Source: a virus
IMG/VR virus record: IMGVR_UViG_3300042433_000146
Location: 1-64,000 of that record
Length of the DNA stretch: 64,000 bases
Reading direction: 5' to 3' (one strand)
Shown: piece by piece, positions 1-64,000 of the stretch
How positions within the stretch are numbered: position 1 is the stretch's first letter
Layout: each line of letters opens with the position of its first letter
The notes under the pieces: model-generated
The model's database searches: none
Seen by the model: the letters and a program-made list of their open reading frames with translations, nothing else
What the model was told of the DNA's origin: nothing
Made by a program: the position numbers and the translations under genes

Positions 1-1
1 G

Positions 2-178
2 CCCTATGAATTGTCGTTGGCAGTCACCGACCGTAGCCTTCAGATGAGTTCAGCGTTCCAGACGTACAGCGCCCAAGCTCACTACGTCTATGCTCGTTTC
101 ACCGCTGTCGGTGCCAACCTCAGTGCCCTGACCGCCGGGTCTGTAGAAATTGCCGTTCGAGTTGTCCCGCTACTCTAG
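2..178 (+). CDS. 3' end of truncated CDS, possibly a virion protein
   Basis: Open frame from the window edge, PYELSLAV...ARFTAVGANLSALTAGSVEIAVRVVPLL, ending at TAG 176-178. Confidence 0.5.
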   Translation, partial: PYELSLAVTDRSLQMSSAFQTYSAQAHYVYARFTAVGANLSALTAGSVEIAVRVVPLL

Positions 179-182
179 TAGC

Positions 183-389
183 ATGACTCATGCTCAATTC
201 AACCGTCTGGTGAACAAACTTCGAAAGAACGAAGTCACCGACGAAGAGGCGGCACATTGCGCCCGGATCATCGATTACTTTGTGGAAATGTGCGATGATC
301 TCCAGAACAGCGAAGATGGAGACGGGAATTCATACGGAGACATCTTCGGTACCGAAGGATGGCAACATCACATCGGAATCGACGACTGA
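183..389 (+). CDS. hypothetical protein
   Basis: ORF track 150..389; ATG 183 follows the upstream stop; terminator follows. Confidence 0.6.
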   Translation: MTHAQFNRLVNKLRKNEVTDEEAAHCARIIDYFVEMCDDLQNSEDGDGNSYGDIFGTEGWQHHIGIDD

Positions 390-396
390 TAAGATT

Positions 397-425
397 GGCC
401 GGGCCTTCGGGTCCGGCCTTTTGCT
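397..425 (+). terminator. intrinsic terminator
   Basis: GGCCGGGCC-TTCG-GGTCCGGCC hairpin followed by TTTTGCTTT. Confidence 0.8.
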
Positions 426-743
426 TTATGCGGATTTCAAATGGTCCGGGTGCCCGGTAACCTGTAGGCCCACCCGATCCGTTTCCACGGCGCGAAGGGT
501 CAACGTCAACAACGGCTCTCCGTTCGGTAACCGCAACGCCACCACCGGCGCATCCAGTTCCAAATAGTCCCGGATCGGTTTGTCCTTCACGATCAGGTTC
601 ATCATCGCCCGTTTGTTGTTCAGGTCAATGGCGATTAGCTGTAAGCCAATTCCCGGAATGTAGTCGATCCGTTCCCGGTGAGCAAACCACCAATAGTTCT
701 CCGGGTTCGGCGGCGGCACGTGTGCAGTGTCAAATGATCGCAT
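426..743 (-). CDS. hypothetical protein
   Basis: 105 aa, abuts the neighbouring minus-strand ORFs. Confidence 0.6.
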   Translation of the reverse strand: MRSFDTAHVPPPNPENYWWFAHRERIDYIPGIGLQLIAIDLNNKRAMMNLIVKDKPIRDYLELDAPVVALRLPNGEPLLTLTLRAVETDRVGLQVTGHPDHLKSA

Positions 744-1066
744 TAGGCTTCCGATCCTTCAAATTGTTTCTGCATGGCTTGGTACACCTTGACATGCTCA
801 GCAACCTTTTCGTATTCCGGCTTCGTCATCGATGTCATCGCGGTGAACATCGGAAAGCCGTTGATTGCACGCGGCCCCGCGTCCGCCATCTTTCCGTAGA
901 AGGCGAATACATCATCGGCGATCAGCTTCTCCCGCTGTTCATCAGTCAAGAAAAGGATCGGCATGAACACCATGCTCAGTATTTCCTTCGGCACTTGCGT
1001 ACTGAATAGGATTCGACCTTCCGCCCATTCGCGGGCGATGTCCTTAAGTTCCCGATCCGGCTTCAT
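743..1066 (-). CDS. hypothetical protein
   Basis: 107 aa, overlapping stop/start junctions. Confidence 0.65.
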   Translation of the reverse strand: MKPDRELKDIAREWAEGRILFSTQVPKEILSMVFMPILFLTDEQREKLIADDVFAFYGKMADAGPRAINGFPMFTAMTSMTKPEYEKVAEHVKVYQAMQKQFEGSEA

Positions 1067-1248
1067 TCTTTCGATGGTATCACTTCGGCGAAGTAGCTCT
1101 CTTCGTCATCCGGGTCCAGCCCTTCTTCCGCGTTCCTTTCCGCCATCCAGTTGTCGGCAAATGCTTGCGCTTCTTCCTCTGTCTCGAACTCATCCGGGAA
1201 TTCCCCGCATGCGCTCTTTCCGTTGTCCCAATAGACCTTCCAAGCCAT
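1063..1248 (-). CDS. small acidic hypothetical protein
   Basis: MAWKVYWDNG..., coupled to neighbours. Confidence 0.6.
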   Translation of the reverse strand: MAWKVYWDNGKSACGEFPDEFETEEEAQAFADNWMAERNAEEGLDPDDEESYFAEVIPSKE

Positions 1249-1691
1249 TAGTCGTGACTCCCGACGTGGGTTTCCCCGTGTTCTTCGCACTTGAAGGCAT
1301 ACGCACATCCACAAGCCTTCGGCGTCGCCTTCTCACAGCACGCAAAATGCTGCTTCAGTTCTTTCTCCCGGCATTCCGGCCCGCACACTCCCTGTGCCAG
1401 ATCCCGCAATGCCAAATCCAACATCGGCCCGCTCATCGCGCCACTACACACCCGGCAACTCATCAGCGGCGATTCCGGCGGCGGCATGTGCGGACCAAGC
1501 ACAACCCACGGTTCCACCGGTGTCATCACCGGCGATTCGATCCACGCTTGCACCACCGACTTGTAAGACGTGGACGGTTGAATTCCCTCACACATCGCAA
1601 TCGCTTCCGCGCGCGTGCCCACATGCACGCCATAGTCAATCGTCCGGCCCCGGTCGATCACGCTGATTCGGAATTTGTAGGTTTCGCTCAT
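1248..1691 (-). CDS. Cys-rich hypothetical protein
   Basis: 147 aa with several CxxC/CxC motifs; first gene after early promoter 1701-1729. Confidence 0.65.
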   Translation of the reverse strand: MSETYKFRISVIDRGRTIDYGVHVGTRAEAIAMCEGIQPSTSYKSVVQAWIESPVMTPVEPWVVLGPHMPPPESPLMSCRVCSGAMSGPMLDLALRDLAQGVCGPECREKELKQHFACCEKATPKACGCAYAFKCEEHGETHVGSHD

Positions 1692-1700
1692 GACATAACC

Positions 1701-1729
1701 ATCATAGCAAACGCTGACATATATGTCAA
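1701..1729 (-). promoter_or_regulatory. early sigma70-type promoter with palindrome
   Basis: TTGACA-17-TATGAT; GACATATATGTC at 1716-1727. Confidence 0.85.
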
Positions 1730-2172
1730 GGCTTCTCTGGCTCCCACGGGAGTCCTACATCTTCACACTTCACAATTGCGGGCGGCTTCCCGAACACGTA
1801 GCGGGAAAGCCAGTACCCGATGCCGTCGCGTGTCATCGGCGATTTCCTGCTCTGTCGATAGAGCTTGATGTCCGGGTTCTGGTTCAGGATCTCGATTTCG
1901 GCGTAAATCAACTGTAGCGCCCCGGCGCATTCCCGCTTCTCTGTCCCTTCCGGCACCACCTTGGTCGATCCGTACTCAGTGCTCCCCGGATCGCTGGCAT
2001 GACACACCATCCCCGGCGCTTCCCCGGTGCGCATCCCGTTCCACAATCGTTTGAGGTTCGCCAGCTTGTACCACCCCGCCGGATGCTTGGTCCCTTGCAG
2101 CTTTTTCCGCCACGGGCAAGTTGCACACACCGATAACGTCTTCTGTGGTTCCGTCTTCTCTTTCATCAACAT
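1726..2172 (-). CDS. Cys-containing hypothetical protein (DUF6283-like pattern)
   Basis: CxxCPWRK...CHAS...CAGAL pattern, recalled family. Confidence 0.55.
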   Translation of the reverse strand: MLMKEKTEPQKTLSVCATCPWRKKLQGTKHPAGWYKLANLKRLWNGMRTGEAPGMVCHASDPGSTEYGSTKVVPEGTEKRECAGALQLIYAEIEILNQNPDIKLYRQSRKSPMTRDGIGYWLSRYVFGKPPAIVKCEDVGLPWEPEKP

Positions 2173-2173
2173 C

Positions 2174-2527
2174 CTATCGGCCTTCCTTCTCTGCCAACCA
2201 TGCCTGATACACCGGGTCATTATTCCGCCGGTACAGGAACAGCGACTTGTTGTTTTCAGCCCACGACTTCTCTCCGTTCACTTCGATGTCATCGATCAGT
2301 TCGTCCCGTAGACCGTGTAGGAGCGTCGCGGCGGCTTCGTCGTGCGCTACATGGTGCGCAGCACCCCACAACAGTCCGGTCGCTTCCCGGCCCTCTAACG
2401 TGAACAACTCCATCCGCTCTTCGTCGGAATACTTCTTCGGGTCTTCTTTGTAGTACTCAGACTTCGGCGTCATGTGCCCAAGAACGGTACCGGTCGCGGT
2501 CTTCAGGATGTGGACGCTGTTACTCAT
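2174..2527 (-). CDS. hypothetical protein
   Basis: 117 aa, directly after early promoter. Confidence 0.6.
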   Translation of the reverse strand: MSNSVHILKTATGTVLGHMTPKSEYYKEDPKKYSDEERMELFTLEGREATGLLWGAAHHVAHDEAAATLLHGLRDELIDDIEVNGEKSWAENNKSLFLYRRNNDPVYQAWLAEKEGR

Positions 2528-2536
2528 GACACCCTT

Positions 2537-2565
2537 ATGATGTCACACCACGACATATATGTCAA
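2537..2565 (-). promoter_or_regulatory. early promoter with palindrome
   Basis: TTGACA-17-CATCAT; GACATATATGTC at 2552-2563. Confidence 0.7.
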
Positions 2566-2942
2566 TAGGCGGCGATCAAGAATTCTTGTGCGATCTCCGG
2601 GTGAGAAGGGAACCACGCGGCCCACTCCGTCTTCAGAAGTTCCTTGGCGATGTCCGGCGGCACCGGACAGTTATGCATGCTACCCTTCCGGTCTTCCAGA
2701 AAGAATGCCATCCGCCCTTCGGACAGATACTCTGCCAACAGATCCCGCGCATTCTGTACGGCCAGCCGTTTCGAACGATGAGCGGCACACGGGCGCGCAT
2801 AGCTACGGAACATCACCGCTCCTTTCTTGTCCCGGTGCAGAACACACACTATCGCTTCCAGATAGGAATAATTCTTTGCCGCACCTTTGACAATGGCGTT
2901 GCCAACCGTTATCACGACCGGCGGTTTCGATTGATTCTCCAT
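2562..2942 (-). CDS. hypothetical protein
   Basis: 126 aa ORF. Confidence 0.55.
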   Translation of the reverse strand: MENQSKPPVVITVGNAIVKGAAKNYSYLEAIVCVLHRDKKGAVMFRSYARPCAAHRSKRLAVQNARDLLAEYLSEGRMAFFLEDRKGSMHNCPVPPDIAKELLKTEWAAWFPSHPEIAQEFLIAAY

Positions 2943-2947
2943 AAATA
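2942..2947 (+). promoter_or_regulatory. T4-type late promoter
   Basis: TAAATA 6 nt before ATG 2954. Confidence 0.7.
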
Positions 2948-2953
2948 CCCTCT

Positions 2954-3241
2954 ATGTTGACATTTGCCGAATTCTGCGAACAGGACCAACCCCTCAACAA
3001 ACCCATGCGCGGGGACGTTAAGAAGTTCAAGGTCTATGTGAAAGATCCCGATACCGGCAACGTCAAAAAAGTAAACTTCGGGGACAAGGACATGGAAATC
3101 AAGCGCGACGATCCCGAACGGCGCAAGGCTTTCCGTGCCCGGCATAACTGCGACGACGCCAAAGACAAAACCACTCCCCGGTATTGGTCTTGCCAGATGT
3201 GGCGCGCCGATAAGAGTGTCAGCGACTTGTTGGACCGCTAA
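2954..3241 (+). CDS. conserved T4-like phage protein (DUF6321-like) with capsid-targeting-like N-terminus
   Basis: KKFKVYVKDP...VKKVNFGD...RRKAFRARHNC...RYWSC; N-terminus MLTFAEFCE; late promoter. Confidence 0.75.
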   Translation: MLTFAEFCEQDQPLNKPMRGDVKKFKVYVKDPDTGNVKKVNFGDKDMEIKRDDPERRKAFRARHNCDDAKDKTTPRYWSCQMWRADKSVSDLLDR

Positions 3242-3593
3242 ACGCCCGCCTCAGCGCAATCGTGACTTCGAGGAAGTGAATCTCTTCCGGCACCAGATTG
3301 TCGCGGTTCTCTGCCAAGTAGGTTTCGACTTCCGACACATCCTTGTGCTCTTGGGTGAACGCGGCAACGTCGCGTTCGTTCTCCACTTCCAGCACGCGGT
3401 CTAAGGCGTCACTGTACGCGGCCTTCAGCCGCCGCTGGTCATCGGTCAACCCTTCTTCCCCGGCGCGCGTGTGGGGCTTCCCATCGCGACAGGAACGCAA
3501 TCCACACGTGATGCACTCCCGGCATACCGTACAGTATTCGTGATCGGCATAGGCGTCCGCGTCGCCGATGTGGGTGTATTCTTCGTCGTTCAT
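3219..3593 (-). CDS. hypothetical protein
   Basis: MNDEEYTHIG start, ATGA-coupled to the upstream ORF. Confidence 0.55.
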   Translation of the reverse strand: MNDEEYTHIGDADAYADHEYCTVCRECITCGLRSCRDGKPHTRAGEEGLTDDQRRLKAAYSDALDRVLEVENERDVAAFTQEHKDVSEVETYLAENRDNLVPEEIHFLEVTIALRRAFSGPTSR

Positions 3594-3955
3594 CGTGGCT
3601 CCATCATACCACTCATATGTCGCCCCGGACAAACATCCCAATGTGCCCGGAACAGATCCGCCGGATACCGCCGCATACAGAAGTTGCACGTGCGCTTGTT
3701 CTGCTCAATCGTCCCGGTGAACTCTTCCTTACATTCCGGGATCTTCCCTAGCATCGTCGTCGGCAACGGCTTCTCCCCGCTAATGAAGTCCACCGCGTCC
3801 GCCAGCGCTTCCTTCTTCCCGTACACCCCGGATGTCCACGCTTTGTTGTTTGCTTCGTTGGTCAGGATGATGTACCACGTTCGACCGACCGAACAGCGTA
3901 CCGTGGCGGTCAGTTTCCCGTGGCGGAATTCGAATTCGTTCTGGCGGCGCGGCAT
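3590..3955 (-). CDS. hypothetical protein
   Basis: 121 aa, C-terminal CxxC/H/C. Confidence 0.6.
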   Translation of the reverse strand: MPRRQNEFEFRHGKLTATVRCSVGRTWYIILTNEANNKAWTSGVYGKKEALADAVDFISGEKPLPTTMLGKIPECKEEFTGTIEQNKRTCNFCMRRYPADLFRAHWDVCPGRHMSGMMEPR

Positions 3956-3958
3956 CGG

Positions 3959-4303
3959 TTACTCCTGTGGGATCATCAGCTTCGGCATGCGGCACCCGCT
4001 GTACCCGCATTCAATCTGCATGGGTTTCGTTTCGCCCCGGAACAGCGTACAGGTCACGTAGCCGTCCGCGTCCGTGTCGTAGCGGTTGCATTCAATGCTG
4101 GTCACTCCCGGCACGTGCGCGGCGTACTTCGTCGCTTCCTTGGTCGCAAGTTCCTGCATCCCGCCGGATAGGTTCCACAACCACGATCCAACCACCAGCG
4201 CAAACACGGCGGCGAAGAAAATGCCGAAGATGCTGAACGTACAGCCGAACAGCTTGAAGGGGAAACGGGGTCCGTTGTCGATGTTAAAGTTACGCGATCT
4301 CAT
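3959..4303 (-). CDS. membrane-anchored hypothetical protein
   Basis: Hydrophobic segment LFGCTFSIFGIFFAAVFALVVGSWLW followed by four Cys. Confidence 0.65.
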   Translation of the reverse strand: MRSRNFNIDNGPRFPFKLFGCTFSIFGIFFAAVFALVVGSWLWNLSGGMQELATKEATKYAAHVPGVTSIECNRYDTDADGYVTCTLFRGETKPMQIECGYSGCRMPKLMIPQE

Positions 4304-4706
4304 ATGTCTCCAGAAAGTTAGCGTAGGCGGCGCGGTCTTCAGCGCTCAGGCGTCCGATCATCCGCTCATAGTCCGCCATCGTCATGTGGTTCAGGTGAGC
4401 CGGTAGCTCATTGCGGTAGGCACCGGCGTAGAAGTTCAGGTGACGTTCAATGTGCATCACCAGCGTAGGGGCATCGGCGTAGGAGCGGTCGCGGCTCAGA
4501 TCGTACCGCCCGCTGTACGTTTCACCATCAACGAACGTTACCTTGAAATCACACTTGTGGTACCCACCGTTATCCGGCGCGGTACGTGCCCACCGGGTCA
4601 GTGTCTCTTCGGCGGCGGCGAAGTTCGGCACCGTCACCACCACACATTCACTCACCAGCCCTTCGGCGCGTTCAAGTTCAATGCTCTTTACGGGAATCTT
4701 ACTCAT
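4290..4706 (-). CDS. LPD25-like (polyvalent-protein-associated domain) protein
   Basis: ERAEG...WARTAPDNGGYHKCDFKVTFVDGETYSGRYDL, recalled motif; SD GGAGAG. Confidence 0.55.
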   Translation of the reverse strand: MSKIPVKSIELERAEGLVSECVVVTVPNFAAAEETLTRWARTAPDNGGYHKCDFKVTFVDGETYSGRYDLSRDRSYADAPTLVMHIERHLNFYAGAYRNELPAHLNHMTMADYERMIGRLSAEDRAAYANFLETYEIA

Positions 4707-4726
4707 GTCGTTTTCTCTCCACTCAC

Positions 4727-4755
4727 AGAATAGCAAAACCCGACTTATATGTCAA
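4727..4755 (-). promoter_or_regulatory. early promoter with palindrome
   Basis: TTGACA-17-TATTCT; GACTTATATGTC at 4742-4753. Confidence 0.8.
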
Positions 4756-4800
4756 CACAGAATTTGATCCGATCTCAAAATTGATACTCTAACTATTGGT

Positions 4801-5634
4801 ATGTCTATCGTACACGCCATCAAATCCCTGCTAGCTCTTTCAGTTGGAGACGCTTTCGGGGAAAACGAGTTACGGATCGTCCTGCCACGCGACGGCGGTC
4901 CACAGCGATATTTCTGGACCGACGATACCGCAATGGCAATCTCTATCGTCCGGTGTCTGGCGGAAGACGGTCGTATCCTTCAGGACAAACTAGCCGGGTA
5001 CTTTGCCGAACGGTACCATGCCGATCCTCAGCGCGGATATGGTCGCGGTACGGCCAGTATGTTGGATGCCATCTATCAGACGGGTGAATGGCGGCAACTC
5101 TCAGCGAATTGGTGGGGCGAAGGTATTGGGTCATTCGGCAACGGCGCGGCTATGCGCGTCGCTCCCCTTGGCGCATTCTATACCGACATCGACACCGTGG
5201 TGCAAGAGGCCCGCTACAGTGCGCAAGTGACCCACGACCACCCGGAAGCCATCGCGGGCGCTATCGGCGTCGCTGTGGCCGCATTGCTGGCAACGCATAG
5301 CACATGGTCATGGGACGCAATCATCGGCGCAATCCCTCCGTCCGTCGTCCGGGATCGTACCGTCCACGTGAGTCAAATGGGAAGGGAATCTCATCTTACA
5401 GTCGCGGGCGCGGTCGGTAAAGGATCTGAAGTGTCGGCAATGGACACCGTACCGTACTGTCTATGGGCGGCGCATCGGGCGTTGGTTGTTAATGACTTTG
5501 CGGAATCCATGCAACAGATCACCAGCGTGGGCGGTGATACCGACACCAATTGCGCCATCGTCGCGGGCATTATCGGCAATCGTGTCACCATCCCACAAGA
5601 TTGGATCGACCGGACGGAGAAGTTCAATGTTTGA
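4801..5634 (+). CDS. ADP-ribosylglycohydrolase (DraG/ARH family)
   Basis: GDAFG, WTDDT, GNGAAMR, THDHP, GGDTDTNCAIVAG motifs. Confidence 0.93.
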   Translation: MSIVHAIKSLLALSVGDAFGENELRIVLPRDGGPQRYFWTDDTAMAISIVRCLAEDGRILQDKLAGYFAERYHADPQRGYGRGTASMLDAIYQTGEWRQLSANWWGEGIGSFGNGAAMRVAPLGAFYTDIDTVVQEARYSAQVTHDHPEAIAGAIGVAVAALLATHSTWSWDAIIGAIPPSVVRDRTVHVSQMGRESHLTVAGAVGKGSEVSAMDTVPYCLWAAHRALVVNDFAESMQQITSVGGDTDTNCAIVAGIIGNRVTIPQDWIDRTEKFNV

Positions 5635-5830
5635 AGTTCACATCAAAGGATTCAAAACGCTCGAAGCGGCGCAACAGTTTGCCTCATGGTTCGACAACCA
5701 AGGCGAACAGGACATCACCTATTGGTGGGAACCCCGGCTTGATGAAGGTATGCCGGTCGGAAAGGCACCCCGGACGAAAGGTCCGGCGGATACCACCGGC
5801 AACGTCGTCACAATGACGGTTTCGAATTGA
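5627..5830 (+). CDS. hypothetical protein
   Basis: MFEVHIKGFK..., overlaps the ARH stop. Confidence 0.55.
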   Translation: MFEVHIKGFKTLEAAQQFASWFDNQGEQDITYWWEPRLDEGMPVGKAPRTKGPADTTGNVVTMTVSN

Positions 5831-5993
5831 ACCGCCGGGCGGTGTCCGTCAGTTCTTCCTCAGTGGGGATATGATCGAAGCACGTGGTCACCGCGCGCGT
5901 CGTCTCCCGGCACGTGACGTTCCACCACCGTTCGTTCAGCGGGTGTTGCTCAACAATCACCCGCACCCCTTCAATCGTTCTGTCTATCCTCAT
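5808..5993 (-). CDS. hypothetical protein
   Basis: MRIDRTIEG..., preceded by palindrome 6003-6014. Confidence 0.5.
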   Translation of the reverse strand: MRIDRTIEGVRVIVEQHPLNERWWNVTCRETTRAVTTCFDHIPTEEELTDTARRFNSKPSL

Positions 5994-6001
5994 TCTCACC
6001 C

Positions 6002-6015
6002 CGACATATATGTCG
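6002..6015. promoter_or_regulatory. palindromic site without a -35 box
   Basis: CGACATATATGTCG, perfect 14-bp inverted repeat. Confidence 0.65.
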
Positions 6016-6531
6016 TCACTTGACAAAGGTTTTCTTGGCCGGGTCCCACGTGACGGTATTCAGATCCACCCCGGCGGTCAGCATCAATCGGCGTTGCTCT
6101 TCCCTTTCCTTTCCGCCGGGAATGTTGTACAGCCGGGCGGACGGGTCGGCAAAGGGTAACGTAATGGTTTGGCCGGGATTGGTCGTGATGGACCGTTCAC
6201 ACTGCCTAATGCACCACTTGTTTATGTACGTGGCGTTCGGGATTGTGGTTGCCGCTGGTTTCCCGTCACCACCTTCCCACGTCTGCGGGTGAGACGGGGC
6301 GGTACTGACTTCGTTGTCGGCAAGGAAAGCGTAGTCGTCAAAGTTTTCCCGGTCGATTCCCCGATAGATGGTATTGCTCCCTGCGTCGTTACAAGCCCGC
6401 TCCCCGATGACGGCACCGTTCGAGTCGAAATAGACGGCGGGGCGCAAATTGATTCCCCATGCCTTGTCACACCGTCCGTCGCACGATACCACCTGTAGTT
6501 TCCCAAAGTAGGGAATCGTTTTGCTTAACAT
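6016..6531 (-). CDS. hypothetical protein
   Basis: CDGRCDKAWGIN...NKWCIRQCERS. Confidence 0.6.
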   Translation of the reverse strand: MLSKTIPYFGKLQVVSCDGRCDKAWGINLRPAVYFDSNGAVIGERACNDAGSNTIYRGIDRENFDDYAFLADNEVSTAPSHPQTWEGGDGKPAATTIPNATYINKWCIRQCERSITTNPGQTITLPFADPSARLYNIPGGKEREEQRRLMLTAGVDLNTVTWDPAKKTFVK

Positions 6532-6535
6532 TGTC

Positions 6536-6877
6536 TTAATCCACCTTGAAATCGGCCTTGAGCCGGTCATAGATGTCGCCCCGTTCGGCGGGCGGCAACT
6601 TCTCCAACAGCGCGATCAGCTTGAAGGCTTCATCGGCGTCCACGTAGACGAACCCGTACTTACGCGGCGGGCGATTGTCTGCGTGGTAGTCGCGGGCCAT
6701 GCGCACGATGAAATCACCGCGTCCAATTTCTCCGCGTTCCCGCTTCTCCATCGGGATAATATCGGTCACCCGGTACCCGTCCACGAATTCCTGTTTGAAG
6801 GCGGCGCGGGCGGCTTCGCCTAAAACGGCGGCGGTCAGTTCGGCGTACCGCATTGGTTCTTTGTTATCGAGTGGCAT
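6536..6877 (-). CDS. hypothetical protein
   Basis: 113 aa, in operon. Confidence 0.6.
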   Translation of the reverse strand: MPLDNKEPMRYAELTAAVLGEAARAAFKQEFVDGYRVTDIIPMEKRERGEIGRGDFIVRMARDYHADNRPPRKYGFVYVDADEAFKLIALLEKLPPAERGDIYDRLKADFKVD

Positions 6878-7247
6878 TGTAGTCCTTCCAGATGTCGATC
6901 CACGTGGTCCACACAGGATTGTAGTTCGTCGCGTAGTAGGTTAACAGTTCGGCGTGCTTCCGGTCCAGTTCCGCCATGTCGTTGATTTTGAACAGGGATG
7001 CCAGCGTACCCGACGACAACGATCTCAGATCGCTCATCAGTCCGGTATGGGGCGCGGGATCGGGCGGAATCACCGGAACCGGTTCCGGTGTAGCAGTCAC
7101 CGGCGTGACATTGGCCGGGACAGCCGTCACGGGTTTCACCGGGCGGCGTACCGGCGTGAGTGTCTTCCGGTCCAGTTCGATACCAAGGACCATCGGAACA
7201 TCCATGTCCCGGACTTTCAGTTTGTCAGGATTGGGGCGGCGTGCCAT
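6864..7247 (-). CDS. hypothetical protein with Pro-rich linker
   Basis: 127 aa, in operon. Confidence 0.6.
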   Translation of the reverse strand: MARRPNPDKLKVRDMDVPMVLGIELDRKTLTPVRRPVKPVTAVPANVTPVTATPEPVPVIPPDPAPHTGLMSDLRSLSSGTLASLFKINDMAELDRKHAELLTYYATNYNPVWTTWIDIWKDYNATR

Positions 7248-7248
7248 G

Positions 7249-7827
7249 TTAGTTCTCCAAGCTCAACCGGGCCAGCTTCTTGCGAAGATTGATTCGTACT
7301 TCCGCGTCCACCGGCGTACCGTTCCCCACGGCGGCGACCACCAGCGCATAGAGCATTTCCGTTTCGACGGCGTTGAGAGTCAGCGTCACGGGCGGCGCGG
7401 CCTTCGCTTCGGCGTACCGTACCGCGTCAAGGAAGTGAGCCGTCGTCTGGTTCTTCTGCATTTCAGCGTACAGCCCGGCATGCTTCCGGTAGGTTTCCAC
7501 CGTGCAAACACCCTTCATCGGCGGCTGAAGAGCCGGATCGCCGATGGCCTTCCAGCCGACCGACTCACACGCGAAGTAGAGCACCCGCAAACCATCTGTC
7601 AGCATCAGCACATCACCGACGCTCATGGAGCGGTTCTTGTAGTCCGCCGGATGGTCCATGTTGAACTTCTCGAACAGCTTCTCACACGCGGCCTTCGCAT
7701 CGGCGGCGTCGATCTCACCGGTGTATGCCTTCTCAAGCAAGGCACCGGGGCGGTACCCATCAAAGTTGATGTAGGCCCGCGTCGGGTCGAACGTCACGTT
7801 CACAAAAAACTCATAGCTGAAAGTCAT
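7249..7827 (-). CDS. YodL-like domain protein
   Basis: LFEKFNMDHPADYKNRSMSVGDVL...YFACESVGW. Confidence 0.7.
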   Translation of the reverse strand: MTFSYEFFVNVTFDPTRAYINFDGYRPGALLEKAYTGEIDAADAKAACEKLFEKFNMDHPADYKNRSMSVGDVLMLTDGLRVLYFACESVGWKAIGDPALQPPMKGVCTVETYRKHAGLYAEMQKNQTTAHFLDAVRYAEAKAAPPVTLTLNAVETEMLYALVVAAVGNGTPVDAEVRINLRKKLARLSLEN

Positions 7828-7850
7828 AGTTCGTTTCTCTCTCCATACTC

Positions 7851-7880
7851 AGAGTAGCAAACGGGCGACATATATGTCAA
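7851..7880 (-). promoter_or_regulatory. early promoter with palindrome
   Basis: TTGACA-18-TACTCT; GACATATATGTC at 7867-7878. Confidence 0.8.
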
Positions 7881-7903
7881 GTAAAAAAATCACTCATTGC
7901 TCC

Positions 7904-7937
7904 AGAACACTGAGAACACTGAGAACACTGAGAACAC
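7904..7937. repeat. tandem 9-bp repeat AGAACACTG x3.8
   Basis: Intergenic, upstream of the ParB-like gene. Confidence 0.9.
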
Positions 7938-8006
7938 GCACAAAGCGCTGAAAATAAAGGATAGTTTCCATTTTTCGCTTCCCGAAAAAGCCCATATACT
8001 GAACCC

Positions 8007-8975
8007 ATGTACATCAACTACGCGGAGGACAACGTTTTCAAAATGCTTGTCACTCCAGAGCATGCGGCTGGATGGTTGCCGCATAATGCAAACAACCGTC
8101 GTGTCGATGCGGCAAACGTTGCCCGCATCGTAGAGAACATGGAGGCCAATACATTCCGGTATCAGGGTGACACCATTCGGTTCACCAAGTCGGGGCGTAT
8201 GATCGACGGCCAGCACCGGCTGATTGCCTGTGTGATGACGCAGCGTCCGTTTTGGGCCATCATCGTCACGGGGTTGGATGAGGACGTATCGCGCACCATC
8301 GACACCGGCAAGATCCGCACTCTCTCGAACGTGTTGGACCTGAACGAAGGACAGAGCACTCTCAACACGAACTACGCATCAATCACCCAAGCCTTGATGC
8401 AATACGAACTGCAAGGATTGCAGGGCATCCTGACGAACAATGTCACGGTCACGAAGGACCAGTTGTACTCTCTGTTCAAAGAACAAGAATCGGAGATTAT
8501 CACCGCGACCAATTACACCCGGCGCGCCACCGGCGTGAAGTTGTTGACGGCGAAGATGGAAGGATTCTTCTATGTGCTCTTCCATCGCGCGGATCATGTG
8601 AAGGCCAAGGAGTTCTTCGACGGCCTGAATGACGGCATCGGTCTGACGGCGGATTCTCCGGTACGGAACCTTCGGGATCGTCTCATCAACGCGAATGCGG
8701 CGAAGCTCAAGGCTCATCTGCTCAGCAACCGGGAGATTGTCGGCATCGTGGTCAAGGCGTGGAATGCCTTCATGACCAATACCCCGGTCAAGTCTTTGCG
8801 GTTCTCAACCAACGAATCCTTCCCGTCCATCTATGGGTTGCCGGATGTGGAGCGGGTGAAGAATCTCGTTTCCAGCGGAGATTTCCGCAAACAGTTGCGG
8901 GCGGTTCTGAAGGACATGTTTGATCGCATCAGCGAAGAGGACCTGTTCCAAATCGCCGGTTCGATCCATTCCTAA
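8007..8975 (+). CDS. ParB N-terminal-like domain protein
   Basis: NNRRVD...DTIRFTKSGRMIDGQHRLIA; TATACT 6 nt before ATG. Confidence 0.7.
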   Translation: MYINYAEDNVFKMLVTPEHAAGWLPHNANNRRVDAANVARIVENMEANTFRYQGDTIRFTKSGRMIDGQHRLIACVMTQRPFWAIIVTGLDEDVSRTIDTGKIRTLSNVLDLNEGQSTLNTNYASITQALMQYELQGLQGILTNNVTVTKDQLYSLFKEQESEIITATNYTRRATGVKLLTAKMEGFFYVLFHRADHVKAKEFFDGLNDGIGLTADSPVRNLRDRLINANAAKLKAHLLSNREIVGIVVKAWNAFMTNTPVKSLRFSTNESFPSIYGLPDVERVKNLVSSGDFRKQLRAVLKDMFDRISEEDLFQIAGSIHS

Positions 8976-8986
8976 CCCCTCAAACA

Positions 8987-9020
8987 TGCGACGGTGATGG
9001 GCCAAAACATCACCGTCGCA
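8987..9020. other. perfect 13-bp inverted repeat (stem-loop)
   Basis: TGCGACGGTGATG-8-CATCACCGTCGCA, no U-tract. Confidence 0.8.
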
Positions 9021-9022
9021 GT

Positions 9023-9036
9023 GACTTATATGTCAA
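9023..9036 (-). promoter_or_regulatory. palindrome with TTGACA box, no good -10
   Basis: GACTTATATGTC at 9023-9034. Confidence 0.6.
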
Positions 9037-9046
9037 GAGATTTCGA

Positions 9047-9052
9047 TAAATA
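9047..9052 (+). promoter_or_regulatory. T4-type late promoter
   Basis: TAAATA 5 nt before GTG 9058. Confidence 0.7.
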
Positions 9053-9057
9053 GTCGG

Positions 9058-9432
9058 GTGAAGACTTACCGACAGTTCATGGCCGAACAGAATTTGATGT
9101 ACCACGGGACACCCGCCGCGAATCTGAAGACGATTCAGAAGATCGGGTTGCGGCCTATGATCGGTGACAACAAAGAAACCGGCGAAGATGACGATCCCCG
9201 GTATCCACGGGTCCACCTGACCAAATCCCTGACGACGGCAAAATGGTATGCCAAGGGCGGCGTGAATGCCAAACCGTTCAGTCACAAGCGACAGATCAAA
9301 GGCGTCGTCCTAGTGATCGATGTGGATCTTCTCCCGAACCATCGCTTCATGAATGATCCGCATGAGCATATGGCGGTCATGACGGCCAAACCGATCCCGC
9401 CGGATGCGATTGTGGATGTGCTCCCGGCCTAA
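9058..9432 (+). CDS. stand-alone Tpt1/KptA-like NAD-binding (ART-fold) protein with capsid-targeting-like N-terminus
   Basis: YHGT...I..IGLRP...VHLT...TA...VLVID...IPPDAI aligns by eye to the KptA C-lobe; N-terminus MKTYRQFMAE. Confidence 0.7.
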   Translation: MKTYRQFMAEQNLMYHGTPAANLKTIQKIGLRPMIGDNKETGEDDDPRYPRVHLTKSLTTAKWYAKGGVNAKPFSHKRQIKGVVLVIDVDLLPNHRFMNDPHEHMAVMTAKPIPPDAIVDVLPA

Positions 9433-9677
9433 GTCGTCCACCGGCGGATTGATTCCTCTTCTAGCCGTTCCTTCTCCAGTTCCTTCCAGACTTCCCGGAA
9501 CAACCGGGTGAACCCCATGCGGACCATTTCGATGCGGTCCATTTCCGCCTGAAGATCGGCGGCTTCGATACAGTCCAGCGTACCAAGCGAATTCCGTTTG
9601 AAGTCGTCGAAGGTCTTGTACTGGCCCTTCCGTCCGGCGACAAGCAAAATCAGTTTGATTCGCTGGCGTTTGGTCAT
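9429..9677 (-). CDS. hypothetical protein
   Basis: 82 aa, SD present. Confidence 0.55.
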   Translation of the reverse strand: MTKRQRIKLILLVAGRKGQYKTFDDFKRNSLGTLDCIEAADLQAEMDRIEMVRMGFTRLFREVWKELEKERLEEESIRRWTT

Positions 9678-9679
9678 GG

Positions 9680-10060
9680 TTAGTACCTCTCCCCTTTCGG
9701 TATGGGATGGGCGGCGTAGAGCACAGCTTTACCGGTCAACGGATCAATCGGCGTGTGCTTGGTGTAAGACGCGGCCAGCTTGACGGCATCTTCCGGCAGA
9801 TGGGTTTCGTTGGTGTACCAGCGGGCCACCCCGGTATCGACCATGATCTGTTTCACTCCCCACCGGGGCGCGCGCCAATCTTCCGGCGTTGTCGTGTTCC
9901 GTACCCCGTCCCAATCCTCTTGCGATGGGTTGGTTGCGCATAGGCACGTCTTCCCTTCAGCGATGGCTTTCCGTTTCGCCCACTCCCACACCGGCAACAG
10001 TGTGCCACACGTGCAGATTTCCCCGAACAGGGTTTTGATCTCAGCGGTCGTTAGTGTCAT
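9680..10060 (-). CDS. hypothetical protein
   Basis: MTLTTAEIK start, coupled to neighbours. Confidence 0.55.
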   Translation of the reverse strand: MTLTTAEIKTLFGEICTCGTLLPVWEWAKRKAIAEGKTCLCATNPSQEDWDGVRNTTTPEDWRAPRWGVKQIMVDTGVARWYTNETHLPEDAVKLAASYTKHTPIDPLTGKAVLYAAHPIPKGERY

Positions 10061-10329
10061 CGGGATGCCACCAGATTCCGCCGGGCGGCTTCGAGTTGCC
10101 GTTCGGCGGCGTTTACCGCGTCCACGGCGTCGGTGATGGTTTTGTTGCTGGCACTGACAGTGAACACGGTATCGGCGGCGAATCCGTTGTCCAGTCCGGT
10201 CAGAAGCACGCACCGGGCGCACCGGTAGTGTCCTTGGTCGTTTGCGTAAGCGTTCCTGACATTCAGGTCGCTACAGGATGTCCGGTCGTGTTTCGGGGCA
10301 ATGCGGTCGATCAATTCTTCGGCGGTCAT
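10057..10329 (-). CDS. Cys-containing hypothetical protein
   Basis: HDRTSCSD...YRCARC. Confidence 0.6.
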   Translation of the reverse strand: MTAEELIDRIAPKHDRTSCSDLNVRNAYANDQGHYRCARCVLLTGLDNGFAADTVFTVSASNKTITDAVDAVNAAERQLEAARRNLVASR

Positions 10330-10502
10330 GCAACCTTCCTTTCCCGCGCGGTTTTGTTCTTGGCGCGCTCATATCCGGCGCGGATCAGTTGGTTGATGGA
10401 ATCACTCTTGGTCAGGACAGCACCGACATCAAGCCCGCGACGGAATGCACCGGCACCGATGTTGGTCCACTGTTTCTTCATGCTCATGCGGGCGGTATTC
10501 AT
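10326..10502 (-). CDS. small basic hypothetical protein
   Basis: MNTARMSMKK..., coupled to neighbours. Confidence 0.5.
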   Translation of the reverse strand: MNTARMSMKKQWTNIGAGAFRRGLDVGAVLTKSDSINQLIRAGYERAKNKTARERKVA

Positions 10503-10504
10503 CG

Positions 10505-10672
10505 TTATGCCCCCTTCGGGACCAGTTCCCAAGTGTCGCCCGTCGTGTTCAGGGTGTACCGCTCTTTGATCGCGGCCAGCAAACGGGTTTCGTCCAGCAA
10601 CAGCACTTCCGGGCAATCGCGCTTTACGATCTCCCGTGCCATCAGCAAAATGATTCTGTCAATTGCGTTCAT
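10505..10672 (-). CDS. 55-aa hypothetical protein (not in ORF track)
   Basis: MNAIDRIILL...WELVPKGA; SD GGAGAGG; follows early promoter. Confidence 0.6.
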   Translation of the reverse strand: MNAIDRIILLMAREIVKRDCPEVLLLDETRLLAAIKERYTLNTTGDTWELVPKGA

Positions 10673-10691
10673 CGGTGTTCTCTCCAGTCAT

Positions 10692-10721
10692 AGAGTACCA
10701 CAGTGATGACATATATGTCAA
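10692..10721 (-). promoter_or_regulatory. early promoter with palindrome
   Basis: TTGACA-18-TACTCT; GACATATATGTC at 10708-10719. Confidence 0.8.
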
Positions 10722-10978
10722 TCGCTAAAGTCGATATCGTCGTGGGGCGAAAGGATTTGAACCACCTTCGTTTTCCCGCCGGGGAGAACCATGCGGTAGC
10801 TGGCACTCAGCGCACCGTTAGCGATGCCTTCGACGGCCAGTCGTTTGGCTTCTTCAAGGTTGGCGGCATCGAATTCCCACATCTGTTCATCGCGCGATTC
10901 GATCCATGCGACAGCGGCCACCCCGCGCGCGGCACGGGCGGCGTTTGCTTCCTTGGTGTGAAAATCTTTCCCGGTCAT
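10718..10978 (-). CDS. hypothetical protein
   Basis: MTGKDFHT start, TAATG-coupled. Confidence 0.55.
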   Translation of the reverse strand: MTGKDFHTKEANAARAARGVAAVAWIESRDEQMWEFDAANLEEAKRLAVEGIANGALSASYRMVLPGGKTKVVQILSPHDDIDFSD

Positions 10979-11235
10979 TATTCTTCGGCATTCCTTTCGA
11001 GCTTCGCCATGTCTTCGGCTTCGTTGATGATTTGTTTGATCTGAGCCGGATCGGTGAACCCGATCTTTTTCAGTTCGCCTTCGGCCTTCTTCCACGCACC
11101 GCCACGGATGCGGCTGTAGTGCCCGCCACAGGCTTCGAACTTGTGTCCCTTGCGATGACTCCACCGGGCGAATCCCGCGTTCACAGTGGCGACGTATTCG
11201 TCTTGGATGGCGATCATGGATTTCGGTAGTGGCAT
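10978..11235 (-). CDS. hypothetical protein
   Basis: MPLPKS start after early promoter. Confidence 0.55.
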   Translation of the reverse strand: MPLPKSMIAIQDEYVATVNAGFARWSHRKGHKFEACGGHYSRIRGGAWKKAEGELKKIGFTDPAQIKQIINEAEDMAKLERNAEE

Positions 11236-11247
11236 AGCTTCACTCAC

Positions 11248-11277
11248 AGAGTAACACAGTGCTGACATATATGTCAA
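11248..11277 (-). promoter_or_regulatory. early promoter with palindrome
   Basis: TTGACA-18-TACTCT; GACATATATGTC at 11264-11275. Confidence 0.8.
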
Positions 11278-11759
11278 GCCAGTTCAGGGAGAATGACTGG
11301 TTCATTTTCGGCGGTGACGACGACGGGGACCAGCCGGGTTTTGCGGTAGAGGTTGTCTTCGTAGATTTTGCCGTCGTGGTTCAGCACACTAACGGACACG
11401 GTTGCCTTGGTCTTTTCCCGTACCGTGAGCACCTTGGACACGGCACCGGTGTTGTAGACGATCACGTGTCCGGGCTTGAGTTCGCCCGCCGGGATTGCCG
11501 GGACGTTGCCGACTCCCTGACACCATGACGCTTGGCGGCGCAACACAGCGGCGGATTCCTTCGTGTCGTTGAAGGCGCGAATCTTGAGACTGTTCATCGG
11601 CGTGGTATCCATCGCGCGGGTCAGTTCGGTGACCGACACGCACACTGTACCCCGCCACAGTTCGACATCGGCCATACCAGCCAACTGTCCTTCATGTATT
11701 TTCGCGACGGTACCGATGAAACCGTTGCAAGCGACACGCATCTTTTCGGTGATTTTCAT
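11274..11759 (-). CDS. hypothetical protein
   Basis: 161 aa, directly after early promoter. Confidence 0.6.
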   Translation of the reverse strand: MKITEKMRVACNGFIGTVAKIHEGQLAGMADVELWRGTVCVSVTELTRAMDTTPMNSLKIRAFNDTKESAAVLRRQASWCQGVGNVPAIPAGELKPGHVIVYNTGAVSKVLTVREKTKATVSVSVLNHDGKIYEDNLYRKTRLVPVVVTAENEPVILPELA

Positions 11760-11768
11760 GACAAGACC

Positions 11769-11797
11769 ATCCTATCAAACTCTGACATATATGTCAA
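11769..11797 (-). promoter_or_regulatory. early promoter with palindrome
   Basis: TTGACA-17-TAGGAT; GACATATATGTC at 11784-11795. Confidence 0.8.
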
Positions 11798-12156
11798 CTG
11801 TGTTGATGACCAGCGGGGCGATATCCGGTACAGGAGTTGCACCAGACGAATCGTTCGATACGGAAGTTGAAGGCGCGGGCCAGCCGTGCCAGTCCGTCTT
11901 GAGCATGGTCATGGGTTTGTCCATCAAGTGCCCACGTAACGGCGTTGATTTGATCTTGGGTGAGAGCGGCGTCTTTTTTGGCGCATGCCGGGCACAGGGG
12001 TTTGTCGATGTGTTCGGCCCATAGCCAGCGGGTGTAGGTTTTCCCGCACAGGGAAGTGACGGTTGAGTCGTCGCCGATCTTGAACTTGGTATCGGCGGTG
12101 TAGTGAACGTGTTTGCTACCGTGCGGATAGAAGCGGGCGTCGTAGCGTTCAGGCAT
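11794..12156 (-). CDS. Cys/His-containing hypothetical protein
   Basis: 120 aa, coupled to neighbours. Confidence 0.55.
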   Translation of the reverse strand: MPERYDARFYPHGSKHVHYTADTKFKIGDDSTVTSLCGKTYTRWLWAEHIDKPLCPACAKKDAALTQDQINAVTWALDGQTHDHAQDGLARLARAFNFRIERFVWCNSCTGYRPAGHQHS

Positions 12157-12544
12157 GTTGAGCCTTCCTCAGATCGGGGATGTACTGCCACTTGCCGCCG
12201 GGCGCGTGGTGCTGTACAACTTTGCCGTTGGCATGGATGGCGATTTCTTGGCCGGTGTCGTCGTTGCGCATGGGGATACCGCGACTGATGAGGCGGCGTT
12301 TCCAGTTCGACCGGTCGGTCAGGGTGAATCCTTGGGACTTGTATTCGTTGAACAGTTTGACAAAGGGATGATCGGACAGTTCGGCGTGGTGTTTGGTATC
12401 GACATTCCAGCGGCACGTGCGCGGGTCCATGAGGGTACCTAATAGCACGTCGGTGGACCAGTTGGTGCCCAAGTGCATGTGAGTGGGTCGCCAGCCGGTG
12501 ACGTGGGTATAGGCAAGGTAGTCAGCGGCGCGGCGGTGGAGCAT
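12149..12544 (-). CDS. hypothetical protein
   Basis: MLHRRAADY start, TAATG-coupled. Confidence 0.5.
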   Translation of the reverse strand: MLHRRAADYLAYTHVTGWRPTHMHLGTNWSTDVLLGTLMDPRTCRWNVDTKHHAELSDHPFVKLFNEYKSQGFTLTDRSNWKRRLISRGIPMRNDDTGQEIAIHANGKVVQHHAPGGKWQYIPDLRKAQHA

Positions 12545-12723
12545 TAGCGCACTCCCCACCGGGTCGGGCAGAATCCGCCCTTCTGCATCCATTCGTTCAT
12601 GGCGATGACCAGTTCGGCCAGCCGGACGGCATCGTCTTCATTGATGGGTTGTTCGTTGTCGGACGCAGCGGTGATAGCTTCCGCCAGTTCGAGTGTTTCT
12701 TTGAGGTTAGCGTTAGGGTCCAT
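12544..12723 (-). CDS. small hypothetical protein
   Basis: MDPNANLKETL...WMQKGGFCPTRW. Confidence 0.6.
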   Translation of the reverse strand: MDPNANLKETLELAEAITAASDNEQPINEDDAVRLAELVIAMNEWMQKGGFCPTRWGVR

Positions 12724-12724
12724 G

Positions 12725-12904
12725 TTAGTTCTCTTCGGGACAAGCACAGAATTCATCTTCGCCACCGAATTCGGTCTGGCGAAGAACGGTGAGACGGTAG
12801 GCGGCATCGACGGCTTCGGCCAGCGTATCGATACCGGAAGCGATCACGGAGTCGCGACCATTGCGGCGGATGAGTTTGACACAGAAGGTCTGTGGTTGTT
12901 TCAT
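12725..12904 (-). CDS. 59-aa hypothetical protein (not in ORF track)
   Basis: MKQPQTFCVK...CACPEEN fills the gap exactly. Confidence 0.55.
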   Translation of the reverse strand: MKQPQTFCVKLIRRNGRDSVIASGIDTLAEAVDAAYRLTVLRQTEFGGEDEFCACPEEN

Positions 12905-12906
12905 GG

Positions 12907-13374
12907 TTAGCGTACCTGCTTTCTGGAGAGGGTCCGGGTCTTGCGACCGGAGAGGACATTGACGACGGTCTTATCGAAACCGTAGGCGGCGGTCATTTCG
13001 TAGCGCTCTTCCATCGTCACTTGCCGGGTGGCTTCGGCGGCGCGGTATTGGGTGATGAAGATCGCCATGTTCAGGGCATACTCACGGGCCTGAAGTTCAG
13101 CGTTGAAGGCCGGGATGCGGGCGATGAAGGTTTCGACGCAGATGTCGGGCGAAATGATGGAGTCGTTTGACTTCCACCGGAAGACGCCGGTGGCATCGAC
13201 GTAGCACTCTTTCTTCTTGGTGCGGGCGTTGGCCGGGTTGCCGGGAATCTCGTTTATCGTGATGACGTATTCGTTACCGGCGGCGGCGATGGTCAGTTCA
13301 TAGGACCAGCCGGACACGGTACCGGGAATCGTGCGCCGATCACCGGTGAAGCTGTCTTTCAGAATCGTTGTCAT
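12907..13374 (-). CDS. hypothetical protein
   Basis: MTTILKDSF start, SD GGAGAG, early promoter upstream. Confidence 0.6.
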   Translation of the reverse strand: MTTILKDSFTGDRRTIPGTVSGWSYELTIAAAGNEYVITINEIPGNPANARTKKKECYVDATGVFRWKSNDSIISPDICVETFIARIPAFNAELQAREYALNMAIFITQYRAAEATRQVTMEERYEMTAAYGFDKTVVNVLSGRKTRTLSRKQVR

Positions 13375-13392
13375 GTCGTTCTCTCCATGACC

Positions 13393-13422
13393 AGAATACC
13401 CTGACATATAGGTCGGTGTCAA
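13393..13422 (-). promoter_or_regulatory. early promoter with palindrome shifted into the spacer
   Basis: TTGACA-18-TATTCT; GACATATAGGTC at 13403-13414. Confidence 0.75.
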
Positions 13423-13435
13423 GAGGGTGCGGAAG

Positions 13436-13482
13436 AAAAAATAACCCCGGCGGACTCTTGACGAAAGCCGCCGGGGTTTTCT
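13436..13482. terminator. bidirectional intrinsic terminator
   Basis: AACCCCGGCGG-14-CCGCCGGGGTT flanked by A and T tracts. Confidence 0.8.
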
Positions 13483-13532
13483 GTGGTTTTGGTCTTTGTT
13501 GGAGGAGGACTTACCGACAGAAACTTGGGTGT

Positions 13533-13630
13533 CCAGCACAGCGCTGAAGGACTCGAACCTTCATGCCCGCCCGCGCTTTGAACGTCAGAAGGCGGCGACT
13601 TTCCTGAGATTAGTCGAAGCGCTGTGCTGG
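13533..13630 (-). ncRNA. tRNA-like RNA with 19-nt anticodon loop and 13-bp acceptor stem
   Basis: D stem GACT/AGTC, stem CCGCC/GGCGG, T arm GAAGG-TTCGAGT-CCTTC, no CCA. Confidence 0.65.
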
Positions 13631-13652
13631 CCCGTCGTGATTGGTACCGGGA

Positions 13653-13949
13653 TCAGGACGGGGAACTCATGGACTCTTTCAATTCTCTCACTTTCCGGGC
13701 TTCGACGATTTCGTGAATGTTTCCGGCGATCCATTGTGCCGGGCCGAAACGTACTTTGCCCTTGGTGCTGGTGATAACGCGAAGGCGTTGATAGGTGCCG
13801 GTGCGGTCTTGGGCGATCAGGGCTTCAACGCAGTGCCGATTCTCTGGAAGGTGAGCGACAGCGACGGCGTTGAACTCAGCGCCGCCGGTGACGACTTCGA
13901 ACCGTTCCGGCAGGGATGCGATGATCGGCCAATTGAATTCCGCGATCAT
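13653..13949 (-). CDS. hypothetical protein
   Basis: 98 aa, coupled to neighbours. Confidence 0.55.
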   Translation of the reverse strand: MIAEFNWPIIASLPERFEVVTGGAEFNAVAVAHLPENRHCVEALIAQDRTGTYQRLRVITSTKGKVRFGPAQWIAGNIHEIVEARKVRELKESMSSPS

Positions 13950-14281
13950 TCCTCTTCTTCAAGCCCTTCCAGAATTTCATCGGGATCGACGCCGGGCGGG
14001 AGCACAACGGTATGAACGGAGAGAAGGGAAATGGCGGGTTTGCCATCTTTCGTCCATAGCTCAAATGCGTTGGACATGCCGGACATGGCGGTGAGCAAAG
14101 CCAGATTGGTGGAGTCGGTGTAGTTGACCGTCGCCGGACGATGTTCGAGGGGGAGGCTATTGACTTGCTTCAGAGCGGCCATCAGTTCGGCGTGTTCGGG
14201 GAGTTCCGATACGCCATCCAGTATAAAGCATTGACCACCGGTTTCAGTTTCACGGACGCCGATCATACAAGGCATAGTCAC
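13946..14281 (-). CDS. hypothetical protein
   Basis: 111 aa, acidic tail. Confidence 0.55.
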   Translation of the reverse strand: MTMPCMIGVRETETGGQCFILDGVSELPEHAELMAALKQVNSLPLEHRPATVNYTDSTNLALLTAMSGMSNAFELWTKDGKPAISLLSVHTVVLPPGVDPDEILEGLEEEE

Positions 14282-14305
14282 AGTTCCTTTCAGGGTTTCA
14301 GTTTA

Positions 14306-14497
14306 TCACAGTTCAAAAACGTCCACTAGCGTGGATAGGTGCGTGTATTCGCCATAGGCGCGGTTGATTTCTTCGCCCTTCCCTTCGACTTGGGACCAGC
14401 CGTCGCGCGCGGTGAATCCGAATTCGGCTTCGAGTTCGGTTTGGCGGCGTTCGATGTAATCGATCAGGGATTGCTTGCTGAACCGTGGCTTAGGCAA
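14306..14497 (-). CDS. hypothetical protein
   Basis: Probable TTG start overlapping the upstream stop. Confidence 0.45.
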   Translation of the reverse strand: MPKPRFSKQSLIDYIERRQTELEAEFGFTARDGWSQVEGKGEEINRAYGEYTHLSTLVDVFEL

Positions 14498-14687
14498 TGG
14501 GAACCACCTTGCCGGTGACACCGGTTGATAATGTCCTGATGCGCTGGACGAAGACGGCGGCATCGGCTTGAGTCATGCGCCGGGCGTTGGCCTTGTTGGT
14601 CGTGTGATCGGTCTTGCAGTGGGATGCGGCGGGATAGTAGATCGCCTGACCGTTGTACATTTCGACAGTGCAGTTCTTTGGGGCCAT
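14490..14687 (-). CDS. small hypothetical protein
   Basis: 65 aa after early promoter. Confidence 0.55.
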   Translation of the reverse strand: MAPKNCTVEMYNGQAIYYPAASHCKTDHTTNKANARRMTQADAAVFVQRIRTLSTGVTGKVVPIA

Positions 14688-14695
14688 GAATCTCT

Positions 14696-14725
14696 AGTGT
14701 ACAACGGCGGCGACTTGTATGTCAA
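14696..14725 (-). promoter_or_regulatory. early promoter with palindrome
   Basis: TTGACA-18-TACACT; GACTTGTATGTC at 14712-14723. Confidence 0.75.
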
Positions 14726-15348
14726 GCGGTGGCCTGAAACTCTTCGGGGCGTTCGCCTTTATCGTAGTAGTGGCGTTCGCGGATGCTACGGAGCGCATCG
14801 ATCAGCTTGGCGTACATACGTTCATCGAACCGGTTCCGGCGGATGTGCCAGATGCGATCTTTGACATCATAGGCCATTGTCCACGAACCGTGTTCGGACA
14901 GGGTGTGTTCGAAGATGTCGAATAGGATGATGCCTTCATCGTGGCCGATCTCTTTGATGGGTTTAATCGCGGGCAACAGGAGTTGTATGCCTTCGGCCAT
15001 TTTTTCGAGGACGGCATCGCCGTCTTTGCTGTACAGCATGATTTGTACCGCGCTCTGATTGGTGTCGGGGAAATAACCGGACGCGCGAAGGTAGTACTGT
15101 TTCAACCACGCGGCCAAGAGTTTCCGTTGCGTGGCGGTTTGGTTGAATCCGTTATCGAGCAATTCGGCGATGGGAACGTCGGTACGATCAGCCCACATCG
15201 ATTCCCGGATACTTTCCTCTTCTTTGCGAAGTCGAATGATGGTATCGTTCGTTCGTTGCTGTTGTTCGAACAAAGTTTTCAGCACACGTTGGATCGTGTC
15301 CAGTCGTCGTTGTTTGGTATTGCTCAGCACCACTACAGGGTACCACAT
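14722..15348 (-). CDS. hypothetical protein with N-terminal coiled coil
   Basis: 208 aa ORF. Confidence 0.65.
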   Translation of the reverse strand: MWYPVVVLSNTKQRRLDTIQRVLKTLFEQQQRTNDTIIRLRKEEESIRESMWADRTDVPIAELLDNGFNQTATQRKLLAAWLKQYYLRASGYFPDTNQSAVQIMLYSKDGDAVLEKMAEGIQLLLPAIKPIKEIGHDEGIILFDIFEHTLSEHGSWTMAYDVKDRIWHIRRNRFDERMYAKLIDALRSIRERHYYDKGERPEEFQATA

Positions 15349-15395
15349 TGGGGAACCGAGTTTCGCCTACATGTCATGTTGCTAAAATAGTGCTA

Positions 15396-16223
15396 ATGCT
15401 AGTTCCTGATTTGATGGTGGTATTGACGAAGGACGGTCTTCGGATGGTGTCCCAAGTGAAGGTGGGAGACGAAGTATGGACCGGCAAGAATTGGGCGGCG
15501 GTCAAGTCCATATCGAACAATGCCAGCGCGCGATTCTACGACTATGATTTCGGCAACACGACCTTCCGGGCGAACGCAGCGGCGCGGATCTGGCAACCGA
15601 ATGGATCGAAGTGTCCAGCGCAACTGTATCAGTTGAACGCGGCATTGGGGCCGGACGGTGACTATGCGCCGGACGCAGTAGCGGAATGGGATGGATACTT
15701 TTGGGCGGTCGGTGATTGGATCGATTCGTTGAACAAGCCGTGTGTGAACACAATGGACGCGGCACGGGCGGACAAACTGATGCCGTCTGATGCGGTGGTG
15801 AAGTTGCGGAACTTGTATGTCCACCGGGCGACGCGCATTCCCCGGAAGTCGTATGAGAAGCGGGCGGTGATCCCGGCGACGTACATGTATGCGGAGTTGC
15901 CGGTGTTGCGGTCCTTCTTGCGGGGCTTCGTGATTGGGAAGGCCGAATCGGACGGGACGATGGAATTGTCCAGCGACCGGCACGCATGCACAATGCAACT
16001 GGCCTTGAACGCAATCGGGATTGAGACAGACCGGCGGCAAAGTAGCAAGGTGTTGTCATTCTCGAACACGATCCATGTCAATCGGTCGATGGAAACGGAG
16101 TTTGAAGAGCGGGAGACGAAGGCGGCGGGACAGCTTCAGGCGGTGGCGGCTAAGGGCGAACTGAAGTGTTTTTCTTGGGACGTGGATGCTTGCTGGATGT
16201 CGGGGATTGTTCTTCAGAACTGA
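15396..16223 (+). CDS. free-standing degenerate intein (Hint + LAGLIDADG-like) protein
   Basis: VLTKDGLRMVSQVKVGDEVWTG (block A-like), FLRGFVIGKAESDG, ends GIVLQN-stop; no exteins. Confidence 0.7.
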   Translation: MLVPDLMVVLTKDGLRMVSQVKVGDEVWTGKNWAAVKSISNNASARFYDYDFGNTTFRANAAARIWQPNGSKCPAQLYQLNAALGPDGDYAPDAVAEWDGYFWAVGDWIDSLNKPCVNTMDAARADKLMPSDAVVKLRNLYVHRATRIPRKSYEKRAVIPATYMYAELPVLRSFLRGFVIGKAESDGTMELSSDRHACTMQLALNAIGIETDRRQSSKVLSFSNTIHVNRSMETEFEERETKAAGQLQAVAAKGELKCFSWDVDACWMSGIVLQN

Positions 16224-16229
16224 ACCACG

Positions 16230-16660
16230 AAAGGAAGCGGTGAACGATGCCGCGCTTTTGAGGCGGCGGTGGGGCCGGGGCATAGACGCGGATGCGCCGG
16301 TCGAACGCGGATCGATAGATCATGATCCAAGGGTAACATGCACGAAAAAGCGGTTTGGGAATCCTTCGCGTTTAGGTTGTCGCCCATTGTGGTCGGATCT
16401 GGCAAAGCATTCAGCCCGCCAAACCTTTCCACCGACGAACCCCGCTCCAATGGGACAGAGCGTGAGACACGAAAGATTTCCAAACCGCTTTTTCAAAACT
16501 CCAGTGTCACGCCGAATGGAGTCGCGCGAACTCTCGAATTCCGGTCACGGTGATTACTCCGAAGAGGGTCACCATCACTCATCACTATTGATCCCGCGTG
16601 ATCCGGTTATAATCCGGGCCGCATTTGGTAGCGAAGTAGCCACTCAAGACTATCAGTGCT
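16230..16660 (-). ncRNA. unclassified large structured RNA
   Basis: Nested long-range stems 16297-16318/16585-16606, 16345-16363/16475-16493, 16383-16389/16448-16454, 16392-16396/16432-16436; cUUCGg loop on the minus strand. Confidence 0.6.
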
Positions 16661-16664
16661 TTTC

Positions 16665-17027
16665 TTAAGCAACTTCTTCAGTCTGGAACAATTTCAAGTC
16701 GCCGGTTGACAACACCCGCCCCGTCTGATATGATGGTTTTGTGTCCGCCGGATGTTTCGGCTCACTATTGATGATGAGAGTTTTCACGGCGATAACGATA
16801 TCATCCCCGGCATAGCGGGTACTGATGCTGATCGTCGCGGATTGTTGGTCCCATGAGAACCACCAGTTGTTGCCGGGATTGTCGATAGACCAGCGGGCTT
16901 CGCCGGGAGATATTTCGTGGAGAGTATCTTCACCGGATACGATCATGGCGGCGCGTTTGGCGATGATCTGAACGGTATCGAGGTTGTTGTCGCGATCCCC
17001 TAATTTGATACGGGCGGTAATGGGCAT
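16665..17027 (-). CDS. hypothetical protein
   Basis: MPITARIK start 6 nt after TG-C-TATCAT extended -10. Confidence 0.6.
   Translation of the reverse strand: MPITARIKLGDRDNNLDTVQIIAKRAAMIVSGEDTLHEISPGEARWSIDNPGNNWWFSWDQQSATISISTRYAGDDIVIAVKTLIINSEPKHPADTKPSYQTGRVLSTGDLKLFQTEEVA
16706..16734 (+). promoter_or_regulatory. consensus sigma70 promoter, antisense to CDS and tRNAs
   Basis: TTGACA-17-TATGAT with TG extension. Confidence 0.5.
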
Positions 17028-17090
17028 GCCCGCATGATAGCACATGAAGAAGAAGATGGGGCGCGGAGCGGAGCTTCGACGCGCCCGGAA

Positions 17091-17165
17091 TGGGGTGATC
17101 GGTGAGAATTGAACTCACATGGACGGATTCACAGTCCGCCGCCTAAACCATTCGGCCACGACCAC
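17091..17165 (-). tRNA. trnH: tRNA-His(GUG), C73, no encoded G-1
   Basis: Cloverleaf, loop CTGTGAA, CCA encoded. Confidence 0.92.
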
Positions 17166-17195
17166 AATCGATGCCCCGGAAGAGTGGGGCGAACT

Positions 17196-17525
17196 TTATG
17201 AGTGCGCATAATGCTCTATGGCATGACAATTGGCACAAAGAATATCACACTTGGAAATTTCTTTTTCAATTCGTTTGATCGACCAGCCTTCGTTCACCGC
17301 TTTTGCGATACATATATCTTTTTCGATTGGATTTCGGTGATGAAAGTGTAGTGCCGCCGGATGATCGAATCCACATCGTTCACATTGAAGCGTCTGCTTG
17401 TGTTCTTTGAACCATTGATATATCGCTTGTTTGCGTTGATTTTTCTGGTCGATGACTTGTTGTCTATTTCTTTGATACCATCGTCGTGAAGCCGCGCGCG
17501 TATCTTCGATGTTGCGATATGCCAT
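17196..17525 (-). mobile_element. HNH endonuclease gene in tRNA cluster (putative homing endonuclease)
   Basis: CERCG...LHFHH...LCANCHAIEH; TAAGTA 6 nt upstream. Confidence 0.8.
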
Positions 17526-17556
17526 CAAAAATACTTAGACGACACCGACACAAAAT

Positions 17557-17630
17557 TGGCTCCGGGTCAGGGATTCGAACCCCGATAGGAGGCTTCAAAG
17601 ACCTCCGTCCTACCTTTAGACGAACCCGGA
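17557..17630 (-). tRNA. trnQ: tRNA-Gln(UUG), canonical
   Basis: U1-A72, G73, loop CTTTGAA, CCA. Confidence 0.95.
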
Positions 17631-17635
17631 ATGAA

Positions 17636-17721
17636 TGGTCAGGTACGGGAGTCGAACCCGCATTGTCGCCTTGGATTGTGCGCGCCGTTGCGACTTCTTA
17701 CCGATTAGAAGAACCCGACCA
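17636..17721 (-). ncRNA. tRNA-like RNA with enlarged anticodon loop
   Basis: 9-bp TGGTCGGGT/ACCTGACCA stem, D stem CTTC/GAAG, T arm GCGGG-TTCGACT-CCCGT, ~20-nt loop in the anticodon arm. Confidence 0.6.
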
Positions 17722-17727
17722 CAAACT

Positions 17728-17815
17728 TGGCTGGCGCGGGTGGAATCGAACCACCGATGTCACGTGGACACTAGTTTCAGAGACTAGCGGCTTTACCAAC
17801 GTCGCCTACACGCCA
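17728..17815 (-). tRNA. tRNA with Gln anticodon CUG and long variable arm (88 nt)
   Basis: CTAGT-CTCTGAA-ACTAG; V arm TGTC-CACGT-GACA; U1-A72, G73, CCA. Confidence 0.85.
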
Positions 17816-17820
17816 ATATA

Positions 17821-18033
17821 CTAACCTTCGAACTCAGCGGGCCGTCCTTGGACGGCCCACTTTTCATGCTTGGCCGCATGCTGGTGGGTTTGCCCGAACG
17901 CGATGAGCGAACCGGGGCATAGATCACAGCCGACATACGGGAAATGTGGTGGGGCATCCCATCCAGCACGGAAGGCTTCTTCCGCGTCGCTGAATTGTTT
18001 CTCGAAGCCACAGCACTGACATTTCAGAGTCAT
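17821..18033 (-). CDS. small Zn-binding hypothetical protein
   Basis: CQCCG...CDLCP, between tRNAs. Confidence 0.6.
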   Translation of the reverse strand: MTLKCQCCGFEKQFSDAEEAFRAGWDAPPHFPYVGCDLCPGSLIAFGQTHQHAAKHEKWAVQGRPAEFEG

Positions 18034-18053
18034 AGTACCACTCTATCACTGAT

Positions 18054-18127
18054 TGGCTCCCGATCATGGATTCGAACCACGATTAAGTGAGTCAGAGTCA
18101 CCCGTCCTACCGTTAGACGAATCGGGA
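18054..18127 (-). tRNA. trnQ: tRNA-Gln(CUG), canonical
   Basis: U1-A72, G73, loop CTCTGAC, CCA. Confidence 0.95.
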
Positions 18128-18131
18128 ATGT

Positions 18132-18221
18132 TGGCTGCGGCGGAAGGAATCGAACCTTCGATGCTCACATGGAGCGTCTGTTTCAAAGACAGGTGGCTTT
18201 ACCAGCGTCGCCTACACCGCA
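18132..18221 (-). tRNA. tRNA with Gln anticodon UUG and long variable arm (90 nt)
   Basis: CTGT-CTTTGAA-ACAG; V arm GCTC-CATGT-GAGC; U1-A72, G73, CCA. Confidence 0.85.
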
Positions 18222-18228
18222 ATGGAGT

Positions 18229-18305
18229 TGGTAGCGTAGACGGGATTCGAACCCGCGATTTCCACTTTGAGAGAGTGGTGACTTAAGCCTCTTGTCAACT
18301 ACGCC
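18229..18305 (-). tRNA. trnE: tRNA-Glu(CUC)
   Basis: CCACT-CTCTCAA-AGTGG, CCA. Confidence 0.93.
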
Positions 18306-18685
18306 ATGTTGTAACTTGTATATGCGTCTTCGGGTTTGCGTGGAGCACAGAACCGACACAACTGAACTTCGAGCGGCACCACGATGAGAAGCATACTGGC
18401 ATTCCGTCCGCATTTGGTACAGTGCATCGGGCCGGAATTGCTAGTCTTGCGTAACTTGCTATGATCCTTCATCACCATGTCGTGTTTGGTCGGCATCATG
18501 ATGTTGTCTTCATCGACCAGTAGAGCCGTCTGTTGATTCTGATGGAACCGTTGTCGGGACCGGCGGAACTTCTTTTCGCCGCGTTTCTTTTTGGCGGCAC
18601 CATGTTTTCCCCGGCAATGGTCACCGGGCGGGCAAGTGTAATCTCGTTCATCGACGAAGTTTCGGTTGTGATTTGTCTTCGGCAT
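18299..18685 (-). CDS. basic hypothetical protein with CxxC motifs
   Basis: 128 aa between tRNAs. Confidence 0.5.
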   Translation of the reverse strand: MPKTNHNRNFVDERDYTCPPGDHCRGKHGAAKKKRGEKKFRRSRQRFHQNQQTALLVDEDNIMMPTKHDMVMKDHSKLRKTSNSGPMHCTKCGRNASMLLIVVPLEVQLCRFCAPRKPEDAYTSYNMA

Positions 18686-18690
18686 GATGT

Positions 18691-18767
18691 TGGTAGGCCC
18701 GGCTGGATTTGAACCAACGTTTGTCGCTAATCAGGCGACCGTTCTGATTCCGCTGAACTACAGGCCC
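18691..18767 (-). tRNA. trnI: tRNA-Ile(GAU) with atypical U37
   Basis: GTCGC-CTGATTA-GCGAC, CCA. Confidence 0.85.
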
Positions 18768-18788
18768 ATGAGAAACTAAATTTGACTA

Positions 18789-18941
18789 ATGTTTATCACT
18801 GCTTTCTTCTTCTACTTGATCGTTGCGATTGTTGCTCGAATGATCCGTTCTTATGCGAATCACCAGTGGTACATCTTTCAGATCGATGACCAGTATGAGA
18901 AGTATTTTGGTCCCGAAGTCGGTAGTCGAAACCGCATCTGA
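18789..18941 (+). CDS. 50-aa membrane peptide antisense to the tRNA cluster (not in ORF track)
   Basis: MFITAFFFYLIVAIVARMIRS...; TAAATT 6 nt upstream. Confidence 0.5.
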   Translation: MFITAFFFYLIVAIVARMIRSYANHQWYIFQIDDQYEKYFGPEVGSRNRI

Positions 18942-18984
18942 CGGTCCACAGCCGTCCGCTTTTGCCGCTTAAGCTACATCGGGA
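18908..18984 (-). tRNA. trnH: atypical tRNA-His(GUG), A73, U53-A61
   Basis: GACGG-CTGTGGA-CCGTC, mismatches in acceptor and T stems, CCA. Confidence 0.7.
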
Positions 18985-18989
18985 GTTTT

Positions 18990-19067
18990 TGGTGTTCCTG
19001 ACCGGATTCGAACCGGCGTTCTCACCTTGAAAGGGTGGCGTCCTAGACCAGACTAGACGACAGGAAC
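18990..19067 (-). tRNA. trnE: tRNA-Glu(UUC), canonical
   Basis: Loop CTTTCAA, CCA. Confidence 0.95.
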
Positions 19068-19079
19068 ATTGAGGGGTGG

Positions 19080-19190
19080 TTAGTCCGCCCGGTTGCGCTT
19101 CCACAGTTTGTATGCCGTGACCGCGCCGATTACTGCGAAGTCACCGAAAGCCAGCGTAGCCCCGGCGACGTACAGCAAAGTCTCTTCCAT
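19080..19190 (-). CDS. 36-aa membrane peptide (not in ORF track)
   Basis: MEETLLYVAGATLAFGDFAVIGAVTAYKLWKRNRAD, SD GGGGAG. Confidence 0.5.
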   Translation of the reverse strand: MEETLLYVAGATLAFGDFAVIGAVTAYKLWKRNRAD

Positions 19191-19214
19191 TGTTCGTTCT
19201 CCCCGGATTGAATT

Positions 19215-19292
19215 TGGTAGCGTGTATGGGATTCGAACCCATGATCTCCGATTTGAAGGACCGGCGGCTTAATCCATCTTGCCTAACACGCC
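19215..19292 (-). tRNA. trnE: tRNA-Glu(UUC) with atypical C33
   Basis: CCGGT-CCTTCAA-ATCGG, CCA. Confidence 0.85.
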
Positions 19293-19412
19293 ATGACGAT
19301 CACTGGCCGGTGGGGTATCCGCCGTTTGTCCTACCCGGACACGTGCTACCCATCCTCCGTTTGCTTGTCTTGCCAGCGAACTACACTGTTGAGCGCTACA
19401 ACAGCGATCTTG

Positions 19413-19613
19413 TTACCACGACCGAAGTGTCACATCTTTGCCACAGTTGGCACAGACGATCCATTCGCGTCCATCGGGTCCACCACTGATATCCTTACCG
19501 GAGTACTTCATGATGTCATTCTGGACGAATTCCAGTGTGGCACCACAAGAGCGACAAACCGCTCTTTGCCGAACTTCGACAGGTGGATCGATGCTGATGA
19601 TTTTGACGGCCAT
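19413..19613 (-). CDS. Zn-ribbon hypothetical protein
   Basis: CRSCG...CANCG. Confidence 0.65.
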   Translation of the reverse strand: MAVKIISIDPPVEVRQRAVCRSCGATLEFVQNDIMKYSGKDISGGPDGREWIVCANCGKDVTLRSW

Positions 19614-19620
19614 GTGATTT

Positions 19621-19698
19621 TGGTACCAGCGGGGTGAATCGAACACCCGACCTCTTCGTTATGAGCGAAGCGCTCTGAACCTGCTGAGCTACGCTGGC
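19621..19698 (-). tRNA. tRNA(CAU), elongator Met or Ile2
   Basis: CTTCG-CTCATAA-CGAAG, CCA. Confidence 0.9.
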
Positions 19699-19786
19699 AT
19701 GGGCGCGGGCCGAACCTTTCAGTAGAACCGTGCATGGTTTTTAACGGAGCCGACCGCCTCATGCACGCGGACACCGCGATAAAGAA

Positions 19787-20224
19787 TCATTTGGTGGTCG
19801 TGGATGGACTTGAACCATCTGCCTCAGTCTTATCAGGACTGCGCTCTGCCAGTTGAGCTACACGACCATATTCGGTTTCCAGCATATCTATCACTTCGTC
19901 GCCATACTGTCTGAAATGTTCAATGGCTTTGCGGTGCATTTCTTCCGCTTCGAGCCATGTGGAGCATCGGGTTTGATAACTTTCCCAATCGCGTTCCCAT
20001 TTCTCACTATAGACTTCGTGTTCCATGTCGATCCACGCCATCGTTTCGAACAGGATGGGCGGACCATCACCGAACTGGTGATTGATACCAAGGAAAACCG
20101 TTGAGATTGTTACCGGGCCAACTTTTGTGAGAGCTACCCGGCGGGACGAATCATCTTCAAACATCATTGCCAATTCCAAAGGGCTTTCCACCGGGACGGG
20201 TGTCTGTCCTATGAGAATGTACAT
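19787..20224 (-). CDS. conserved phage hypothetical protein; frame runs through tRNA-Ile
   Basis: STVFLGINHQFGDGPPILFETM...RCSTWLEA. Confidence 0.65.
   Translation of the reverse strand: MYILIGQTPVPVESPLELAMMFEDDSSRRVALTKVGPVTISTVFLGINHQFGDGPPILFETMAWIDMEHEVYSEKWERDWESYQTRCSTWLEAEEMHRKAIEHFRQYGDEVIDMLETEYGRVAQLAERSPDKTEADGSSPSTTTK
19792..19867 (-). tRNA. trnI: tRNA-Ile(GAU), canonical
   Basis: CAGTC-CTGATAA-GACTG, CCA. Confidence 0.95.
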
Positions 20225-20264
20225 GTGATGCCGCGATGATCGCATATCAAGAGCCTATCATGTT

Positions 20265-20356
20265 TGGTGGATGGGGTAGGATTTGAACCTACAGTGTTTC
20301 CCGCAAGGGGTGGCGGTTTTACAGACCGCTGCCTTCACCATTCGGCGCACCCATCC
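20265..20356 (-). tRNA. trnY: tRNA-Tyr(GUA)
   Basis: GCGGT-CTGTAAA-ACCGC, long V arm, CCA. Confidence 0.92.
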
Positions 20357-20377
20357 ATGTTGGTTAGTCGATGAGTT

Positions 20378-20467
20378 TGGTGGGCGTGGCTGGATTCGAA
20401 CCAGCAAGGCTCCGAAGGAGCACCGGGGTTACAGCCCGGCACCGGGACCAGTTCCGATATCACGCCC
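20378..20467 (-). tRNA. trnY: tRNA-Tyr(GUA), second copy with A8 and weak D stem
   Basis: CCGGG-CTGTAAC-CCCGG, V arm with cUUCGg, CCA. Confidence 0.88.
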
Positions 20468-20480
20468 ATGAAAACTCGTT

Positions 20481-20738
20481 TCACCGACCGCGCCACACAT
20501 CCGCCGGGTGCTTATGGATCGTCGCACCTTCATAAGAGTAGTCGAACATACTACGATCCTTTTCCCGGCCAATGTGATACGCATGGCAGTACCGGCATCG
20601 ATAGACCTCATACGGACGGCCTTGCCGGATCTGCTCAAGGTTGTACGCGGCGGCTGTTGCCTTTACCGGGGTTTGGTAGCGGGTCTTATCTCCGCATCCA
20701 CGCTCCCGGTCGATGCGCGCATCTCCCTTGATCTTCAT
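20481..20738 (-). CDS. Zn-binding hypothetical protein
   Basis: CGDKTRY...YRCRYCHAYHIG, SD AGGA. Confidence 0.65.
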   Translation of the reverse strand: MKIKGDARIDRERGCGDKTRYQTPVKATAAAYNLEQIRQGRPYEVYRCRYCHAYHIGREKDRSMFDYSYEGATIHKHPADVWRGR

Positions 20739-20855
20739 GGTTTTTCCTTTTGGCGGGCGCACGATCACGCCCGCCATTTCATATTACCTTTGGCATCTTC
20801 CTCTTCAGTTGTCAAATATCGGTGCTTCACTGTCCACCGGACAGCTAGGCTACTG

Positions 20856-21089
20856 TCAACCACCACCGGGCTTTGGTTTTGCCCGGTCGCGTTCAGCCTT
20901 TTCCATCGCCCACGGCATTAGGTCCATGAGGACGACGTTCACTGGATCAAGCGTTTTGATACCAAGTCGATGCGCTTCCGTCTCAACGACGACACGCACT
21001 ACTTTTTCAACAAACGGGTGACCCAACTTCAGTTTTTCAAGCTCAGACTTCGAGCGGTCATACAACACATGCGCTTCAGTACGTTGCAT
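20856..21089 (-). CDS. hypothetical protein
   Basis: MQRTEAH start 6 nt after TAAATG. Confidence 0.55.
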   Translation of the reverse strand: MQRTEAHVLYDRSKSELEKLKLGHPFVEKVVRVVVETEAHRLGIKTLDPVNVVLMDLMPWAMEKAERDRAKPKPGGG

Positions 21090-21101
21090 GCCAAGCATTT
21101 A

Positions 21102-21342
21102 GCTTTGCGTGCGATACCTGTGCAAGCGTTCTAGCAACTGAACTGTTAGGGGATTTTAGAGAGGGGAGGGAACCGTGATAGGTGTGTTTTCCGCTACGCC
21201 CAAGCATCCGCCGTTCGGTTCAGCGCCAGATGCTTGTTGGGCATCGGCGCTAGCCGATATGTTCTTGGCGATACTGATACATGGAGCGGATCATGTCGCG
21301 TTTCCTGATTCTATTTATACCGCGTCCTTGGCGTGATGTCAA
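21102..21342 (-). ncRNA. candidate sRNA behind a dual early/late promoter
   Basis: No ORF of 60 aa or more; TTGACA-17-TATAAA with TATAAATA at 21312-21319; nested stems; C/U-rich tract. Confidence 0.4.
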
Positions 21343-21364
21343 GGTTTGCGAAAGATTTTTTGCG

Positions 21365-22480
21365 TTAGGTGCTAATTTTTATGCCGGTCTGGACGGCATT
21401 GACTTGAGAGAGGGTCCAGTCGGCTGACGTGTTTGGATTTTGCGGCCAGATTTCACCGACGTAGATGTAGTCTGAGTACAGCTTGGATTCCGGTCCTTCG
21501 TAGGTGGTGCCGCCGGTCTTCAGCAAGGGCTTGACTTTGCGGTTGCCCACGTCGTCTTTACGGACGGCGGTGTTGACTTGAACGGCATAGATGGTCCCGT
21601 CGCGGGTAAAGTCGGCATGTTGGTACAGATCGACGGCGTTGAGCACATCAGAGATATTGTACTGTGCGGGGTTTCCGTTTTGAGTTCCATTTTCACCAAA
21701 CTGTGTGGTGCCGTCTACATTGGCGGCGTTGTTGGTTCCGACCGATGGAAGCCAGTCGTTGACATCGCCTTCGGCGGTTGCGGTGACGTATTCAATGCGG
21801 GATTCGCCAATCGGATCGTTCACGTGGGAACCAGTACCATCGGCGATGTACAGATCATCCATATCATACCCGGAATTGAATTGAGACACACCCATCCACC
21901 GAACGCCGATGTAGCTGGACGCGCCGCCACTAAGGGTTGTCAGGCCGGTCATAGAAGTCAACAATTCACTATCCACATAGATGTCCACGGTGCCGGTCGT
22001 GGAGACAGCGACTTCAAAAAAGAACCACAGGCCGAACGGCGGAACGAAATCCGTATCGGGGTACCACGTTGGTGGAATAGTTGTTGGATCGATCCCGGAT
22101 ACTGTTATCGGCCATGTGGGATCAGCCAAACCGCATCGAATTCGTCCGGTGTTGGCTTCCATGAAGAACTGGACTTGATGTCGAAGGTTGTCACCGCGAA
22201 TGGCAAGGAAAGGATGGAACGCCACACTGGTGGAAACGCCAGCATCGAATCGAAGAGCCGCACCGGTGATGATTTTGCTTGTACCGCCGGGGTGGGTAGT
22301 TTTTGAGGCACCAGTCCAAAATAGTTGGAAGAGGCTACCGGAACCAGCGGGGCGCATTTTGTTTCCATATCCAAATCGACCCGGTGCGGAAATTACCATA
22401 CCGCTTTGGTCATCCCATTTCTTCTTGGCAGTGGGAGAGAAGAAATAGTGGTCGAAACCGTCGATGAACTTCATTGCCAT
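21365..22480 (-). CDS. orphan tail-fibre/virion protein (ConA-like), paralogue of 31279..32397
   Basis: MAMKFIDGFDHY...FVPPFGLWFFFE...RKDDVGNR; TAAGTA 5 nt upstream; the track's longer N-terminus is shadow. Confidence 0.85.
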   Translation of the reverse strand: MAMKFIDGFDHYFFSPTAKKKWDDQSGMVISAPGRFGYGNKMRPAGSGSLFQLFWTGASKTTHPGGTSKIITGAALRFDAGVSTSVAFHPFLAIRGDNLRHQVQFFMEANTGRIRCGLADPTWPITVSGIDPTTIPPTWYPDTDFVPPFGLWFFFEVAVSTTGTVDIYVDSELLTSMTGLTTLSGGASSYIGVRWMGVSQFNSGYDMDDLYIADGTGSHVNDPIGESRIEYVTATAEGDVNDWLPSVGTNNAANVDGTTQFGENGTQNGNPAQYNISDVLNAVDLYQHADFTRDGTIYAVQVNTAVRKDDVGNRKVKPLLKTGGTTYEGPESKLYSDYIYVGEIWPQNPNTSADWTLSQVNAVQTGIKIST

Positions 22481-22503
22481 ACCCTTACTTATGTTCTGAC
22501 CGA

Positions 22504-22533
22504 TTGACATATACGTCGATGGGGTGCTACAAT
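22504..22533 (+). promoter_or_regulatory. early promoter with palindrome
   Basis: TTGACA-18-TACAAT; GACATATACGTC at 22506-22517; ATG 7 nt downstream. Confidence 0.85.
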
Positions 22534-22540
22534 TTCGGGC

Positions 22541-23086
22541 ATGCGATACGATCATCCATCGGCCATCTATCCGGGGTCTTTTGATCCACCGACGAAGGCG
22601 CACATCGATTTGCTGTTCACTGGTATGCGGATGTTTCCACACGTCACGGTGATCGTGGCGGCGAACGCGGAGAAGAAGCCGTGGTTTACGGCGGCGGAAC
22701 GGGTCCAGATGTTTTGGGATCTTCTGAAGACCGATGAGGGACAATACCCGGAAGGGGTGAAGGTAACCAGCACGGAGAAAGTCTACGTGCCGATGATGGC
22801 GGAAGCGAAGATGTCGTCCTTCGTGATTCGTGGGTTGCGCACGTCGATGGACTTCGATTATGAGACGCGGTTGATGCGTCTGTATCAGCGGATGAATCCG
22901 CGCCTTCAGCCGGTGTACATTCCGACATTCCCGACCAACGACATGGACTTGATCTCTTCGAGCATGGTGAAGTCGTATGTGGGGCCGGACGGGTGGGAAG
23001 AAGTGACGAAGCCGTTCCTGACGCCGAAGATCCACGCGAAATTCGTGGAGCGGGCGACACAACGGTTGTTGCAACCGCAAGGCTAG
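22541..23086 (+). CDS. coaD: phosphopantetheine adenylyltransferase
   Basis: AIYPGSFDPPTKAH, KKPWFT..ERV, IRGLR...DFDYE, ISSSMVK. Confidence 0.9.
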   Translation: MRYDHPSAIYPGSFDPPTKAHIDLLFTGMRMFPHVTVIVAANAEKKPWFTAAERVQMFWDLLKTDEGQYPEGVKVTSTEKVYVPMMAEAKMSSFVIRGLRTSMDFDYETRLMRLYQRMNPRLQPVYIPTFPTNDMDLISSSMVKSYVGPDGWEEVTKPFLTPKIHAKFVERATQRLLQPQG

Positions 23087-23445
23087 GAGTACTCTAGCTT
23101 CTGTCCATTCAGGGCGCGCATGGCATTGCTATCGCTGCCTTGTTGTCCCCATCGCCCATAGAGCATTTTGCGGTTGGACTGTTTCCGCAAGTCGATAGTG
23201 GCACACGACCCTTCGCCTTTCAGAATGCGTTCTACGGCGTCGTGTAGAAGTTCCTGACGCAATTCCACGTCGATGGTGGTCCGGTCGATGCGTTCTTGAA
23301 GAACGGGAAGGTTCAGGTCAATGTCTACTGTGCCGCCTTGGACGAAAGCCCGGCGGCATGGATGACAGTAGGCATGAATGCCGTTACCCGTTTGCTGTGG
23401 CTGTTTCTTGGTGTTCGTTCCCTTGCATCGCGGACATGTAATCAC
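23083..23445 (-). CDS. Zn-ribbon protein
   Basis: CPRCKG...YCHPCRR; start uncertain. Confidence 0.55.
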   Translation of the reverse strand: MITCPRCKGTNTKKQPQQTGNGIHAYCHPCRRAFVQGGTVDIDLNLPVLQERIDRTTIDVELRQELLHDAVERILKGEGSCATIDLRKQSNRKMLYGRWGQQGSDSNAMRALNGQKLEYS

Positions 23446-24679
23446 ACTGGTCGATGAGGAACTGGACGAATTCGTTTTTTTCAATGGGTAGCCATCCTTG
23501 CTTCACATAAGAGTCAATCGTTTTCCGACTCACATGAATGAGGTTCGAAATCACGCTTCGGGAGAGTACTTCAGGAAGCGCCCGGTGCATCGTCTGGAAG
23601 TATTCCTTCCGTTTCCGGGTGCTCAATTCTAACAGGCTTTGAACGAAACCGTCCAGTGCTTTGGTTTGGCCTTTGGTGCTTGGGATGACGATCTTCTTGG
23701 TGAAGACGATGCCATGTTTGTCGCGGATGGTCTTGACGAATTTCTCTGTGCGGGATTGGCCTTTGGCTTTGAGAATGCGCCGGACATCAGCGATGCATCC
23801 TTGATTGTCTTTCAGGAGTTGAACGATTTCGGCTTCATCGTCGCGGAACCGATAATTGGTTCCGTTGCCGACGTTGAGTTCCTTCATGCGCCGTTCGACG
23901 GCCCACACCGGCCAGTCGATGATGCTACCGACCTTGGTGAATTCTCCGGGATAGGTGCGCATGACCTTATCGATTTCCGGGGTGGCGTGATACTTGGGAG
24001 AGCCGACCGGACGACCGTGCCCGATTTCTTTCCGTCGTTTCCAGATGGCTTGCCGGGGCCATCCGATCTGTTGGGCGATGTCTTTGGTCGGAGTCTCAGA
24101 AATGATGAGGGCATCGATTTCAGGTGTTGACACGTATTTTCTCTGACGTTCCTGTTTTGCTTGGGGCGGTTTGGGTGGATTCTTCGGACGACCTTTCCGG
24201 CCTATGCGGGCGATCAGATCCTCTTCAGTGAAGACGCCCAAGCTCAACCCGTATCGCATGACCCGTTCGGCGGACCAGTCCAGTTCCTTGGCGGCGCGGG
24301 ACGTATGCAATCCGTGCTTGTGTAGGATGGCAATTTCCTCTTCGGTGCATTTCAACTTTTCCGGGCGGCGGAACCGGTCATACTTGGGTGGTTCTGTCTT
24401 GGTTGATTCTGGCCGGAACGTCAACAGTACCGGGACCAACCAAGGACATCGAACGAAAAATTCCATCCACGACAAAAACAGTTTGCGGCTGGCACAAAAT
24501 GTGGCGAATAAAAAGGCAGTGCGGCTATTTTTCGTTCTTTCTATTTCGAGGGCAAGACGACGATTGGCCTTTTCTTCCTTCTTCTGTTGCTTTAACAGCC
24601 GGGCGGCTTCTTTCTCCGCTTCTCTGGCGAAACGCCGCCGCATGGAAGCGGCGTGCCGTTCGAGTCGTTTGTTCCACAT
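23384..24679 (-). CDS. multi-HTH DNA-binding protein
   Basis: Several HTH-like units (TSRAAKELDWSAERV, TKDIAQQIGWPRQAI, SRSVISNLIHVSRKTI). Confidence 0.6.
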   Translation of the reverse strand: MWNKRLERHAASMRRRFAREAEKEAARLLKQQKKEEKANRRLALEIERTKNSRTAFLFATFCASRKLFLSWMEFFVRCPWLVPVLLTFRPESTKTEPPKYDRFRRPEKLKCTEEEIAILHKHGLHTSRAAKELDWSAERVMRYGLSLGVFTEEDLIARIGRKGRPKNPPKPPQAKQERQRKYVSTPEIDALIISETPTKDIAQQIGWPRQAIWKRRKEIGHGRPVGSPKYHATPEIDKVMRTYPGEFTKVGSIIDWPVWAVERRMKELNVGNGTNYRFRDDEAEIVQLLKDNQGCIADVRRILKAKGQSRTEKFVKTIRDKHGIVFTKKIVIPSTKGQTKALDGFVQSLLELSTRKRKEYFQTMHRALPEVLSRSVISNLIHVSRKTIDSYVKQGWLPIEKNEFVQFLIDQCDYMSAMQGNEHQETATANG

Positions 24680-24717
24680 TCCTTGAACATTCTACCACAA
24701 CGACTCGTTTCTCAATG

Positions 24718-24738
24718 TGATACAATGACTTGTATGTC
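24718..24738 (+). promoter_or_regulatory. extended -10 promoter with palindrome covering the start codon
   Basis: TGA-TACAAT, then GACTTGTATGTC at 24727-24738. Confidence 0.7.
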
Positions 24739-25768
24739 TGATCTGCTCAGTCGTGATGAATTTCGAGAAGGCGTATTCCGCCGGGACGGTCATAAGTGTG
24801 TGATCTGTCAGGCGGCGGCACAAGACGCCCATCACATCCTTGAACGACGATTGTTCCACGACGGCGGCTACTACATGGATAACGGTGCGTCATTGTGTGG
24901 TGATTGTCACATGAAAGCGGAACAGACTGTTCTGTCGTGTGATGACATTCGGCGGGCCGCTGGTATCACGCGGGTGGTGCTACCGGAGCACATGTACCGT
25001 GACGCGATCTATGACAAATGGGGAAACATCGTCCAGCCCAACGGAACACGAATTCCGGGCGAACTGATGGAAGACGAATCTGTGCGGAAGGTGATGATGC
25101 CTTTGATCGCGGCGGGCATATTCGTCAAATATGTCAAGTACCCACGGACATATCATGTGCCGTGGAGTGAAGGGATCACTGATGATGAACGCGCCTTTGA
25201 CGATCCCGACCGGCTCTTCTGTGGGAAAGAAATCGTCATCACGGAGAAGATGGACGGAGAGAACACGACGCTGTACAGCGACTATCTTCACGCACGAAGT
25301 ATCGATAGCGGTTCGCATCCGTCGCGGGGTTGGGTCAAGAATCTCCACGCGCAAATTGCTCATCATATCCCGACCGGATGGCGGATTTGTGGAGAGAATC
25401 TGTATGCCCGGCACACCTTGCCGTATGATGATCTCCCAAGTTTCTTTCTGGCATTTTCGATTTGGGATGATCGAAATGTTTGTCTCTCTTGGGACGCCAC
25501 AGTCGAGTATGCATCAATCTTAGACCTTCACATGGTCCCGGTGATGTACCGTGGGCCGTATGATGGCAAGCTGGTGCGGGAGATTCACACACGACTCGAT
25601 TTGAAGCGACAGGAAGGGTATGTGATGCGGGTGGCTGATGAGTTTCCCTATCGGGCCTTCCGGCAATCCGTGGGGAAGTTTGTGCGCCGGGCACACGTCG
25701 GCACCGCACACAACTGGATGATGCAAGCCGTGGTTCCGAATGCGATGAAGCGGTCAGTTACTCTCTGA
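24734..25768 (+). CDS. HNH-domain / RNA ligase fusion
   Basis: CVICQ..DAHH..LCGDCH N-terminus; YPRTYH, EKMDGEN, GEN, EGYV ligase motifs. Confidence 0.8.
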   Translation: MSDLLSRDEFREGVFRRDGHKCVICQAAAQDAHHILERRLFHDGGYYMDNGASLCGDCHMKAEQTVLSCDDIRRAAGITRVVLPEHMYRDAIYDKWGNIVQPNGTRIPGELMEDESVRKVMMPLIAAGIFVKYVKYPRTYHVPWSEGITDDERAFDDPDRLFCGKEIVITEKMDGENTTLYSDYLHARSIDSGSHPSRGWVKNLHAQIAHHIPTGWRICGENLYARHTLPYDDLPSFFLAFSIWDDRNVCLSWDATVEYASILDLHMVPVMYRGPYDGKLVREIHTRLDLKRQEGYVMRVADEFPYRAFRQSVGKFVRRAHVGTAHNWMMQAVVPNAMKRSVTL

Positions 25769-25940
25769 CCAGATCGGCGCACGATGTCTTCGCAATGGAT
25801 GCCCGGAATTGCTCTTTCGTCACGTGGTATTCTTCGAGTATCTGATCGAACCGGCGTTGAGCATCATGGTGTTCAACGTCGCTCATCGAAAGCGCTTGTA
25901 AGGCGCGAACCAATTCAGTCATTGTTACAGGATCAATCAT
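25758..25940 (-). CDS. small hypothetical protein
   Basis: Fills the gap between two plus-strand genes. Confidence 0.35.
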   Translation of the reverse strand: MIDPVTMTELVRALQALSMSDVEHHDAQRRFDQILEEYHVTKEQFRASIAKTSCADLVRE

Positions 25941-26436
25941 GGTCATAAAACCGCCCGTTCCTACAGAGCATTTATCCCGACGCCGATATTCACCTATCGT
26001 GTTTCTGGCGGGGAGCATTGAGCAAGGGAAGGCGGCGCTATGGCAGGATGATGTGATTCTGGCGGCGGGCGAATCGACACCGGAGAACACGGAAGTGCTG
26101 TATCTGAATCCGCGCCGGGACGAATGGGACCCGACGTGGGTGCAATCGATCAACAATCCCGACTTCAACTATCAGGTGAATTGGGAAATGGATGGTATCG
26201 AAATGGCCGATATCGTCTTCTTCTATTTCCAGCCGGACACACTAGCACCGGTGACGATGCTTGAGTTGGGAGAAGCGTTAGCCAGCGGCAAGCGTTGTAT
26301 TGTCGTCTGCCCGGAAGGATACTGGCGGAAGGGCAATGTAGACATCGCTTGCCACCGGCGTGGGGTGACGGTCTATGAAACGCTGACGGAAGGCATCGCG
26401 GCGCTTGAGGATGCGTTCATTGGGGATTGGGACTGA
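25939..26436 (+). CDS. nucleoside 2-deoxyribosyltransferase-like protein
   Basis: VFLAGSI..WQ..NPRR..QVNWE..ADIVFFYF..PVTMLELG. Confidence 0.85.
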   Translation: MVIKPPVPTEHLSRRRYSPIVFLAGSIEQGKAALWQDDVILAAGESTPENTEVLYLNPRRDEWDPTWVQSINNPDFNYQVNWEMDGIEMADIVFFYFQPDTLAPVTMLELGEALASGKRCIVVCPEGYWRKGNVDIACHRRGVTVYETLTEGIAALEDAFIGDWD

Positions 26437-26933
26437 TAGCTGAACAAGCTGTCCAGTTCTCCCCACATACCGGCGAACTCATCTTCCCGGCGAAGGGCGG
26501 CGCGGAAGCCGGGGTATTCTTTCCGGTACATGGCGAACATGCCGGGGTTGTTGTCCTTGGCGTTGCGGGAGTTCGCCAGCCGGTCGGCAAGTTTCAAAGC
26601 GACCCGTCGTTCGTCTTCCCGGATTTTGGGATACGTGCGGATGGCTTTCTCTTTCCGGTTGTTTCCCGGCTCATTGGTGACGCCTTCTACCAGCCCGGCG
26701 ACATCGACACCGAACCGGGCTTGGATCTCTTGGATGGCGACGCCGCAATCTTCGACGACATCGTGTAGATGACCAGACGCCAGTAGTTCTGGATCGTCAT
26801 CGAAGTTGTATTCGATCAGGACATCAACGACAGCATCGGTGTGGGTGGTGTATGGTTGGTGGCCGTAGGTTTGGCCTTTATGCGCTTGCGCCGCGAACAG
26901 CCGCGCTTGTTCGACCAGATTTTTCATGGTCAT
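26373..26933 (-). CDS. HD-domain small alarmone hydrolase (Mesh1/SpoT-HD-like)
   Basis: FAAQAH..Q...PY..H...HLHDVVED...KLADRLAN. Confidence 0.85.
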   Translation of the reverse strand: MTMKNLVEQARLFAAQAHKGQTYGHQPYTTHTDAVVDVLIEYNFDDDPELLASGHLHDVVEDCGVAIQEIQARFGVDVAGLVEGVTNEPGNNRKEKAIRTYPKIREDERRVALKLADRLANSRNAKDNNPGMFAMYRKEYPGFRAALRREDEFAGMWGELDSLFSYQSQSPMNASSSAAMPSVSVS

Positions 26934-27528
26934 CTTCCTTTAGATCAAACGTTAGAATGCCAATCAGCCAGTACTTATCGACCTTGGTGATATCGATTTG
27001 TTCCGGGTGTTTGGCGATGAATCGTCTGATCTCTTCCTTGGTGTAGTGCCAGTCGCGCCCGTTCGGTTTCGTTCCGTGGATGATCCCGGTTTGGGTCATC
27101 TTTTCAATAGAGGGCTTGCCGATATGTAGATGCTTCGAAAGTTCCGTGGCATTGTAGCCATTGGCGTATAGAAGCTCACGGACGCCGCCGATACGTCCAA
27201 TCCGGGCCACGATAGCCGAAAGGGTGCGCGGAGTGTCAGGGAACGCCTTATTGAATAGCTGATGAAGTTGAACAGGTGCCGTGGCGATGTTTTTCCACAG
27301 GAAGTCGTCTTCTTCCGGCGACCAGAAAAAAGCCGACTTGCGCGGTTTGGTCAGGCCAAGTTCAATCGCGCGCCGGTTGACATCGTTTTCACTGTAGACC
27401 TTTTTAGTCTTCGAGCGAATCTCATCGATGGCAATGAGCGCGCAATTGTTACCTTTGTCCCGATGGTAGACATCCATGACGATGATGTCGATATCGGGAG
27501 TGAATGTGCGGGTGCTAGTTCGCGGCAT
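26878..27528 (-). CDS. putative DNA-binding protein (Myb-like repeat + HTH)
   Basis: WSPEEDDFL; YNATELSKHLHIGKPSI...WHYTKEEIRRF. Confidence 0.6.
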   Translation of the reverse strand: MPRTSTRTFTPDIDIIVMDVYHRDKGNNCALIAIDEIRSKTKKVYSENDVNRRAIELGLTKPRKSAFFWSPEEDDFLWKNIATAPVQLHQLFNKAFPDTPRTLSAIVARIGRIGGVRELLYANGYNATELSKHLHIGKPSIEKMTQTGIIHGTKPNGRDWHYTKEEIRRFIAKHPEQIDITKVDKYWLIGILTFDLKEDDHEKSGRTSAAVRGASA

Positions 27529-27754
27529 TGGCGGTGCTCACGCCGACCGCTGTCAGACCATTACGCATACGGACGGAGTACCGTTCTTGCGGTGGTACCA
27601 TTTGACGGATCAATTTCATCAGGGTCGTCGAAGTGATACCGTACTTGCGCATCAGATCGTTTTGAGACAGCACCCGGTAGTCTGCCCGGAACTGGTCCGG
27701 GTCGATTTCAACCGTATTGGCTTTACGACTCATAATCTCTAGGGTAACAGACAT
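27515..27754 (-). CDS. small HTH protein
   Basis: SQNDLMRKYGITSTTLMKL. Confidence 0.55.
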   Translation of the reverse strand: MSVTLEIMSRKANTVEIDPDQFRADYRVLSQNDLMRKYGITSTTLMKLIRQMVPPQERYSVRMRNGLTAVGVSTANAAN

Positions 27755-27757
27755 TTG

Positions 27758-28051
27758 TTATGCGTGCGGCAAATAGATGCCGCGTTCCTCTTTCCTTGGG
27801 GTGATAGCGTAGTCCGGGGCAAGGTCAACCCACATCCGCCGGGCCGCGTCTCCACTCCGCTTCCGTCGCACGACGGCATTCCGCATATGCTTCCAGCCGT
27901 CTTTCTTTGTGAACCTTTCCCGTAGTGTTTTCAAGATGTTAGCCGCCCCGTCACCGGGAATCACTACCAGTCGGACTTCAGTGCTAAGTGACTGAAAAGA
28001 AATGCCGTCCGCCCGGCGTTCGCACAAGATTTGGTTGGCCTTATCCTTCAC
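27758..28051 (-). CDS. hypothetical protein
   Basis: GTG start 6 nt after the -10 of an early promoter. Confidence 0.55.
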   Translation of the reverse strand: MKDKANQILCERRADGISFQSLSTEVRLVVIPGDGAANILKTLRERFTKKDGWKHMRNAVVRRKRSGDAARRMWVDLAPDYAITPRKEERGIYLPHA

Positions 28052-28057
28052 GATTCC

Positions 28058-28086
28058 ATTATCACCTATTCTGACGCATATGTCAA
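28058..28086 (-). promoter_or_regulatory. early promoter with palindrome variant
   Basis: TTGACA-17-GATAAT; GACGCATATGTC at 28073-28084. Confidence 0.7.
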
Positions 28087-28123
28087 GCCTTTTTCTCTCC
28101 GGGCACGATCCTACATAACTTGT

Positions 28124-28702
28124 GTGAGCGAAAGGACTTTTGACATCGAAACAAAGCTAATCGGCCTCTTGCGTCTATCCGAATCCAAAACGGAAGGCAC
28201 GGAGCACGAAGCGGCGCTGGCGCTCGAAACGGCGATCCGGTTGGCGGCAAAGCACGGCATCAAGCTGTCGTCGTTGAATGATAAGAGAAACGAGTTTTCC
28301 AACACGAAAACATGGTTCCGGGGCGGCACTGCATCCAGTTCAGAGACGACTGAATATGTCGCGCCGGAATTCGTACAGGTCGCCCGGTGGTGTAAGTTTG
28401 CGGAAGCGAATGGGTGGACCCGTTTCCGGCGGACGTATGACGCCAAGGAAGGGACGATCTATGCATATCGTATCGAGGGACGGACACCAAAACTTGAACT
28501 CCGTATCTTTGATCGACCGTGGGGTGATGTTGAATTTGAAGTCGTTCGCAACCCGGACCCGATCATCGGACAGTTCGAAGTGTGGATGAACAACATTTTC
28601 GACGTGATTCATCTTGGAGTGACCTATGAAGACCTTCGAGAGTGGGTGAATATGAATGGGCGGGCATTGCCTTCGACAACGCCCCTAAATACTGGTGCAT
28701 GA
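28124..28702 (+). CDS. DUF2786-like N-terminal domain protein
   Basis: KLIGLLRLSES...EHEAALALETAIRLAAKHGI. Confidence 0.7.
   Translation: MSERTFDIETKLIGLLRLSESKTEGTEHEAALALETAIRLAAKHGIKLSSLNDKRNEFSNTKTWFRGGTASSSETTEYVAPEFVQVARWCKFAEANGWTRFRRTYDAKEGTIYAYRIEGRTPKLELRIFDRPWGDVEFEVVRNPDPIIGQFEVWMNNIFDVIHLGVTYEDLREWVNMNGRALPSTTPLNTGA
28686..28691 (+). promoter_or_regulatory. T4-type late promoter
   Basis: TAAATA 7 nt before ATG 28699. Confidence 0.7.
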
Positions 28703-29181
28703 AGCCACCTATTTCCGACCGGATCAACGACGCATTAGGGTTATCGTCGTTTGAAGAATCCGTCGAAGCGATGTCGCCAACAGTGGATGTTGTTGCACCG
28801 GTGCCGACAGATGAGATAGCCCCGGTGTGTGTCGCTACGGGTGACCCGGAGCGGGATGCGGACGCCGATCTCCAGTATGCGCGGCAAAATCTTCGGGTGA
28901 TGCAAGAGAAGGCGCAAGAAGCTGTGGACGCTTGTATGGACTTCGCCCGGCAATCGGACAACCCGAAAGCCTATGAAGCACTGGCACAAATCCTACAGGC
29001 GGGCATTACAGCATCCACGGCTCTGATGGGAGTCAACAAGACCCGCACCGACATTCGACTGAAAAGCGGCAAGGATGGTTCTGTCGCTCCGAACGTAAAT
29101 AATACAGCCGTCGTGATTACGACTACGGATCTTTTGAAAATGGTCCGGGAATCCAACGAAGTTATTGACGCGGAGATATAG
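28699..29181 (+). CDS. gp16: terminase small subunit (T4 gp16-like)
   Basis: DLQYARQNL...A.QSDNPKAYEAL...VNNTAVVITTTDLLKM. Confidence 0.8.
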   Translation: MKPPISDRINDALGLSSFEESVEAMSPTVDVVAPVPTDEIAPVCVATGDPERDADADLQYARQNLRVMQEKAQEAVDACMDFARQSDNPKAYEALAQILQAGITASTALMGVNKTRTDIRLKSGKDGSVAPNVNNTAVVITTTDLLKMVRESNEVIDAEI

Positions 29182-29184
29182 AAA

Positions 29185-30252
29185 GTGCCTAATCCCAACA
29201 CAGCCAAATTCCCATCGGAGTTGCCGACCGATAACGATCTGCAAGTCGCCTCACGGCGCGCAATCGGTAATCTTGACGAAGACATCACAACCAATAGCAC
29301 CACGTTTCGTATCAAGGTTGGGCAAGGCTTGCGCTTTCAGGTACCCTGTCTGATTCAAGTCGATCAGGAAATCATGCGGGTCAAAGCCAAGACCGGCGAC
29401 ATTCTCCAACAGATCGACCGTGGATTCGCGGGATCGAATGCGACACCGCACTCCAACAACACCGAAATCCGTGGCTACATTCTGGACTGGCACCACAATC
29501 AGATGGCGGCGGAAATCAAAGCCATCGCTCAGGCGCTTGGTATCAACTTGGCGAATGTGGTGCGACACGTCGATGTCACGTCCAACGGAGACATCACAGG
29601 TGTGTTCAACAACCTTGTGCTGAAGCCGGTTGGCACAGCGGGCACATATGGCGGCGCGGGCAAGTGGCTACAGATCACAACCGACTCGAAAGGTCGGGTG
29701 GTCTTAGCGACGAATCAAGACGGATACCGATACTTCCCGATCTTCTACAAGGCGGCAATCGTTCAAGGAACAAATGCGGTCCTTGGTTTTTCATTTGCTA
29801 ACGTGGATGCGCCGAACGCGGTTCCGGTGACGGGAACAAACGGAAGTCTCTTCGCGGTGGCATCATTCACACAGACGAATGAGTATTGGGTACAGGACCA
29901 TTTCACGCTCCCTGAAGATTGGGATGACGAAGAGCCGGTGACCGTGGATATCATCTGGCGCATCAACGCAACGTCTGGCAATGTGAAGTGGAAGCTGTGG
30001 ACGACTTCGATGCGCAACGGATCGGATTCCGATCCGGCTTTCCAGTTAACGCCGGACAGTGTAACGACTACCGTACCGACCCCGGCCTATACGGTTGTGC
30101 GGTCGATCATTCCGGCGATGCATGTGAATGGATTCCAAGCCGGGGATGAAGTCTTTTTCAAGTTCGCCCGTGCTGATGACGACACAGCGGCGGCGGCGGC
30201 GGAATTGATTGCTCTGCGGTTCAACATCGCACGTAAGTTCACTTTGTTCTAA
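29185..30252 (+). CDS. virion/tail-fibre protein
   Basis: N-domain shared with 39937..40914 (NPNT..FP...PTD...HHNQ.AAEI); GTAGTY...ITTDSKGRV fibre motif. Confidence 0.65.
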   Translation: MPNPNTAKFPSELPTDNDLQVASRRAIGNLDEDITTNSTTFRIKVGQGLRFQVPCLIQVDQEIMRVKAKTGDILQQIDRGFAGSNATPHSNNTEIRGYILDWHHNQMAAEIKAIAQALGINLANVVRHVDVTSNGDITGVFNNLVLKPVGTAGTYGGAGKWLQITTDSKGRVVLATNQDGYRYFPIFYKAAIVQGTNAVLGFSFANVDAPNAVPVTGTNGSLFAVASFTQTNEYWVQDHFTLPEDWDDEEPVTVDIIWRINATSGNVKWKLWTTSMRNGSDSDPAFQLTPDSVTTTVPTPAYTVVRSIIPAMHVNGFQAGDEVFFKFARADDDTAAAAAELIALRFNIARKFTLF

Positions 30253-30261
30253 GAGGTACTG

Positions 30262-31275
30262 ATGGCACTACAGTTCATGGAAGGATTTGACCACTACACG
30301 ACAGGCCAAGCCGGTCGCAAGTGGACTTCTGTCGTCGGAAACGGGGCAATCGTCGCGCCGGGCCGCTTTGGTGGTCAGGCGTGGCAGTTCAACAATGTCG
30401 GCACCACCAGCTATTTGGAACAGAACCTCACCGCACGGGATACCTTCATCCTTGGTGTGGCGCTTCAGATCGGCTACGGTGATGCGACCACGCCGATCAT
30501 TCGGTTCATGGATGACAACAACGACCAAGTAGACATCCGTGTCACATCAACCGCCGGGTTTCAATTCACGCGCGCCGGTGTTCCATTAGGGACCACGGCG
30601 GACAACGTGATCGCGTTCGGTTACTTCAACTACATCGAAGCCAAGGTATTGGTTGATAACACGGTTGGATACGTTCAGTTGCGTATTAACGGCGCGGAAG
30701 TACTGAACGTTCCGGCGCTGGATACACAAGCAACTTCAAACTCCCGGATCAACAAGATTCGATTCCAGCCTTTCTCAAACAGCGGTTCGTATGATATGCG
30801 GTTGGATGACATCTACATCTTGGACGATACGGGAACATTCGACAATGCCTTTCTTGGTGAATGCCGGGTTGAGACTCGGTTTCCGTCCGCCAATGGTGCA
30901 TTTGTAGAATTCACACCGGTTGGCGCGGGATCGAATTTTCAATGTGTCGATGAGACGACCAGTAACGAAGATACCGACTACACGCAAGGAAACATCGTCG
31001 GCAACCGCGATTTGTTCACTGTTTCAACCTACAGCTTTGTGGGTCAGGTGTATGGTGTTCAGGTCAGTGTGACCCATCGGAAAGACGACGTAGGTAACCG
31101 TATTGTGGCACCGCTGGCGCGGGTCAATAGCACGCTATACGAAGGATCACAGGATACGTGTTTGAGCCAATACAAAATGGCAAAGAAGATTTGGGAGAGA
31201 AACCCGAACACAAACGCACAATGGACCGTAGCTGACGTGAATGCGGGACAGTACGGAATTATCGTCAAGGGATAA
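30262..31275 (+). CDS. tail-fibre/virion protein, ConA-like family copy 1
   Basis: MALQFMEGFDHY...GECRV...RKDDVGNR. Confidence 0.7.
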   Translation: MALQFMEGFDHYTTGQAGRKWTSVVGNGAIVAPGRFGGQAWQFNNVGTTSYLEQNLTARDTFILGVALQIGYGDATTPIIRFMDDNNDQVDIRVTSTAGFQFTRAGVPLGTTADNVIAFGYFNYIEAKVLVDNTVGYVQLRINGAEVLNVPALDTQATSNSRINKIRFQPFSNSGSYDMRLDDIYILDDTGTFDNAFLGECRVETRFPSANGAFVEFTPVGAGSNFQCVDETTSNEDTDYTQGNIVGNRDLFTVSTYSFVGQVYGVQVSVTHRKDDVGNRIVAPLARVNSTLYEGSQDTCLSQYKMAKKIWERNPNTNAQWTVADVNAGQYGIIVKG

Positions 31276-31278
31276 AAA

Positions 31279-32397
31279 ATGGCTCTGCTCTTCATGGATG
31301 GTTTCGACCATTACAACTACAACGGGACCGCACAGAAGAAATGGGACAATCCAATTGCCTTCAGCGGGTATACCAGTGGCGCTTCATCGGGTCGATTCAG
31401 TACTGGTGGAGTCAGCCCGAATGGATCGGGAAACCTCTTCTGTCATCAGTGGGCCGGGATGAACAAGACATTCGTTTGGACTCCCACTCCCCCATCGGAA
31501 CTCATCATTGGATTTGCAGCGAAGTTTGATTTCACTTCAGAGGTTCATCCTTTTCTTCAGATCCTTGGCGACAACGGCAGACCGCAAGTTCAGTTTTGGT
31601 TAGACGCGATTGGCGGCGATATCAAACTGGTTCTGGCTGATCCAGCGGCGCTTGCCGTTCCGGTGAGTGATACTCCTTTTCCGACCGGCACGCTCATTGC
31701 GAACACCGGGTTTGTTCCGCCGATTGGTTTGTGGTTCTACTTCGAAACGAAGATTCTTTTCAGCACAGGATCAACGGGGCGAATTGACATTCAGTTGGAC
31801 TCTACTCCCTTTGTGAGTATCACCAACATCAAAACATCCAACACCGGGACCAGCTATTTCAAGGGATGGCGGATCACGGGACTAGAACAGTTCAGTTCCG
31901 GCTTCACCATCGACGATCTTTATATCGCGGACAATCTTCCGGGCAACATAACGGATTTCGTGGGTGAAGTACGGGTACAGACCATGTATCCCGATGCGGA
32001 AGGGTTCCAGAACGATTTCTTTCCTTCAACCGGCACCAACAATGCTACCAACGTCAACTTGGCCCGGACAAACTGGACGGAAACGACTCCGACCGCGAAG
32101 TATAACTTCTCAGGCACGATCAACGCCATCGACCTGTACAGCATCGGCAACTACACCATCGCCGGAACCATCTTTGGCGTCCAAGCGAATTTGTCTCATC
32201 GTAAAGATGACGTAGGCGCGCGACGTGTCGCACCTATTCTTCGAACGGGTGGAAACATCTACGTCGGGGATGATGTGCCGCAATACTCCGACTATACGTG
32301 GGCCGGGCACATTTGGGAAGAGAATCCGGCACTAGCCTTGCCGTGGACTTTGACCGAACTGAATCAGGCCGAATTCGGTATCAAGATCGTCAGCTAA
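31279..32397 (+). CDS. tail-fibre/virion protein, ConA-like family copy 2
   Basis: MALLFMDGFDHY...GEVRV...RKDDVGAR. Confidence 0.7.
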   Translation: MALLFMDGFDHYNYNGTAQKKWDNPIAFSGYTSGASSGRFSTGGVSPNGSGNLFCHQWAGMNKTFVWTPTPPSELIIGFAAKFDFTSEVHPFLQILGDNGRPQVQFWLDAIGGDIKLVLADPAALAVPVSDTPFPTGTLIANTGFVPPIGLWFYFETKILFSTGSTGRIDIQLDSTPFVSITNIKTSNTGTSYFKGWRITGLEQFSSGFTIDDLYIADNLPGNITDFVGEVRVQTMYPDAEGFQNDFFPSTGTNNATNVNLARTNWTETTPTAKYNFSGTINAIDLYSIGNYTIAGTIFGVQANLSHRKDDVGARRVAPILRTGGNIYVGDDVPQYSDYTWAGHIWEENPALALPWTLTELNQAEFGIKIVS

Positions 32398-32416
32398 GAC
32401 AGACCATAAAAACACA

Positions 32417-32458
32417 GCGGCTCACCATCAACCGGTTTGGTGGTGAGCCGCCTTTTTG
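32417..32458. terminator. bidirectional terminator
   Basis: GCGGCTCACCATCA-7-TGGTGGTGAGCCGC then CTTTTT. Confidence 0.8.
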
Positions 32459-32626
32459 TGCCCGAACCGAAGTCTTGGAGCATTCATCCTTTCGTCAAAA
32501 CGCTGTTCGTTGTATCCCGAATCTTTTTCTATCCCAATAGACTTTTGAGCTTGTGGCCCTACTCTGGCCGGTTCAGTTTGAACGGAAGATCGCGACCCGG
32601 AATCGTCTTCAACCATTCACATTTTG

Positions 32627-32655
32627 ATTGTATCCGACACCTACCCCTATGTCAA
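32627..32655 (-). promoter_or_regulatory. sigma70 promoter inside the late structural region
   Basis: TTGACA-17-TACAAT; drives a short transcript or ORF 32428..32616. Confidence 0.65.
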
Positions 32656-32662
32656 TCCCTTC

Positions 32663-32668
32663 TAAATA
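32663..32668 (+). promoter_or_regulatory. T4-type late promoter
   Basis: TAAATA 9 nt before ATG 32678. Confidence 0.7.
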
Positions 32669-32677
32669 GTTTTCGAA

Positions 32678-33562
32678 ATGAGCCTTCAATACGCAACTGG
32701 AACGAACGTCCATGCTACGGTCGCGGCGGACAACAAGACCACACTGATCGGAAACATCCAAACGCAACTCACAACCGCCGGATGGACCGTGGTTTCCGGC
32801 GGCGGCACAACTGACGTAAGAATGGCATGCGCGGCGACTCCCCAAGGAAATCAAATCCGCGTTCGGATCTTCGACGGCGGCGGCAACTGTGTTCGCATCC
32901 GGGTCATGAATGTCGCGGAAACCATTGTCATGACCGACAGCGGATACCTTCTTCCGGCGACCAGCAAAACCTTCATCATCAACGCTACCCGTCATCAGTT
33001 TGCGATTTGGTGCGGCGGATCAGACAGCACGCGCGATTTTGTGATGGTGTCAGCAATGTACATTCCGACGCATCTGACCGGTATCACCACACTAGCCTTT
33101 CTGATGAGTCAATCGGTCAACGATACCGACACGACCGACCGTGGCAGTTTCCGGGTCAGCACTTCCTTGCGTCACCCGTCGAACGGATTCAATGGAAATT
33201 TCTTCGGCTTGGTCAACAGCACGGTTATGGAACATGTCGGTGATGGCACTACGACCGCAAGACAGGGCGTGCCGGGGCTTCTCTTACCCCGCCCGGCGGA
33301 TAACACAACGACGCCACAGCAAGCGATGTGGCACGACTCTTCGTCGTTCATCTTGGAGCCGCTGATGGGATGGGGTCTTTCGGACATCAATGATCCGTGG
33401 CGGATCTACGGCCAAATCTGGAATGCGGCGATCAACACCGAAGCGTTCACGATGGATCAGGTGCCGACCGCATTCAACGGGAAGAACTGGATCAACCTGA
33501 CCAGCAACAACACCGGCAACAACTATTCGGCCCGTGGAAGCCTGTTCTTGACCACACCGTAA
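32678..33562 (+). CDS. virion protein, xIQY family copy 1
   Basis: AGWT..SG.G.T...TPQG...WHD...PL..WG...GQIW. Confidence 0.65.
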   Translation: MSLQYATGTNVHATVAADNKTTLIGNIQTQLTTAGWTVVSGGGTTDVRMACAATPQGNQIRVRIFDGGGNCVRIRVMNVAETIVMTDSGYLLPATSKTFIINATRHQFAIWCGGSDSTRDFVMVSAMYIPTHLTGITTLAFLMSQSVNDTDTTDRGSFRVSTSLRHPSNGFNGNFFGLVNSTVMEHVGDGTTTARQGVPGLLLPRPADNTTTPQQAMWHDSSSFILEPLMGWGLSDINDPWRIYGQIWNAAINTEAFTMDQVPTAFNGKNWINLTSNNTGNNYSARGSLFLTTP

Positions 33563-33581
33563 TCGGGAGAGACACAACTGA

Positions 33582-33968
33582 ATGTCCCAACTATCAGACT
33601 ACGCGGAAAACGCCCTATTCAATGCTCTCTTGCGCAACGTAGCTTTTACGTCGCCTACGACAGTGTATGTCGCACTTTTCACAACCAACCCGACCGATGC
33701 CGGGAGTGGCACAGAAGTTTCGGTTGGTAACTACGTCCGCCAGCCTGTGACCTTCGGGGCACCGTCGAACGGCGTGGGTTCAAACAGTGGACAAGTCACA
33801 TGGGACCCGGCTTCGGTTGCATTTGGAACGATCACGCACGTCGGTCTATACGACGCGGCGACCAGTGGCAATCTGCTGATGCATGCGGCGTTAGCGGCAT
33901 CGAAAGTCATTGGCGCGGGAGACATTTTCCGTATCTCGATTGGATCACTGGTCGCAACGTTTGCTTAA
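33582..33968 (+). CDS. small phage tail protein
   Basis: LSDYAENALFNALLR...YVALFT..P...GTEVS..NYVRQ. Confidence 0.7.
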   Translation: MSQLSDYAENALFNALLRNVAFTSPTTVYVALFTTNPTDAGSGTEVSVGNYVRQPVTFGAPSNGVGSNSGQVTWDPASVAFGTITHVGLYDAATSGNLLMHAALAASKVIGAGDIFRISIGSLVATFA

Positions 33969-33980
33969 GAGGTAGCTACT

Positions 33981-34382
33981 ATGCCAATGAGTTTCTACCT
34001 TCAGAATCGGGTCCTGCAAGCTACGCTCCAAGGGGATGTTTTCACTTGGCCCACAGCTATGTTTGTCGGACTCCACACCGCCGATCCAACAGCATCAACG
34101 GCGACAGCATTGACCACGGAAGTCACGGGTAATGGATACCTTCGCCAAGCGGCGACGTTCACGGAGCCTGACGGAAGCTATTTGACGTTCAACACGGCGG
34201 ATATCACGTTCGGCCCGGCGAATCCAAATGCATGGGGAGCGATTACGTTCATAAGTATTTGGGACGCGGCATCAAGCGGAAATCTTTTGTACTACGGAGC
34301 ACTGAGTTCAACCGTCACGATCAATGCTCTTGATTCATTTTTGTTGGCAAGTGGCGGGTTGAGTATACAGTTCACAATCTAA
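33981..34382 (+). CDS. small phage tail protein, paralogue of 33582..33968
   Basis: FVGLHTADP...EVTGNGYLRQ...WDAASSGNLL. Confidence 0.7.
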   Translation: MPMSFYLQNRVLQATLQGDVFTWPTAMFVGLHTADPTASTATALTTEVTGNGYLRQAATFTEPDGSYLTFNTADITFGPANPNAWGAITFISIWDAASSGNLLYYGALSSTVTINALDSFLLASGGLSIQFTI

Positions 34383-35599
34383 TGGCAATTCAGTACGTTG
34401 ACAGAAATGGTGACGCGGTAGGAACGGTTTCCGGGCCTTACACGATCAGTGCGTCCAATGATAAGCTGACATTCACCATCGATGGTGGCGCTGCACAGAA
34501 CTTCACTTTGACAAGTGGAACCAGAACAGCCGCTCAAATCGTTGCGGACTTGGCGGGATTGACCGGGGCGACTGCTAGTGTAGTTTCAATTCCGGGCGGC
34601 GCTGAATATGTTCGAATTCGAACGACCAGCGCTCTTGGAACCGGTTCCACAATTCTTGTTGGAGCACCGGCCAATAATGCCAATGCGACGCTTGGTTTTT
34701 TGGCAACAACCTACAACGGTGGAGCAAACGTTAGCGCTTCATTCGTGACTAGCACAAAAGCCAACATTCGAGACAACCTTGAAACTCAATTACTTGCCGC
34801 CGGGTGGCTCACAATTTCCGGGTCGGGTACGACGAACCTTCTAATGCAATCTGCGATGACTCCGCAAGGTCTTCGCATGCGGCTTCGTATCCGTGACAAC
34901 GGCAACACATGTTTGGTTCTGTCTATCGAAAACGCACAAGGTTCGCGCGCGCACGCAAGCAACACGAACAGCGGAGCACAATTGAATCCGGGATCAAGCC
35001 GGAACTGGCGAATCATCGCTAACAAGTATCAAGCCTTTTTGTTCGAACCGGGCGGGAATGTGGCACGTGGTTATGCTGGATGGGGTGTGTTGTGGATTCC
35101 ACCGTGGTTGGAAGGCCAAATTTGGGAATGTATTTGGTTGAGTAGCAATGCTTCGAGCGATTCCGATACAACCGTTCGCGGAAGTTTCCGGGGAGAATTC
35201 GGGACGCGCGGGGCGACGAATCAAACAGGCAACCAACAGATCATTGGCAATGGGAACATGTGGGAGAATGCCAACAACACCGGAAACGACAATATAACCT
35301 TAATCAACTTGCTTGTTTTGTGGCAAGGATGTAACATGGCCCGCAATGCGCTGTCGTGGTACCGGTGGCACGACGATGCCGCTTTGATACTCGAACCCTT
35401 CATGGCATTCACAATGGTGGCTAACATTGCTGAAGAAGCCAAAGTAAGAGGAACTCTTTGGGACGCTTTCATTTCGATGGAGCAATACGCCATCGATACA
35501 ACCACGACAATGGATGGACGGAACTGGTGGAACATCACGAATAACAATGCTGGCGGCACAGATACCGCTCACGGATCTCTTTTCATCGCAACATCGTAA
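34382..35599 (+). CDS. virion protein, xIQY family copy 2
   Basis: MAIQYVDRN..., shared motifs. Confidence 0.7.
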   Translation: MAIQYVDRNGDAVGTVSGPYTISASNDKLTFTIDGGAAQNFTLTSGTRTAAQIVADLAGLTGATASVVSIPGGAEYVRIRTTSALGTGSTILVGAPANNANATLGFLATTYNGGANVSASFVTSTKANIRDNLETQLLAAGWLTISGSGTTNLLMQSAMTPQGLRMRLRIRDNGNTCLVLSIENAQGSRAHASNTNSGAQLNPGSSRNWRIIANKYQAFLFEPGGNVARGYAGWGVLWIPPWLEGQIWECIWLSSNASSDSDTTVRGSFRGEFGTRGATNQTGNQQIIGNGNMWENANNTGNDNITLINLLVLWQGCNMARNALSWYRWHDDAALILEPFMAFTMVANIAEEAKVRGTLWDAFISMEQYAIDTTTTMDGRNWWNITNNNAGGTDTAHGSLFIATS

Positions 35600-35605
35600 A
35601 CTACT

Positions 35606-36841
35606 ATGTCCATTCAATACGTTCCAGAATACGCCCGCATTGTGACGACCAATCCCGCCCCATACAATCTGACAGGATCAAACAACATTCTTCAGATCAA
35701 AGTAGACGGAGGATCTACACAGACAGTTACGCTCACAACCGGCGGATCGCGCACAGCGGCCAACATCGTTTCAGATTGTGGTGTCTTGACGGGTGTAACC
35801 CCGGCGGTCGTCACCGTTAACGGACAGGATTTTGTGTCTTTCACAACGACAACTAGCAACGGAAGCACATCATCCATTGAAGTTCTCAGTCCAGTCAACA
35901 ATGTGAATGCAACATTTGGTATCGCCACGGTTGACGGGACACCAAGATATTCAACAATCATTGGACCAGTAACGACCAAACAACAAATCATCGATGCGAC
36001 CGAAGCGGCATTGCTTCGGGTAGGATGGTCTACGATCAGCGGATCGGGTAGCACCAATCTTCTAATGCAATCTTCGATGACACCACAAGGACTTCGATTC
36101 CGCCTTCGGGTTAGAGATAACGGTGGGAACAACGCTTGTTTTGGTATCGAAAATGTAGCCGGAACAAGAGTCGGAACCAGCAATATAAACGGAATTGGTC
36201 TGATTTTTCCGGCCAGTCGCACATACCGGATCATTGCCAACAAGTATCAATTCTTCATATACGAAGAAAATTCAGGACAGGTAAACGCCACTTCCGCTCC
36301 TTTTCGAAGCAATGTATTTTGTGGTGTTCCTTGGATTCCATCCAATCTAACGGGAACGCTCTACGAATCCATCTGGTTAATTGCTAATGCTTCATCTGAC
36401 GGAGATAACTCTACGCGCGGAAGTCTTCGAGAAGTTCTAGGTTCTCGAAATAGCAACGTAGGCGGCAACGGCAATCTCACTGTTATTTGCAACAACAACA
36501 TTTGGGAAAGTTTTGTCAACTCCAATATGAATGGCATTGGCATGCCTTGTCTGATTACGATATGGCAGGGATGTCGTATTCAAAGACAAGCCTATTCATG
36601 GTTTCGGTGGCACGACGATAGTGAGTTTATGGTTGATCCGCTAATCGCATGGGGTCTTACTTCACAGAATGACGAAGCTAAAATTCGTGGGATGTTGTGG
36701 GATTCTTTCATTCAGGTGGGCGGTCCATATGAACCGGGGTTATCAGTTTCGATGGGAGGAAGAACATTCATGCCAATCACCATCAACAATTACGGGTCTA
36801 ACGAAAATGCGCGCGGTGCGCTGTTTACAGCCATCAGCTAA
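35606..36841 (+). CDS. virion protein, xIQY family copy 3
   Basis: MSIQYVPE..., shared motifs. Confidence 0.7.
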   Translation: MSIQYVPEYARIVTTNPAPYNLTGSNNILQIKVDGGSTQTVTLTTGGSRTAANIVSDCGVLTGVTPAVVTVNGQDFVSFTTTTSNGSTSSIEVLSPVNNVNATFGIATVDGTPRYSTIIGPVTTKQQIIDATEAALLRVGWSTISGSGSTNLLMQSSMTPQGLRFRLRVRDNGGNNACFGIENVAGTRVGTSNINGIGLIFPASRTYRIIANKYQFFIYEENSGQVNATSAPFRSNVFCGVPWIPSNLTGTLYESIWLIANASSDGDNSTRGSLREVLGSRNSNVGGNGNLTVICNNNIWESFVNSNMNGIGMPCLITIWQGCRIQRQAYSWFRWHDDSEFMVDPLIAWGLTSQNDEAKIRGMLWDSFIQVGGPYEPGLSVSMGGRTFMPITINNYGSNENARGALFTAIS

Positions 36842-36861
36842 GAGAGGAAAAAGAGAAACAC

Positions 36862-38091
36862 ATGGCAATTCAATACGTCGATAGAAACGCGGATCTTTGC
36901 TGCAATGTTGCGGGGCCGTATGTCGTCACTGGATCTAACAATCAGCTATCGATCAATGTCAACGGAACCGGCAATCAGGTTTTCTCCCTGACCACAGGGA
37001 CGCGAACGGCGGCGGATATTGTTGCTGATTTGAGCGGTCTGACCGGAGCGACGGCTAGTGTCATCACAGTGAACACTGCAACCTATGTGCGCATCCGCAC
37101 GACTAGTGCAACGGGACTTAGCTCAACGATTGTAGTCAACGCCCCGACCAACAACTGCAACGCTTTGCTTGGGTTGATCGCAACGACTTACCACGGTGGT
37201 TCAAATGTCGCCAGCAACTTTGTCGGATCAACCAAGCAACAGATCATCAACGGAATTGAAACAGCGATGCTGGCGGCTGGATGGATCACGATTTCAGGTT
37301 CGAACACGACGAACTTGTTGATGCAATCTTCCCTTTCGCCCGATCCACAGAATCTTCGCATCCGGGCGCGTATTCGCGACAACGGAAACAACTGTGTTGT
37401 TATCTCTATCGAAAATGTTCCGGGCAGCAAAGTTGGAGCAAACGGAACCGGCAACGGAATTCAGTTGTTGCCGTTAACAGCACGCGGCTGGCGGGTGATC
37501 GCCAACAAATATCAAGTGTTTGTCTTATCGCCGGGAACACTCGAAAATCGAACATTCGGTGCTTTTGGTGTGCCATATCTTCCTTCGTTCCTGTGTGGGA
37601 AAATTTGGGAGGCGGCATGGCTTCAGGCCAACGCAAACTCTGATACCGATACGTCAAGTGCCGGATTTTATGGATGTCGTCTTTGCTTCCGTGTCATTCT
37701 TGGTACCGACTACAACTACACATTCAATGGTGCTGTCCAAACACAGAATCTTTGTAATGGATATCTGTGGGAAAATCAGGTAGCATCTTCTTCGGCCAAT
37801 CAACAACTAATGTCGATGTTTTCTTCTTACAACGGAACGGTGCCTAGCGCACACCGTTACTGGCATGACGGTAGTGCGATTCTATCCGATCCCCTGATTA
37901 TATGGGGAACAACTAACACCACGGAAGGAACTATCAAAGGACAGCTTTGGGATGCTTTTGTGTCATCCGACACCTATGTCATGGACACGATATTGTCCAA
38001 CATCGATTCGCGCAACTGGCAAGTTATCACCCACAGTAACGTTGGTATTGCCAATCCTATTCGTGGATCTCTAGTAGTTGCGGTCCCATAA
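36862..38091 (+). CDS. virion protein, xIQY family copy 4
   Basis: MAIQYVDRN..., shared motifs. Confidence 0.7.
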   Translation: MAIQYVDRNADLCCNVAGPYVVTGSNNQLSINVNGTGNQVFSLTTGTRTAADIVADLSGLTGATASVITVNTATYVRIRTTSATGLSSTIVVNAPTNNCNALLGLIATTYHGGSNVASNFVGSTKQQIINGIETAMLAAGWITISGSNTTNLLMQSSLSPDPQNLRIRARIRDNGNNCVVISIENVPGSKVGANGTGNGIQLLPLTARGWRVIANKYQVFVLSPGTLENRTFGAFGVPYLPSFLCGKIWEAAWLQANANSDTDTSSAGFYGCRLCFRVILGTDYNYTFNGAVQTQNLCNGYLWENQVASSSANQQLMSMFSSYNGTVPSAHRYWHDGSAILSDPLIIWGTTNTTEGTIKGQLWDAFVSSDTYVMDTILSNIDSRNWQVITHSNVGIANPIRGSLVVAVP

Positions 38092-38106
38092 GAAGGAAAC
38101 ATCGGA

Positions 38107-39924
38107 GTGCCGGGAAGACAGACATTCACGCTTCAGCTAATTTCGAATAGCTGGACAGCGAATACGACAGCAATTCAAGCCATCAGCACAGACATGCGCG
38201 GTGGCTTTGTTGCTATTCCGTCTTCCCTTTCCTTCACATCGGCTAGCAAGCTATCGCGGGGCGGCGGTGGTGTTTTTGACTTTGTGTCTAGTAATGGATT
38301 GCGTCCTGATGCAAATGCAATTGGTACCTACAAACTCTGGACGGGTACCGATGACACGGACGTTCCACAATTCCTTACAGTTATACCCACAACTGTCAAT
38401 TTGTTCACCACAGCACCGATTTTTACTGACACCGAATTCATATTTGTTGTGTACGGTTCGTGGGATGACAGTATTTTCACATGGAACGATGGTGATAGTG
38501 TCTGGACGGCAGGGTGGAGTGCAATTCCGTCGTCTCTTTCTTTCACAGCGACCAGTAAGCTGTCACGGGGCGGTGGCGGCGTCATTAGTATTCTCAATAG
38601 TCGTAACAGCGTTACTAACGAAGGAAACGTTTTCGGAAACTATTTCTTTGAAACCGGCACACTACAGGCATCGGGCGGCGGTGACGTTATCAATGGCACC
38701 GCTGCGATCACCGTTTCGTTGCAAGTCGGGGCGGGTGTTCTCATCAACGGGGCGGCATCTTTTTCTGCCACTGGAAATCTTACCGCAATCCTGACCAAAG
38801 AAGAAACCGGCGTACCATCTTCCGTCGCGGTAGCGGGAACTCTCACCTGTAACGCGAATGCTTCCGTGACGATTGAAACGGGAATGTATGGCGGCATCGT
38901 GACCAACAACCGGTTTGTAGAACCACAAGAAACCATTGCCGGATCGATGGTGCTCAGCGGAGTCACGGCGCGTTTCAGCGATCTATACTCCGGTTACTAC
39001 GACCGTCGCTTGGTGTGGGGGTATACGAACTACCCCGCCGCCAACTTTAGACAGCCCCGTTCTGTCTTGATGACCGGGTATGATTGGAGTTCAGTCAATC
39101 TGAACGTCTACAGTGTCATGGAAGAAGATGTTACCCCAACGTCCAGTACGTTGGGCGGCGTCACATCATGGACATCAGATTTCTATTCGGGATACACCGC
39201 AAATCAAGTCGGTACGTTAGACACCCTGACTTATGCAAGAGCTACACAAGTCGTTAGCGAAGTGCTGGCGCAAGTCAGTTCTAATGCTCGGTTATCACAG
39301 GTCGCACATGAAGTTTTGGTGTCACCGGGGAGCCGGGCGCGCCACACTCAAACGGCGGTTGAAGTTCTCCGTCAAATTAACGTTGGATGGATTCAGCAAG
39401 AAGCGGTTGAGGCCATTGGCAATCAGATCAGCGCATTGCGGTATGCGTTAATCCAACAATGCGCCGTGGAAGTCATGTACTCCATCAAGGCCAAAGTCAA
39501 TCTGACCCAAGTCGCAACCGAACTTCTGAAGGGAGCAAATCCGAATCCGCCTGTGAACGTCACTTCGGTGGCGACGGAAGTACTTCGTCAAAGAACAGAA
39601 ATCGACACAACCCCGTCTTTCGTGCAACAGGTGGCTCTTGAATCTTTGCGGAACGCTCCGAACCCGCCCGCCGTTATCAACCACATGGCGCTGGAATATG
39701 TCGTTCAGCCGTACCCGCCCGCCGTTATCAATCATGTGGCGCTGGAATGGTTCCGTAACGCAACAAGCATCCCGGCGGTCATCAATCACGTGGCGCTCGA
39801 AAAGAGCCGAACGGCGGATATTACACCGGCATTGGTTCATCACATCGCCGTCGAAATACTGGTCCGGCCAGAATTCGACCCAACGGTGTCGAGCCTTATC
39901 AACAACCCGAAGTTTTACTTCTAA
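38107..39924 (+). CDS. virion protein with ~12 C-terminal Q/HVAxEVL repeats
   Basis: Internal duplication AIPSSLSFT...KLSRGGGG x2 and a repeat array. Confidence 0.7.
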   Translation: MPGRQTFTLQLISNSWTANTTAIQAISTDMRGGFVAIPSSLSFTSASKLSRGGGGVFDFVSSNGLRPDANAIGTYKLWTGTDDTDVPQFLTVIPTTVNLFTTAPIFTDTEFIFVVYGSWDDSIFTWNDGDSVWTAGWSAIPSSLSFTATSKLSRGGGGVISILNSRNSVTNEGNVFGNYFFETGTLQASGGGDVINGTAAITVSLQVGAGVLINGAASFSATGNLTAILTKEETGVPSSVAVAGTLTCNANASVTIETGMYGGIVTNNRFVEPQETIAGSMVLSGVTARFSDLYSGYYDRRLVWGYTNYPAANFRQPRSVLMTGYDWSSVNLNVYSVMEEDVTPTSSTLGGVTSWTSDFYSGYTANQVGTLDTLTYARATQVVSEVLAQVSSNARLSQVAHEVLVSPGSRARHTQTAVEVLRQINVGWIQQEAVEAIGNQISALRYALIQQCAVEVMYSIKAKVNLTQVATELLKGANPNPPVNVTSVATEVLRQRTEIDTTPSFVQQVALESLRNAPNPPAVINHMALEYVVQPYPPAVINHVALEWFRNATSIPAVINHVALEKSRTADITPALVHHIAVEILVRPEFDPTVSSLINNPKFYF

Positions 39925-39927
39925 ATA
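39922..39927 (+). promoter_or_regulatory. T4-type late promoter
   Basis: TAAATA 9 nt before ATG 39937. Confidence 0.7.
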
Positions 39928-39936
39928 CCAGTCAGC

Positions 39937-40914
39937 ATGGCGAACCCAAATACTTCAACATTCCCGTATGCGATCCCCACGGATTCTATCCTCATGGTCG
40001 CATCGGACAATGCGCAATCCCCACTCACGGCGGATATCGACGACACCCAAACTTCGATCCCTGTCAGCGACGGTTCGGTGTTTGAAACGCCGTGTCTCAT
40101 TGGCATCGACGACGAAATCATTTCCGTAGCCGGTCGGAGCGGGAACAATCTCACTCCATGCATTCGCGGTGTTAGCGGCACCACGGCGGTAGCCCACACC
40201 GACAATACCCCGGTATTGGGTTATGTCTTTGCATACCACCACAACCAAGTCGCGGCGGAAATTCAATCGTTGAGCGGATTCACTTTTCAGAACGCCATGC
40301 GCGGGTTGGATCGGCTGGAAAACCTTCTCTCCTACAGCGAAGAATTAGAAAATGTGGCGTGGAACAAATACACCGGGACTACGGTACCGGCCACAAATAT
40401 CGCGGCACCGAACGGGACCAATACCGGGCGGCGGCTCTTGGAAGGAAGTGGTTCGGGTCGTCATGGTGTGGGAGCCAGCTATAGTACTCTGACCGATGGC
40501 ACGGCTATCGTCATCAGCGTCTATGCCAAGAAACAATCTTTGGATTGGATTTGTATCGGCCAAAACATCAACGGAGAAACCGGTCGCCGGGCATGGTTCA
40601 ACATCAACACCGGAACGATTGGCACCGTAGGAGCCAGCGCTAAGGCCACCATCGTCGATGTTGGCAACGGATGGTACCGCTGTTTGGTCGAAACAACCCA
40701 AACTACGAACGTCACCAAAACATTCGATATCGTCATGACAACGGGCGATAGCACGGTGACGTATAACGGGACTTCCACAAATGCCACCTACTTTTGGGGA
40801 GCACAAGTTCGGCAAGGAACCATGAACGAAAAACAGCAGTACGTTGTCACCACCGGAACCACGGTTTCCGTACAACAGGGCGGCATCGTCCTAGATGAAG
40901 GGGATTTGAGCTAA
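39937..40914 (+). CDS. virion/tail-fibre protein with carbohydrate-binding-like C-domain
   Basis: NLLSYSEE...W; VGNGWYRC; YFWGAQV. Confidence 0.7.
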   Translation: MANPNTSTFPYAIPTDSILMVASDNAQSPLTADIDDTQTSIPVSDGSVFETPCLIGIDDEIISVAGRSGNNLTPCIRGVSGTTAVAHTDNTPVLGYVFAYHHNQVAAEIQSLSGFTFQNAMRGLDRLENLLSYSEELENVAWNKYTGTTVPATNIAAPNGTNTGRRLLEGSGSGRHGVGASYSTLTDGTAIVISVYAKKQSLDWICIGQNINGETGRRAWFNINTGTIGTVGASAKATIVDVGNGWYRCLVETTQTTNVTKTFDIVMTTGDSTVTYNGTSTNATYFWGAQVRQGTMNEKQQYVVTTGTTVSVQQGGIVLDEGDLS

Positions 40915-42560
40915 TGGGCGTACCTATTCAACGGCGGGGCGGCACTACGTCCCAACATTCGAGCTTCACCGGCAAACCGCGTGAAGTGACCATCGACACG
41001 ACCAAATGGACTGTAGTCGTACATGACGGGTCCACGCTTGGCGGTTATCCGTTAGCAAAGGAAATCCACGTCCACGGAAATGCAACGACCAGTGTGGCTG
41101 GATTCATGTCAGCGACGGACAAAACAAAACTAGACAACCTTCCAAGCTCTGTCGTCTATCAGCAAGTCCAAACCAACAACACACCGGGGCCAACGCGGTC
41201 GGCACTCAACTTCACGGCGTCTTTCGCAGTAACCGATGACAACGCCGGAAACAAAACCACCATCGATCTGAGCGATCTTGGCATTGTCCCGGCACAGTAT
41301 ACGAAGGTCACGGTGAGTGCGCAAGGCCGGGTGACCGCTGCAACTGTTCTTTCAGCGGCGGACATTCCAAGTTTGACATCGGCCAAGATCACCGATTTCA
41401 ATGCGACAGTCCAGACCAACCGGTTAGACCAACTGACCGGTCCTACTGGTTCGGTCAATCTCAACTCACAGAAGATCATCAACCTGTTGGACCCGACAAA
41501 TCCACAGGACGCGGCGACAAAAGCATATGTCGATTCCGCGCGCGTCGGTTTGGAGTTCAAAGAGTCTGTCCGGGCAGCGACGACGGCGAACATCAACTTG
41601 ACTTTGCCGGGCACCACTATCGACGGTGTAACGCTGGTCAACGGGGATCGGGTCTTGCTCAAGGATCAGACCACGACATCACAAAATGGCATCTATGTGT
41701 TTGCGGGACCGTCAACACCCCTCAGCCGGGCGGCGGACTCGAATACAAACGATGAAATGTTGCCGGGCACATTCGTGTTGGTCACTGAAGGCTCTACCAA
41801 CGGCGACACGGCATGGGTTCTTGCTACGGATGCTCCGATCACTTTGAACACTACCGGATTGGATTGGGTACAGTTCTCCGGGGCGAACAACGTGGCGGCG
41901 GGCGATGGTCTATCCAAAGTCGGCAATACTTTGAGCGTGCGCACATCGAACGCAAGCCGTATCGTTGTGGGTGGAACGGGTGTGGATTTGGCGACCACGG
42001 GTGTCGGGGCGGGCACATACAACACGCTGACAGTTGATGTCTACGGGCGAATCACCGCCGCGACAAACACGGCCTTCCAAGCACAGAACACTCTACTGAC
42101 CAATTTGGTTGGTTTGGGATCTTCTATCGGCATTGTGGCGAAAACTGCTACCAGCACGGTGGCGACGCGCACCTTGACCGCTGGTACCGGTATCAGCATC
42201 ACCAACGGCGATGGCGTCAGTGGCGATCCTACCATTGCACAGGCGGCGGATACAGTCGTTCAGCGCTTGCGTCTATCGAAAGGCGGCACACTGGTCGGAA
42301 CCCGGCGGGAACTCAACTTCATCGACGGATCTGGTATCAGTATTGATGTGGTGGATGACACTCCAACGAACCGGACCAACGTGACGATCAATCAGACAGG
42401 CGGCGTCTCTTCGAGCGCACAGTTCGTCTGTCTGGCAAACGACGGAACCCTTTCCAATGAGCGTGTCTTGACCGCTGGCACCGGCATCAACATCACCGAT
42501 GGCGGTGCGGGCAATAACGTGACGGTCGCAATTGTTCAAGACCTTGGCGCGGTGCCATAA
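40914..42560 (+). CDS. tail fibre protein
   Basis: IQRRGGTT..H..FTG..REVTIDT N-domain; NPQDAATKAYVD; KESVRAATTANI; GDRVLLKDQT..QNGIY. Confidence 0.85.
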   Translation: MGVPIQRRGGTTSQHSSFTGKPREVTIDTTKWTVVVHDGSTLGGYPLAKEIHVHGNATTSVAGFMSATDKTKLDNLPSSVVYQQVQTNNTPGPTRSALNFTASFAVTDDNAGNKTTIDLSDLGIVPAQYTKVTVSAQGRVTAATVLSAADIPSLTSAKITDFNATVQTNRLDQLTGPTGSVNLNSQKIINLLDPTNPQDAATKAYVDSARVGLEFKESVRAATTANINLTLPGTTIDGVTLVNGDRVLLKDQTTTSQNGIYVFAGPSTPLSRAADSNTNDEMLPGTFVLVTEGSTNGDTAWVLATDAPITLNTTGLDWVQFSGANNVAAGDGLSKVGNTLSVRTSNASRIVVGGTGVDLATTGVGAGTYNTLTVDVYGRITAATNTAFQAQNTLLTNLVGLGSSIGIVAKTATSTVATRTLTAGTGISITNGDGVSGDPTIAQAADTVVQRLRLSKGGTLVGTRRELNFIDGSGISIDVVDDTPTNRTNVTINQTGGVSSSAQFVCLANDGTLSNERVLTAGTGINITDGGAGNNVTVAIVQDLGAVP

Positions 42561-42573
42561 ACCGCACACGTCC

Positions 42574-42579
42574 TAAATG
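42574..42579 (+). promoter_or_regulatory. late promoter variant
   Basis: TAAATG 5 nt before GTG 42585. Confidence 0.55.
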
Positions 42580-42584
42580 TCTTT

Positions 42585-43055
42585 GTGCAACTAGGACAGC
42601 AATTCGTTCTGCTCTACAAAGAGTCTAAGGGACCTTCACGGGCTTTCGCATGTGAAATCATTCACATAGAAGAGAAAGACGTGAAGGTCGCTGTGTTTCA
42701 TCCCGGCGAAGACTTCCGTATCATCAACGCGACGATGGAAGGAAAATTTTTGATCGGTCCACGCGACACGTACATGGAACTCAAAGATCCGAACGTCAAA
42801 GAGAAAGTGACCATCGCCAGATTCCGGGATACTGTACTTGCCCGGCTAACAGAGGCCGAACGGCGCGCCTATGAGAATCCGGCGGGCGACAAGAAAAAGA
42901 AACCGAAGTCCACAGCGGTTCTTCCCGTACAGGAATCTATACCGGAGCCGCCCAAGGTGACCAAGAAAGCAAAGGAACCCGCGCCAGCTAAAAAAGCCCC
43001 GGCGAAAAAAGCCACTAAGAAAGCGGCCAAGAAAAGTCCGAAGAAAAAAGCCTAG
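42585..43055 (+). CDS. hypothetical protein with histone-H1-like K/A tail
   Basis: KKAPAKKATKKAAKKSPKKKA. Confidence 0.65.
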   Translation: MQLGQQFVLLYKESKGPSRAFACEIIHIEEKDVKVAVFHPGEDFRIINATMEGKFLIGPRDTYMELKDPNVKEKVTIARFRDTVLARLTEAERRAYENPAGDKKKKPKSTAVLPVQESIPEPPKVTKKAKEPAPAKKAPAKKATKKAAKKSPKKKA

Positions 43056-43234
43056 TCGTCTTCTGTGTTTTCGTGGTTATATCCACAGCGCGGGCACTTG
43101 GATGGATAAGCGGGAATACCGCGCAATCGCGCCACAAGATTCACGATACCGTTCACCAGCATTCCCAAGAGGATGAAGCATCCGATGAACACCCAAAAAC
43201 CACTGGTAGCGAATTTCAGAAGGTCAAGAAGCAT
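43052..43234 (-). CDS. small membrane protein with CPRC
   Basis: TM segment plus KCPRCG. Confidence 0.55.
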   Translation of the reverse strand: MLLDLLKFATSGFWVFIGCFILLGMLVNGIVNLVARLRGIPAYPSKCPRCGYNHENTEDD

Positions 43235-43235
43235 A

Positions 43236-43574
43236 CTACTTTTTATACCACTTCTGTTCGTCTAGCTTGATTCCCTTTGACAGACAGGCGTCATGAAACT
43301 TCTGATAGAACTCTTGCGCATAGGTTTGGCTGTCCATGTTGATCGGCCAGTGCCACGGCGCTCCTAACAAGTCTTCGACGATGCTGTCGATCAAGATGTC
43401 CCGGTCGATGGTATCGCACACATCATCCGGCGAATCCCGCTTGGTGACCGGATGCCGGTCGGAGTACAGCTTGATCTGTTCGTTGGTGAGAATGATGCCA
43501 AAATGACGTTGCATCGTTTCCCGAACGTTGGTGTAGACCGGCGGCGCGGCTTTCTTCGTTGCGGCTTTTGCCAT
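43236..43574 (-). CDS. hypothetical protein
   Basis: ATG 6 nt after the -10 of the divergent promoter. Confidence 0.65.
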   Translation of the reverse strand: MAKAATKKAAPPVYTNVRETMQRHFGIILTNEQIKLYSDRHPVTKRDSPDDVCDTIDRDILIDSIVEDLLGAPWHWPINMDSQTYAQEFYQKFHDACLSKGIKLDEQKWYKK

Positions 43575-43580
43575 GAAAAA

Positions 43581-43623
43581 AGAGTATCACATATTGACTT
43601 GTATGTCAAATGTGTGGTATACT
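43581..43623. promoter_or_regulatory. back-to-back early promoters sharing one palindrome
   Basis: TTGACT-18-TATACT (+) and TTGACA-17-TACTCT (-) from TTGACTTGTATGTCAA. Confidence 0.85.
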
Positions 43624-43629
43624 CTTCTC

Positions 43630-44148
43630 ATGAACGAAGAAAAACTTCTCAGGCTTCCCGTCCCGCTGGCGACAAAGATGCTTGAATATGGGTGGATCGT
43701 CACAGGCGTGCCATCCATCGGAATTGCCTACACGGTCGGTCTGATGGAGAAGTTCAACCATCCTGAAATCGCCATCCACGGACTTCCGGTTCAAACATCT
43801 TACGGCTTCCTCCAATCGATTGTGAAGATGATCCGTGACGGCAAACGGTTCGAACCCGGCCAGAACTACGATGAAATCGCGGCCAACTTCCCCACACAGT
43901 TCGTCGTTGTGGACCGGGAGAATGCGTCGTGGGTCGGTATGGTCTACAACTACAACGGCCCGATGTTCAACGCACTTCAGATGATCTGGACGGACACGAA
44001 AGGAAAGTTTCCGTGGGAACCCGACTTCGAAGAGCGGTTCCGCGACAAACAACATGTCCTCAATGTCCCGGTGCCATACCCCGAATCCGGCGATAGCTGT
44101 TGTGACGCAAATTGTGCGTGCAATTCGAAAAACAATCCGGTCCACTGA
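43630..44148 (+). CDS. DUF4262-like protein
   Basis: YGW.VTGV...AYTVGL...HPEIAIHGL...QMIWTD.KGKFPWE. Confidence 0.75.
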   Translation: MNEEKLLRLPVPLATKMLEYGWIVTGVPSIGIAYTVGLMEKFNHPEIAIHGLPVQTSYGFLQSIVKMIRDGKRFEPGQNYDEIAANFPTQFVVVDRENASWVGMVYNYNGPMFNALQMIWTDTKGKFPWEPDFEERFRDKQHVLNVPVPYPESGDSCCDANCACNSKNNPVH

Positions 44149-44204
44149 TGTATAATGATGGGTGAGCGTGTGCTGTGAGAGGTTCGCGCTTTCTCTTGCT
44201 TGAC

Positions 44205-44237
44205 GGCGGGCCAGTGTATCGGCCCGCCATTTTTATT
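44205..44237 (+). terminator. intrinsic terminator
   Basis: GGCGGGCC-8-GGCCCGCC then ATTTTTATTT. Confidence 0.75.
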
Positions 44238-44991
44238 TGGTCACCGTGACGGAAGGCGTCGCCGCCCGGTTGATATTGAACCAAATCAAAGTGCCGTTCG
44301 CGGCATAGCCGATCACCCGGTCGTACCACTTCGGCTTCGTGAGCCTGTCGATGTTGGATGTTATGTTGCTGGTGTTCTGGACAATGATGGGGAACTGTGT
44401 AGCGAAGGCGTCCGTGCTCTTCCTGACATCGGAAGCAACCAAAGGAATGGTCGTCGAAATCCCTTGCATGGTGGCCGATGTATCCCGGCTGGCGGCACGG
44501 AAGGAAACCATTGAATCGGTCACAAGGTTCTGCCAACAGAAATCATTCTCCGCACAGTTCGTGAATGGCTTCAGTGAAGTGTCCAGACGATCCGGTATCG
44601 CCGCATAGGTCTTCGTCAGATCATTCACCCCGCCCGCTACGTTGGTCAGGTTTCGGTCAGCGGATGCCACCAACTGATCGACCCGCTTCAAGGTTTCCCC
44701 TTCCAGTGCGACTAGATGACGATCCGTGGTCTTTTCCAGACTGCTGATGCGACGATCCGTGGTGGTTCGGATCTCTGTTAACTGTTGCTCCGTGGTCGCT
44801 CTCCAATCGGTCAACTGGCGATTCGCGGTTGTTTCTAAGGAAGACACCCGCGTGTCAATTAGCGCACGGGTTGCGGTCATTTCTGTTTTGATGATGTCGG
44901 GAACAATCCACAGAAGGCGGGCAACAAAGAGCAAACAGAGAACAGAAGCGAAGTAGAAGGACGCTTTCGCAACGGCTAAAATCTTATCCAT
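44233..44991 (-). CDS. N-terminally anchored coiled-coil membrane protein
   Basis: TM helix plus heptad-like repeats; TAAGTA 6 nt upstream. Confidence 0.6.
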   Translation of the reverse strand: MDKILAVAKASFYFASVLCLLFVARLLWIVPDIIKTEMTATRALIDTRVSSLETTANRQLTDWRATTEQQLTEIRTTTDRRISSLEKTTDRHLVALEGETLKRVDQLVASADRNLTNVAGGVNDLTKTYAAIPDRLDTSLKPFTNCAENDFCWQNLVTDSMVSFRAASRDTSATMQGISTTIPLVASDVRKSTDAFATQFPIIVQNTSNITSNIDRLTKPKWYDRVIGYAANGTLIWFNINRAATPSVTVTK

Positions 44992-45028
44992 AAAAGCTAC
45001 TTAGCGGCCTTACTGGATAACTAATTGG

Positions 45029-45316
45029 CTATTCTGCGGCGACGACTTCACTCAAAATATCCCCGGTGGCGATCAAGTTTCCAGTCGCATCGATCTTCAT
45101 CAGATGCGGAACTTTGCGGATCGAAAACCGGCGGACCAAATCCGAAGAAGAGTTGACATCCACAAATAGCGCTGTGATTTTGGTCGGGTCTAATCCACCT
45201 ACTCGTTTCACCATGCGTGCGCTTAGCACACTGCCGGGCATCACAAATACAAGGAGAATGGGGAGTTTCGATGCTTTGATAGCGGCATCAATGGTGTTGG
45301 CGTCAACGGTGGTCAC
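45029..45316 (-). CDS. thioredoxin-fold protein lacking CxxC
   Basis: PILLVF...LFVDVNSSSDLVRRFSIRKVPHL; TAAATA 5 nt upstream. Confidence 0.65.
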   Translation of the reverse strand: MTTVDANTIDAAIKASKLPILLVFVMPGSVLSARMVKRVGGLDPTKITALFVDVNSSSDLVRRFSIRKVPHLMKIDATGNLIATGDILSEVVAAE

Positions 45317-45330
45317 ACACCTATTTAGGG

Positions 45331-45609
45331 CTAGACCAGTGCGTCAGCTTGTTCCATCGTAGGGTTGATGTAGCAGGATTGGCCGGTGGCCGCTTCCTGT
45401 TGCTCACGGAAGATCGAAACGATGGCCCACGGAACGATTCCTTCTTTCCGGCAATTCCATCCGTGATCCCACGCCTCTTTGTAGTACCCATCCCGATGCG
45501 GATTGTCAGTGATGGGTTGATTATCGCGATGGGCGGCGAATCCTTTTTTGGTGGCCCAATTTTCCCCGCTTCGAATGTAAGCGGCTTCAGCGGCATACGC
45601 TTGGCACAT
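45331..45609 (-). CDS. hypothetical protein
   Basis: 92 aa, in operon. Confidence 0.5.
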   Translation of the reverse strand: MCQAYAAEAAYIRSGENWATKKGFAAHRDNQPITDNPHRDGYYKEAWDHGWNCRKEGIVPWAIVSIFREQQEAATGQSCYINPTMEQADALV

Positions 45610-45613
45610 GGAG

Positions 45614-46069
45614 TTATGGTATCACGATGAGTGGTTCTGGCGTTTCTGAGAGGCGCAACCCGGTCGCACAATACGATTTGCCGGAACGATAGATCGCTCC
45701 CGCCGGACTGATTTTCGAACGCCGGGTTGCAATGTAGTTCAGCGCGGCATCGAAGTTCTGAAAATGCCCGGCCTTCACCAGATAGCATGCTGTAATCATC
45801 GGCGACCGGCTGATCCCGGCGGCACAGTGGATCAACACGCGCTGTCCCGCACGGATTCCGTCATGGATCAAGGACACGGCCCGGTGGATGATTTTGTTGT
45901 CAACGGCCAAACCATCGTGGAAACCGACTTGCCAACTATCTGCACATTTGTGCTTCAGTTCGTATTCGTTGCATACGGCAATCGCGCGGTCGATGCGTTC
46001 TCCCAACTGTGGGTCGGTGGCATCAGCAAGATCGCCCAAAAACAACTTATCGAAAATGATAGAATCCAT
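45614..46069 (-). CDS. dual-specificity protein phosphatase
   Basis: LFLGD, VLIHCAAGISRS P-loop. Confidence 0.92.
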   Translation of the reverse strand: MDSIIFDKLFLGDLADATDPQLGERIDRAIAVCNEYELKHKCADSWQVGFHDGLAVDNKIIHRAVSLIHDGIRAGQRVLIHCAAGISRSPMITACYLVKAGHFQNFDAALNYIATRRSKISPAGAIYRSGKSYCATGLRLSETPEPLIVIP

Positions 46070-47301
46070 TACGGGTACGCCTCAAATACGGAGTCCTTGA
46101 CCAGTTCGAGCACCGTCACATATTGCTTTTGGTCTACCTTGTGTCGAATGCCGGAAATCAAAAACTTCCCTCTGTAGTGTTTATCGACCATCTGTTGATT
46201 GTTTTGCGGTGGCTCTGGCGACGGCATCTCAAATTTCACAACATCGCCTACTTTCAGATTGCTGTTGCCGGGCACGCTCACGCTCAACTTGATGTTCTGT
46301 AGCTGTTGTAATTGTGACACACGATCCAACAGCCAACGGTCCACTTGGTTCACGAAGGGAGCGACGCCGGTGCTGTACATCTTGAACTTGTTCGCTTTGT
46401 TGTGCAAGTCTGACCGGGAGTTCGAGTACAGTTTGTTGCCGGGATACAGGTGTTTGTGCTTGTCGAAATTCGCCGTGTAGTCCCATGTGAAGCGTTCCCA
46501 CTTCTTCCGCACATGGCTGTGTGTGATGAGTTCGGAAGCATACATGCCTTGCTCTTGATTCTCTCGAACGTCGCTGTAGAAATCGACCGTGTAGGCTTGG
46601 ATGGCTTCCATGTCTTGATTGATCGTCCGGGCGTGATGCGTCCCCGATTCCCTGACGTTGGCCGGTTGATAGATGATGTCTTGTACCGGTCCCTTCTCCA
46701 GACACTTTTCAATGGGAATCCAATAGAACTTGTCGAAGGTCTGATAGTAGAGATAGTTCGCGCCGTTGTAGCTCGAAGGATTGGCGCGCGTAGACAACCA
46801 CTGAATCCCTTGGATCGGGTGGAGATTCGGGATTATGATGTGATGGATGTACTTCGATGGTTCAATCTCGATAGCGCCGCCGCCAAGCCATGTGTTGTGT
46901 AAGTCGGCTACGATCTCATGGATTTGCTTGCTCTTGTATGATTTGCTGACACGGACCTTGTAGTTCTTCCATGCCTCATCCGCACAGAAATTGAGGATGT
47001 ATGCCAAGTTTCGATCTTTGCCAAGGTGCCGGTCGGTCGCGCTGTAGACACGAAATTGTTTCGTCAATAGTCCTTTGCCGGGCGTTTCAAGTCCGATGGT
47101 CAGGGTTTCAAATCCGAAGATCGGAAAGTTCGCCAGCCGGTTCTGTGTGTCGGAAATGAGCACGGTACCGCTCATCGTCGGGGACCAGATGTCTTCGAAG
47201 ATATTGAGTTCGTGGTAGATGTAGCGAATATCCCAAATCTCACCCGTGCAAAGCGTCAGGGTCAGTTCTTTGAGGTTATAATCCTTCGGGAAATCGGCCA
47301 T
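46069..47301 (-). CDS. baseplate hub protein (gp27-like)
   Basis: NIFEDI..PTMSG...VPGNSNLKVGDVV...GKFLISGIRH; adjacent to gp53. Confidence 0.7.
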   Translation of the reverse strand: MADFPKDYNLKELTLTLCTGEIWDIRYIYHELNIFEDIWSPTMSGTVLISDTQNRLANFPIFGFETLTIGLETPGKGLLTKQFRVYSATDRHLGKDRNLAYILNFCADEAWKNYKVRVSKSYKSKQIHEIVADLHNTWLGGGAIEIEPSKYIHHIIIPNLHPIQGIQWLSTRANPSSYNGANYLYYQTFDKFYWIPIEKCLEKGPVQDIIYQPANVRESGTHHARTINQDMEAIQAYTVDFYSDVRENQEQGMYASELITHSHVRKKWERFTWDYTANFDKHKHLYPGNKLYSNSRSDLHNKANKFKMYSTGVAPFVNQVDRWLLDRVSQLQQLQNIKLSVSVPGNSNLKVGDVVKFEMPSPEPPQNNQQMVDKHYRGKFLISGIRHKVDQKQYVTVLELVKDSVFEAYP

Positions 47302-47302
47302 T

Positions 47303-47857
47303 TTACACCAACTTGTTTTCCTTCATGAGCCGGATCAACTGGTCTTCCAGCATCGGCGTATGTTTCTTGTCGATCAATCGAATGTTCCGCTTCGCGTCGT
47401 TCTCTGCCACCAAGAAATCATATAGTGTCACCCGCTTGCGTTCGTTCACCGGGGTACGGACAAACGTGTCGTAGTCGATCTGGACGCCGTGGATGTCTTC
47501 GTAGTGATGAAGGGTCTGATAGGTATAAATCAGACCGTCTTGCTGTGGCGTGGTGTATTGCGCCCGAATGTATGCGATGAAATCTTCATAGGACAGCGGC
47601 CAGTCGGTGTACGGGTTGATGATGTCATTCGCCAGAAGAACGATCCAGTGATACCCGGTCCAGCCGTAATAGCGATGGGCTATGTCTTCGATCCGTTCGC
47701 CATCCTTGACGGAGTACTCATACATTTCGAGCATTTCCGTCTTGATGACATCGCGGATCTTCACCCGCTGAAGGATGTTCACCGTCGCCCGAAGGTTGTT
47801 GTCGTCCAACATGTCGTATTGGACAAACGGAATCGTTGAAAAGAAAGGAGTCGGCAT
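47303..47857 (-). CDS. gp53: baseplate wedge subunit (T4 gp53-like)
   Basis: YSVKDGERIEDIAHRYYG...WIVLLANDIINPYTDWP. Confidence 0.88.
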   Translation of the reverse strand: MPTPFFSTIPFVQYDMLDDNNLRATVNILQRVKIRDVIKTEMLEMYEYSVKDGERIEDIAHRYYGWTGYHWIVLLANDIINPYTDWPLSYEDFIAYIRAQYTTPQQDGLIYTYQTLHHYEDIHGVQIDYDTFVRTPVNERKRVTLYDFLVAENDAKRNIRLIDKKHTPMLEDQLIRLMKENKLV

Positions 47858-47866
47858 CGCTTCTGG

Positions 47867-47900
47867 TATTTACCTACGACCCCGGAACCGCCCATAAATA
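47867..47900. promoter_or_regulatory. divergent late promoters
   Basis: TAAATA (-) 47867-72, 9 nt before gp53; TAAATA (+) 47895-900, 6 nt before gp4. Confidence 0.75.
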
Positions 47901-47906
47901 ACCTAT

Positions 47907-48347
47907 GTGCCGTGGCAAGGACAGTTTCGACCCAAGAATCCGGGCAAATACGTTGGCGACGTAAACGCCATCTACTACCGCTCATCGCTGGAATACCGGC
48001 TGATGAAGCATCTTGACGCTCACCCGGATGTCCTGCATTGGAATTCGGAAGAAGTGGTCGTCCCGTATGTAAAGCCGACCGATAATCGCATCCACCGATA
48101 TTTCGTGGACATGGTGGCACAGGTCAAAAGGCAAGACGGTCAGATCAAAACCTACTTGATCGAAGTCAAACCCTACGACCAGTGTTTCCCGCCCAAGCAA
48201 CCGAAGACGCGCAAACAGAGCGCCCGGTACTTAGGCGAAATGGCTACCTATGCTGTCAATCAGGCGAAGTGGAACGCCGCCAAAGAATTTTGCAAGAAAC
48301 AGGGTTGGGAATTCACTGTGATGACCGACCGGGAGTTGAGATACTAG
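47907..48347 (+). CDS. gp4: head completion nuclease (T4 gp4-like)
   Basis: PKNPGKY.GD...YRSS.E...WNSEE...HRYFVD...IEVKP...NQAKW.AA. Confidence 0.92.
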   Translation: MPWQGQFRPKNPGKYVGDVNAIYYRSSLEYRLMKHLDAHPDVLHWNSEEVVVPYVKPTDNRIHRYFVDMVAQVKRQDGQIKTYLIEVKPYDQCFPPKQPKTRKQSARYLGEMATYAVNQAKWNAAKEFCKKQGWEFTVMTDRELRY

Positions 48348-48348
48348 G

Positions 48349-49515
48349 ATGCCGCGTAAACCGAGTAGCGACATCACACAGATTGTCAAGGACAAGGCGA
48401 AGAAATCTACGCCGAAGGCCAACGTGTCTGTGAAACCGGAACCCGCGCCGAAGATCCGTCTTCCGAAGGGGACGCCGGATGATGTTCGGGCAATTGTCAA
48501 GAAGTATCTTGAACCGTCCCCGAAGAAAGTTTCGCGCGCGGATGTTCTGAAGGACATTCAGAAGATCGTCAAGTCGTTTGCCAAAAAGACTCCCGGCCAA
48601 GAGAAGGCGAAGGTTCCACCGGCACCGAAAGCAACGACGCGACCCAAGGCAACCCCGCCGCCACCACCCGCACCGGAACCGCCCAAACCGACCCCACCGT
48701 CTCCGAAAGACGACGTTCGAGCTATCGTCAAGTCCAAGGCGAAGAAAGCCGCGACCATGCATGTCGCACCGCCGAAGACGAAACCAAAAGCCAAGCCCGT
48801 TCCGCCATCCCCGGCGAAGCCAAGCCCGGCGGCGGATATCGCGAAGGCCAAGACCAAGAAGACCAGCGTACCGGATCTTCACCCGCGCATCTATCCAACC
48901 GATGATCGTCCGCTGACGTTCTTCGACAAGGTGAAGAATCGCATGCGCCGGGAAGGAATTCCGTTGCTGACGAAGAAGGCCCGCGCTTGGATGAAACAAA
49001 CATTGACCAATATGCGGACACCAAGCCGCAAAGGGTTGGTGAACAACGGAGAAACACTAGCCGATGTTTTGATCGGCAACATGTTCTTCTTCTTCTACGA
49101 CGCCAAGCACAAGAAGACGCTTCCGTATTGGGACCGTTTTCCGATGATCTTTCCTTTGGAACTGTACGACGATGGTTTCCTTGGGATCAACCTACACTAC
49201 TTGGATCGGACACTTCGTTTGAGGCTGTTCGACAAGTTGATGCAATTCAAGAACAACGACCGGTACGATGACTCCACGAAGTTGAAGTTGAGCTATGCTT
49301 TGTTGTCTTCCGTCGCCAAGTTCCCCGAAGTGCGACCGTGCGTGAAGCGGTATTTGTCCAGCCACGTGCGTTCGCAGTTCTTGCGTGTTCATCCATCAGA
49401 GTGGGAAATCGCTCTGTTCTTACCCGTGGAAATGTTCCAGAAACAGAGTGCGGATTATGTGTGGTCAGATTCACGTCGCAAGATCCGCTCATTCACCAAG
49501 AAGAAGAGGAAATAG
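48349..49515 (+). CDS. gp2: DNA end protector (T4 gp2-like) with long Pro/Lys-rich N-extension
   Basis: FFFYDAKHK.TLPYWDRFP...GINLHYL...CVKRYL.SHVRS. Confidence 0.9.
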   Translation: MPRKPSSDITQIVKDKAKKSTPKANVSVKPEPAPKIRLPKGTPDDVRAIVKKYLEPSPKKVSRADVLKDIQKIVKSFAKKTPGQEKAKVPPAPKATTRPKATPPPPPAPEPPKPTPPSPKDDVRAIVKSKAKKAATMHVAPPKTKPKAKPVPPSPAKPSPAADIAKAKTKKTSVPDLHPRIYPTDDRPLTFFDKVKNRMRREGIPLLTKKARAWMKQTLTNMRTPSRKGLVNNGETLADVLIGNMFFFFYDAKHKKTLPYWDRFPMIFPLELYDDGFLGINLHYLDRTLRLRLFDKLMQFKNNDRYDDSTKLKLSYALLSSVAKFPEVRPCVKRYLSSHVRSQFLRVHPSEWEIALFLPVEMFQKQSADYVWSDSRRKIRSFTKKKRK

Positions 49516-49518
49516 ATT

Positions 49519-50388
49519 ATGTCATTCACCCTACCGCGTGTCGGAGATATTCCGCGTCTTGGGTTACCGCCCTTGCCGCCATTTCAGCCGATTGCGATCA
49601 GTTCGATTCCGCCGCGCCTGACAAACTTCGAAGCGTTCGTTAACAACTCTCCGCGTCTGGTGTTGGATCATCCAAACTACGCAAACATCACCAATTTCAC
49701 CGCAACGATGTTTGCCAGCAACGTGTTTGCCCGGCCCAATCGGTTTCGGGTAGAAGTAGCGACACTCAATCTATTTCAAAATTTGGACCGCACTATCGGC
49801 CCGCCCGGATACGACCAGAATTGGGCACAGTGGTTCGGTGCCAAAGACGCTATCGAAACCGGCAACCGGCTGATGTTCTATTGTTTCAATGCCGAAATCC
49901 CCGGCGTGTCTTATCAGACCGACGACAACCGCATCTATGGCGCACAGTTCAAGGTTCCATACATGCCGCAATACAACGACATCGATCTTGAATTCTATGT
50001 CGGGGACGACATGTTCGAGCGGTGGTTCTTCGAGGGATGGATGCATTCCATCATGGACCCACAGACGCAAGACTTCAACTACATCGGCGAATTTTCAACC
50101 GGCATCACGATCACTCAAATGGATCTGAACGATCAAGACGTGTACACTTGTACGCTACTCGAAGCGTTCCCCATTGCAATCAATCAGATGGATCTGAATT
50201 GGGACACCCAAAATGAAATCCATCGGGTGTCGGTGACATTCACCTACAAGCGGGTATTGACCGTGGATCTGGACGAACGCACTCTCAGTGTCAACAATGA
50301 TGCTGGTCGCGGCAACCGCGAACGTTTCCGTGAAACAGTGATTACACCGGCTCAGCGTCAGGCACAACAAAACCAACCCCGGTCCTAA
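49519..50388 (+). CDS. gp54: baseplate/tail-tube junction protein (T4 gp54-like)
   Basis: ARPNRFRV...FE.WM..I.DP...L.EAFP...FTYK. Confidence 0.75.
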   Translation: MSFTLPRVGDIPRLGLPPLPPFQPIAISSIPPRLTNFEAFVNNSPRLVLDHPNYANITNFTATMFASNVFARPNRFRVEVATLNLFQNLDRTIGPPGYDQNWAQWFGAKDAIETGNRLMFYCFNAEIPGVSYQTDDNRIYGAQFKVPYMPQYNDIDLEFYVGDDMFERWFFEGWMHSIMDPQTQDFNYIGEFSTGITITQMDLNDQDVYTCTLLEAFPIAINQMDLNWDTQNEIHRVSVTFTYKRVLTVDLDERTLSVNNDAGRGNRERFRETVITPAQRQAQQNQPRS

Positions 50389-50444
50389 TCTTTCGCGCGC
50401 ACATCTCCGGGTGGGCGCGCGATTTGCCTACTAAGTAATTGCTG

Positions 50445-51215
50445 ATGAGCAACCTTCCATTACTCAAAACGCCGGAATATGAATTGACTATTCCTTCTTC
50501 CGGCCAGCGGGCGGCGTTCCGTCCATTTCTAGTCCGGGAAGAAAAGATCCTCTTGATGGCTATGCAGAGCGAAGATGAGAAACAAGTCATCCGCGCTGTT
50601 GAAGACATCATCAAGTCGTGTCTGATCGGAACCATTGATCTCAGCAAGTTGTCGATGTTCGACATCGAATACATCTTCCTGAAGATCCGCTCCAAGTCCA
50701 TCGGCGAAATCGTCGAAATGCGGTATCAGTGCCAGCGGGAAATCCCGAAGACCGTGCGCGACGAACACACCGGCGAAACACAGGTGGTCAACCGCCCGTG
50801 TGGTACGAATGTGCCGATCAAAATCCATCTGGATGAAGTGAAAGTGGACAAGGACCCGAACCATACCACTCAAATCAAATTGACTGATGAAGTCGGGTTG
50901 ACTATGCGATATCCCAACCTTTCGTTGGCCCGCAAATTGCAAACCGAAGGCCGGAATACAGAAGATGTTGGTCAGGCACTCGATTTGATCGCGGCCTGTA
51001 TCGAATCGGTCTTCGACGCCGATCAGGTCATCACGGAGTTCAACCAAGCTGAAATGGTCAAATGGTTGGAAACTCTGACGCAGCAACAGTTTGCCGAAAT
51101 TCAGAAGTTCTTCGACACGATCCCGCGCCTTCGCCACACGGTCCACTTCCAGTGCCCGGCATGTGGACATGAGCAAGACATCGTGATCGAAGGCATTCAA
51201 AATTTTTTCGGATAG
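50445..51215 (+). CDS. gp26: baseplate hub subunit (T4 gp26-like)
   Basis: LP.L.TP.YEL..PS...FRPFLVREEKILL...FDIEYIFLKIRSKSIGE; TAAGTA 7 nt upstream. Confidence 0.9.
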   Translation: MSNLPLLKTPEYELTIPSSGQRAAFRPFLVREEKILLMAMQSEDEKQVIRAVEDIIKSCLIGTIDLSKLSMFDIEYIFLKIRSKSIGEIVEMRYQCQREIPKTVRDEHTGETQVVNRPCGTNVPIKIHLDEVKVDKDPNHTTQIKLTDEVGLTMRYPNLSLARKLQTEGRNTEDVGQALDLIAACIESVFDADQVITEFNQAEMVKWLETLTQQQFAEIQKFFDTIPRLRHTVHFQCPACGHEQDIVIEGIQNFFG

Positions 51216-51220
51216 TCCTG

Positions 51221-51412
51221 TTGCACAATTCCCTAGCGAACTACTACGAAGTACAGTTCGCCTTGGCTCAACACCATAAATACTCGATTACGGAAATCGA
51301 ATCCTTGATGCCGTGGGAGCGGGACATATACGTGACCATGCTGAACAATTGGGTCAAGGAAGAGCAAGAAAGGATGCGTTCCGAACAGGCACGCCAAAAA
51401 ACGGGTAGGTGA
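51221..51412 (+). CDS. gp51: baseplate hub assembly protein (T4 gp51-like)
   Basis: FALAQHHKYSITEIESLMPWERDIYV.ML. Confidence 0.9.
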   Translation: MHNSLANYYEVQFALAQHHKYSITEIESLMPWERDIYVTMLNNWVKEEQERMRSEQARQKTGR

Positions 51413-51418
51413 AGAGCT

Positions 51419-51646
51419 ATGAAATGGTGGATTGATTTTGTACATGGATTCAACACTCCAGCGGGCAATTTGGTTGCCTGTCTGGTTCTGGTCCTTTTTC
51501 TGACCCCATTCCTGATTCAAAACAATCCGAAAGCGTGGGAAGCGTTGACATTCATCTTGGGAGTAATCGGTGGTCTGGTTCGGGGTGCAAATACGAACTC
51601 TGAACCGCCACCGCCCGCCCCGAAGCAACAGGATGAAGAAGAGTAA
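51419..51646 (+). CDS. two-TM small membrane protein (holin candidate)
   Basis: Two hydrophobic helices, charged tail. Confidence 0.45.
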   Translation: MKWWIDFVHGFNTPAGNLVACLVLVLFLTPFLIQNNPKAWEALTFILGVIGGLVRGANTNSEPPPPAPKQQDEEE

Positions 51647-51649
51647 AGA

Positions 51650-54600
51650 ATGTCCAAGTTCCAAGATTTTGTCGTTGGGTTGAACGAATCCGCCGGTATC
51701 ACCCCGGCGGGCGCTATTCTTTTGTCGCAATTCGGAGCCGACGAAAAGAACAAAGCTATCAGTTCCATCAAATCTCAAGTTCGTGGCGCATTTCAGGGTA
51801 TTCGTTCTATCGTCGGAAAACGAGAACCCGGTAATGACGACGCGGCTCAAGCCGTTGCGTATGCACGCCGGGCATCCCGTGTGCGCGGTACCGCCGAAAA
51901 CTTTCTGATGATGCAGACCGGTCTTCTCCGGTCGGTATCAAAGAACATCAGCACGATGAATGATTGGATGGCGTCTCTGTACAAACAGATGGCGTCACCG
52001 TCCGCCCCTGCAACTCCGACAAAAACCACCCCAACAACCGCCCGCCGGACGCCTATGCGCGATCCAATCACGGGGCGGTTTGTCGCACGTGAACTAACCG
52101 CATGGGAGCGGATCGCTAAGTCATTCGAATCTTTCCGGGCAAACATGAAGCCTGTCGCTTCGACTGCCCCGGTTCCACTTCAGCGCGATCCGAAAACCGG
52201 ACGGTTCCTTCCGCGCACAGCGGAACAGACACCAAACACATGGATGAATATCACTGACGTGCTCATGAAGCCGCTCAAGGGTATTCGTGTGTCTCTTCAG
52301 GAAATCCAAAAGAAACAGATCCAACCGTTGTTGGATAAGGGCATTCGTTTGCGGGACAAAGGCAAAGACTTTGCGGAGTCCATGCGCAAAATGATGTCGC
52401 CTTCCGAATGGTCGAAGAGACTGCAATCAGTTTTGACCAAGCCATTCCAGCCGCTCATCAGTATATTTCGGCGATCAGGTGCGACTACACAGGTCACACC
52501 TGAAGGAACCACGTCGGCACCGAACGTATTCACCGAAGAAACGAAGAAGACCGGCGGCTTATTGAGCCGCATGACGAATTTCATGGAGAGTGTCCGGGAC
52601 ACTTTCAATGATCTCCCCGGCGTCGGTGCGGTCACATCTCTGATGGTCATGAAAGTGACCAAGGCACAAACTGAAGAGCTAGTGAAGATTCGCGAAATCC
52701 TTGAGCGAACCTTCAAACTCGAACAATCAGCGGAAGCCCGCGCCGAACGTGCGGAAGATGCCAAAGAAGAAACTTCATTTGAAAGCCGGGCCGGACAAGC
52801 CCGCGTCATGCCGACATTCGACAAACTGAAAAAAGAAAAGGGTGGCGGTGGATGGTTCGGCGGACTCATACAAACCATCTTGGGTGAATTGGTTGAAGGT
52901 GCAATGCTTCGCTATGGCCTCAAAGGTCTTGGTGGAAAACTCCTGTCAAAGTTCCCGGTCTTAGGTAAGATCGGTGACCTATTCAAAAAGATTCCCGGTG
53001 TCGGAAAGCTGTTGGGCATGTTCAAAGGTGGCGGTGCGGCGGCGGGTGGCGTTGGAATTCTTGCCAAACTAGGCGGCATTGGCGAATGGCTCAGCGGTCT
53101 GACCAAAGTTTTTACGAAGATCCCCGGCCTTGGCAAGCTGCTAGGACTAGGCAAAGGTGTGCTTGGCAAACTGGCTTGGCCGCTCACCGTCATCATGGCT
53201 ATTTTCGACTTCTTCAGCGGATGGAAAGACGCGGGAAAGGTTCTTGGTAAAGCCGAAGATCAGTTGACAATGATGGACCGCCTTGGCGCGGGCGTCGGAA
53301 GTATTCTTGGCGGTCTGGTCGGGATTCTCGATAGTGTCCTTGGATTGTTCGGAATCAAAACCGACATGGGTGGTTTCGTCAAGAAGTGGTACGCGAAAAT
53401 CTATTCAACCATCGCCAACTTCCTTGTCGATTCCATCATGAAACCATTCACAGCGCTTGGTGAACAAATTGCCAAGGTGTTTGGTTTCCGCTCATTGCAA
53501 AGCGCACTTGACTTCGTTCAGTTCAAATTGGACAAGGGCACGAAGTTCATCAAAGAAGCCTTCACCAAAATGGCGACGACCGTTGGTGAATACATCGACG
53601 GATTGAAGAAGCGGGCTATCGAGGGCATCAAGAGCATTGGTGCGGCCATCGGCGACTTCTTCACGAAGACAATCAATTGGGCAACCGAAGGCGTCAAAAA
53701 TCTGGCCGGTGCTATCGGCGAAAAATTCGTCGGTATCGGCGACAGCGTGGCGAAGTATCTTGGATTCGACAGCATGAAGTATGCCTACGAATCGTTGCGG
53801 GATAAGATCACAGGCGTCTTCTCTGGCATCGGTGCTGGCGTCGCTAAGCTGTTAGGATTCGAAAACTTCGATGCGTTAGTGGATCGCGTCATGGCATTGA
53901 AGGATATGATCCTCAAACCGTTCACCTACATTCAAGAAAAGATCGGTGGGTTTGTCAAGGGTCTTGGCAAGATTGCCGGATACTTGGGCTACAACGACAA
54001 AGAGTTTGCCGACTATGAAAAGAAGGTGAACGAAGACCGGGCGGCGAATGAACGCGCCCGTCAACAGAAAGCACAACAGGCACGGGAAGCCGCTCAGCGG
54101 GCCGAACAGCGACCGAATGAACCCATTCAGGTTCCTACCACCCCGGCGTCTACACCGGCACCGGCGCTCGAAACACAGAACTACGATCCGGCACTGGATA
54201 CCAGCCGTCAAGTGGATATTCCCGCACCGACACGGATGCCCGCCGCTGGCGCGCCGCCCGTTTCTCAAACTCCAACCACAGAAGGTCAAGGGTCAGAATG
54301 GGTGCGCCCACTCATGACTGGTGTGACATCCGACTTCGGTATGCGTAATCACCCGGTCACCGGTCAGGAAGCCAAAATGCACGAAGGTACCGACTACGCT
54401 GGCAAGATGGGTGATCCCGTCAAAGCGGCGGGAGACGGGGTTGTGCAATTGGCCTCTTCGCTTAGAGGGTATGGCAACGTTGTCTATCTCAACCACAAGA
54501 ACGGATATCAGACGCGCTATGCGCATTTGTCATCATTCGCCCCGCTCAGCATCGGTCAGGAAGTCAAAGCTGGTCAGGTGATCGGCGCGGTCGGCAATAC

Positions 54601-55762
54601 CGGCATCGGTACCGGCCCACATCTACATTTCGAGGTTCGCAAGGGTTGGTCGTTGGCGAACAATCAGACCAAACCGGAGAACCCGGAAATCTTCTTCCGG
54701 TCACAACAAGAGACACAAGAACAGGATCACTCACAGCGGCCCTCAGCGGTCCCTGTACAGCGTCCGCCACGTGATCCTGATGTGATGACTGGATGGAAAC
54801 GTCCGAACCCTGTAGCGTCCGCTATCAGTACCGGCATCGGTCGTATAGCGGATACCGTCCTATCCAAAATTCCACGCGGTTCAACCCGTCCTGTCGTCCC
54901 GCCGCGTGATCCGTCGATGCGGACACCGGGACCGGGTGGACCGGGAAGCGGCGGAATCAACTACCGCCCCGGACAAGTTCCGCCTGAAATCGCGGAAATG
55001 GCCGTCAAGATGGAAAAGGAAACCGGCATCCCGGCGGCGGTCACTATCGCACAGTGGGCAACGGAAAGCGGTTGGGGACAGAAAGGCATCGGCAACAATG
55101 TCTTCGGTATGACCAAAGCGCGCCGCCACACCAAGAGCCAAACGAAGAGCACAACCGAAGACATCACCTACGATCAGTTGATGAAGTTCAGCCCGGCGGA
55201 ACGGGCATCTGTTCGCACGCTGGACGGACAGCCGATCAATGGTCCGTGGCAAGGCAAGATGAAAGTCAAAATGGATCGGGAGTTCGCAGACTTCGATACA
55301 CTCGAAGACGCATTCCGGGACCATGCCCGTTTGTTGTCTGCCAACACGGGACCGTACAAGACAGCGTTCGACCGGTATAAGATGACCGGCGATGTTCAGG
55401 GATTCATCCGCGACATCGCACCGACCTACGCTACCGACCGAAACTACAGCAATGTGATTGGCCGCATCGCCGGTCAGCGGAATGTCATGGATGCGATTGG
55501 CAGTTCACGCAATGCCTTGGGCGTCGCGCCGCCGCCGGTCACCGTGGCACAAGCTCCGACGATGGGACGGGACATCATGCGAACCTCAGCGGAAAATGCA
55601 CAGATGGCCCGCTCATTGGCACAACAGGCACAAGGCGGCACACTGAATGTTGCTCCGGTGAACGTCAATCAGAACACCACCAGCATCGTGGCGGATCTGA
55701 AGGCGCGCAACACAGAGAACACCCACAAGCGCATCATGGACCGGGAATACTACCGGACCTAA
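51650..55762 (+). CDS. tape-measure-like protein with M23 peptidase and GH73 glucosaminidase domains
   Basis: Gly/Lys helical repeats; HEGTD...YAHL...GPHLHFE; IAQWATESGWG...YATDRNY. Confidence 0.85.
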   Translation: MSKFQDFVVGLNESAGITPAGAILLSQFGADEKNKAISSIKSQVRGAFQGIRSIVGKREPGNDDAAQAVAYARRASRVRGTAENFLMMQTGLLRSVSKNISTMNDWMASLYKQMASPSAPATPTKTTPTTARRTPMRDPITGRFVARELTAWERIAKSFESFRANMKPVASTAPVPLQRDPKTGRFLPRTAEQTPNTWMNITDVLMKPLKGIRVSLQEIQKKQIQPLLDKGIRLRDKGKDFAESMRKMMSPSEWSKRLQSVLTKPFQPLISIFRRSGATTQVTPEGTTSAPNVFTEETKKTGGLLSRMTNFMESVRDTFNDLPGVGAVTSLMVMKVTKAQTEELVKIREILERTFKLEQSAEARAERAEDAKEETSFESRAGQARVMPTFDKLKKEKGGGGWFGGLIQTILGELVEGAMLRYGLKGLGGKLLSKFPVLGKIGDLFKKIPGVGKLLGMFKGGGAAAGGVGILAKLGGIGEWLSGLTKVFTKIPGLGKLLGLGKGVLGKLAWPLTVIMAIFDFFSGWKDAGKVLGKAEDQLTMMDRLGAGVGSILGGLVGILDSVLGLFGIKTDMGGFVKKWYAKIYSTIANFLVDSIMKPFTALGEQIAKVFGFRSLQSALDFVQFKLDKGTKFIKEAFTKMATTVGEYIDGLKKRAIEGIKSIGAAIGDFFTKTINWATEGVKNLAGAIGEKFVGIGDSVAKYLGFDSMKYAYESLRDKITGVFSGIGAGVAKLLGFENFDALVDRVMALKDMILKPFTYIQEKIGGFVKGLGKIAGYLGYNDKEFADYEKKVNEDRAANERARQQKAQQAREAAQRAEQRPNEPIQVPTTPASTPAPALETQNYDPALDTSRQVDIPAPTRMPAAGAPPVSQTPTTEGQGSEWVRPLMTGVTSDFGMRNHPVTGQEAKMHEGTDYAGKMGDPVKAAGDGVVQLASSLRGYGNVVYLNHKNGYQTRYAHLSSFAPLSIGQEVKAGQVIGAVGNTGIGTGPHLHFEVRKGWSLANNQTKPENPEIFFRSQQETQEQDHSQRPSAVPVQRPPRDPDVMTGWKRPNPVASAISTGIGRIADTVLSKIPRGSTRPVVPPRDPSMRTPGPGGPGSGGINYRPGQVPPEIAEMAVKMEKETGIPAAVTIAQWATESGWGQKGIGNNVFGMTKARRHTKSQTKSTTEDITYDQLMKFSPAERASVRTLDGQPINGPWQGKMKVKMDREFADFDTLEDAFRDHARLLSANTGPYKTAFDRYKMTGDVQGFIRDIAPTYATDRNYSNVIGRIAGQRNVMDAIGSSRNALGVAPPPVTVAQAPTMGRDIMRTSAENAQMARSLAQQAQGGTLNVAPVNVNQNTTSIVADLKARNTENTHKRIMDREYYRT

Positions 55763-55995
55763 GCTGTCATCGTTTCATCCATCTGTGCAATGATTGATTC
55801 AATTTCTTCGTTGCACAGATGGTTCTCATCGTCCGACACATATGGATCTTCGATAGATGCCATCACATCATCGGGGATCTGGATTGATCCAAAATACAAT
55901 TGCGCCAATCCCGTATAACATGAGATTTCTTCACGGGTCAACCCAAGACGAACAAAGTATTCGTCACCACCCGGCCCACTGTACTTCCAAGCCAA
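55759..55995 (-). CDS. acidic hypothetical protein
   Basis: 78 aa. Confidence 0.5.
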   Translation of the reverse strand: MAWKYSGPGGDEYFVRLGLTREEISCYTGLAQLYFGSIQIPDDVMASIEDPYVSDDENHLCNEEIESIIAQMDETMTA

Positions 55996-56239
55996 CCGGC
56001 CCGCCCACGGATGGTCTGCCGGAAAAACAGACGATTTCGGATACCTTGATTTTATTTCGTGTCTCTTCGACCAATGGATTTTTTTCTTCCAGAAGATCGA
56101 AGTACTTCTGCATATCGTCCGGTCTTGGATGACGATAAACTTGGGTTTCCTTTCGAGTGATGTGGTCGTAGCTATAGCAGTAGTGCTGGTGAATACACGC
56201 GGCCCTCACCAAATCTCTCAAGCGATCTTCGAGGATCAT
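55964..56239 (-). CDS. hypothetical protein
   Basis: 91 aa. Confidence 0.5.
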   Translation of the reverse strand: MILEDRLRDLVRAACIHQHYCYSYDHITRKETQVYRHPRPDDMQKYFDLLEEKNPLVEETRNKIKVSEIVCFSGRPSVGGPVGLEVQWAGW

Positions 56240-56272
56240 ACATTATCTTAGTTCGGACCTAAATACGGTTCA

Positions 56273-56953
56273 ATGTTGACCTTTAACACATCCCGCTTGC
56301 ATCAGCCGTCGATGTACTTTCAGACCAAGTTTCCGAAAGACGGCATTGTATTGCACTTCACAGCGGGGACGACCGCCAGCGGCGCGATTGCGACGTTTGA
56401 ATCGTCTCCACGAATCAACAAGTACCCGATGTCCGTACCCTACGTGATCGGGAACGACCCGGCGGCGACGGTTTTCAAACTGTTCGACGATGAGTTTTGG
56501 GCATACAATCTGGCAATCACCGGCCAGTGGGCACAGCGACACAAACATGACAAGCGTACAGTTGCGTTTGAAATTGTCAACCCCGGCCCGCTTCGCAAGG
56601 TTGGAGACAAGATGTGTTTCTGGCCGAAGAACTGGACAGCACCATACTGCTCTGTCAGCGAAACGGACAAGTACATCGAAGTGCCCGCGTACCGTGGTGA
56701 GAAGTTCTTCGCCACGTATACACTCCAACAGATCGCCAATACCGTTGCGCTGTGTGAGATGATGTGCGACAAGTACGGTATCCCGAAGGTGATTCCACCA
56801 GCGGCGAAACGCATGGCCTTCGACATGCCCTACTTCGATAAGTTCAAGGGTGTGTTCACGCACGTCAACGTCCGGCCCGACAAATGGGATTTGGGTCCGG
56901 CGGGTGAATCGATCTGGCAAGCCCTTCTGAATGCGGGATACCGGGAAGCCTAG
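56273..56953 (+). CDS. N-acetylmuramoyl-L-alanine amidase (Amidase_2 endolysin)
   Basis: IVLHFTA, FEIVN, THVNVRPDKWDLG; TAAATA 7 nt upstream. Confidence 0.85.
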   Translation: MLTFNTSRLHQPSMYFQTKFPKDGIVLHFTAGTTASGAIATFESSPRINKYPMSVPYVIGNDPAATVFKLFDDEFWAYNLAITGQWAQRHKHDKRTVAFEIVNPGPLRKVGDKMCFWPKNWTAPYCSVSETDKYIEVPAYRGEKFFATYTLQQIANTVALCEMMCDKYGIPKVIPPAAKRMAFDMPYFDKFKGVFTHVNVRPDKWDLGPAGESIWQALLNAGYREA

Positions 56954-56974
56954 TAACCCATAAATATCACCCGA

Positions 56975-57304
56975 ATGGAAATGCTAACACCACAAGAACA
57001 AGAATCGTTACAGATGGCGACGATCTGTAGCGAATGCCGTTGGGGAATCTTTCATCGTGAAGAGCACGATGGACTAATCGTTCGGATGGAAACTCCACTT
57101 TGCGGCCACCAAAGTTCATTGATCGGTCGTAACTTCGTCACTGGTGAATTCAAATTCAAGCCGTGCGAAACCATCAATCAAATCGGCAACTGTCACATCT
57201 TTGAACCGAAGCTGCATCCGAATCAGGAAAACGTCATCGCCCATGATGGTGTTTCGTTCAATGACGATCAAGAAATACTGGACGGAGACGACGACACTCA
57301 GTAG
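56975..57304 (+). CDS. Cys-containing hypothetical protein
   Basis: CSECRW...C...C...C; TAAATA 8 nt upstream. Confidence 0.6.
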   Translation: MEMLTPQEQESLQMATICSECRWGIFHREEHDGLIVRMETPLCGHQSSLIGRNFVTGEFKFKPCETINQIGNCHIFEPKLHPNQENVIAHDGVSFNDDQEILDGDDDTQ

Positions 57305-57321
57305 GAAAAGCGACAACTAAA

Positions 57322-57358
57322 GAAAAAAGCCCGGCATTTCTGCCGGGCCTTTCTTTTT
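57322..57358. terminator. bidirectional terminator
   Basis: AAAAAAGCCCGGCA-TTTC-TGCCGGGCCTTTCTTTTT. Confidence 0.85.
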
Positions 57359-57370
57359 CCTAAAGGACTT

Positions 57371-58318
57371 TTAGTCCTTCTCCACCAGTGCGGCGAATGC
57401 ATCTTCCTCTTCCTGTTGCCGGGAAGTGGAAGCGCCGCCACCCTTGCCACCCTTCGAGGGAGTCACGTCGAACGGAGGATCGTCGTCATCTTGCGGCAAC
57501 ACAGTGCGGGTCGTCGCCTTCGCAGCGGACGCCTTTGCTGGTGCCGGGGTGGGAGCGGACGCGGAAGCGCCGCCAGCCACACCCATGACTTCTTCGAAGC
57601 GCTTCTTCAACTCTTCGTAGCTCTTGAACCGGTTCGGGTCCAAGAATTCCTTCAAGCTGTACTCCGAATCCCAAATGTTCTGGATCTTCTTCTCATCGCC
57701 ACCGAACATCGGAGCGGGAGAGTCGAAAACCGAAGAGTCGTAGTTGGGATATCCTTCCACGTTCTTGACCTTCAGACGGAAATTCGCACCGCCGAAGAAA
57801 CAGAACGGGTCCACAGACGGATCATCCTTGAACGGGGGTTCGATCATGTCCTTGATCTTGGTCATGACCTTCTTGCCGTACTTCCACAAGAACACCTTGC
57901 CTTCGTTCTCCGGGTGAGCCGGATCACTGATGACCAGAATGTTGCTGATGTAGTGGGTACGACGGGCACGCTTACGGGCCAAGGCAATGTTGGCTTCTTC
58001 GCCAGTCTGCCACAGCTTGCTGTTCTCTTCCGCCACCGGGTCGGTCTTTCCGATGGTCTGAAGGCTCTCTTCCACGTACCACTTACCAGTGGGACCTTGG
58101 AAGCCGTAATCGTAGGTGGGAATGTACGGGGTGTCTTCGTCAGCGCGGGCCGGAAGGAACCGGATGATTGCGCTACCCGTACCGCTCTTATCGCGCTCCA
58201 GATTCCAGAAGCGCGTATCCTTGGCGCGTCCTGCACCGGAATTCGTTTCTTCCATCTTCCGGCGAAGCGCGTCCTTGTTGGCCTGCATATTGGCCTTGAG
58301 TTCTGCAAGACTTTTCAC
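57371..58318 (-). CDS. gp32: single-stranded DNA-binding protein (T4 gp32-like)
   Basis: DTRFW...GSAIIRFLP...GKWYVE.SL.T.G..DPV.E.N..LW...EGKVFL.KYGKK. Confidence 0.97.
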   Translation of the reverse strand: MKSLAELKANMQANKDALRRKMEETNSGAGRAKDTRFWNLERDKSGTGSAIIRFLPARADEDTPYIPTYDYGFQGPTGKWYVEESLQTIGKTDPVAEENSKLWQTGEEANIALARKRARRTHYISNILVISDPAHPENEGKVFLWKYGKKVMTKIKDMIEPPFKDDPSVDPFCFFGGANFRLKVKNVEGYPNYDSSVFDSPAPMFGGDEKKIQNIWDSEYSLKEFLDPNRFKSYEELKKRFEEVMGVAGGASASAPTPAPAKASAAKATTRTVLPQDDDDPPFDVTPSKGGKGGGASTSRQQEEEDAFAALVEKD

Positions 58319-58449
58319 TGTGTTGTTCTCCTATGTGTCTGTCCAATCCTTTCTGCCGAACGTGCTTGAATTTGGCTTTCGCCCGCCGTCCGACGTACTT
58401 TGGCTAACTTCTGACTTTGATCGTAACGTGGGTTCTACCCACGCAAAAA

Positions 58450-58692
58450 CTATTTAGACACCGGCTTTTGATCGCCGGAATCTTTTTTCTCACCGGATTC
58501 AACAACGATTCCGGCTTCCTGTAATCGATGCCGAAGCATCGAATTCTCTTTGAAAAGAGACTTCAATTGATCTTGAGCCTTCGAAAGCTCTTCGAGCAAA
58601 AACAGATTCTCTTCGTGCGATCCGCACAGTTGATCCATCAACGTTTGGATATACAGGTCCTTACGTTCCGGGCTTACCTTCGTGACAATCAT
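58450..58692 (-). CDS. coiled-coil hypothetical protein
   Basis: 80 aa between gp59 and gp32. Confidence 0.6.
   Translation of the reverse strand: MIVTKVSPERKDLYIQTLMDQLCGSHEENLFLLEELSKAQDQLKSLFKENSMLRHRLQEAGIVVESGEKKDSGDQKPVSK
58451..58456 (-). promoter_or_regulatory. late promoter with ~130-nt leader for gp32
   Basis: TAAATA, then hairpin 58427-58443, then SD AGGAG. Confidence 0.6.
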
Positions 58693-59319
58693 CTATGCAA
58701 TGTACCCCTTGAGAATGGTTTTCAGGCGTTCCTGATTGATATTTAGCCGGGTCAGGAAGGCCGCGTATTTGATCGCGACCATGCGCTTTTCTTTCCATGC
58801 CAAGTCCAATTGGTCAAAGTAGGCATCCATCACAGTGATGATCTTCGGTTGAAAGTGAACCAGCCAAGCGAAGGTTTCCATCGATATCTGGCCGGACATC
58901 AGCAAGGTGTACAGCATTGGCTGTGCGTCGCTATCGCCCCGGATCGACTTCTTCAACGAACCGGCACGCCGCCTAATGACAGTCAGGTCGTCTTCGAACT
59001 GAACGTGCATGGTGTGGAGCCGCCCCACCCATTTCTGATAGCACTCCAGATCGTAGAGGTTTCCATATTCCTTGGGTGACCGAGTAACCATCACCGAAAG
59101 AAAGTGATCCCGCATGTCATCGATCTTCTTGAACCGGCGGGTCAGTGCGATCCAAAACGTTTGTTTGCTTGGATGCTCTTGCCACTTCTTCCAGAAGTGT
59201 CGCCGGATGATCGGGTTTGACACTTGGTTGAAATAGTCGAATTTCGGTTCAGTCAGGTGCTTGTAGAGTAAGCCCCGTGTGTAGTAGGTTTCAAATGGTT
59301 CAAAGAGCATGTCGCTCAT
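58693..59319 (-). CDS. gp59: helicase loader (T4 gp59-like)
   Basis: Position gp33-gp59-gp32; FDYF...Y.KW...F..DL...ISMETF. Confidence 0.75.
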   Translation of the reverse strand: MSDMLFEPFETYYTRGLLYKHLTEPKFDYFNQVSNPIIRRHFWKKWQEHPSKQTFWIALTRRFKKIDDMRDHFLSVMVTRSPKEYGNLYDLECYQKWVGRLHTMHVQFEDDLTVIRRRAGSLKKSIRGDSDAQPMLYTLLMSGQISMETFAWLVHFQPKIITVMDAYFDQLDLAWKEKRMVAIKYAAFLTRLNINQERLKTILKGYIA

Positions 59320-59561
59320 GTGAAGCGCAAGCGGGCCGTCTTTTTCACCATATGATGCTTTTCGGCATCGTCCTGAAGTTTGTCGCGTAGAGTCGGGGTT
59401 AACAACGTCGCCGCAAATTGGGGTTCCATGTTTTCCTTCCCGGCCACCGCCAAAATTGCGTCAATGATGCGCATCCCACGACCAGAACGTGCGATTCGTT
59501 CTACCTCTTCGGAGAATCGCAAAATGCTGTTTTCATGATCCAGCGGGTCATAGATTGCCAT
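59316..59561 (-). CDS. gp33: late-promoter co-activator (T4 gp33-like)
   Basis: FSEEVE..IIDAIL....E.....LL...L.DKL..DA. Confidence 0.8.
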   Translation of the reverse strand: MAIYDPLDHENSILRFSEEVERIARSGRGMRIIDAILAVAGKENMEPQFAATLLTPTLRDKLQDDAEKHHMVKKTARLRFT

Positions 59562-59611
59562 ACCTCATTAGTTTAGCGTCGAAGTTGACACCATCGAATC
59601 TAAATGACGGT

Positions 59612-60001
59612 ATGAAACAAAAACCCGCGCAAATCGATTCCGTGAGCGTTCGCCGCGCCACTGACTTCGCGCGCACCACCGGGGACGCTACCGTCGCCAA
59701 AGCAATCAAATTTCTGGACGATCCAGAACGCCTACAGCGGATCAAGGATTCACAGTGCAAGACATGCTACTACATCCTTCGGTCGCGCCTTGGCGGTCCT
59801 ACGGCCACAGAACGGCCATGCGGCATTTGTGGCAAAAACGAAATCTACGACACCACCACAACCGATCCCATCTGTTTCGATTGCGCTGTGAAAAACGAAC
59901 TGTGTAAGCGTTGCGGCGGCGACATTCACATGCGGCCCCGCCGGTCATACCGGCCCGATGATGAACGAGAACAACCCAAGCCCCTCACCCGCCCTGCCTA
60001 G
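59612..60001 (+). CDS. Cys-rich Zn-finger protein
   Basis: Four CxxC motifs; TAAATG 5 nt upstream. Confidence 0.6.
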   Translation: MKQKPAQIDSVSVRRATDFARTTGDATVAKAIKFLDDPERLQRIKDSQCKTCYYILRSRLGGPTATERPCGICGKNEIYDTTTTDPICFDCAVKNELCKRCGGDIHMRPRRSYRPDDEREQPKPLTRPA

Positions 60002-60066
60002 TATATTAGGCAAATCTACATCAACCGGCCCGGATGTCTAGTATATTAGGCATCCGGGCCTATAAT
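59995..60066 (+). promoter_or_regulatory. duplicated 18-bp palindrome upstream of TATAAT
   Basis: TGCCTAGTATATTAGGCA at 59995 and TGTCTAGTATATTAGGCA at 60035. Confidence 0.7.
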
Positions 60067-60073
60067 GGAACCA

Positions 60074-60574
60074 ATGATAAAGTTCTGGAAAGTCCTTGAC
60101 AAGTGGGGAGAGTTTTCAAACTTCTACCGCCGCGAAATCGTGATCGATGGCCGCAAATGGAAATCGACCGAACACTACTACCAAGCGATGAAATTCTACC
60201 CCGATGCCACCATCACCCTTGGCACGGAACCGCCTTCACTCGAACCCTACACCATCACTCTTCACGACTACATCGCCGGGTTAAACAGGCCACGCGAAGC
60301 CGCCGATGAAGGGCGGCGTCGTGACTTCCCGATGCGACCAGATTGGGATGATGTCAAAGACGACTTCATGCGCCGGGCGATCCATGCCAAGTTCACACAG
60401 CATGCGGATCTCCGCGAAATCCTTCTCAGCACCGGCGACGACATCCTGATCGAAGACAGCCCGTTCGACTACTATTGGGGATGCGGTCGCGACGGAAGCG
60501 GCAAGAACATGCTTGGCGTGCTCTTGATGGAACTCCGGGATCAACTTCGAACAACGTCAGTATCCTTTTCGTAG
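60074..60574 (+). CDS. NADAR family ADP-ribose hydrolase
   Basis: FSNFY...W.STEHYYQAMKF...AKFTQH..L...LL.TG...EDSP.D.YWG.G..G.GKNMLG. Confidence 0.95.
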   Translation: MIKFWKVLDKWGEFSNFYRREIVIDGRKWKSTEHYYQAMKFYPDATITLGTEPPSLEPYTITLHDYIAGLNRPREAADEGRRRDFPMRPDWDDVKDDFMRRAIHAKFTQHADLREILLSTGDDILIEDSPFDYYWGCGRDGSGKNMLGVLLMELRDQLRTTSVSFS

Positions 60575-60808
60575 CTCTGTTGTGGGGAACAATTTGCCTT
60601 CACTCTTCGAACACTGTTCACAGTAATAGACGAACATAGTGAATCGCTGTGTTCCCCACGTTTTCGATTTGATCCCACTGGACGCATTGTCCGGCACATC
60701 CTCTCCACATTTCTCACAAACCATACCAAAGGCCCGGCGTTTTTCAAGTTCCGTCATCGAAACAAATTTATCCAAGCCCGAAAAACAGTACTTCCGTACT
60801 ATTGGCAT
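60557..60808 (-). CDS. Zn-ribbon hypothetical protein
   Basis: CEKCG...YCEQC. Confidence 0.55.
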   Translation of the reverse strand: MPIVRKYCFSGLDKFVSMTELEKRRAFGMVCEKCGEDVPDNASSGIKSKTWGTQRFTMFVYYCEQCSKSEGKLFPTTELRKGY

Positions 60809-60843
60809 TCTCGGTCAAACGAGCGATCATGAAGGTGGAGAGA

Positions 60844-61290
60844 ATGACGATGAAACTTGCCTTGAACAAATCCTGTTTCGTGCTCGAAGCGACCTATGAT
60901 GAATTTCAGTCCGCCAAGGCCGCTGGTCTGAACTACACCGGTTTCAAGTGGGACCGGGAAGCCCGCCAGTGGAAATCGCCCCATGTGATCGCCGCCGCCC
61001 GCGTCGTCAAGAGCTACCGCGAACTCAACAACGTCGAACTCGAAATGACGCCCGAAGCCGCTACGTTCTACGCCGCCGAAGTCGAGCGGGTCAAGTCGCT
61101 TCCCAAGTGCGGTCGGTGCGCCGGAACCGGCATGTTCGTCACAATGGTTCTGAATGGCCGTCCTACCGGCCCCGGCGGGATCTGCTACCGCTGCAATGGT
61201 AAGGGTGTCCAGAACGCCCGCGACGAAGAACGCAACGACAACTACGACCAGTATGCCTTCACTCAGGCTCTTCGCTCCATGATGGCGTAG
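60844..61290 (+). CDS. protein with DnaJ-type Zn finger
   Basis: CGRCAGTG...CYRCNGKG; SD GGAGAG. Confidence 0.7.
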   Translation: MTMKLALNKSCFVLEATYDEFQSAKAAGLNYTGFKWDREARQWKSPHVIAAARVVKSYRELNNVELEMTPEAATFYAAEVERVKSLPKCGRCAGTGMFVTMVLNGRPTGPGGICYRCNGKGVQNARDEERNDNYDQYAFTQALRSMMA

Positions 61291-61304
61291 AGCATCAGAA
61301 ATCA

Positions 61305-61350
61305 AAACGGGCCGGAACGTTCATGAGGCGTTCCGGCCCGTTTCGTTATT
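61305..61350. terminator. intrinsic terminator
   Basis: 15-bp stem AAACGGGCCGGAACG/CGTTCCGGCCCGTTT. Confidence 0.8.
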
Positions 61351-61394
61351 GGTATCAGCTTGCGGCGTTGTTTCTCCGCTCCCCGGTGCTTCGT

Positions 61395-61507
61395 GTCGCC
61401 GGGTTGGTGGCCCCATCACTGACCGCCGGTTTACGCACACCCCGGCGCGGTGCTCATAACGCCATCGTCAGCTAGTCCAGCACGAACCAGACCAACAGAC
61501 CGGCGAC
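61395..61507 (-). ncRNA. candidate structured RNA 3' of tRNA-Met
   Basis: Nested stems 61395-402/61500-07, 61403-08/61491-96, 61419-23/61467-71. Confidence 0.4.
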
Positions 61508-61514
61508 CGCGATT

Positions 61515-61591
61515 TGGTAGCGGGAGTGGGAGTTGAACCCACCTAGTACAGCTTATGAGACTGTCGTGCGCACCCGCTCAGCTTTCCCGCA
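61515..61591 (-). tRNA. tRNA(CAU) with U1.U72 mismatch (initiator-like, lacking the GGG/CCC anticodon stem)
   Basis: ACAGT-CTCATAA-GCTGT, CCA. Confidence 0.8.
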
Positions 61592-61607
61592 TCACTTTTA
61601 TATAGTA

Positions 61608-61775
61608 TCACAGGTTCTTGATGCCATCGATCAACGCTTGACCGTGCCGGACATCATCAGCACAGGCCGGGCATTCGAAGTAGTGCTCTTCAAATTCACC
61701 CACCAGCGGCTCTGGCAATTCCCTTAACAGGTACCGTTCGACGACTTGGCCGGACACAGCGTCTTCGTGTGACAT
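61608..61775 (-). CDS. stand-alone zf-HC2 (ZAS) anti-sigma-like mini-protein
   Basis: ERYLL.EL...FEEHYFECPAC (HxxxCxxC); TTGTCG-17-TACAAT 7 nt upstream. Confidence 0.8.
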   Translation of the reverse strand: MSHEDAVSGQVVERYLLRELPEPLVGEFEEHYFECPACADDVRHGQALIDGIKNL

Positions 61776-61959
61776 GTTCATCATTGTACACGAACACTGG
61801 AATCCCGACAACCAAAATGATCGCGGCCATCAAGCCGATCAACCATGATTGATACATGGTCATGACGATCATGAGCACCGTCCACAGTGCATAGATGACC
61901 CTCTGGTGCGCCGGGCGCGTTCGGGCGATGTGAACATAGGCGGCGCGAATCGAATTCAT
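61696..61959 (-). CDS. small membrane protein
   Basis: Two hydrophobic segments. Confidence 0.45.
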   Translation of the reverse strand: MNSIRAAYVHIARTRPAHQRVIYALWTVLMIVMTMYQSWLIGLMAAIILVVGIPVFVYNDEHVTRRRCVRPSRRTVPVKGIARAAGG

Positions 61960-61979
61960 CTGACAACCTCTATGGGTGT

Positions 61980-62267
61980 TTATACACGCGGAAGCCAAAT
62001 TTCTTCCATGATCGACAAGTGCCGGTTCCGTTGTTCTTCCGTCAATGGCGGTTGATTGACCAACTTCATCCGGTATTCGTCCATGATCTTCTTCAGATAT
62101 TCTGCTGCCACTCCCGAATGTGGACGGTGGCCGGTTATCAAAATGCCAGCCGGGAAAGGCTTTACTTCCGGGTGTGCGGCCAGAAACCTTTTGGTGTAGC
62201 TCCCGCATCCCGTTGTGGAAAAAGCGAAAGCCCCGGCAATCACCGCGAACAGGTTACGTCTAGTCAT
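61980..62267 (-). CDS. putative Tat-exported lipoprotein
   Basis: MTRRNLF twin-Arg, hydrophobic core, TTGC lipobox-like. Confidence 0.55.
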   Translation of the reverse strand: MTRRNLFAVIAGAFAFSTTGCGSYTKRFLAAHPEVKPFPAGILITGHRPHSGVAAEYLKKIMDEYRMKLVNQPPLTEEQRNRHLSIMEEIWLPRV

Positions 62268-62271
62268 AGGA

Positions 62272-62574
62272 CTAGTTTAGCGGCACCCGAACGAACTTGG
62301 TTTCCGTCGCGATGTTCGGCGTCGCCGGGACCAGTGTGTACACCTTGGTCGATCCGTCAGAGTAACGGAACCGCATCATTTCCAGACCGACGCAACTGAC
62401 ATTCGGAGTGGGATTGGGAACGGGATCTTTGCAGACTCCCCACTCCACCACCTGTGGAATCTTCGGGGAACGTTGGTCCGTGCTCAACTGTGTTTGAACC
62501 AAAGCGAACACTCCGGTGGCTGAAACCAACACAGAGAAAAAAATCAACGTACAGACGTACAAACGTATCATCAT
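62272..62574 (-). CDS. secreted/membrane hypothetical protein
   Basis: Signal-like N-terminus, two Cys. Confidence 0.55.
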
Positions 62575-62628
62575 AAAGGAATCGTAACACGGTTTTGGCA
62601 TTTTTCGTCCGGTCTACAATACAAGTAC

Positions 62629-63222
62629 ATGCAGAACACTCTAATCCCAATGGTCGTAGAACAGTCTCCGCGCGGTGAACGCTCCTACGACATCTATTCC
62701 CGTCTTCTCAAAGAGCACATCATTTTCCTTGGCACCGCCATCGACGACGACGTTGCCAATCTGGTCGTCGCACAGCTTCTTTTCCTTGCGGCGGAAGACC
62801 CGGACAAGGACATCAGCATGTACATCAATTCGCCGGGCGGATCGATCACGGCGGGCCTTGCTATTCTCGATACGATGAATCTGGTCAAGCCCGACATCGT
62901 GACCTATTGCGTCGGTCAGGCCGCGTCGATGGGTGCTGTGTTGCTGGCGAACGGTGCCAAAGGGAAACGCTTTGCCTTGCCGCACGCACGCATCCTGATT
63001 CACCAGCCGTTGATGCGCGGACTCAGCGGACAGGCCAGCGACATCGACATTCACGCGAAAGAAATCTTGCGCATGCGCGAAATTCTCAACGGAATCTTAG
63101 CGACCAAGACCGGACAACCGCTCGAAAAGATCAGCGCGGACGTGGATCGCGACTACATCTTGGAAGCGGATGCCGCTGTCAAGTATGGCCTTGTGGACAA
63201 GGTGATCGAGAAACAGCCGTAA
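62629..63222 (+). CDS. clpP: ATP-dependent Clp protease proteolytic subunit
   Basis: [40 protein letters not shown]. Confidence 0.97.
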
Positions 63223-63225
63223 CGA

Positions 63226-63259
63226 AAAAAGCCCCGGTCGTAACCGGGGCTTTCGTTTT
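63226..63259. terminator. bidirectional terminator
   Basis: AAAAAAGCCCCGG-6-CCGGGGCTTTCGTTTT. Confidence 0.85.
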
Positions 63260-63743
63260 ATACATCTGACATTGGAAGTGGTGACGGTGGAACAAAACTG
63301 GTATCGACCTGAAGACCGTAATCGCCCGGTGCGACATCATGAATGGACCCCGTGATTGTTGTAGGATTCGGTAAAATCATGAACCCGATTTCGCCGTTCA
63401 ACTCATAAGTGAAATCAAGAGAAGATGTTCCCGAACCAGACACATAAGAGAGTTCGACGATTGATGAATGCATATCATCTTCAATATCCATCGTGATCGT
63501 CGGGACGCCCACAACAATGACCGGTTCGCTGTATTGAACCCGAAGCCGGAACGTATCGCCCGTTCTGTAGATACCCTTGTTATCGACAACGAAAACGTTA
63601 CGAATGACCGCCGCGCCGGTGCGTCGATCAAGGGAACCGATGGTCACCAGAACTTCACCGGTGTCAGGATTCACCCATCCTTTCGGAGTTGCAATCGCCT
63701 TCGGTGCCCACGACGGCGGATTCGATAGATTCCACAATGCCAT
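63258..63743 (-). CDS. virion protein with Ig-like domain
   Basis: PSWAPKAIATPKGWVNPDTGEVLV; YVSGSGTSSLDFTY; TAAATA 6 nt upstream. Confidence 0.65.
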   Translation of the reverse strand: MALWNLSNPPSWAPKAIATPKGWVNPDTGEVLVTIGSLDRRTGAAVIRNVFVVDNKGIYRTGDTFRLRVQYSEPVIVVGVPTITMDIEDDMHSSIVELSYVSGSGTSSLDFTYELNGEIGFMILPNPTTITGSIHDVAPGDYGLQVDTSFVPPSPLPMSDV

Positions 63744-63792
63744 AACCTGTATTTAGGTCATCCCCATCCCGGAGGGACGACTAAATCTTGGT

Positions 63793-64000
63793 GTGACTAG
63801 ATCCCAAGCCGGGCGGCTAGGTGCCGCAATTACAGCCCACCGATTCCGACAGGAAGCCATCAGATCATACTACGAATCTCCCAATCGATGTTTGCATTGT
63901 GATGAAATCATCCATGTTTCAGAAGGCGCGCGGGTCGCAGAGATTCGAAAAAAGAAGTTTTGTGGGCAATCTTGTTCAGCAATCTACAACAACACACGAC
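63793..64000 (+). CDS. 5' part of probable HNH-type homing endonuclease (truncated by the window)
   Basis: GTG ORF MTRSQAG...CLHC...KKFCGQSCSAIYNN. Confidence 0.55.
   Translation, partial: MTRSQAGRLGAAITAHRFRQEAIRSYYESPNRCLHCDEIIHVSEGARVAEIRKKKFCGQSCSAIYNNTR

Follow-up and report, generated by a model that had tools for sequence, protein, structure and literature searches.

The window, a 64,000-nt stretch of DNA, is the start of an IMG/VR phage record of 184,632 bp (CheckV completeness 86%). On its minus strand a 98-aa gene, P0001, is followed by a hairpin, a tRNA-shaped RNA, a spacer and an intrinsic terminator, after which comes the promoter of the next transcription unit, serving the gene at 12907-13374 (Table 1). 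The source is an uncultured freshwater (lake) T4-like phage: the sequence is present in lake-water metagenomes (in the listed sequencing runs), and the tail and baseplate proteins show only ~25% identity to those of T4-like phages of Pelagibacter, Synechococcus, Caulobacter and Ralstonia. ARAGORN identifies 43 canonical tRNAs in the record, all 43 with an encoded CCA, and an AU/CAU leader precedes 12 of the 15 tRNAs in the window. A permuted tmRNA is also encoded (RF04321, 98 bits; beta_tmRNA, 76 bits). Pfam returned no match for any of ten small neighbouring proteins, P0001 included, and the AlphaFold model of P0001 (mean pLDDT 46) was unusable. The ORF at 9058-9432 had been considered as a Tpt1-like enzyme, an assignment for which Pfam gives no support.

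Table 1. Features of the element, its surroundings and related loci. Positions are those of the phage record, which begins with the window.
Feature	Position	Strand	Basis
tRNA-shaped RNA (the element)	13533-13630	-	sequence, Rfam tRNA model, MFE fold, covariation
Terminal helix, 13 bp, perfect: CCAGCACAGCGCT with AGCGCTGTGCTGG	13630-13618 with 13545-13533	-	sequence
19-nt anticodon-loop replacement UUCUGACGUUCAAAGCGCG	13572-13590	-	MFE and RNAalifold structures
P0001, upstream 98-aa gene, last of early operon	13653-13949	-	ORF list, translation
5' hairpin, 8-bp stem, CCCGGUACCA loop	13631-13662	-	sequence, MFE fold
Spacer, 54 nt, with GUCCUCCUCCA at 13510-13500	13479-13532	-	homologue comparison
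Intrinsic terminator, AACCCCGGCGG / CCGCCGGGGUU stem and U-run	13436-13478	-	sequence, MFE fold
Sigma-70-type promoter, TTGACA-18-TATTCT	13393-13422	-	consensus scan, 10/12 matches
Second CCA-less tRNA shape, 20-nt loop, inside tRNA array	17636-17720		covariance model R1, 30.5 bits
Rnl2-type RNA ligase, PF09414	24653-25768		Pfam profile match
Candidate Y RNA, 13-bp terminal stem then GCCGAAG, between tRNA-Cys and tRNA-Ala	~65295-65495		
Ro60 gene, 559 aa, TROVE and Ro60-vWA	98584-100263	-	TROVE 133 bits, vWA_Ro60 178 bits

The element reads as a complete cloverleaf apart from its anticodon loop. An earlier note, made from the sequence alone, had quoted this cloverleaf as a minus-strand string, which we found exactly at 13630-13533, together with the 13-bp helix, the 19-nt loop and the missing CCA that it described. 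The terminal helix consists of a 7-bp acceptor stem and a 6-bp extension formed by leader and trailer, and U8 and C9 separate it from the D stem. The D arm has a 4-bp stem, GACT / AGTC, around AATCTCAGGAA in DNA letters (the D-stem loop is AAUCUCAGGAA as RNA). A 5-bp anticodon stem, CCGCC / GGCGG, closes the loop and is followed by a 4-nt variable region, GCAT (GCAU in RNA), and a T arm of GAAGG / TTCGAGT / CCTTC. No CCA is encoded 3' of the element, where the trailer is instead paired to the leader over 5-7 bp. Folding of 13440-13670 gave the same cloverleaf as the minimum free energy structure, with z = -5.6 relative to shuffled sequences. When the body of the element was compared with the phage's own tRNAs, the best identities were all ~50/75 and no parent tRNA could be assigned.

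Neither a standard Rfam scan nor ARAGORN in its default mode reported the element. With lax filters, and only then, the Rfam tRNA model (RF00005) scored it at 36.0 bits, above the gathering score of 29 (E 5e-6), and the resulting alignment places a 14-nt insertion in the anticodon loop. ARAGORN needed its intron mode to call the element, which it then reported as Gln(ctg) carrying a 12-nt intron in the canonical position; the earlier note had put a 12-nt insert near position 37/38.

Homologues of the locus were found through its flanking proteins. With blastn the locus had no match among 50,697 phage records, scans of IMG/VR viral contigs by exact pattern and by neighbouring proteins brought up no relatives of it, and two near-identical phage fragments reached via a tail protein do not cover the locus. 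Both flanking proteins have homologues at 54-92% identity in a large protein collection, and the corresponding contigs supplied fourteen loci with the same gene order and seven distinct versions of the intergenic region. These fall into three lineages: the window with L012, L013 and L014; L006 with L007; and L004 by itself. All seven versions keep the tRNA shape. The element is absent from the distant homologues of the downstream protein, L069 and L070. Scanning metagenome contigs with a degenerate D-loop/T-loop pattern gave 45 loci and no further family member; six of the 45 were matched by a covariance model of the element (R1; E up to 1), all of them ordinary tRNAs with normal loops. As far as found, the element seems confined to one narrow clade of freshwater phages.

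To judge from these sequence comparisons, the element is real and under selection. R1 was built from the six closer sequences with L004, the most divergent, held out, and it nevertheless recovered L004 at full length (46 bits, E 2e-10). In the seven-sequence alignment 98.4% of cells are standard pairs, and 16 of the 32 pairs have changed on both sides. This combination of pairing and double changes was reached by none of 500 shuffles, and 3' partners slid out of register pair at 34-46%. The alignment (A5) was fitted to the model, and RNAalifold independently predicts the same cloverleaf. Most of the double changes come from L004, since only three lineages are known, all of them from one narrow phage clade. 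Alignment of homologues for covariation was a check proposed in the earlier note; as the fold and its covariation extend over seven distinct homologues, we consider the element to be more than a chance arrangement.

Different parts of the fold appear to be constrained in different ways. The terminal helix is 12-14 bp long in every lineage, yet 10 of its 13 pairs have changed on both sides, and in L004 every one of its pairs is compensated. Between the window and L007, 6 of the 12 positions in the helix extension differ, all compensated, versus 0 of 14 in the 7-bp acceptor and 0 of 10 in the anticodon stem. Since the extension is selected as a helix, it is probably still present in the functional RNA. 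A CAGCAA "handle" was considered as a conserved feature and rejected, since CAGCA falls within the covarying helix. The elbow-forming positions of a tRNA do not vary among the seven sequences: U8, A14, A15 with U48, G18-G19, A21 and the T-loop UUCRA.

That the element is a decaying tRNA pseudogene or a chance cloverleaf without function is hardly credible on these data. Such an origin would agree with its being missed by the standard tRNA finders, with its aberrant loop and with its lack of CCA. It does not agree with compensatory changes in all five helices, which accumulated in lineages where the flanking spacer is unalignable or deleted, nor with the recovery of the held-out homologue.

The loop is the part of the element that departs most visibly from a tRNA, with 19 nt (37 nt in L004) versus the 7 nt of a tRNA anticodon loop. 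Both the minimum free energy structure and RNAalifold fold it into a U.G pair, a UCU bulge, a G-C pair, a bulged A and a CGUU-CAA-AGCG hairpin. The U.G pair at the base of the loop is invariant in the RNAalifold structure of the seven sequences, and the 37-nt version in L004 carries a longer hairpin on top of the same base. The predicted unpaired bases of the arm (UCN and A; UCAA in L004) are all on its 5' strand, opposite a 3' strand that pairs without interruption. For this reason we read the arm as a kinked helix, predicted to have 6 bp and 5-6 bp (longer in L004) on the two sides of the kink and a small cap, and not as a bulge-helix-bulge. Aligned between lineages, this replacement of the anticodon arm is apparently the most conserved stretch of the element: the window differs from L006 and L007 at one of the 19 loop positions, and the change, from U to A, falls at the centre of the "anticodon". 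Two other readings of the arm were considered and set aside. A K-turn at the UCU bulge would need a sheared G.A at the next position, where by eye we find a G-C pair; and the distal loop UUCAAAG, taken as a true anticodon loop with CAA, is replaced in L004 by a 6-nt loop, UGCAAG.

The sequence at the start of the loop invites the interpretation that the element is a Gln or Leu tRNA with a short intron at 37/38, which an unknown nuclease and the phage ligase would remove before CCA is added. The earlier note had likened the start, UUCUGAC, to CUCUGAC, the loop sequence of the tRNA-Gln that the phage encodes at 18054, and the resemblance is real. The intron-mode call of ARAGORN agrees with such an intron, as does the presence of an Rnl2-type RNA ligase, which the earlier note had also pointed out. 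Also on this side, default ARAGORN found no tRNA-Leu, Ser or Pro in the phage record; the sole Leu call, made in intron mode, is an anticodon-less element at 158041-158172. Rnl2-type ligases are common among T4-like phages, and we therefore do not count the ligase as evidence of splicing.

The homologues make this interpretation very improbable. In the anticodon place four sequences have CUG, two have CAG and L004 has CAA, so that one lineage would read Gln and two would read Leu. All three triplets occur on what is essentially one class I body, with U or A as discriminator, and the variation would thus mean a switch between Gln and Leu with no change in identity elements. The insert also varies, from 12 nt in six sequences to ~30 nt in L004. 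With its extended, paired acceptor end the element lacks both CCA and the AU/CAU leader, and in its acceptor end it differs from all 43 real tRNAs of the phage.

A search of the 184-kb phage record for the splicing endonuclease (tRNA_int_endo, PF01974) and RtcB (PF01139) found neither, while positive controls were detected; this negative applies to the phage record, which is 86% complete. No CCA-adding enzyme was found in the phage record either. Contigs from two sequencing runs labelled "RNA?" (a guess, as no listed holder is recorded as RNA) cover the element without a joint, and a contig of one such run carries a close relative of the element with no deletion. We regard an unspliced contig from such a run as weak evidence against splicing because contigs drop rare forms, and they show neither ends, strand nor rare spliced forms. 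The protein-spliced intron of archaeal or eukaryotic type that the earlier note had proposed thus loses its footing, with no bulge-helix-bulge, a variable insert and triplet, and no splicing endonuclease, RtcB or CCA enzyme found in the record. We conclude that a decoding or spliced tRNA is very unlikely.

The position of the element bears on a second alternative. It begins 22 nt past the stop codon of P0001, inside the 3' UTR, and homologues of P0001 (72-86% identity) always lie directly upstream of it. The 5' hairpin encloses the P0001 stop codon (TGA/UGA, 13655-13653). Among five distinct sequences, 97.5% of the cells of this hairpin are paired and 2 of its 8 pairs have changed on both sides, a level of covariation that was matched by 14 of 500 shuffles, so that support for the hairpin is modest. 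Downstream, a G+C-rich hairpin with a U-run is present in all homologues, 0-75 nt from the element, with differing stem sequences. Both this terminator and the 5' hairpin had been noted before and were found here in sequence and fold. The promoter beyond them is nearly invariant in all homologues. A consensus scan found no promoter of the element's own directly upstream, and we therefore take the element to be the 3' end of a small early operon. The arrangement of stop-codon hairpin, element and terminator is kept in all seven homologues.

Between element and terminator, the spacer carries GTCCTCCTCCA on the minus strand at 13510-13500. The earlier note had described a CCUCCUCC tail before the terminator as the complement of a perfect Shine-Dalgarno sequence. 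The sequence is there, but we dropped the anti-Shine-Dalgarno role because the spacer is unalignable or CUCUCC-like in relatives and is missing from the L007 lineage, where the terminator lies directly 3' of the element.

A tRNA-like fold within a longer predicted transcript and beside a coding region is the arrangement of t-elements. The main rival of the mimic reading developed below is a cis-acting signal for punctuation or stability, of the t-element or mascRNA type, at which RNase P and/or RNase Z would cut so that the upstream mRNA ends in the stop-codon hairpin, with no function in trans. The 3' UTR position between a conserved hairpin and a terminator in all seven versions fits such a signal well, as does the lack of a promoter of its own, and the conserved elbow is the part of a tRNA that RNase P and RNase Z read. 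There is also precedent, in that tRNA-like t-elements that define mRNA ends are on record (PMC1920247). Even so, we hold this alternative to be unlikely. With a terminator hairpin already so close downstream, additional 3'-end formation seems unnecessary, and a pure processing signal has no need of the conserved arm replacement. A paired leader-trailer helix is expected, from what is known of RNase P substrates, to hinder cleavage, where a processing signal should help it. Finally, the similar element at 17636-17720 sits in the tRNA array, where punctuation is not needed.

A third alternative concerns Ro60, for which the phage encodes a canonical gene. The effector domain of the bacterial and phage Y RNAs that Ro60 binds mimics a tRNA but lacks a free CCA (PMC4201824), and a structure preprint also describes the tRNA-like domain of a Y RNA (bioRxiv 10.1101/312249); a Ro60 of a Thermus phage is the subject of PMC12135203. 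The element could be an unpermuted, Y-RNA-like partner of the phage Ro60, in which a stem-closed, tRNA-shaped body recruits an effector, the role that YrlA plays for Rsr. Its long closing helix of 5' and 3' ends and the bulged arm in place of the anticodon loop would suit this role. However, the Ro60 gene, on the same strand, is ~85 kb away, as compared with the ~4 kb expected for YrlA. The motif GNCGAAN0-1G, or CGAA, is absent from all seven sequences, and RF02553 (YrlA) does not match the element. The order of YrlA runs from 5' handle through (V), T arm, acceptor-like stem-loop and D arm to 3' handle (PMC4201824), and the element keeps the order of a normal tRNA and ends at the acceptor helix. 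In contrast to known Ro60 sites, its terminal helix has no mismatch and tolerates sequence change, and the phage record holds a better candidate Y RNA between tRNA-Cys and tRNA-Ala. A Ro60 partner is therefore a distinctly improbable identity for the element.

The reading we prefer, at a probability of roughly 45%, is that the element is a non-decoding tRNA mimic derived from the 3' UTR of an early operon and serves as a protein-binding decoy or adaptor. We favor it because selection acts on the elbow, because the bulged arm is conserved in sequence, and because the closing helix is conserved in length but free in sequence. The earlier note had listed a tRNA-mimic domain among its possibilities, and conservation of the whole fold speaks for that part of it. 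It had also listed an anticodon-nuclease decoy, a role that the element may have. According to this model, a minus-strand operon of three genes (~14563 to 13436) would be expressed early in infection, with the element at the 3' end of its transcript. The element keeps every feature of the L shape (elbow nucleotides, UUCRA T-loop and stems of 7, 4, 5 and 5 bp) with both ends used in translation disabled: the acceptor end, lacking CCA, is sealed in a leader-trailer helix of 12-14 bp, and the anticodon loop is exchanged for a continuous kinked helix with unpaired UCN and A on its 5' strand. Factors that read the elbow, such as RNase P, RNase Z or modification enzymes, could then recognise the RNA as a tRNA, after which it might accumulate as a stable small RNA or remain a domain of the 3' UTR. 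In either form its target may be a protein whose normal ligand is tRNA, for which it would serve as decoy or adaptor, with the conserved bulged arm as the specific contact. Candidate partners would be a host nuclease or other enzyme directed at tRNA, or the phage's own Ro60, Rnl2-type ligase or tmRNA.

Several observations temper the mimic reading. Full pairing of leader and trailer might block RNase P, in which case the RNA would stay unreleased and could act in cis only, and a position in the 3' UTR before a terminator fits a role in processing or stability equally well. The comparative evidence comes from three lineages of a narrow clade, with L004 contributing most of the double changes, and from an alignment fitted to the model.

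The element may have relatives within the same genome. The next-best match of R1 in the genome is the second CCA-less tRNA shape at 17636-17720, which suggests a small class of such RNAs, and CCA-bearing, anticodon-less tRNA frames are found at 64.7 and 158 kb. Possibly, although we regard it as doubtful, Ro60-bearing freshwater phages carry a class of unpermuted tRNA mimics that has not been described before, to which the element, 17636-17720 and perhaps the two frames would belong. In its members the anticodon loop would be turned into a protein-binding bulged hairpin, and they would serve as decoys against host defences targeting tRNA or as Y-RNA-like adaptors.

The tRNA genes of phages are usually explained by codon usage or, recently, by escape from defences that cut tRNA. 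For a conserved RNA that keeps the tRNA shape and has lost both ends needed for translation, a third use suggests itself, in which the mimicry of a tRNA is directed at a protein. Should the partner prove to be Ro60, or should the element block a tRNA nuclease, the repertoire of Y RNAs and tRNA decoys would extend to T4-like freshwater phages. The element is directly testable in vitro, being short (~100 nt) and well defined, with clear covariation and an equally clear variable module. It also carries a warning for annotation, in that tRNA finders run in intron mode call such elements "tRNA-Gln with intron".

Among the closest known systems is YrlA (RF02553; Chen et al. 2014, PMC4201824), the type of Y RNA found in bacteria and mycobacteriophages. 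It too mimics a tRNA without decoding, conserves the D and T arms as well as the tertiary contacts of tRNA, has no free CCA end but a terminal helix made of its 5' and 3' ends, carries an irregular or kinked helix in the place of the anticodon stem, and comes from genomes that encode Ro60. YrlA is, however, circularly permuted (T arm, acceptor-like stem-loop, D arm) and ends on the anticodon side, whereas the element has the normal order and ends on the acceptor side; nor does the element share the GNCGAAN0-1G motif, the Rfam family or a place within 4 kb of Ro60. The t-elements of plant mitochondria and the mascRNA of MALAT1 are similar in being tRNA-shaped modules downstream of a coding region, with no usable anticodon and no encoded CCA, that RNase P or RNase Z could cut. 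Those are eukaryotic or organellar, while in the phage a terminator already defines the 3' end, the arm replacement is conserved, and leader and trailer are fully paired. With the intron-containing pre-tRNAs of archaea and eukaryotes the element shares extra nucleotides in the loop, 3' of an anticodon-like triplet. It differs from them in having no bulge-helix-bulge, in the splicing endonuclease not being found in the phage record, in the variability of both "anticodon" and insert length, and in its paired acceptor end without CCA.

Viruses also encode tRNA-like RNAs of their own. The tRNA-like genes of murid herpesvirus 4 give rise to viral tRNA-like RNAs that are not aminoacylated, and we know of no viral tRNA-like RNA that combines a sealed acceptor helix of 12-14 bp with a hairpin in the place of the anticodon loop. 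Candidate tRNA-like RNAs of phages have been described as well (PMC10690425). Like these viral RNAs, the element is encoded by a virus and keeps the tRNA shape with no decoding expected, although the hosts and enzymes concerned are different. We place the element with the tRNA-mimic non-coding RNAs of bacteria and viruses, as a variant.

Besides the element (the CCA-less tRNA-shaped RNA at 13533-13630), the window contains a second tRNA shape that lacks CCA. It is flanked by two tRNA-Gln genes and was recovered as the next-best match of the model built on the element (30.5 bits); the loop sequences of the two RNAs are unrelated. All 15 window tRNAs encode CCA. Additionally, 12 of the 15 carry AU immediately 5' of position 1 (CAU in 10 of these 12), which may represent a shared leader or processing context. 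Two class II tRNAs have anticodon loops of CUCUGAA (17728-17815) and CUUUGAA (18132-18221), corresponding to Gln CUG and UUG. Each adjoins a canonical tRNA-Gln, and ARAGORN labeled one of the two as Phe.

Coordinates of features in the 184,632-bp phage record (positions beyond 64,000 lie outside the window)
Feature	Position	Strand	Details
ADP-ribosylglycohydrolase	4801-5634	+	PF03747, 142 bits
155-aa protein downstream of the element	12907-13374	-	
Window tRNAs	17091-20467; 61515-61591	-	
Second tRNA shape without CCA	17636-17720	-	20-nt 'anticodon loop'
Class II tRNA	17728-17815	-	long variable arm
Class II tRNA	18132-18221	-	long variable arm
Rnl2-type RNA ligase protein	24653-25768	+	371 aa; PF09414 at residues 192-343
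tRNA-framed RNA with encoded CCA	64674-64775	-	
Candidate Y RNA	~65295-65495 (sub-locus L074)	-	just beyond window; stem, motif and fold
Permuted (two-piece) tmRNA	71531-71895	-	RF04321, 98 bits; beta_tmRNA, 76 bits
Ro60/Rsr gene	98584-100263 (3585-5264 of sub-locus L073)	-	559 aa; TROVE 133 bits, vWA_Ro60 178 bits
Partial copies of tRNA-framed RNAs with CCA	near 156440-156500; near 164060-164140	+	
tRNA-framed RNA with encoded CCA	158041-158172	+	
tRNA-framed RNA with encoded CCA	158179-158304	+	

Elsewhere in the record, CCA-bearing tRNA-framed RNAs at 64.7 and 158 kb have an extended arm of 37-47 nt in place of the anticodon loop; a class II variable arm and A73 are present in two of these RNAs. 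Common to the extended arms are GGUUAUCGC and UUGCUGG-NNN-CAGCCG, a hairpin capped by a GNRA loop (GCAA or GAGA); CCAGCAA is the reading on the complementary strand. The extended-arm helix covaries, with CUUCAC/GUGAGG in one form versus CUUCGUC/GAUGAAG in the other.

A family of small proteins, with >460 members at E up to 0.001 in a representative library of 1.8 billion proteins, includes the ~95 C-terminal residues of the protein downstream of the element. The window's own 155-aa copy has no match in Pfam. The ligase protein has an N-terminal extension of 190 aa with a weak HNH match and lacks the Rnl2 C-terminal domain.

The permuted tmRNA, whose tag is ANSNVLAMAA, is a hint that the host is a proteobacterium, possibly one of the betaproteobacteria.

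Judged by its domains, the 559-aa protein is a canonical Ro60/Rsr. A macro-domain gene lies ~0.7 kb upstream, with one 223-aa ORF in between, and a vWA gene lies ~2 kb upstream. Together, the ADP-ribosylglycohydrolase and the macro-domain protein near Ro60 suggest that the phage carries a toolkit for reversal of ADP-ribosylation. Scanning the whole phage genome gave no Rfam match to YrlA or Y RNA at gathering thresholds. The candidate Y RNA occupies a 286-nt gap with tRNA-Cys on one side and tRNA-Ala on the other, and its region has an MFE of -87 kcal/mol over 211 nt. It consists of a 13-bp 5'/3' terminal stem and a branched body, and the 5' strand after the stem carries GCCGAAG, which fits GNCGAAN0-1G, the Ro60-binding motif of the bacterial Y RNA YrlA.

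Follow-up and report, generated by a model that had tools for sequence, protein, structure and literature searches.

The window analyzed here is a 64-kb stretch of viral DNA, the first part of a 184.6-kb IMG/VR record that is about 86% complete. The full record contains 43 tRNA genes as detected by ARAGORN, plus a permuted tmRNA, and every tRNA gene of the window is encoded on the minus strand. The phage is T4-like, as indicated by a T4-type Gp23 match in the record, and its large terminase shares ~53% identity with the terminases of myoviruses that infect Pelagibacter, marine cyanobacteria, and Methylophilales. The hosts of its nearest cultured relatives are SAR11, marine cyanobacteria, and Methylophilales; no near relative was found among cultured phages, and neither near nor distant DNA searches of these phages with the array or the tRNA returned a match. 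A promoter and terminator scan of the tRNA array gave nothing exceeding chance.

Within the array, glutamine tRNA genes of two designs occur in two tight tandems, with spacers in the operon of 4 to 7 nt (Table 1). In transcription order, one tandem consists of Glu(CUC), a class II Gln(UUG) after 7 nt, and a canonical Gln(CUG) after another 4 nt. The other consists of a class II Gln(CUG), an odd tRNA-like element (positions 17637 to 17720) after 7 nt, and a canonical Gln(UUG) after 6 nt, the last of these having a Glu-type D arm (GUCU/GGAC) and a 4-nt variable loop. Since each sub-cluster holds one tRNA of either design, both Gln codons are covered in each. The small ORF between the sub-clusters, P0001, has relatives in another phage contig (L012), where they too are flanked by Gln tRNA genes. 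Those Gln genes are both ordinary, and therefore P0001 is not tied to the extra arm. Other features of the phage include a second tRNA-like element of the array with oversized loops besides the one at 17637 to 17720 (positions 13538 to 13624), an RNA ligase gene 4 kb from the tRNA genes, and long-armed Arg(ACG), Arg(CCG), and Asn(GUU) tRNAs elsewhere in the phage that are built on other scaffolds.

Table 1. Positions of the glutamine tRNA genes and the intervening ORF in the window
Feature	Coordinates	Strand	Evidence
Ordinary class I tRNA-Gln(UUG), U1-A72, G73	17557..17630	-	ARAGORN; Rfam 57.1 bits
Class-II-shaped tRNA-Gln(CUG), 88 nt	17728..17815	-	ARAGORN; Rfam tRNA 47.8 bits; R1 model 102.5 bits
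P0001, Cys-rich ORF, 70 aa, between the two Gln sub-clusters	17821..18033	-	ORF; no Pfam family
Ordinary class I tRNA-Gln(CUG), U1-A72, G73	18054..18127	-	ARAGORN; Rfam 55.8 bits
Class-II-shaped tRNA-Gln(UUG), 90 nt	18132..18221	-	Rfam tRNA 45.9 bits, loop CUUUGAA; R1 model 99.1 bits

Textbooks and a current review of tRNA identity (PMC9976931) assign the long variable arm to Ser, Leu, Tyr, and Sec tRNAs only. The variable regions of the two unusual genes are 15 and 17 nt long with a 4-bp stem, as opposed to the 4- to 5-nt variable loop of class I, and both hallmarks of class II are present, namely, a stem-loop formed by a variable region of 10 nt or more and a 3-bp D stem. In the CUG gene, the extra arm reads TGTC-CACGT-GACA followed by an unpaired TC (or, in an alternative pairing, GTC/GAC followed by AUC), and in the UUG gene, it reads GCTC-CATGT-GAGC followed by AUC. 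The remainder of each gene is a complete tRNA: a 7-bp acceptor stem with U1-A72, G73, and encoded CCA, U8 and A9, a D stem GGC/GCC around the 12-nt loop GACG(T/C)TGGTAAA, a G13.A22 core of the class II type, and a 5-bp T stem with a normal T loop. The anticodon loops, CU-CUG-AA and CU-UUG-AA, have 7 nt with U33 and a purine at 37 and match those of the canonical copies; a C27.A43 mismatch tops the anticodon stem of the UUG gene. The Rfam tRNA model recovers both genes with E values of about 1e-9.

These observations bear out the description given in the initial annotation. The two class II tRNAs with Gln anticodons were recovered by ARAGORN and Rfam at exactly the coordinates it gave, and the two ordinary Gln genes are likewise present. 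The 7/5 cloverleaf, the 3-bp D stem, the common D loop, the 4-bp arm, and the acceptor end that it listed were all seen in a direct read, and every compensatory difference that it reported between the variable arms and T stems of the two genes is present. Only the ARAGORN call for the UUG gene differs, being Phe(GAA). This call was rejected, as it slides the anticodon stem by 2 nt and requires a nonstandard spacer of 3 nt to separate this stem from the D stem. Both the family alignment and the one made with Infernal against RF00005 give the loop CUUUGAA, and the anticodon is therefore UUG.

Phage relatives and selection on the fold

Homologues, which the initial annotation had proposed to seek with tRNA finders and a covariance model, were found in phages, and their stems covary. 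The word formed by the D arm was scanned through IMG/VR, JGI metagenomes, and GTDB genomes, and a slightly degenerate version of the word added further members. In these scans, the word formed part of a tRNA only in phage-like contigs, and none of the first 120 matches listed in bacterial genome contigs was a tRNA. Outside the phage of the window, five relatives with the near-invariant D arm in common were found in four phage or metagenome contigs. One is an 89-nt Asn(GUU) tRNA in a complete 161-kb phage (L001), and two are Asn(GUU) tRNAs of 89 and 87 nt in two 20-tRNA arrays (L127 and L205), each of which also has a canonical Asn tRNA. The degenerate word added Gln(UUG) tRNAs in L468 and in L587/L628, L628 being a complete 242-kb phage. 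This shared design, referred to here as the chassis, has seven distinct members in five phage lineages, and their anticodons are exclusively Gln or Asn. A covariance model of the chassis (R1) gave ~100 bits for members compared to 51 bits or less for all other tRNAs in three phage genomes. The pattern TGGTAAAGCC...T-loop matched only an unrelated tRNA family and tmRNA ends.

Alignment of the seven members showed that 97.9% of the scored cells in the acceptor, D, anticodon, and T stems are paired, compared to 40 to 51% in slid-control alignments. Changes on both sides of a pair were found in 11 of the 20 stem pairs, a count reached in none of 500 shuffles. Therefore, the fold is under selection, as the initial annotation had proposed from the two genes alone, and is not a chance match. 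Acceptor pairs 2 to 6 all covary, whereas pair 7-66 changes on one side only. U1-A72 is invariant in all seven members, and the D arm, C32, U33, and U35 are likewise unvarying. In the extra-arm stem, two of the three scored pairs covary (five-member alignment). The sequence of the arm loop differs across the chassis (CACGU, CAUGU, GCAA, UCAC, UUGC, and UUAACU). Two other ideas about the structure were rejected. An 8/4 or 9/3 folding of the allo-tRNA type is ruled out by the clean 7/5 arrangement, in which the acceptor and T-stem cells are 100% paired, and the extra arm is not a copy of the cognate anticodon loop, as the arm loops of 4 to 6 nt vary and never spell the Gln or Asn loop.

Long-armed tRNAs with Gln anticodons extend beyond the exact chassis. 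Two pattern scans of IMG/VR, which looked for a Gln anticodon loop and then for a T loop at class II distance, yielded 32 distinct examples, with U1 in 31 and U1-A72 in 26. Their discriminators are mixed (A in 12, G in 11, and U in 8). For comparison, real Ser(UGA) tRNAs recovered by the same pattern scan have G1-C72 in 15 of 20 cases. In an 84-kb phage record with 26 tRNA hits (G012), both Gln tRNAs are long armed, and no canonical Gln tRNA was found among these hits. In the examined tRNA regions of another phage record (G001), Asn, Lys, and Thr are represented solely by long-armed tRNAs. Long arms were also seen with other anticodons, namely, Thr(UGU) and Lys(CUU) in G001, Lys(UUU) and Thr(UGU) in G014, Trp(CCA) in L205, and Ile(UAU) in G002, a close relative of the phage, where the arm shows CUGAUUA and the anticodon-copy pattern is visible. 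The reverse oddity, short class-I-shaped Leu tRNAs, occurs in G001 and G012. The acceptor ends of the collected long-armed tRNAs with class I anticodons are A1-U72 with G73 for Trp, A73 for Lys, A73 for Ile, U73 for Thr, and U73 for Arg; N73 and pair 1-72 of these tRNAs thus obey the rule of the anticodon's own amino acid.

Amino acid identity, charging, and origin

On present evidence, the two genes are probably working, glutamine-accepting decoders of CAG and CAA that have their Tyr-like class II chassis in common with phage tRNA-Asn. Several lines of evidence point in this direction. First, identity in E. coli tRNA-Gln lies in pairs 1-72 and 3-70, the discriminator, pair 10-25, U35, and G36 (PMC9976931). 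Both genes carry the YUG anticodon, U1-A72, G73, G2-C71, and G10 of tRNA-Gln; G3-C70 is found in the CUG gene only, the UUG gene having C3-G70. Second, U1-A72 and G73 make up the usual acceptor end of tRNA-Gln and tRNA-Asn in bacteria, and U1-A72, a weak first pair that never varies in the chassis, is recognized by GlnRS, by GluRS2, and by the amidotransferases for Gln and Asn (PMC9976931). Third, wherever a chassis member adjoins a canonical tRNA for the same amino acid, its discriminator is that of the canonical copy. This was the case in two Gln examples (G73 with G73 here and U73 with U73 in L468) and two Asn examples (G73 with G73 in both L127 and L205). U73 is also found in the chassis member of L628. 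The G73 of the two genes is in itself equally a Gln or Asn discriminator and a part of serine identity. Caveats on the glutamine reading are the C3-G70 pair and the C27.A43 mismatch of the UUG gene and an exact chassis of only seven distinct members.

Charging must use host enzymes, since the phage record contained no GlnRS/GluRS, class IIa, or Asp/Asn/Lys-type synthetase, the three families searched. Host GlnRS, or a nondiscriminating GluRS followed by the GatCAB amidotransferase (which also reads U1-A72), would charge the tRNAs through the acceptor end and the anticodon, and the extra arm would point away from the class I synthetases and be tolerated. A precedent for a long arm in glutamine charging is an amber tRNA-Ser whose identity was moved from Ser to Gln through pairs 1-72 and 3-70 (reviewed in PMC9976931). 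This means that GlnRS can accept a long-armed tRNA and that pair 1-72 matters for Ser identity.

A further caveat is that the permuted tmRNA and the hosts of the phage's relatives hint at a host without GlnRS, an enzyme often missing from such bacteria. A BLAST search of five bacterial genomes with the canonical Gln gene, intended to type host Gln tRNAs, gave no match. Some GluRS enzymes demand a Glu-type D arm and a 4-nt variable loop (PMC9976931). The class II copies may therefore be poor substrates for the indirect route, as they lack these two features, unlike the canonical copies. They may use another route (a GluRS2-like enzyme or GlnRS) or charge poorly, and a difference in route could be why the two designs persist side by side.

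The chassis probably derives from a phage tRNA-Tyr that was given a new anticodon and a new acceptor end, the change from GUA to GUU being a single step. For instance, the best bacterial match of the R1 model was a tRNA-Tyr in three of five genomes, and the best cultured-phage match of the L127 Asn gene was a mycobacteriophage tRNA-Tyr. A good example of the same kind of change outside the chassis is G012, in which the D arm of the long-armed Gln tRNAs is almost identical to that of the phage's own tRNA-Tyr(GUA), whereas the acceptor end is U1.G72 with G73 in the Gln tRNAs compared to G1-C72 with A73 in the tRNA-Tyr. Taken together, these matches suggest that Tyr-like tRNAs were converted to Asn or Gln readers seemingly more than once.

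Escape from host defenses that cut or sense tRNAs is one guess at why the arm was kept, plausible by analogy with phage tRNAs that escape nucleases (PMC10264068; PMC11555353); the RNA ligase gene lies 4 kb away. Other candidates are a second charging route beside the Glu-type copies and historical baggage in the form of a harmless hairpin. The initial annotation had listed nuclease-resistant Gln tRNAs among its interpretations. Of this, the Gln-tRNA part is the best-supported reading, and nuclease resistance stays a guess.

Alternative readings of the long arm

The same glutamine decoding could be combined with an arm that has no function, a tolerated relic of a tRNA-Tyr-like ancestor that stays paired merely to spare the folding of the rest. 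The unconserved sequence of the arm loop, the variation of arm geometry among subgroups, and the independent Tyr-to-Gln origin in G012 would all fit this, and the short class-I-shaped Leu tRNAs of phage arrays suggest that constraints on the arm are loose. However, unrelated phages repeatedly carry long-armed tRNAs for Gln, Asn, Lys, Thr, Arg, Trp, and Ile, the bacterial genome hits that were sampled showed no such chassis, and the near constancy of the D arm alongside drifting stems is a sign of selection acting on the core of the design. We consider a pure relic unlikely, though it is the best placed of the alternatives.

At the other extreme, the chassis could be an adaptive design for the two amide amino acids. 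One common partner, a GatCAB-type transamidosome or another phage or host factor, would handle both the Asn and the Gln tRNAs through the D arm, U1-A72, and the Tyr-type arm; the design would also hide the tRNAs from defenses that cut or sense tRNAs, and the twin genes would be two deliberate routes to Gln-tRNA. This more elaborate proposal seems somewhat less likely again than the relic.

Programmed mistranslation, in which SerRS (or TyrRS or LeuRS) would charge the tRNAs through the long arm and Ser, Tyr, or Leu would thus be inserted at some CAG and CAA codons, appears improbable. Its appeal is clear from the long arm, the class II core with G13.A22, G73, and G2-C71, and from SerRS ignoring the anticodon and relying mainly on the arm (PMC9976931; PMC7609411); the Tyr-like chassis also retains U35, a TyrRS determinant (PMC9976931). 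However, several features go against it. First, bacterial tRNA-Ser conserves both G1-C72 and G2-C71 (PMC9976931), and although G2-C71 is present in both genes, all seven chassis members have U1-A72 instead of G1-C72, the very pair whose change helped to shift the amber tRNA-Ser from Ser to Gln. Second, the geometry of the arm differs. The Ser tRNAs from the same scans mostly have 1 nt, a stem of 4 to 7 bp, and 1 nt; Leu tRNAs have 2 nt ahead of the T stem and Tyr tRNAs at least 3; and the Gln and Asn chassis has 0 to 1 nt, a stem of 3 to 4 bp, and 2 to 3 unpaired nt, which is Tyr/Leu-like rather than Ser-like. Third, the discriminators do not fit, as chassis relatives have U73, and G73 is an antideterminant for LeuRS and TyrRS, both of which require A73 (PMC9976931). 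Fourth, in an alignment of 79 terminase sequences, the phage has Gln in 7 of the 9 columns where Gln is conserved and Ser in 12 of the 13 where Ser is conserved, and no CAR codon of the phage falls at any conserved-Ser column. Finally, the only Gln tRNAs found in G012 are long armed. The Ser-charged readers of Gln codons listed in the initial annotation are thus not supported, in view of the missing G1-C72, the Tyr-type arm, an N73 that tracks canonical Gln, and the terminase, where no CAR-to-Ser signal was seen.

Equally improbable is a role outside translation, as regulatory RNAs or as decoys or sponges for a host tRNA nuclease, sensor, or modification enzyme, the decoy version having also been raised in the initial annotation: each gene does have a canonical neighbor whose anticodon loop is identical and so adds redundant decoding capacity, the array does contain tRNA-like elements with oversized loops (17637 to 17720 and 13538 to 13624), and a phage RNA ligase would fit a conflict over tRNA cleavage, but the translation features are intact (7-nt loop, U33, A37, T loop, encoded CCA, and identity nucleotides), acceptor pairs 2 to 6 covary with U1-A72 as the sole unvarying acceptor pair, which is the pattern expected of a charged tRNA, and all Gln tRNAs found in G012, as well as all Asn, Lys, and Thr tRNAs in the examined regions of G001, are long armed.

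Significance and comparison with known systems

A long-armed body with Gln or Asn anticodons and matching acceptor marks recurs in unrelated large phages, and none of the papers searched describes phage tRNAs for Gln or Asn with a long arm. The present case adds a chassis restricted to the two amide amino acids, the concordance of discriminators within a phage, the test of arm geometry against serine, and the clear Tyr-to-Gln origin in another phage. If the tRNAs are charged with glutamine, the class of a tRNA body and its amino acid identity would be separable in nature, a class II body would be tolerated in glutamine charging, and phages would be able to turn tRNA-Tyr-like genes into new isoacceptors by changing the acceptor end and the anticodon. 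Such tRNAs would serve as ready-made natural scaffolds for orthogonal tRNA engineering and would offer a testable lead on how phage tRNAs avoid tRNA-targeting immunity. On the practical side, standard finders misassign long-armed tRNAs, as in the ARAGORN call of Phe for positions 18132 to 18221.

Among known tRNAs, the canonical class I tRNA-Gln shares the anticodon loop (CU-YUG-A-A/C), U1-A72, G73, G10, CCA, and the operon itself, but it has a 4-nt variable loop and the Glu-type GUCU/GGAC D arm compared to an arm of 15 to 17 nt, a 3-bp D stem, G13.A22, and a 12-nt loop here. Class II tRNA-Tyr(GUA) shares the other half of the design, namely, the 3-bp D stem, a D loop ending in AAA, an arm of 3 to 4 bp, about 3 unpaired nt before the T stem, and U35. 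It differs in its acceptor end (G1-C72 and A73 compared to U1-A72 and G73), in the anticodon (YUG or GUU here), and in the D loop, which is 1 nt longer in the chassis with the G18G19 pair shifted. Nematode nev-tRNAs are misdecoders driven by the variable arm that combine a long arm with an anticodon foreign to Ser, Leu, and Tyr. Allo-tRNAs also have a long arm and such a foreign anticodon (PMC5389517; PMC7609411), but they have an 8/4 or 9/3 fold and Ser-type identity, whereas the phage tRNAs have a 7/5 fold, U1-A72, a Tyr-type arm, and no misdecoding signal in the terminase. The amber suppressor tRNA-Ser that was switched to Gln (PMC9976931) likewise joins a long-armed class II body to a Gln-like acceptor end; however, it is a laboratory mutant that reads a stop codon, whereas the phage genes are natural and conserved and have the anticodons for the sense codons CAG and CAA. 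Finally, nuclease-escaping phage tRNAs (PMC10264068; PMC11555353) are similar in being structurally changed duplicates of host-type tRNAs in large arrays with an RNA ligase nearby; the variable arm or loop goes unmentioned in PMC10264068 and PMC13056530. The changes described in those tRNAs lie in the anticodon loop or a stem, whereas here the anticodon loops are canonical and it is the D and variable arms that have changed.

tRNA-shaped RNAs, tmRNA and an RNA ligase gene in the phage

Between two of the tRNA-Gln genes lies a tRNA-like element (see the table). Its acceptor stem has 7 bp, its D arm is of the Glu/Gln type and its T arm is normal, but about 20 nt replace the anticodon loop and no CCA is encoded. 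Its sole Rfam match was to tRNA-Sec, at a sub-threshold 26 bits. Another tRNA-shaped RNA in the window was described in the initial annotation as having a 19-nt anticodon loop. Further along the phage record, two Rfam tRNA matches, 123 and 99 nt long, may represent tRNAs that contain introns or other insertions. The long-armed tRNAs found beyond the window, Arg(ACG), Asn(GUU) and Arg(CCG), carry class I anticodons on scaffolds unlike those of the class II tRNA-Gln pair, and a canonical Asn(GUU) is present besides the long-armed one. The permuted tmRNA, for which ARAGORN gave the tag ANSNVLAMAA, is a hint that the host is an alphaproteobacterium, a cyanobacterium or a betaproteobacterium. Roughly 4 kb separate the tRNA array from an ORF with an RNA ligase domain.

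Features in this phage (G000), its close relative (G002), a complete 161-kb phage (G001) and an 84-kb phage sequence (G012)
Feature	Location	Strand	Remarks
tRNA-like element	window 17637-17720	-	between class II Gln(CUG) and canonical Gln(UUG)
tRNA-shaped RNA	window 13538-13624	-	Rfam tRNA match, 36 bits; uncalled by ARAGORN
RNA ligase-domain ORF, 371 aa	window 24653-25768	+	PF09414, E 1.8e-32
Rfam tRNA match, 99 nt	G000 64677-64775	-	uncalled by ARAGORN
Permuted (two-piece type) tmRNA	G000 about 71.6-71.9 kb (L383:623-864)	-	RF04321, 98 bits
Long-armed Arg(ACG), 88 nt	G000 156541-156628	+	L384, outside window
Long-armed Asn(GUU), 90 nt	G000 157124-157213	+	L384, outside window
Rfam tRNA match, 123 nt	G000 158179-158301	+	uncalled by ARAGORN
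Long-armed Arg(CCG), 86 nt	G000 161811-161896	+	L384, outside window
Long-armed Ile(UAU), 92 nt	G002 L370:1411-1502	-	extra arm a GCGC/GCGC hairpin
Long-armed tRNA, 89 nt	G002 L370:4082-4170	-	not assignable by ARAGORN
Amber-suppressor-type tRNA(CUA)	G001 L368:1286-1362		
R2K-clade ATP-grasp ORF, 261 aa	G001 L368:6091-6876		PF14243, E 6.5e-24
Short-variable-loop Leu-anticodon tRNAs	G001 L368:7431-7507 and 7519-7596		
Short-variable-loop Leu-anticodon tRNAs	G012 L631:663-740 and 746-822		

Long-armed tRNAs of a close relative

The relative G002, whose terminase is 96% identical to that of this phage, has its own long-armed tRNAs. In its Ile(UAU) tRNA, the extra-arm loop, CUGAUUA, is a copy of an Ile(GAU) anticodon loop, a "decoy arm" design. 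The other has a Trp-type acceptor end (A1-U72, G73), but its anticodon loop, CCAAAAA, is unusual and lacks U33.

Short-variable-loop Leu-anticodon tRNAs in other phages

The complete phage G001 encodes an amber-suppressor-type tRNA, and the end of its ATP-grasp ORF overlaps the first bases of a class II Asn tRNA. G001 and G012 also carry tRNAs with Leu anticodons (UAA, UAG and CAA between them) that combine a short, class I-type variable loop with A73, the converse of the long-armed tRNAs with class I anticodons.
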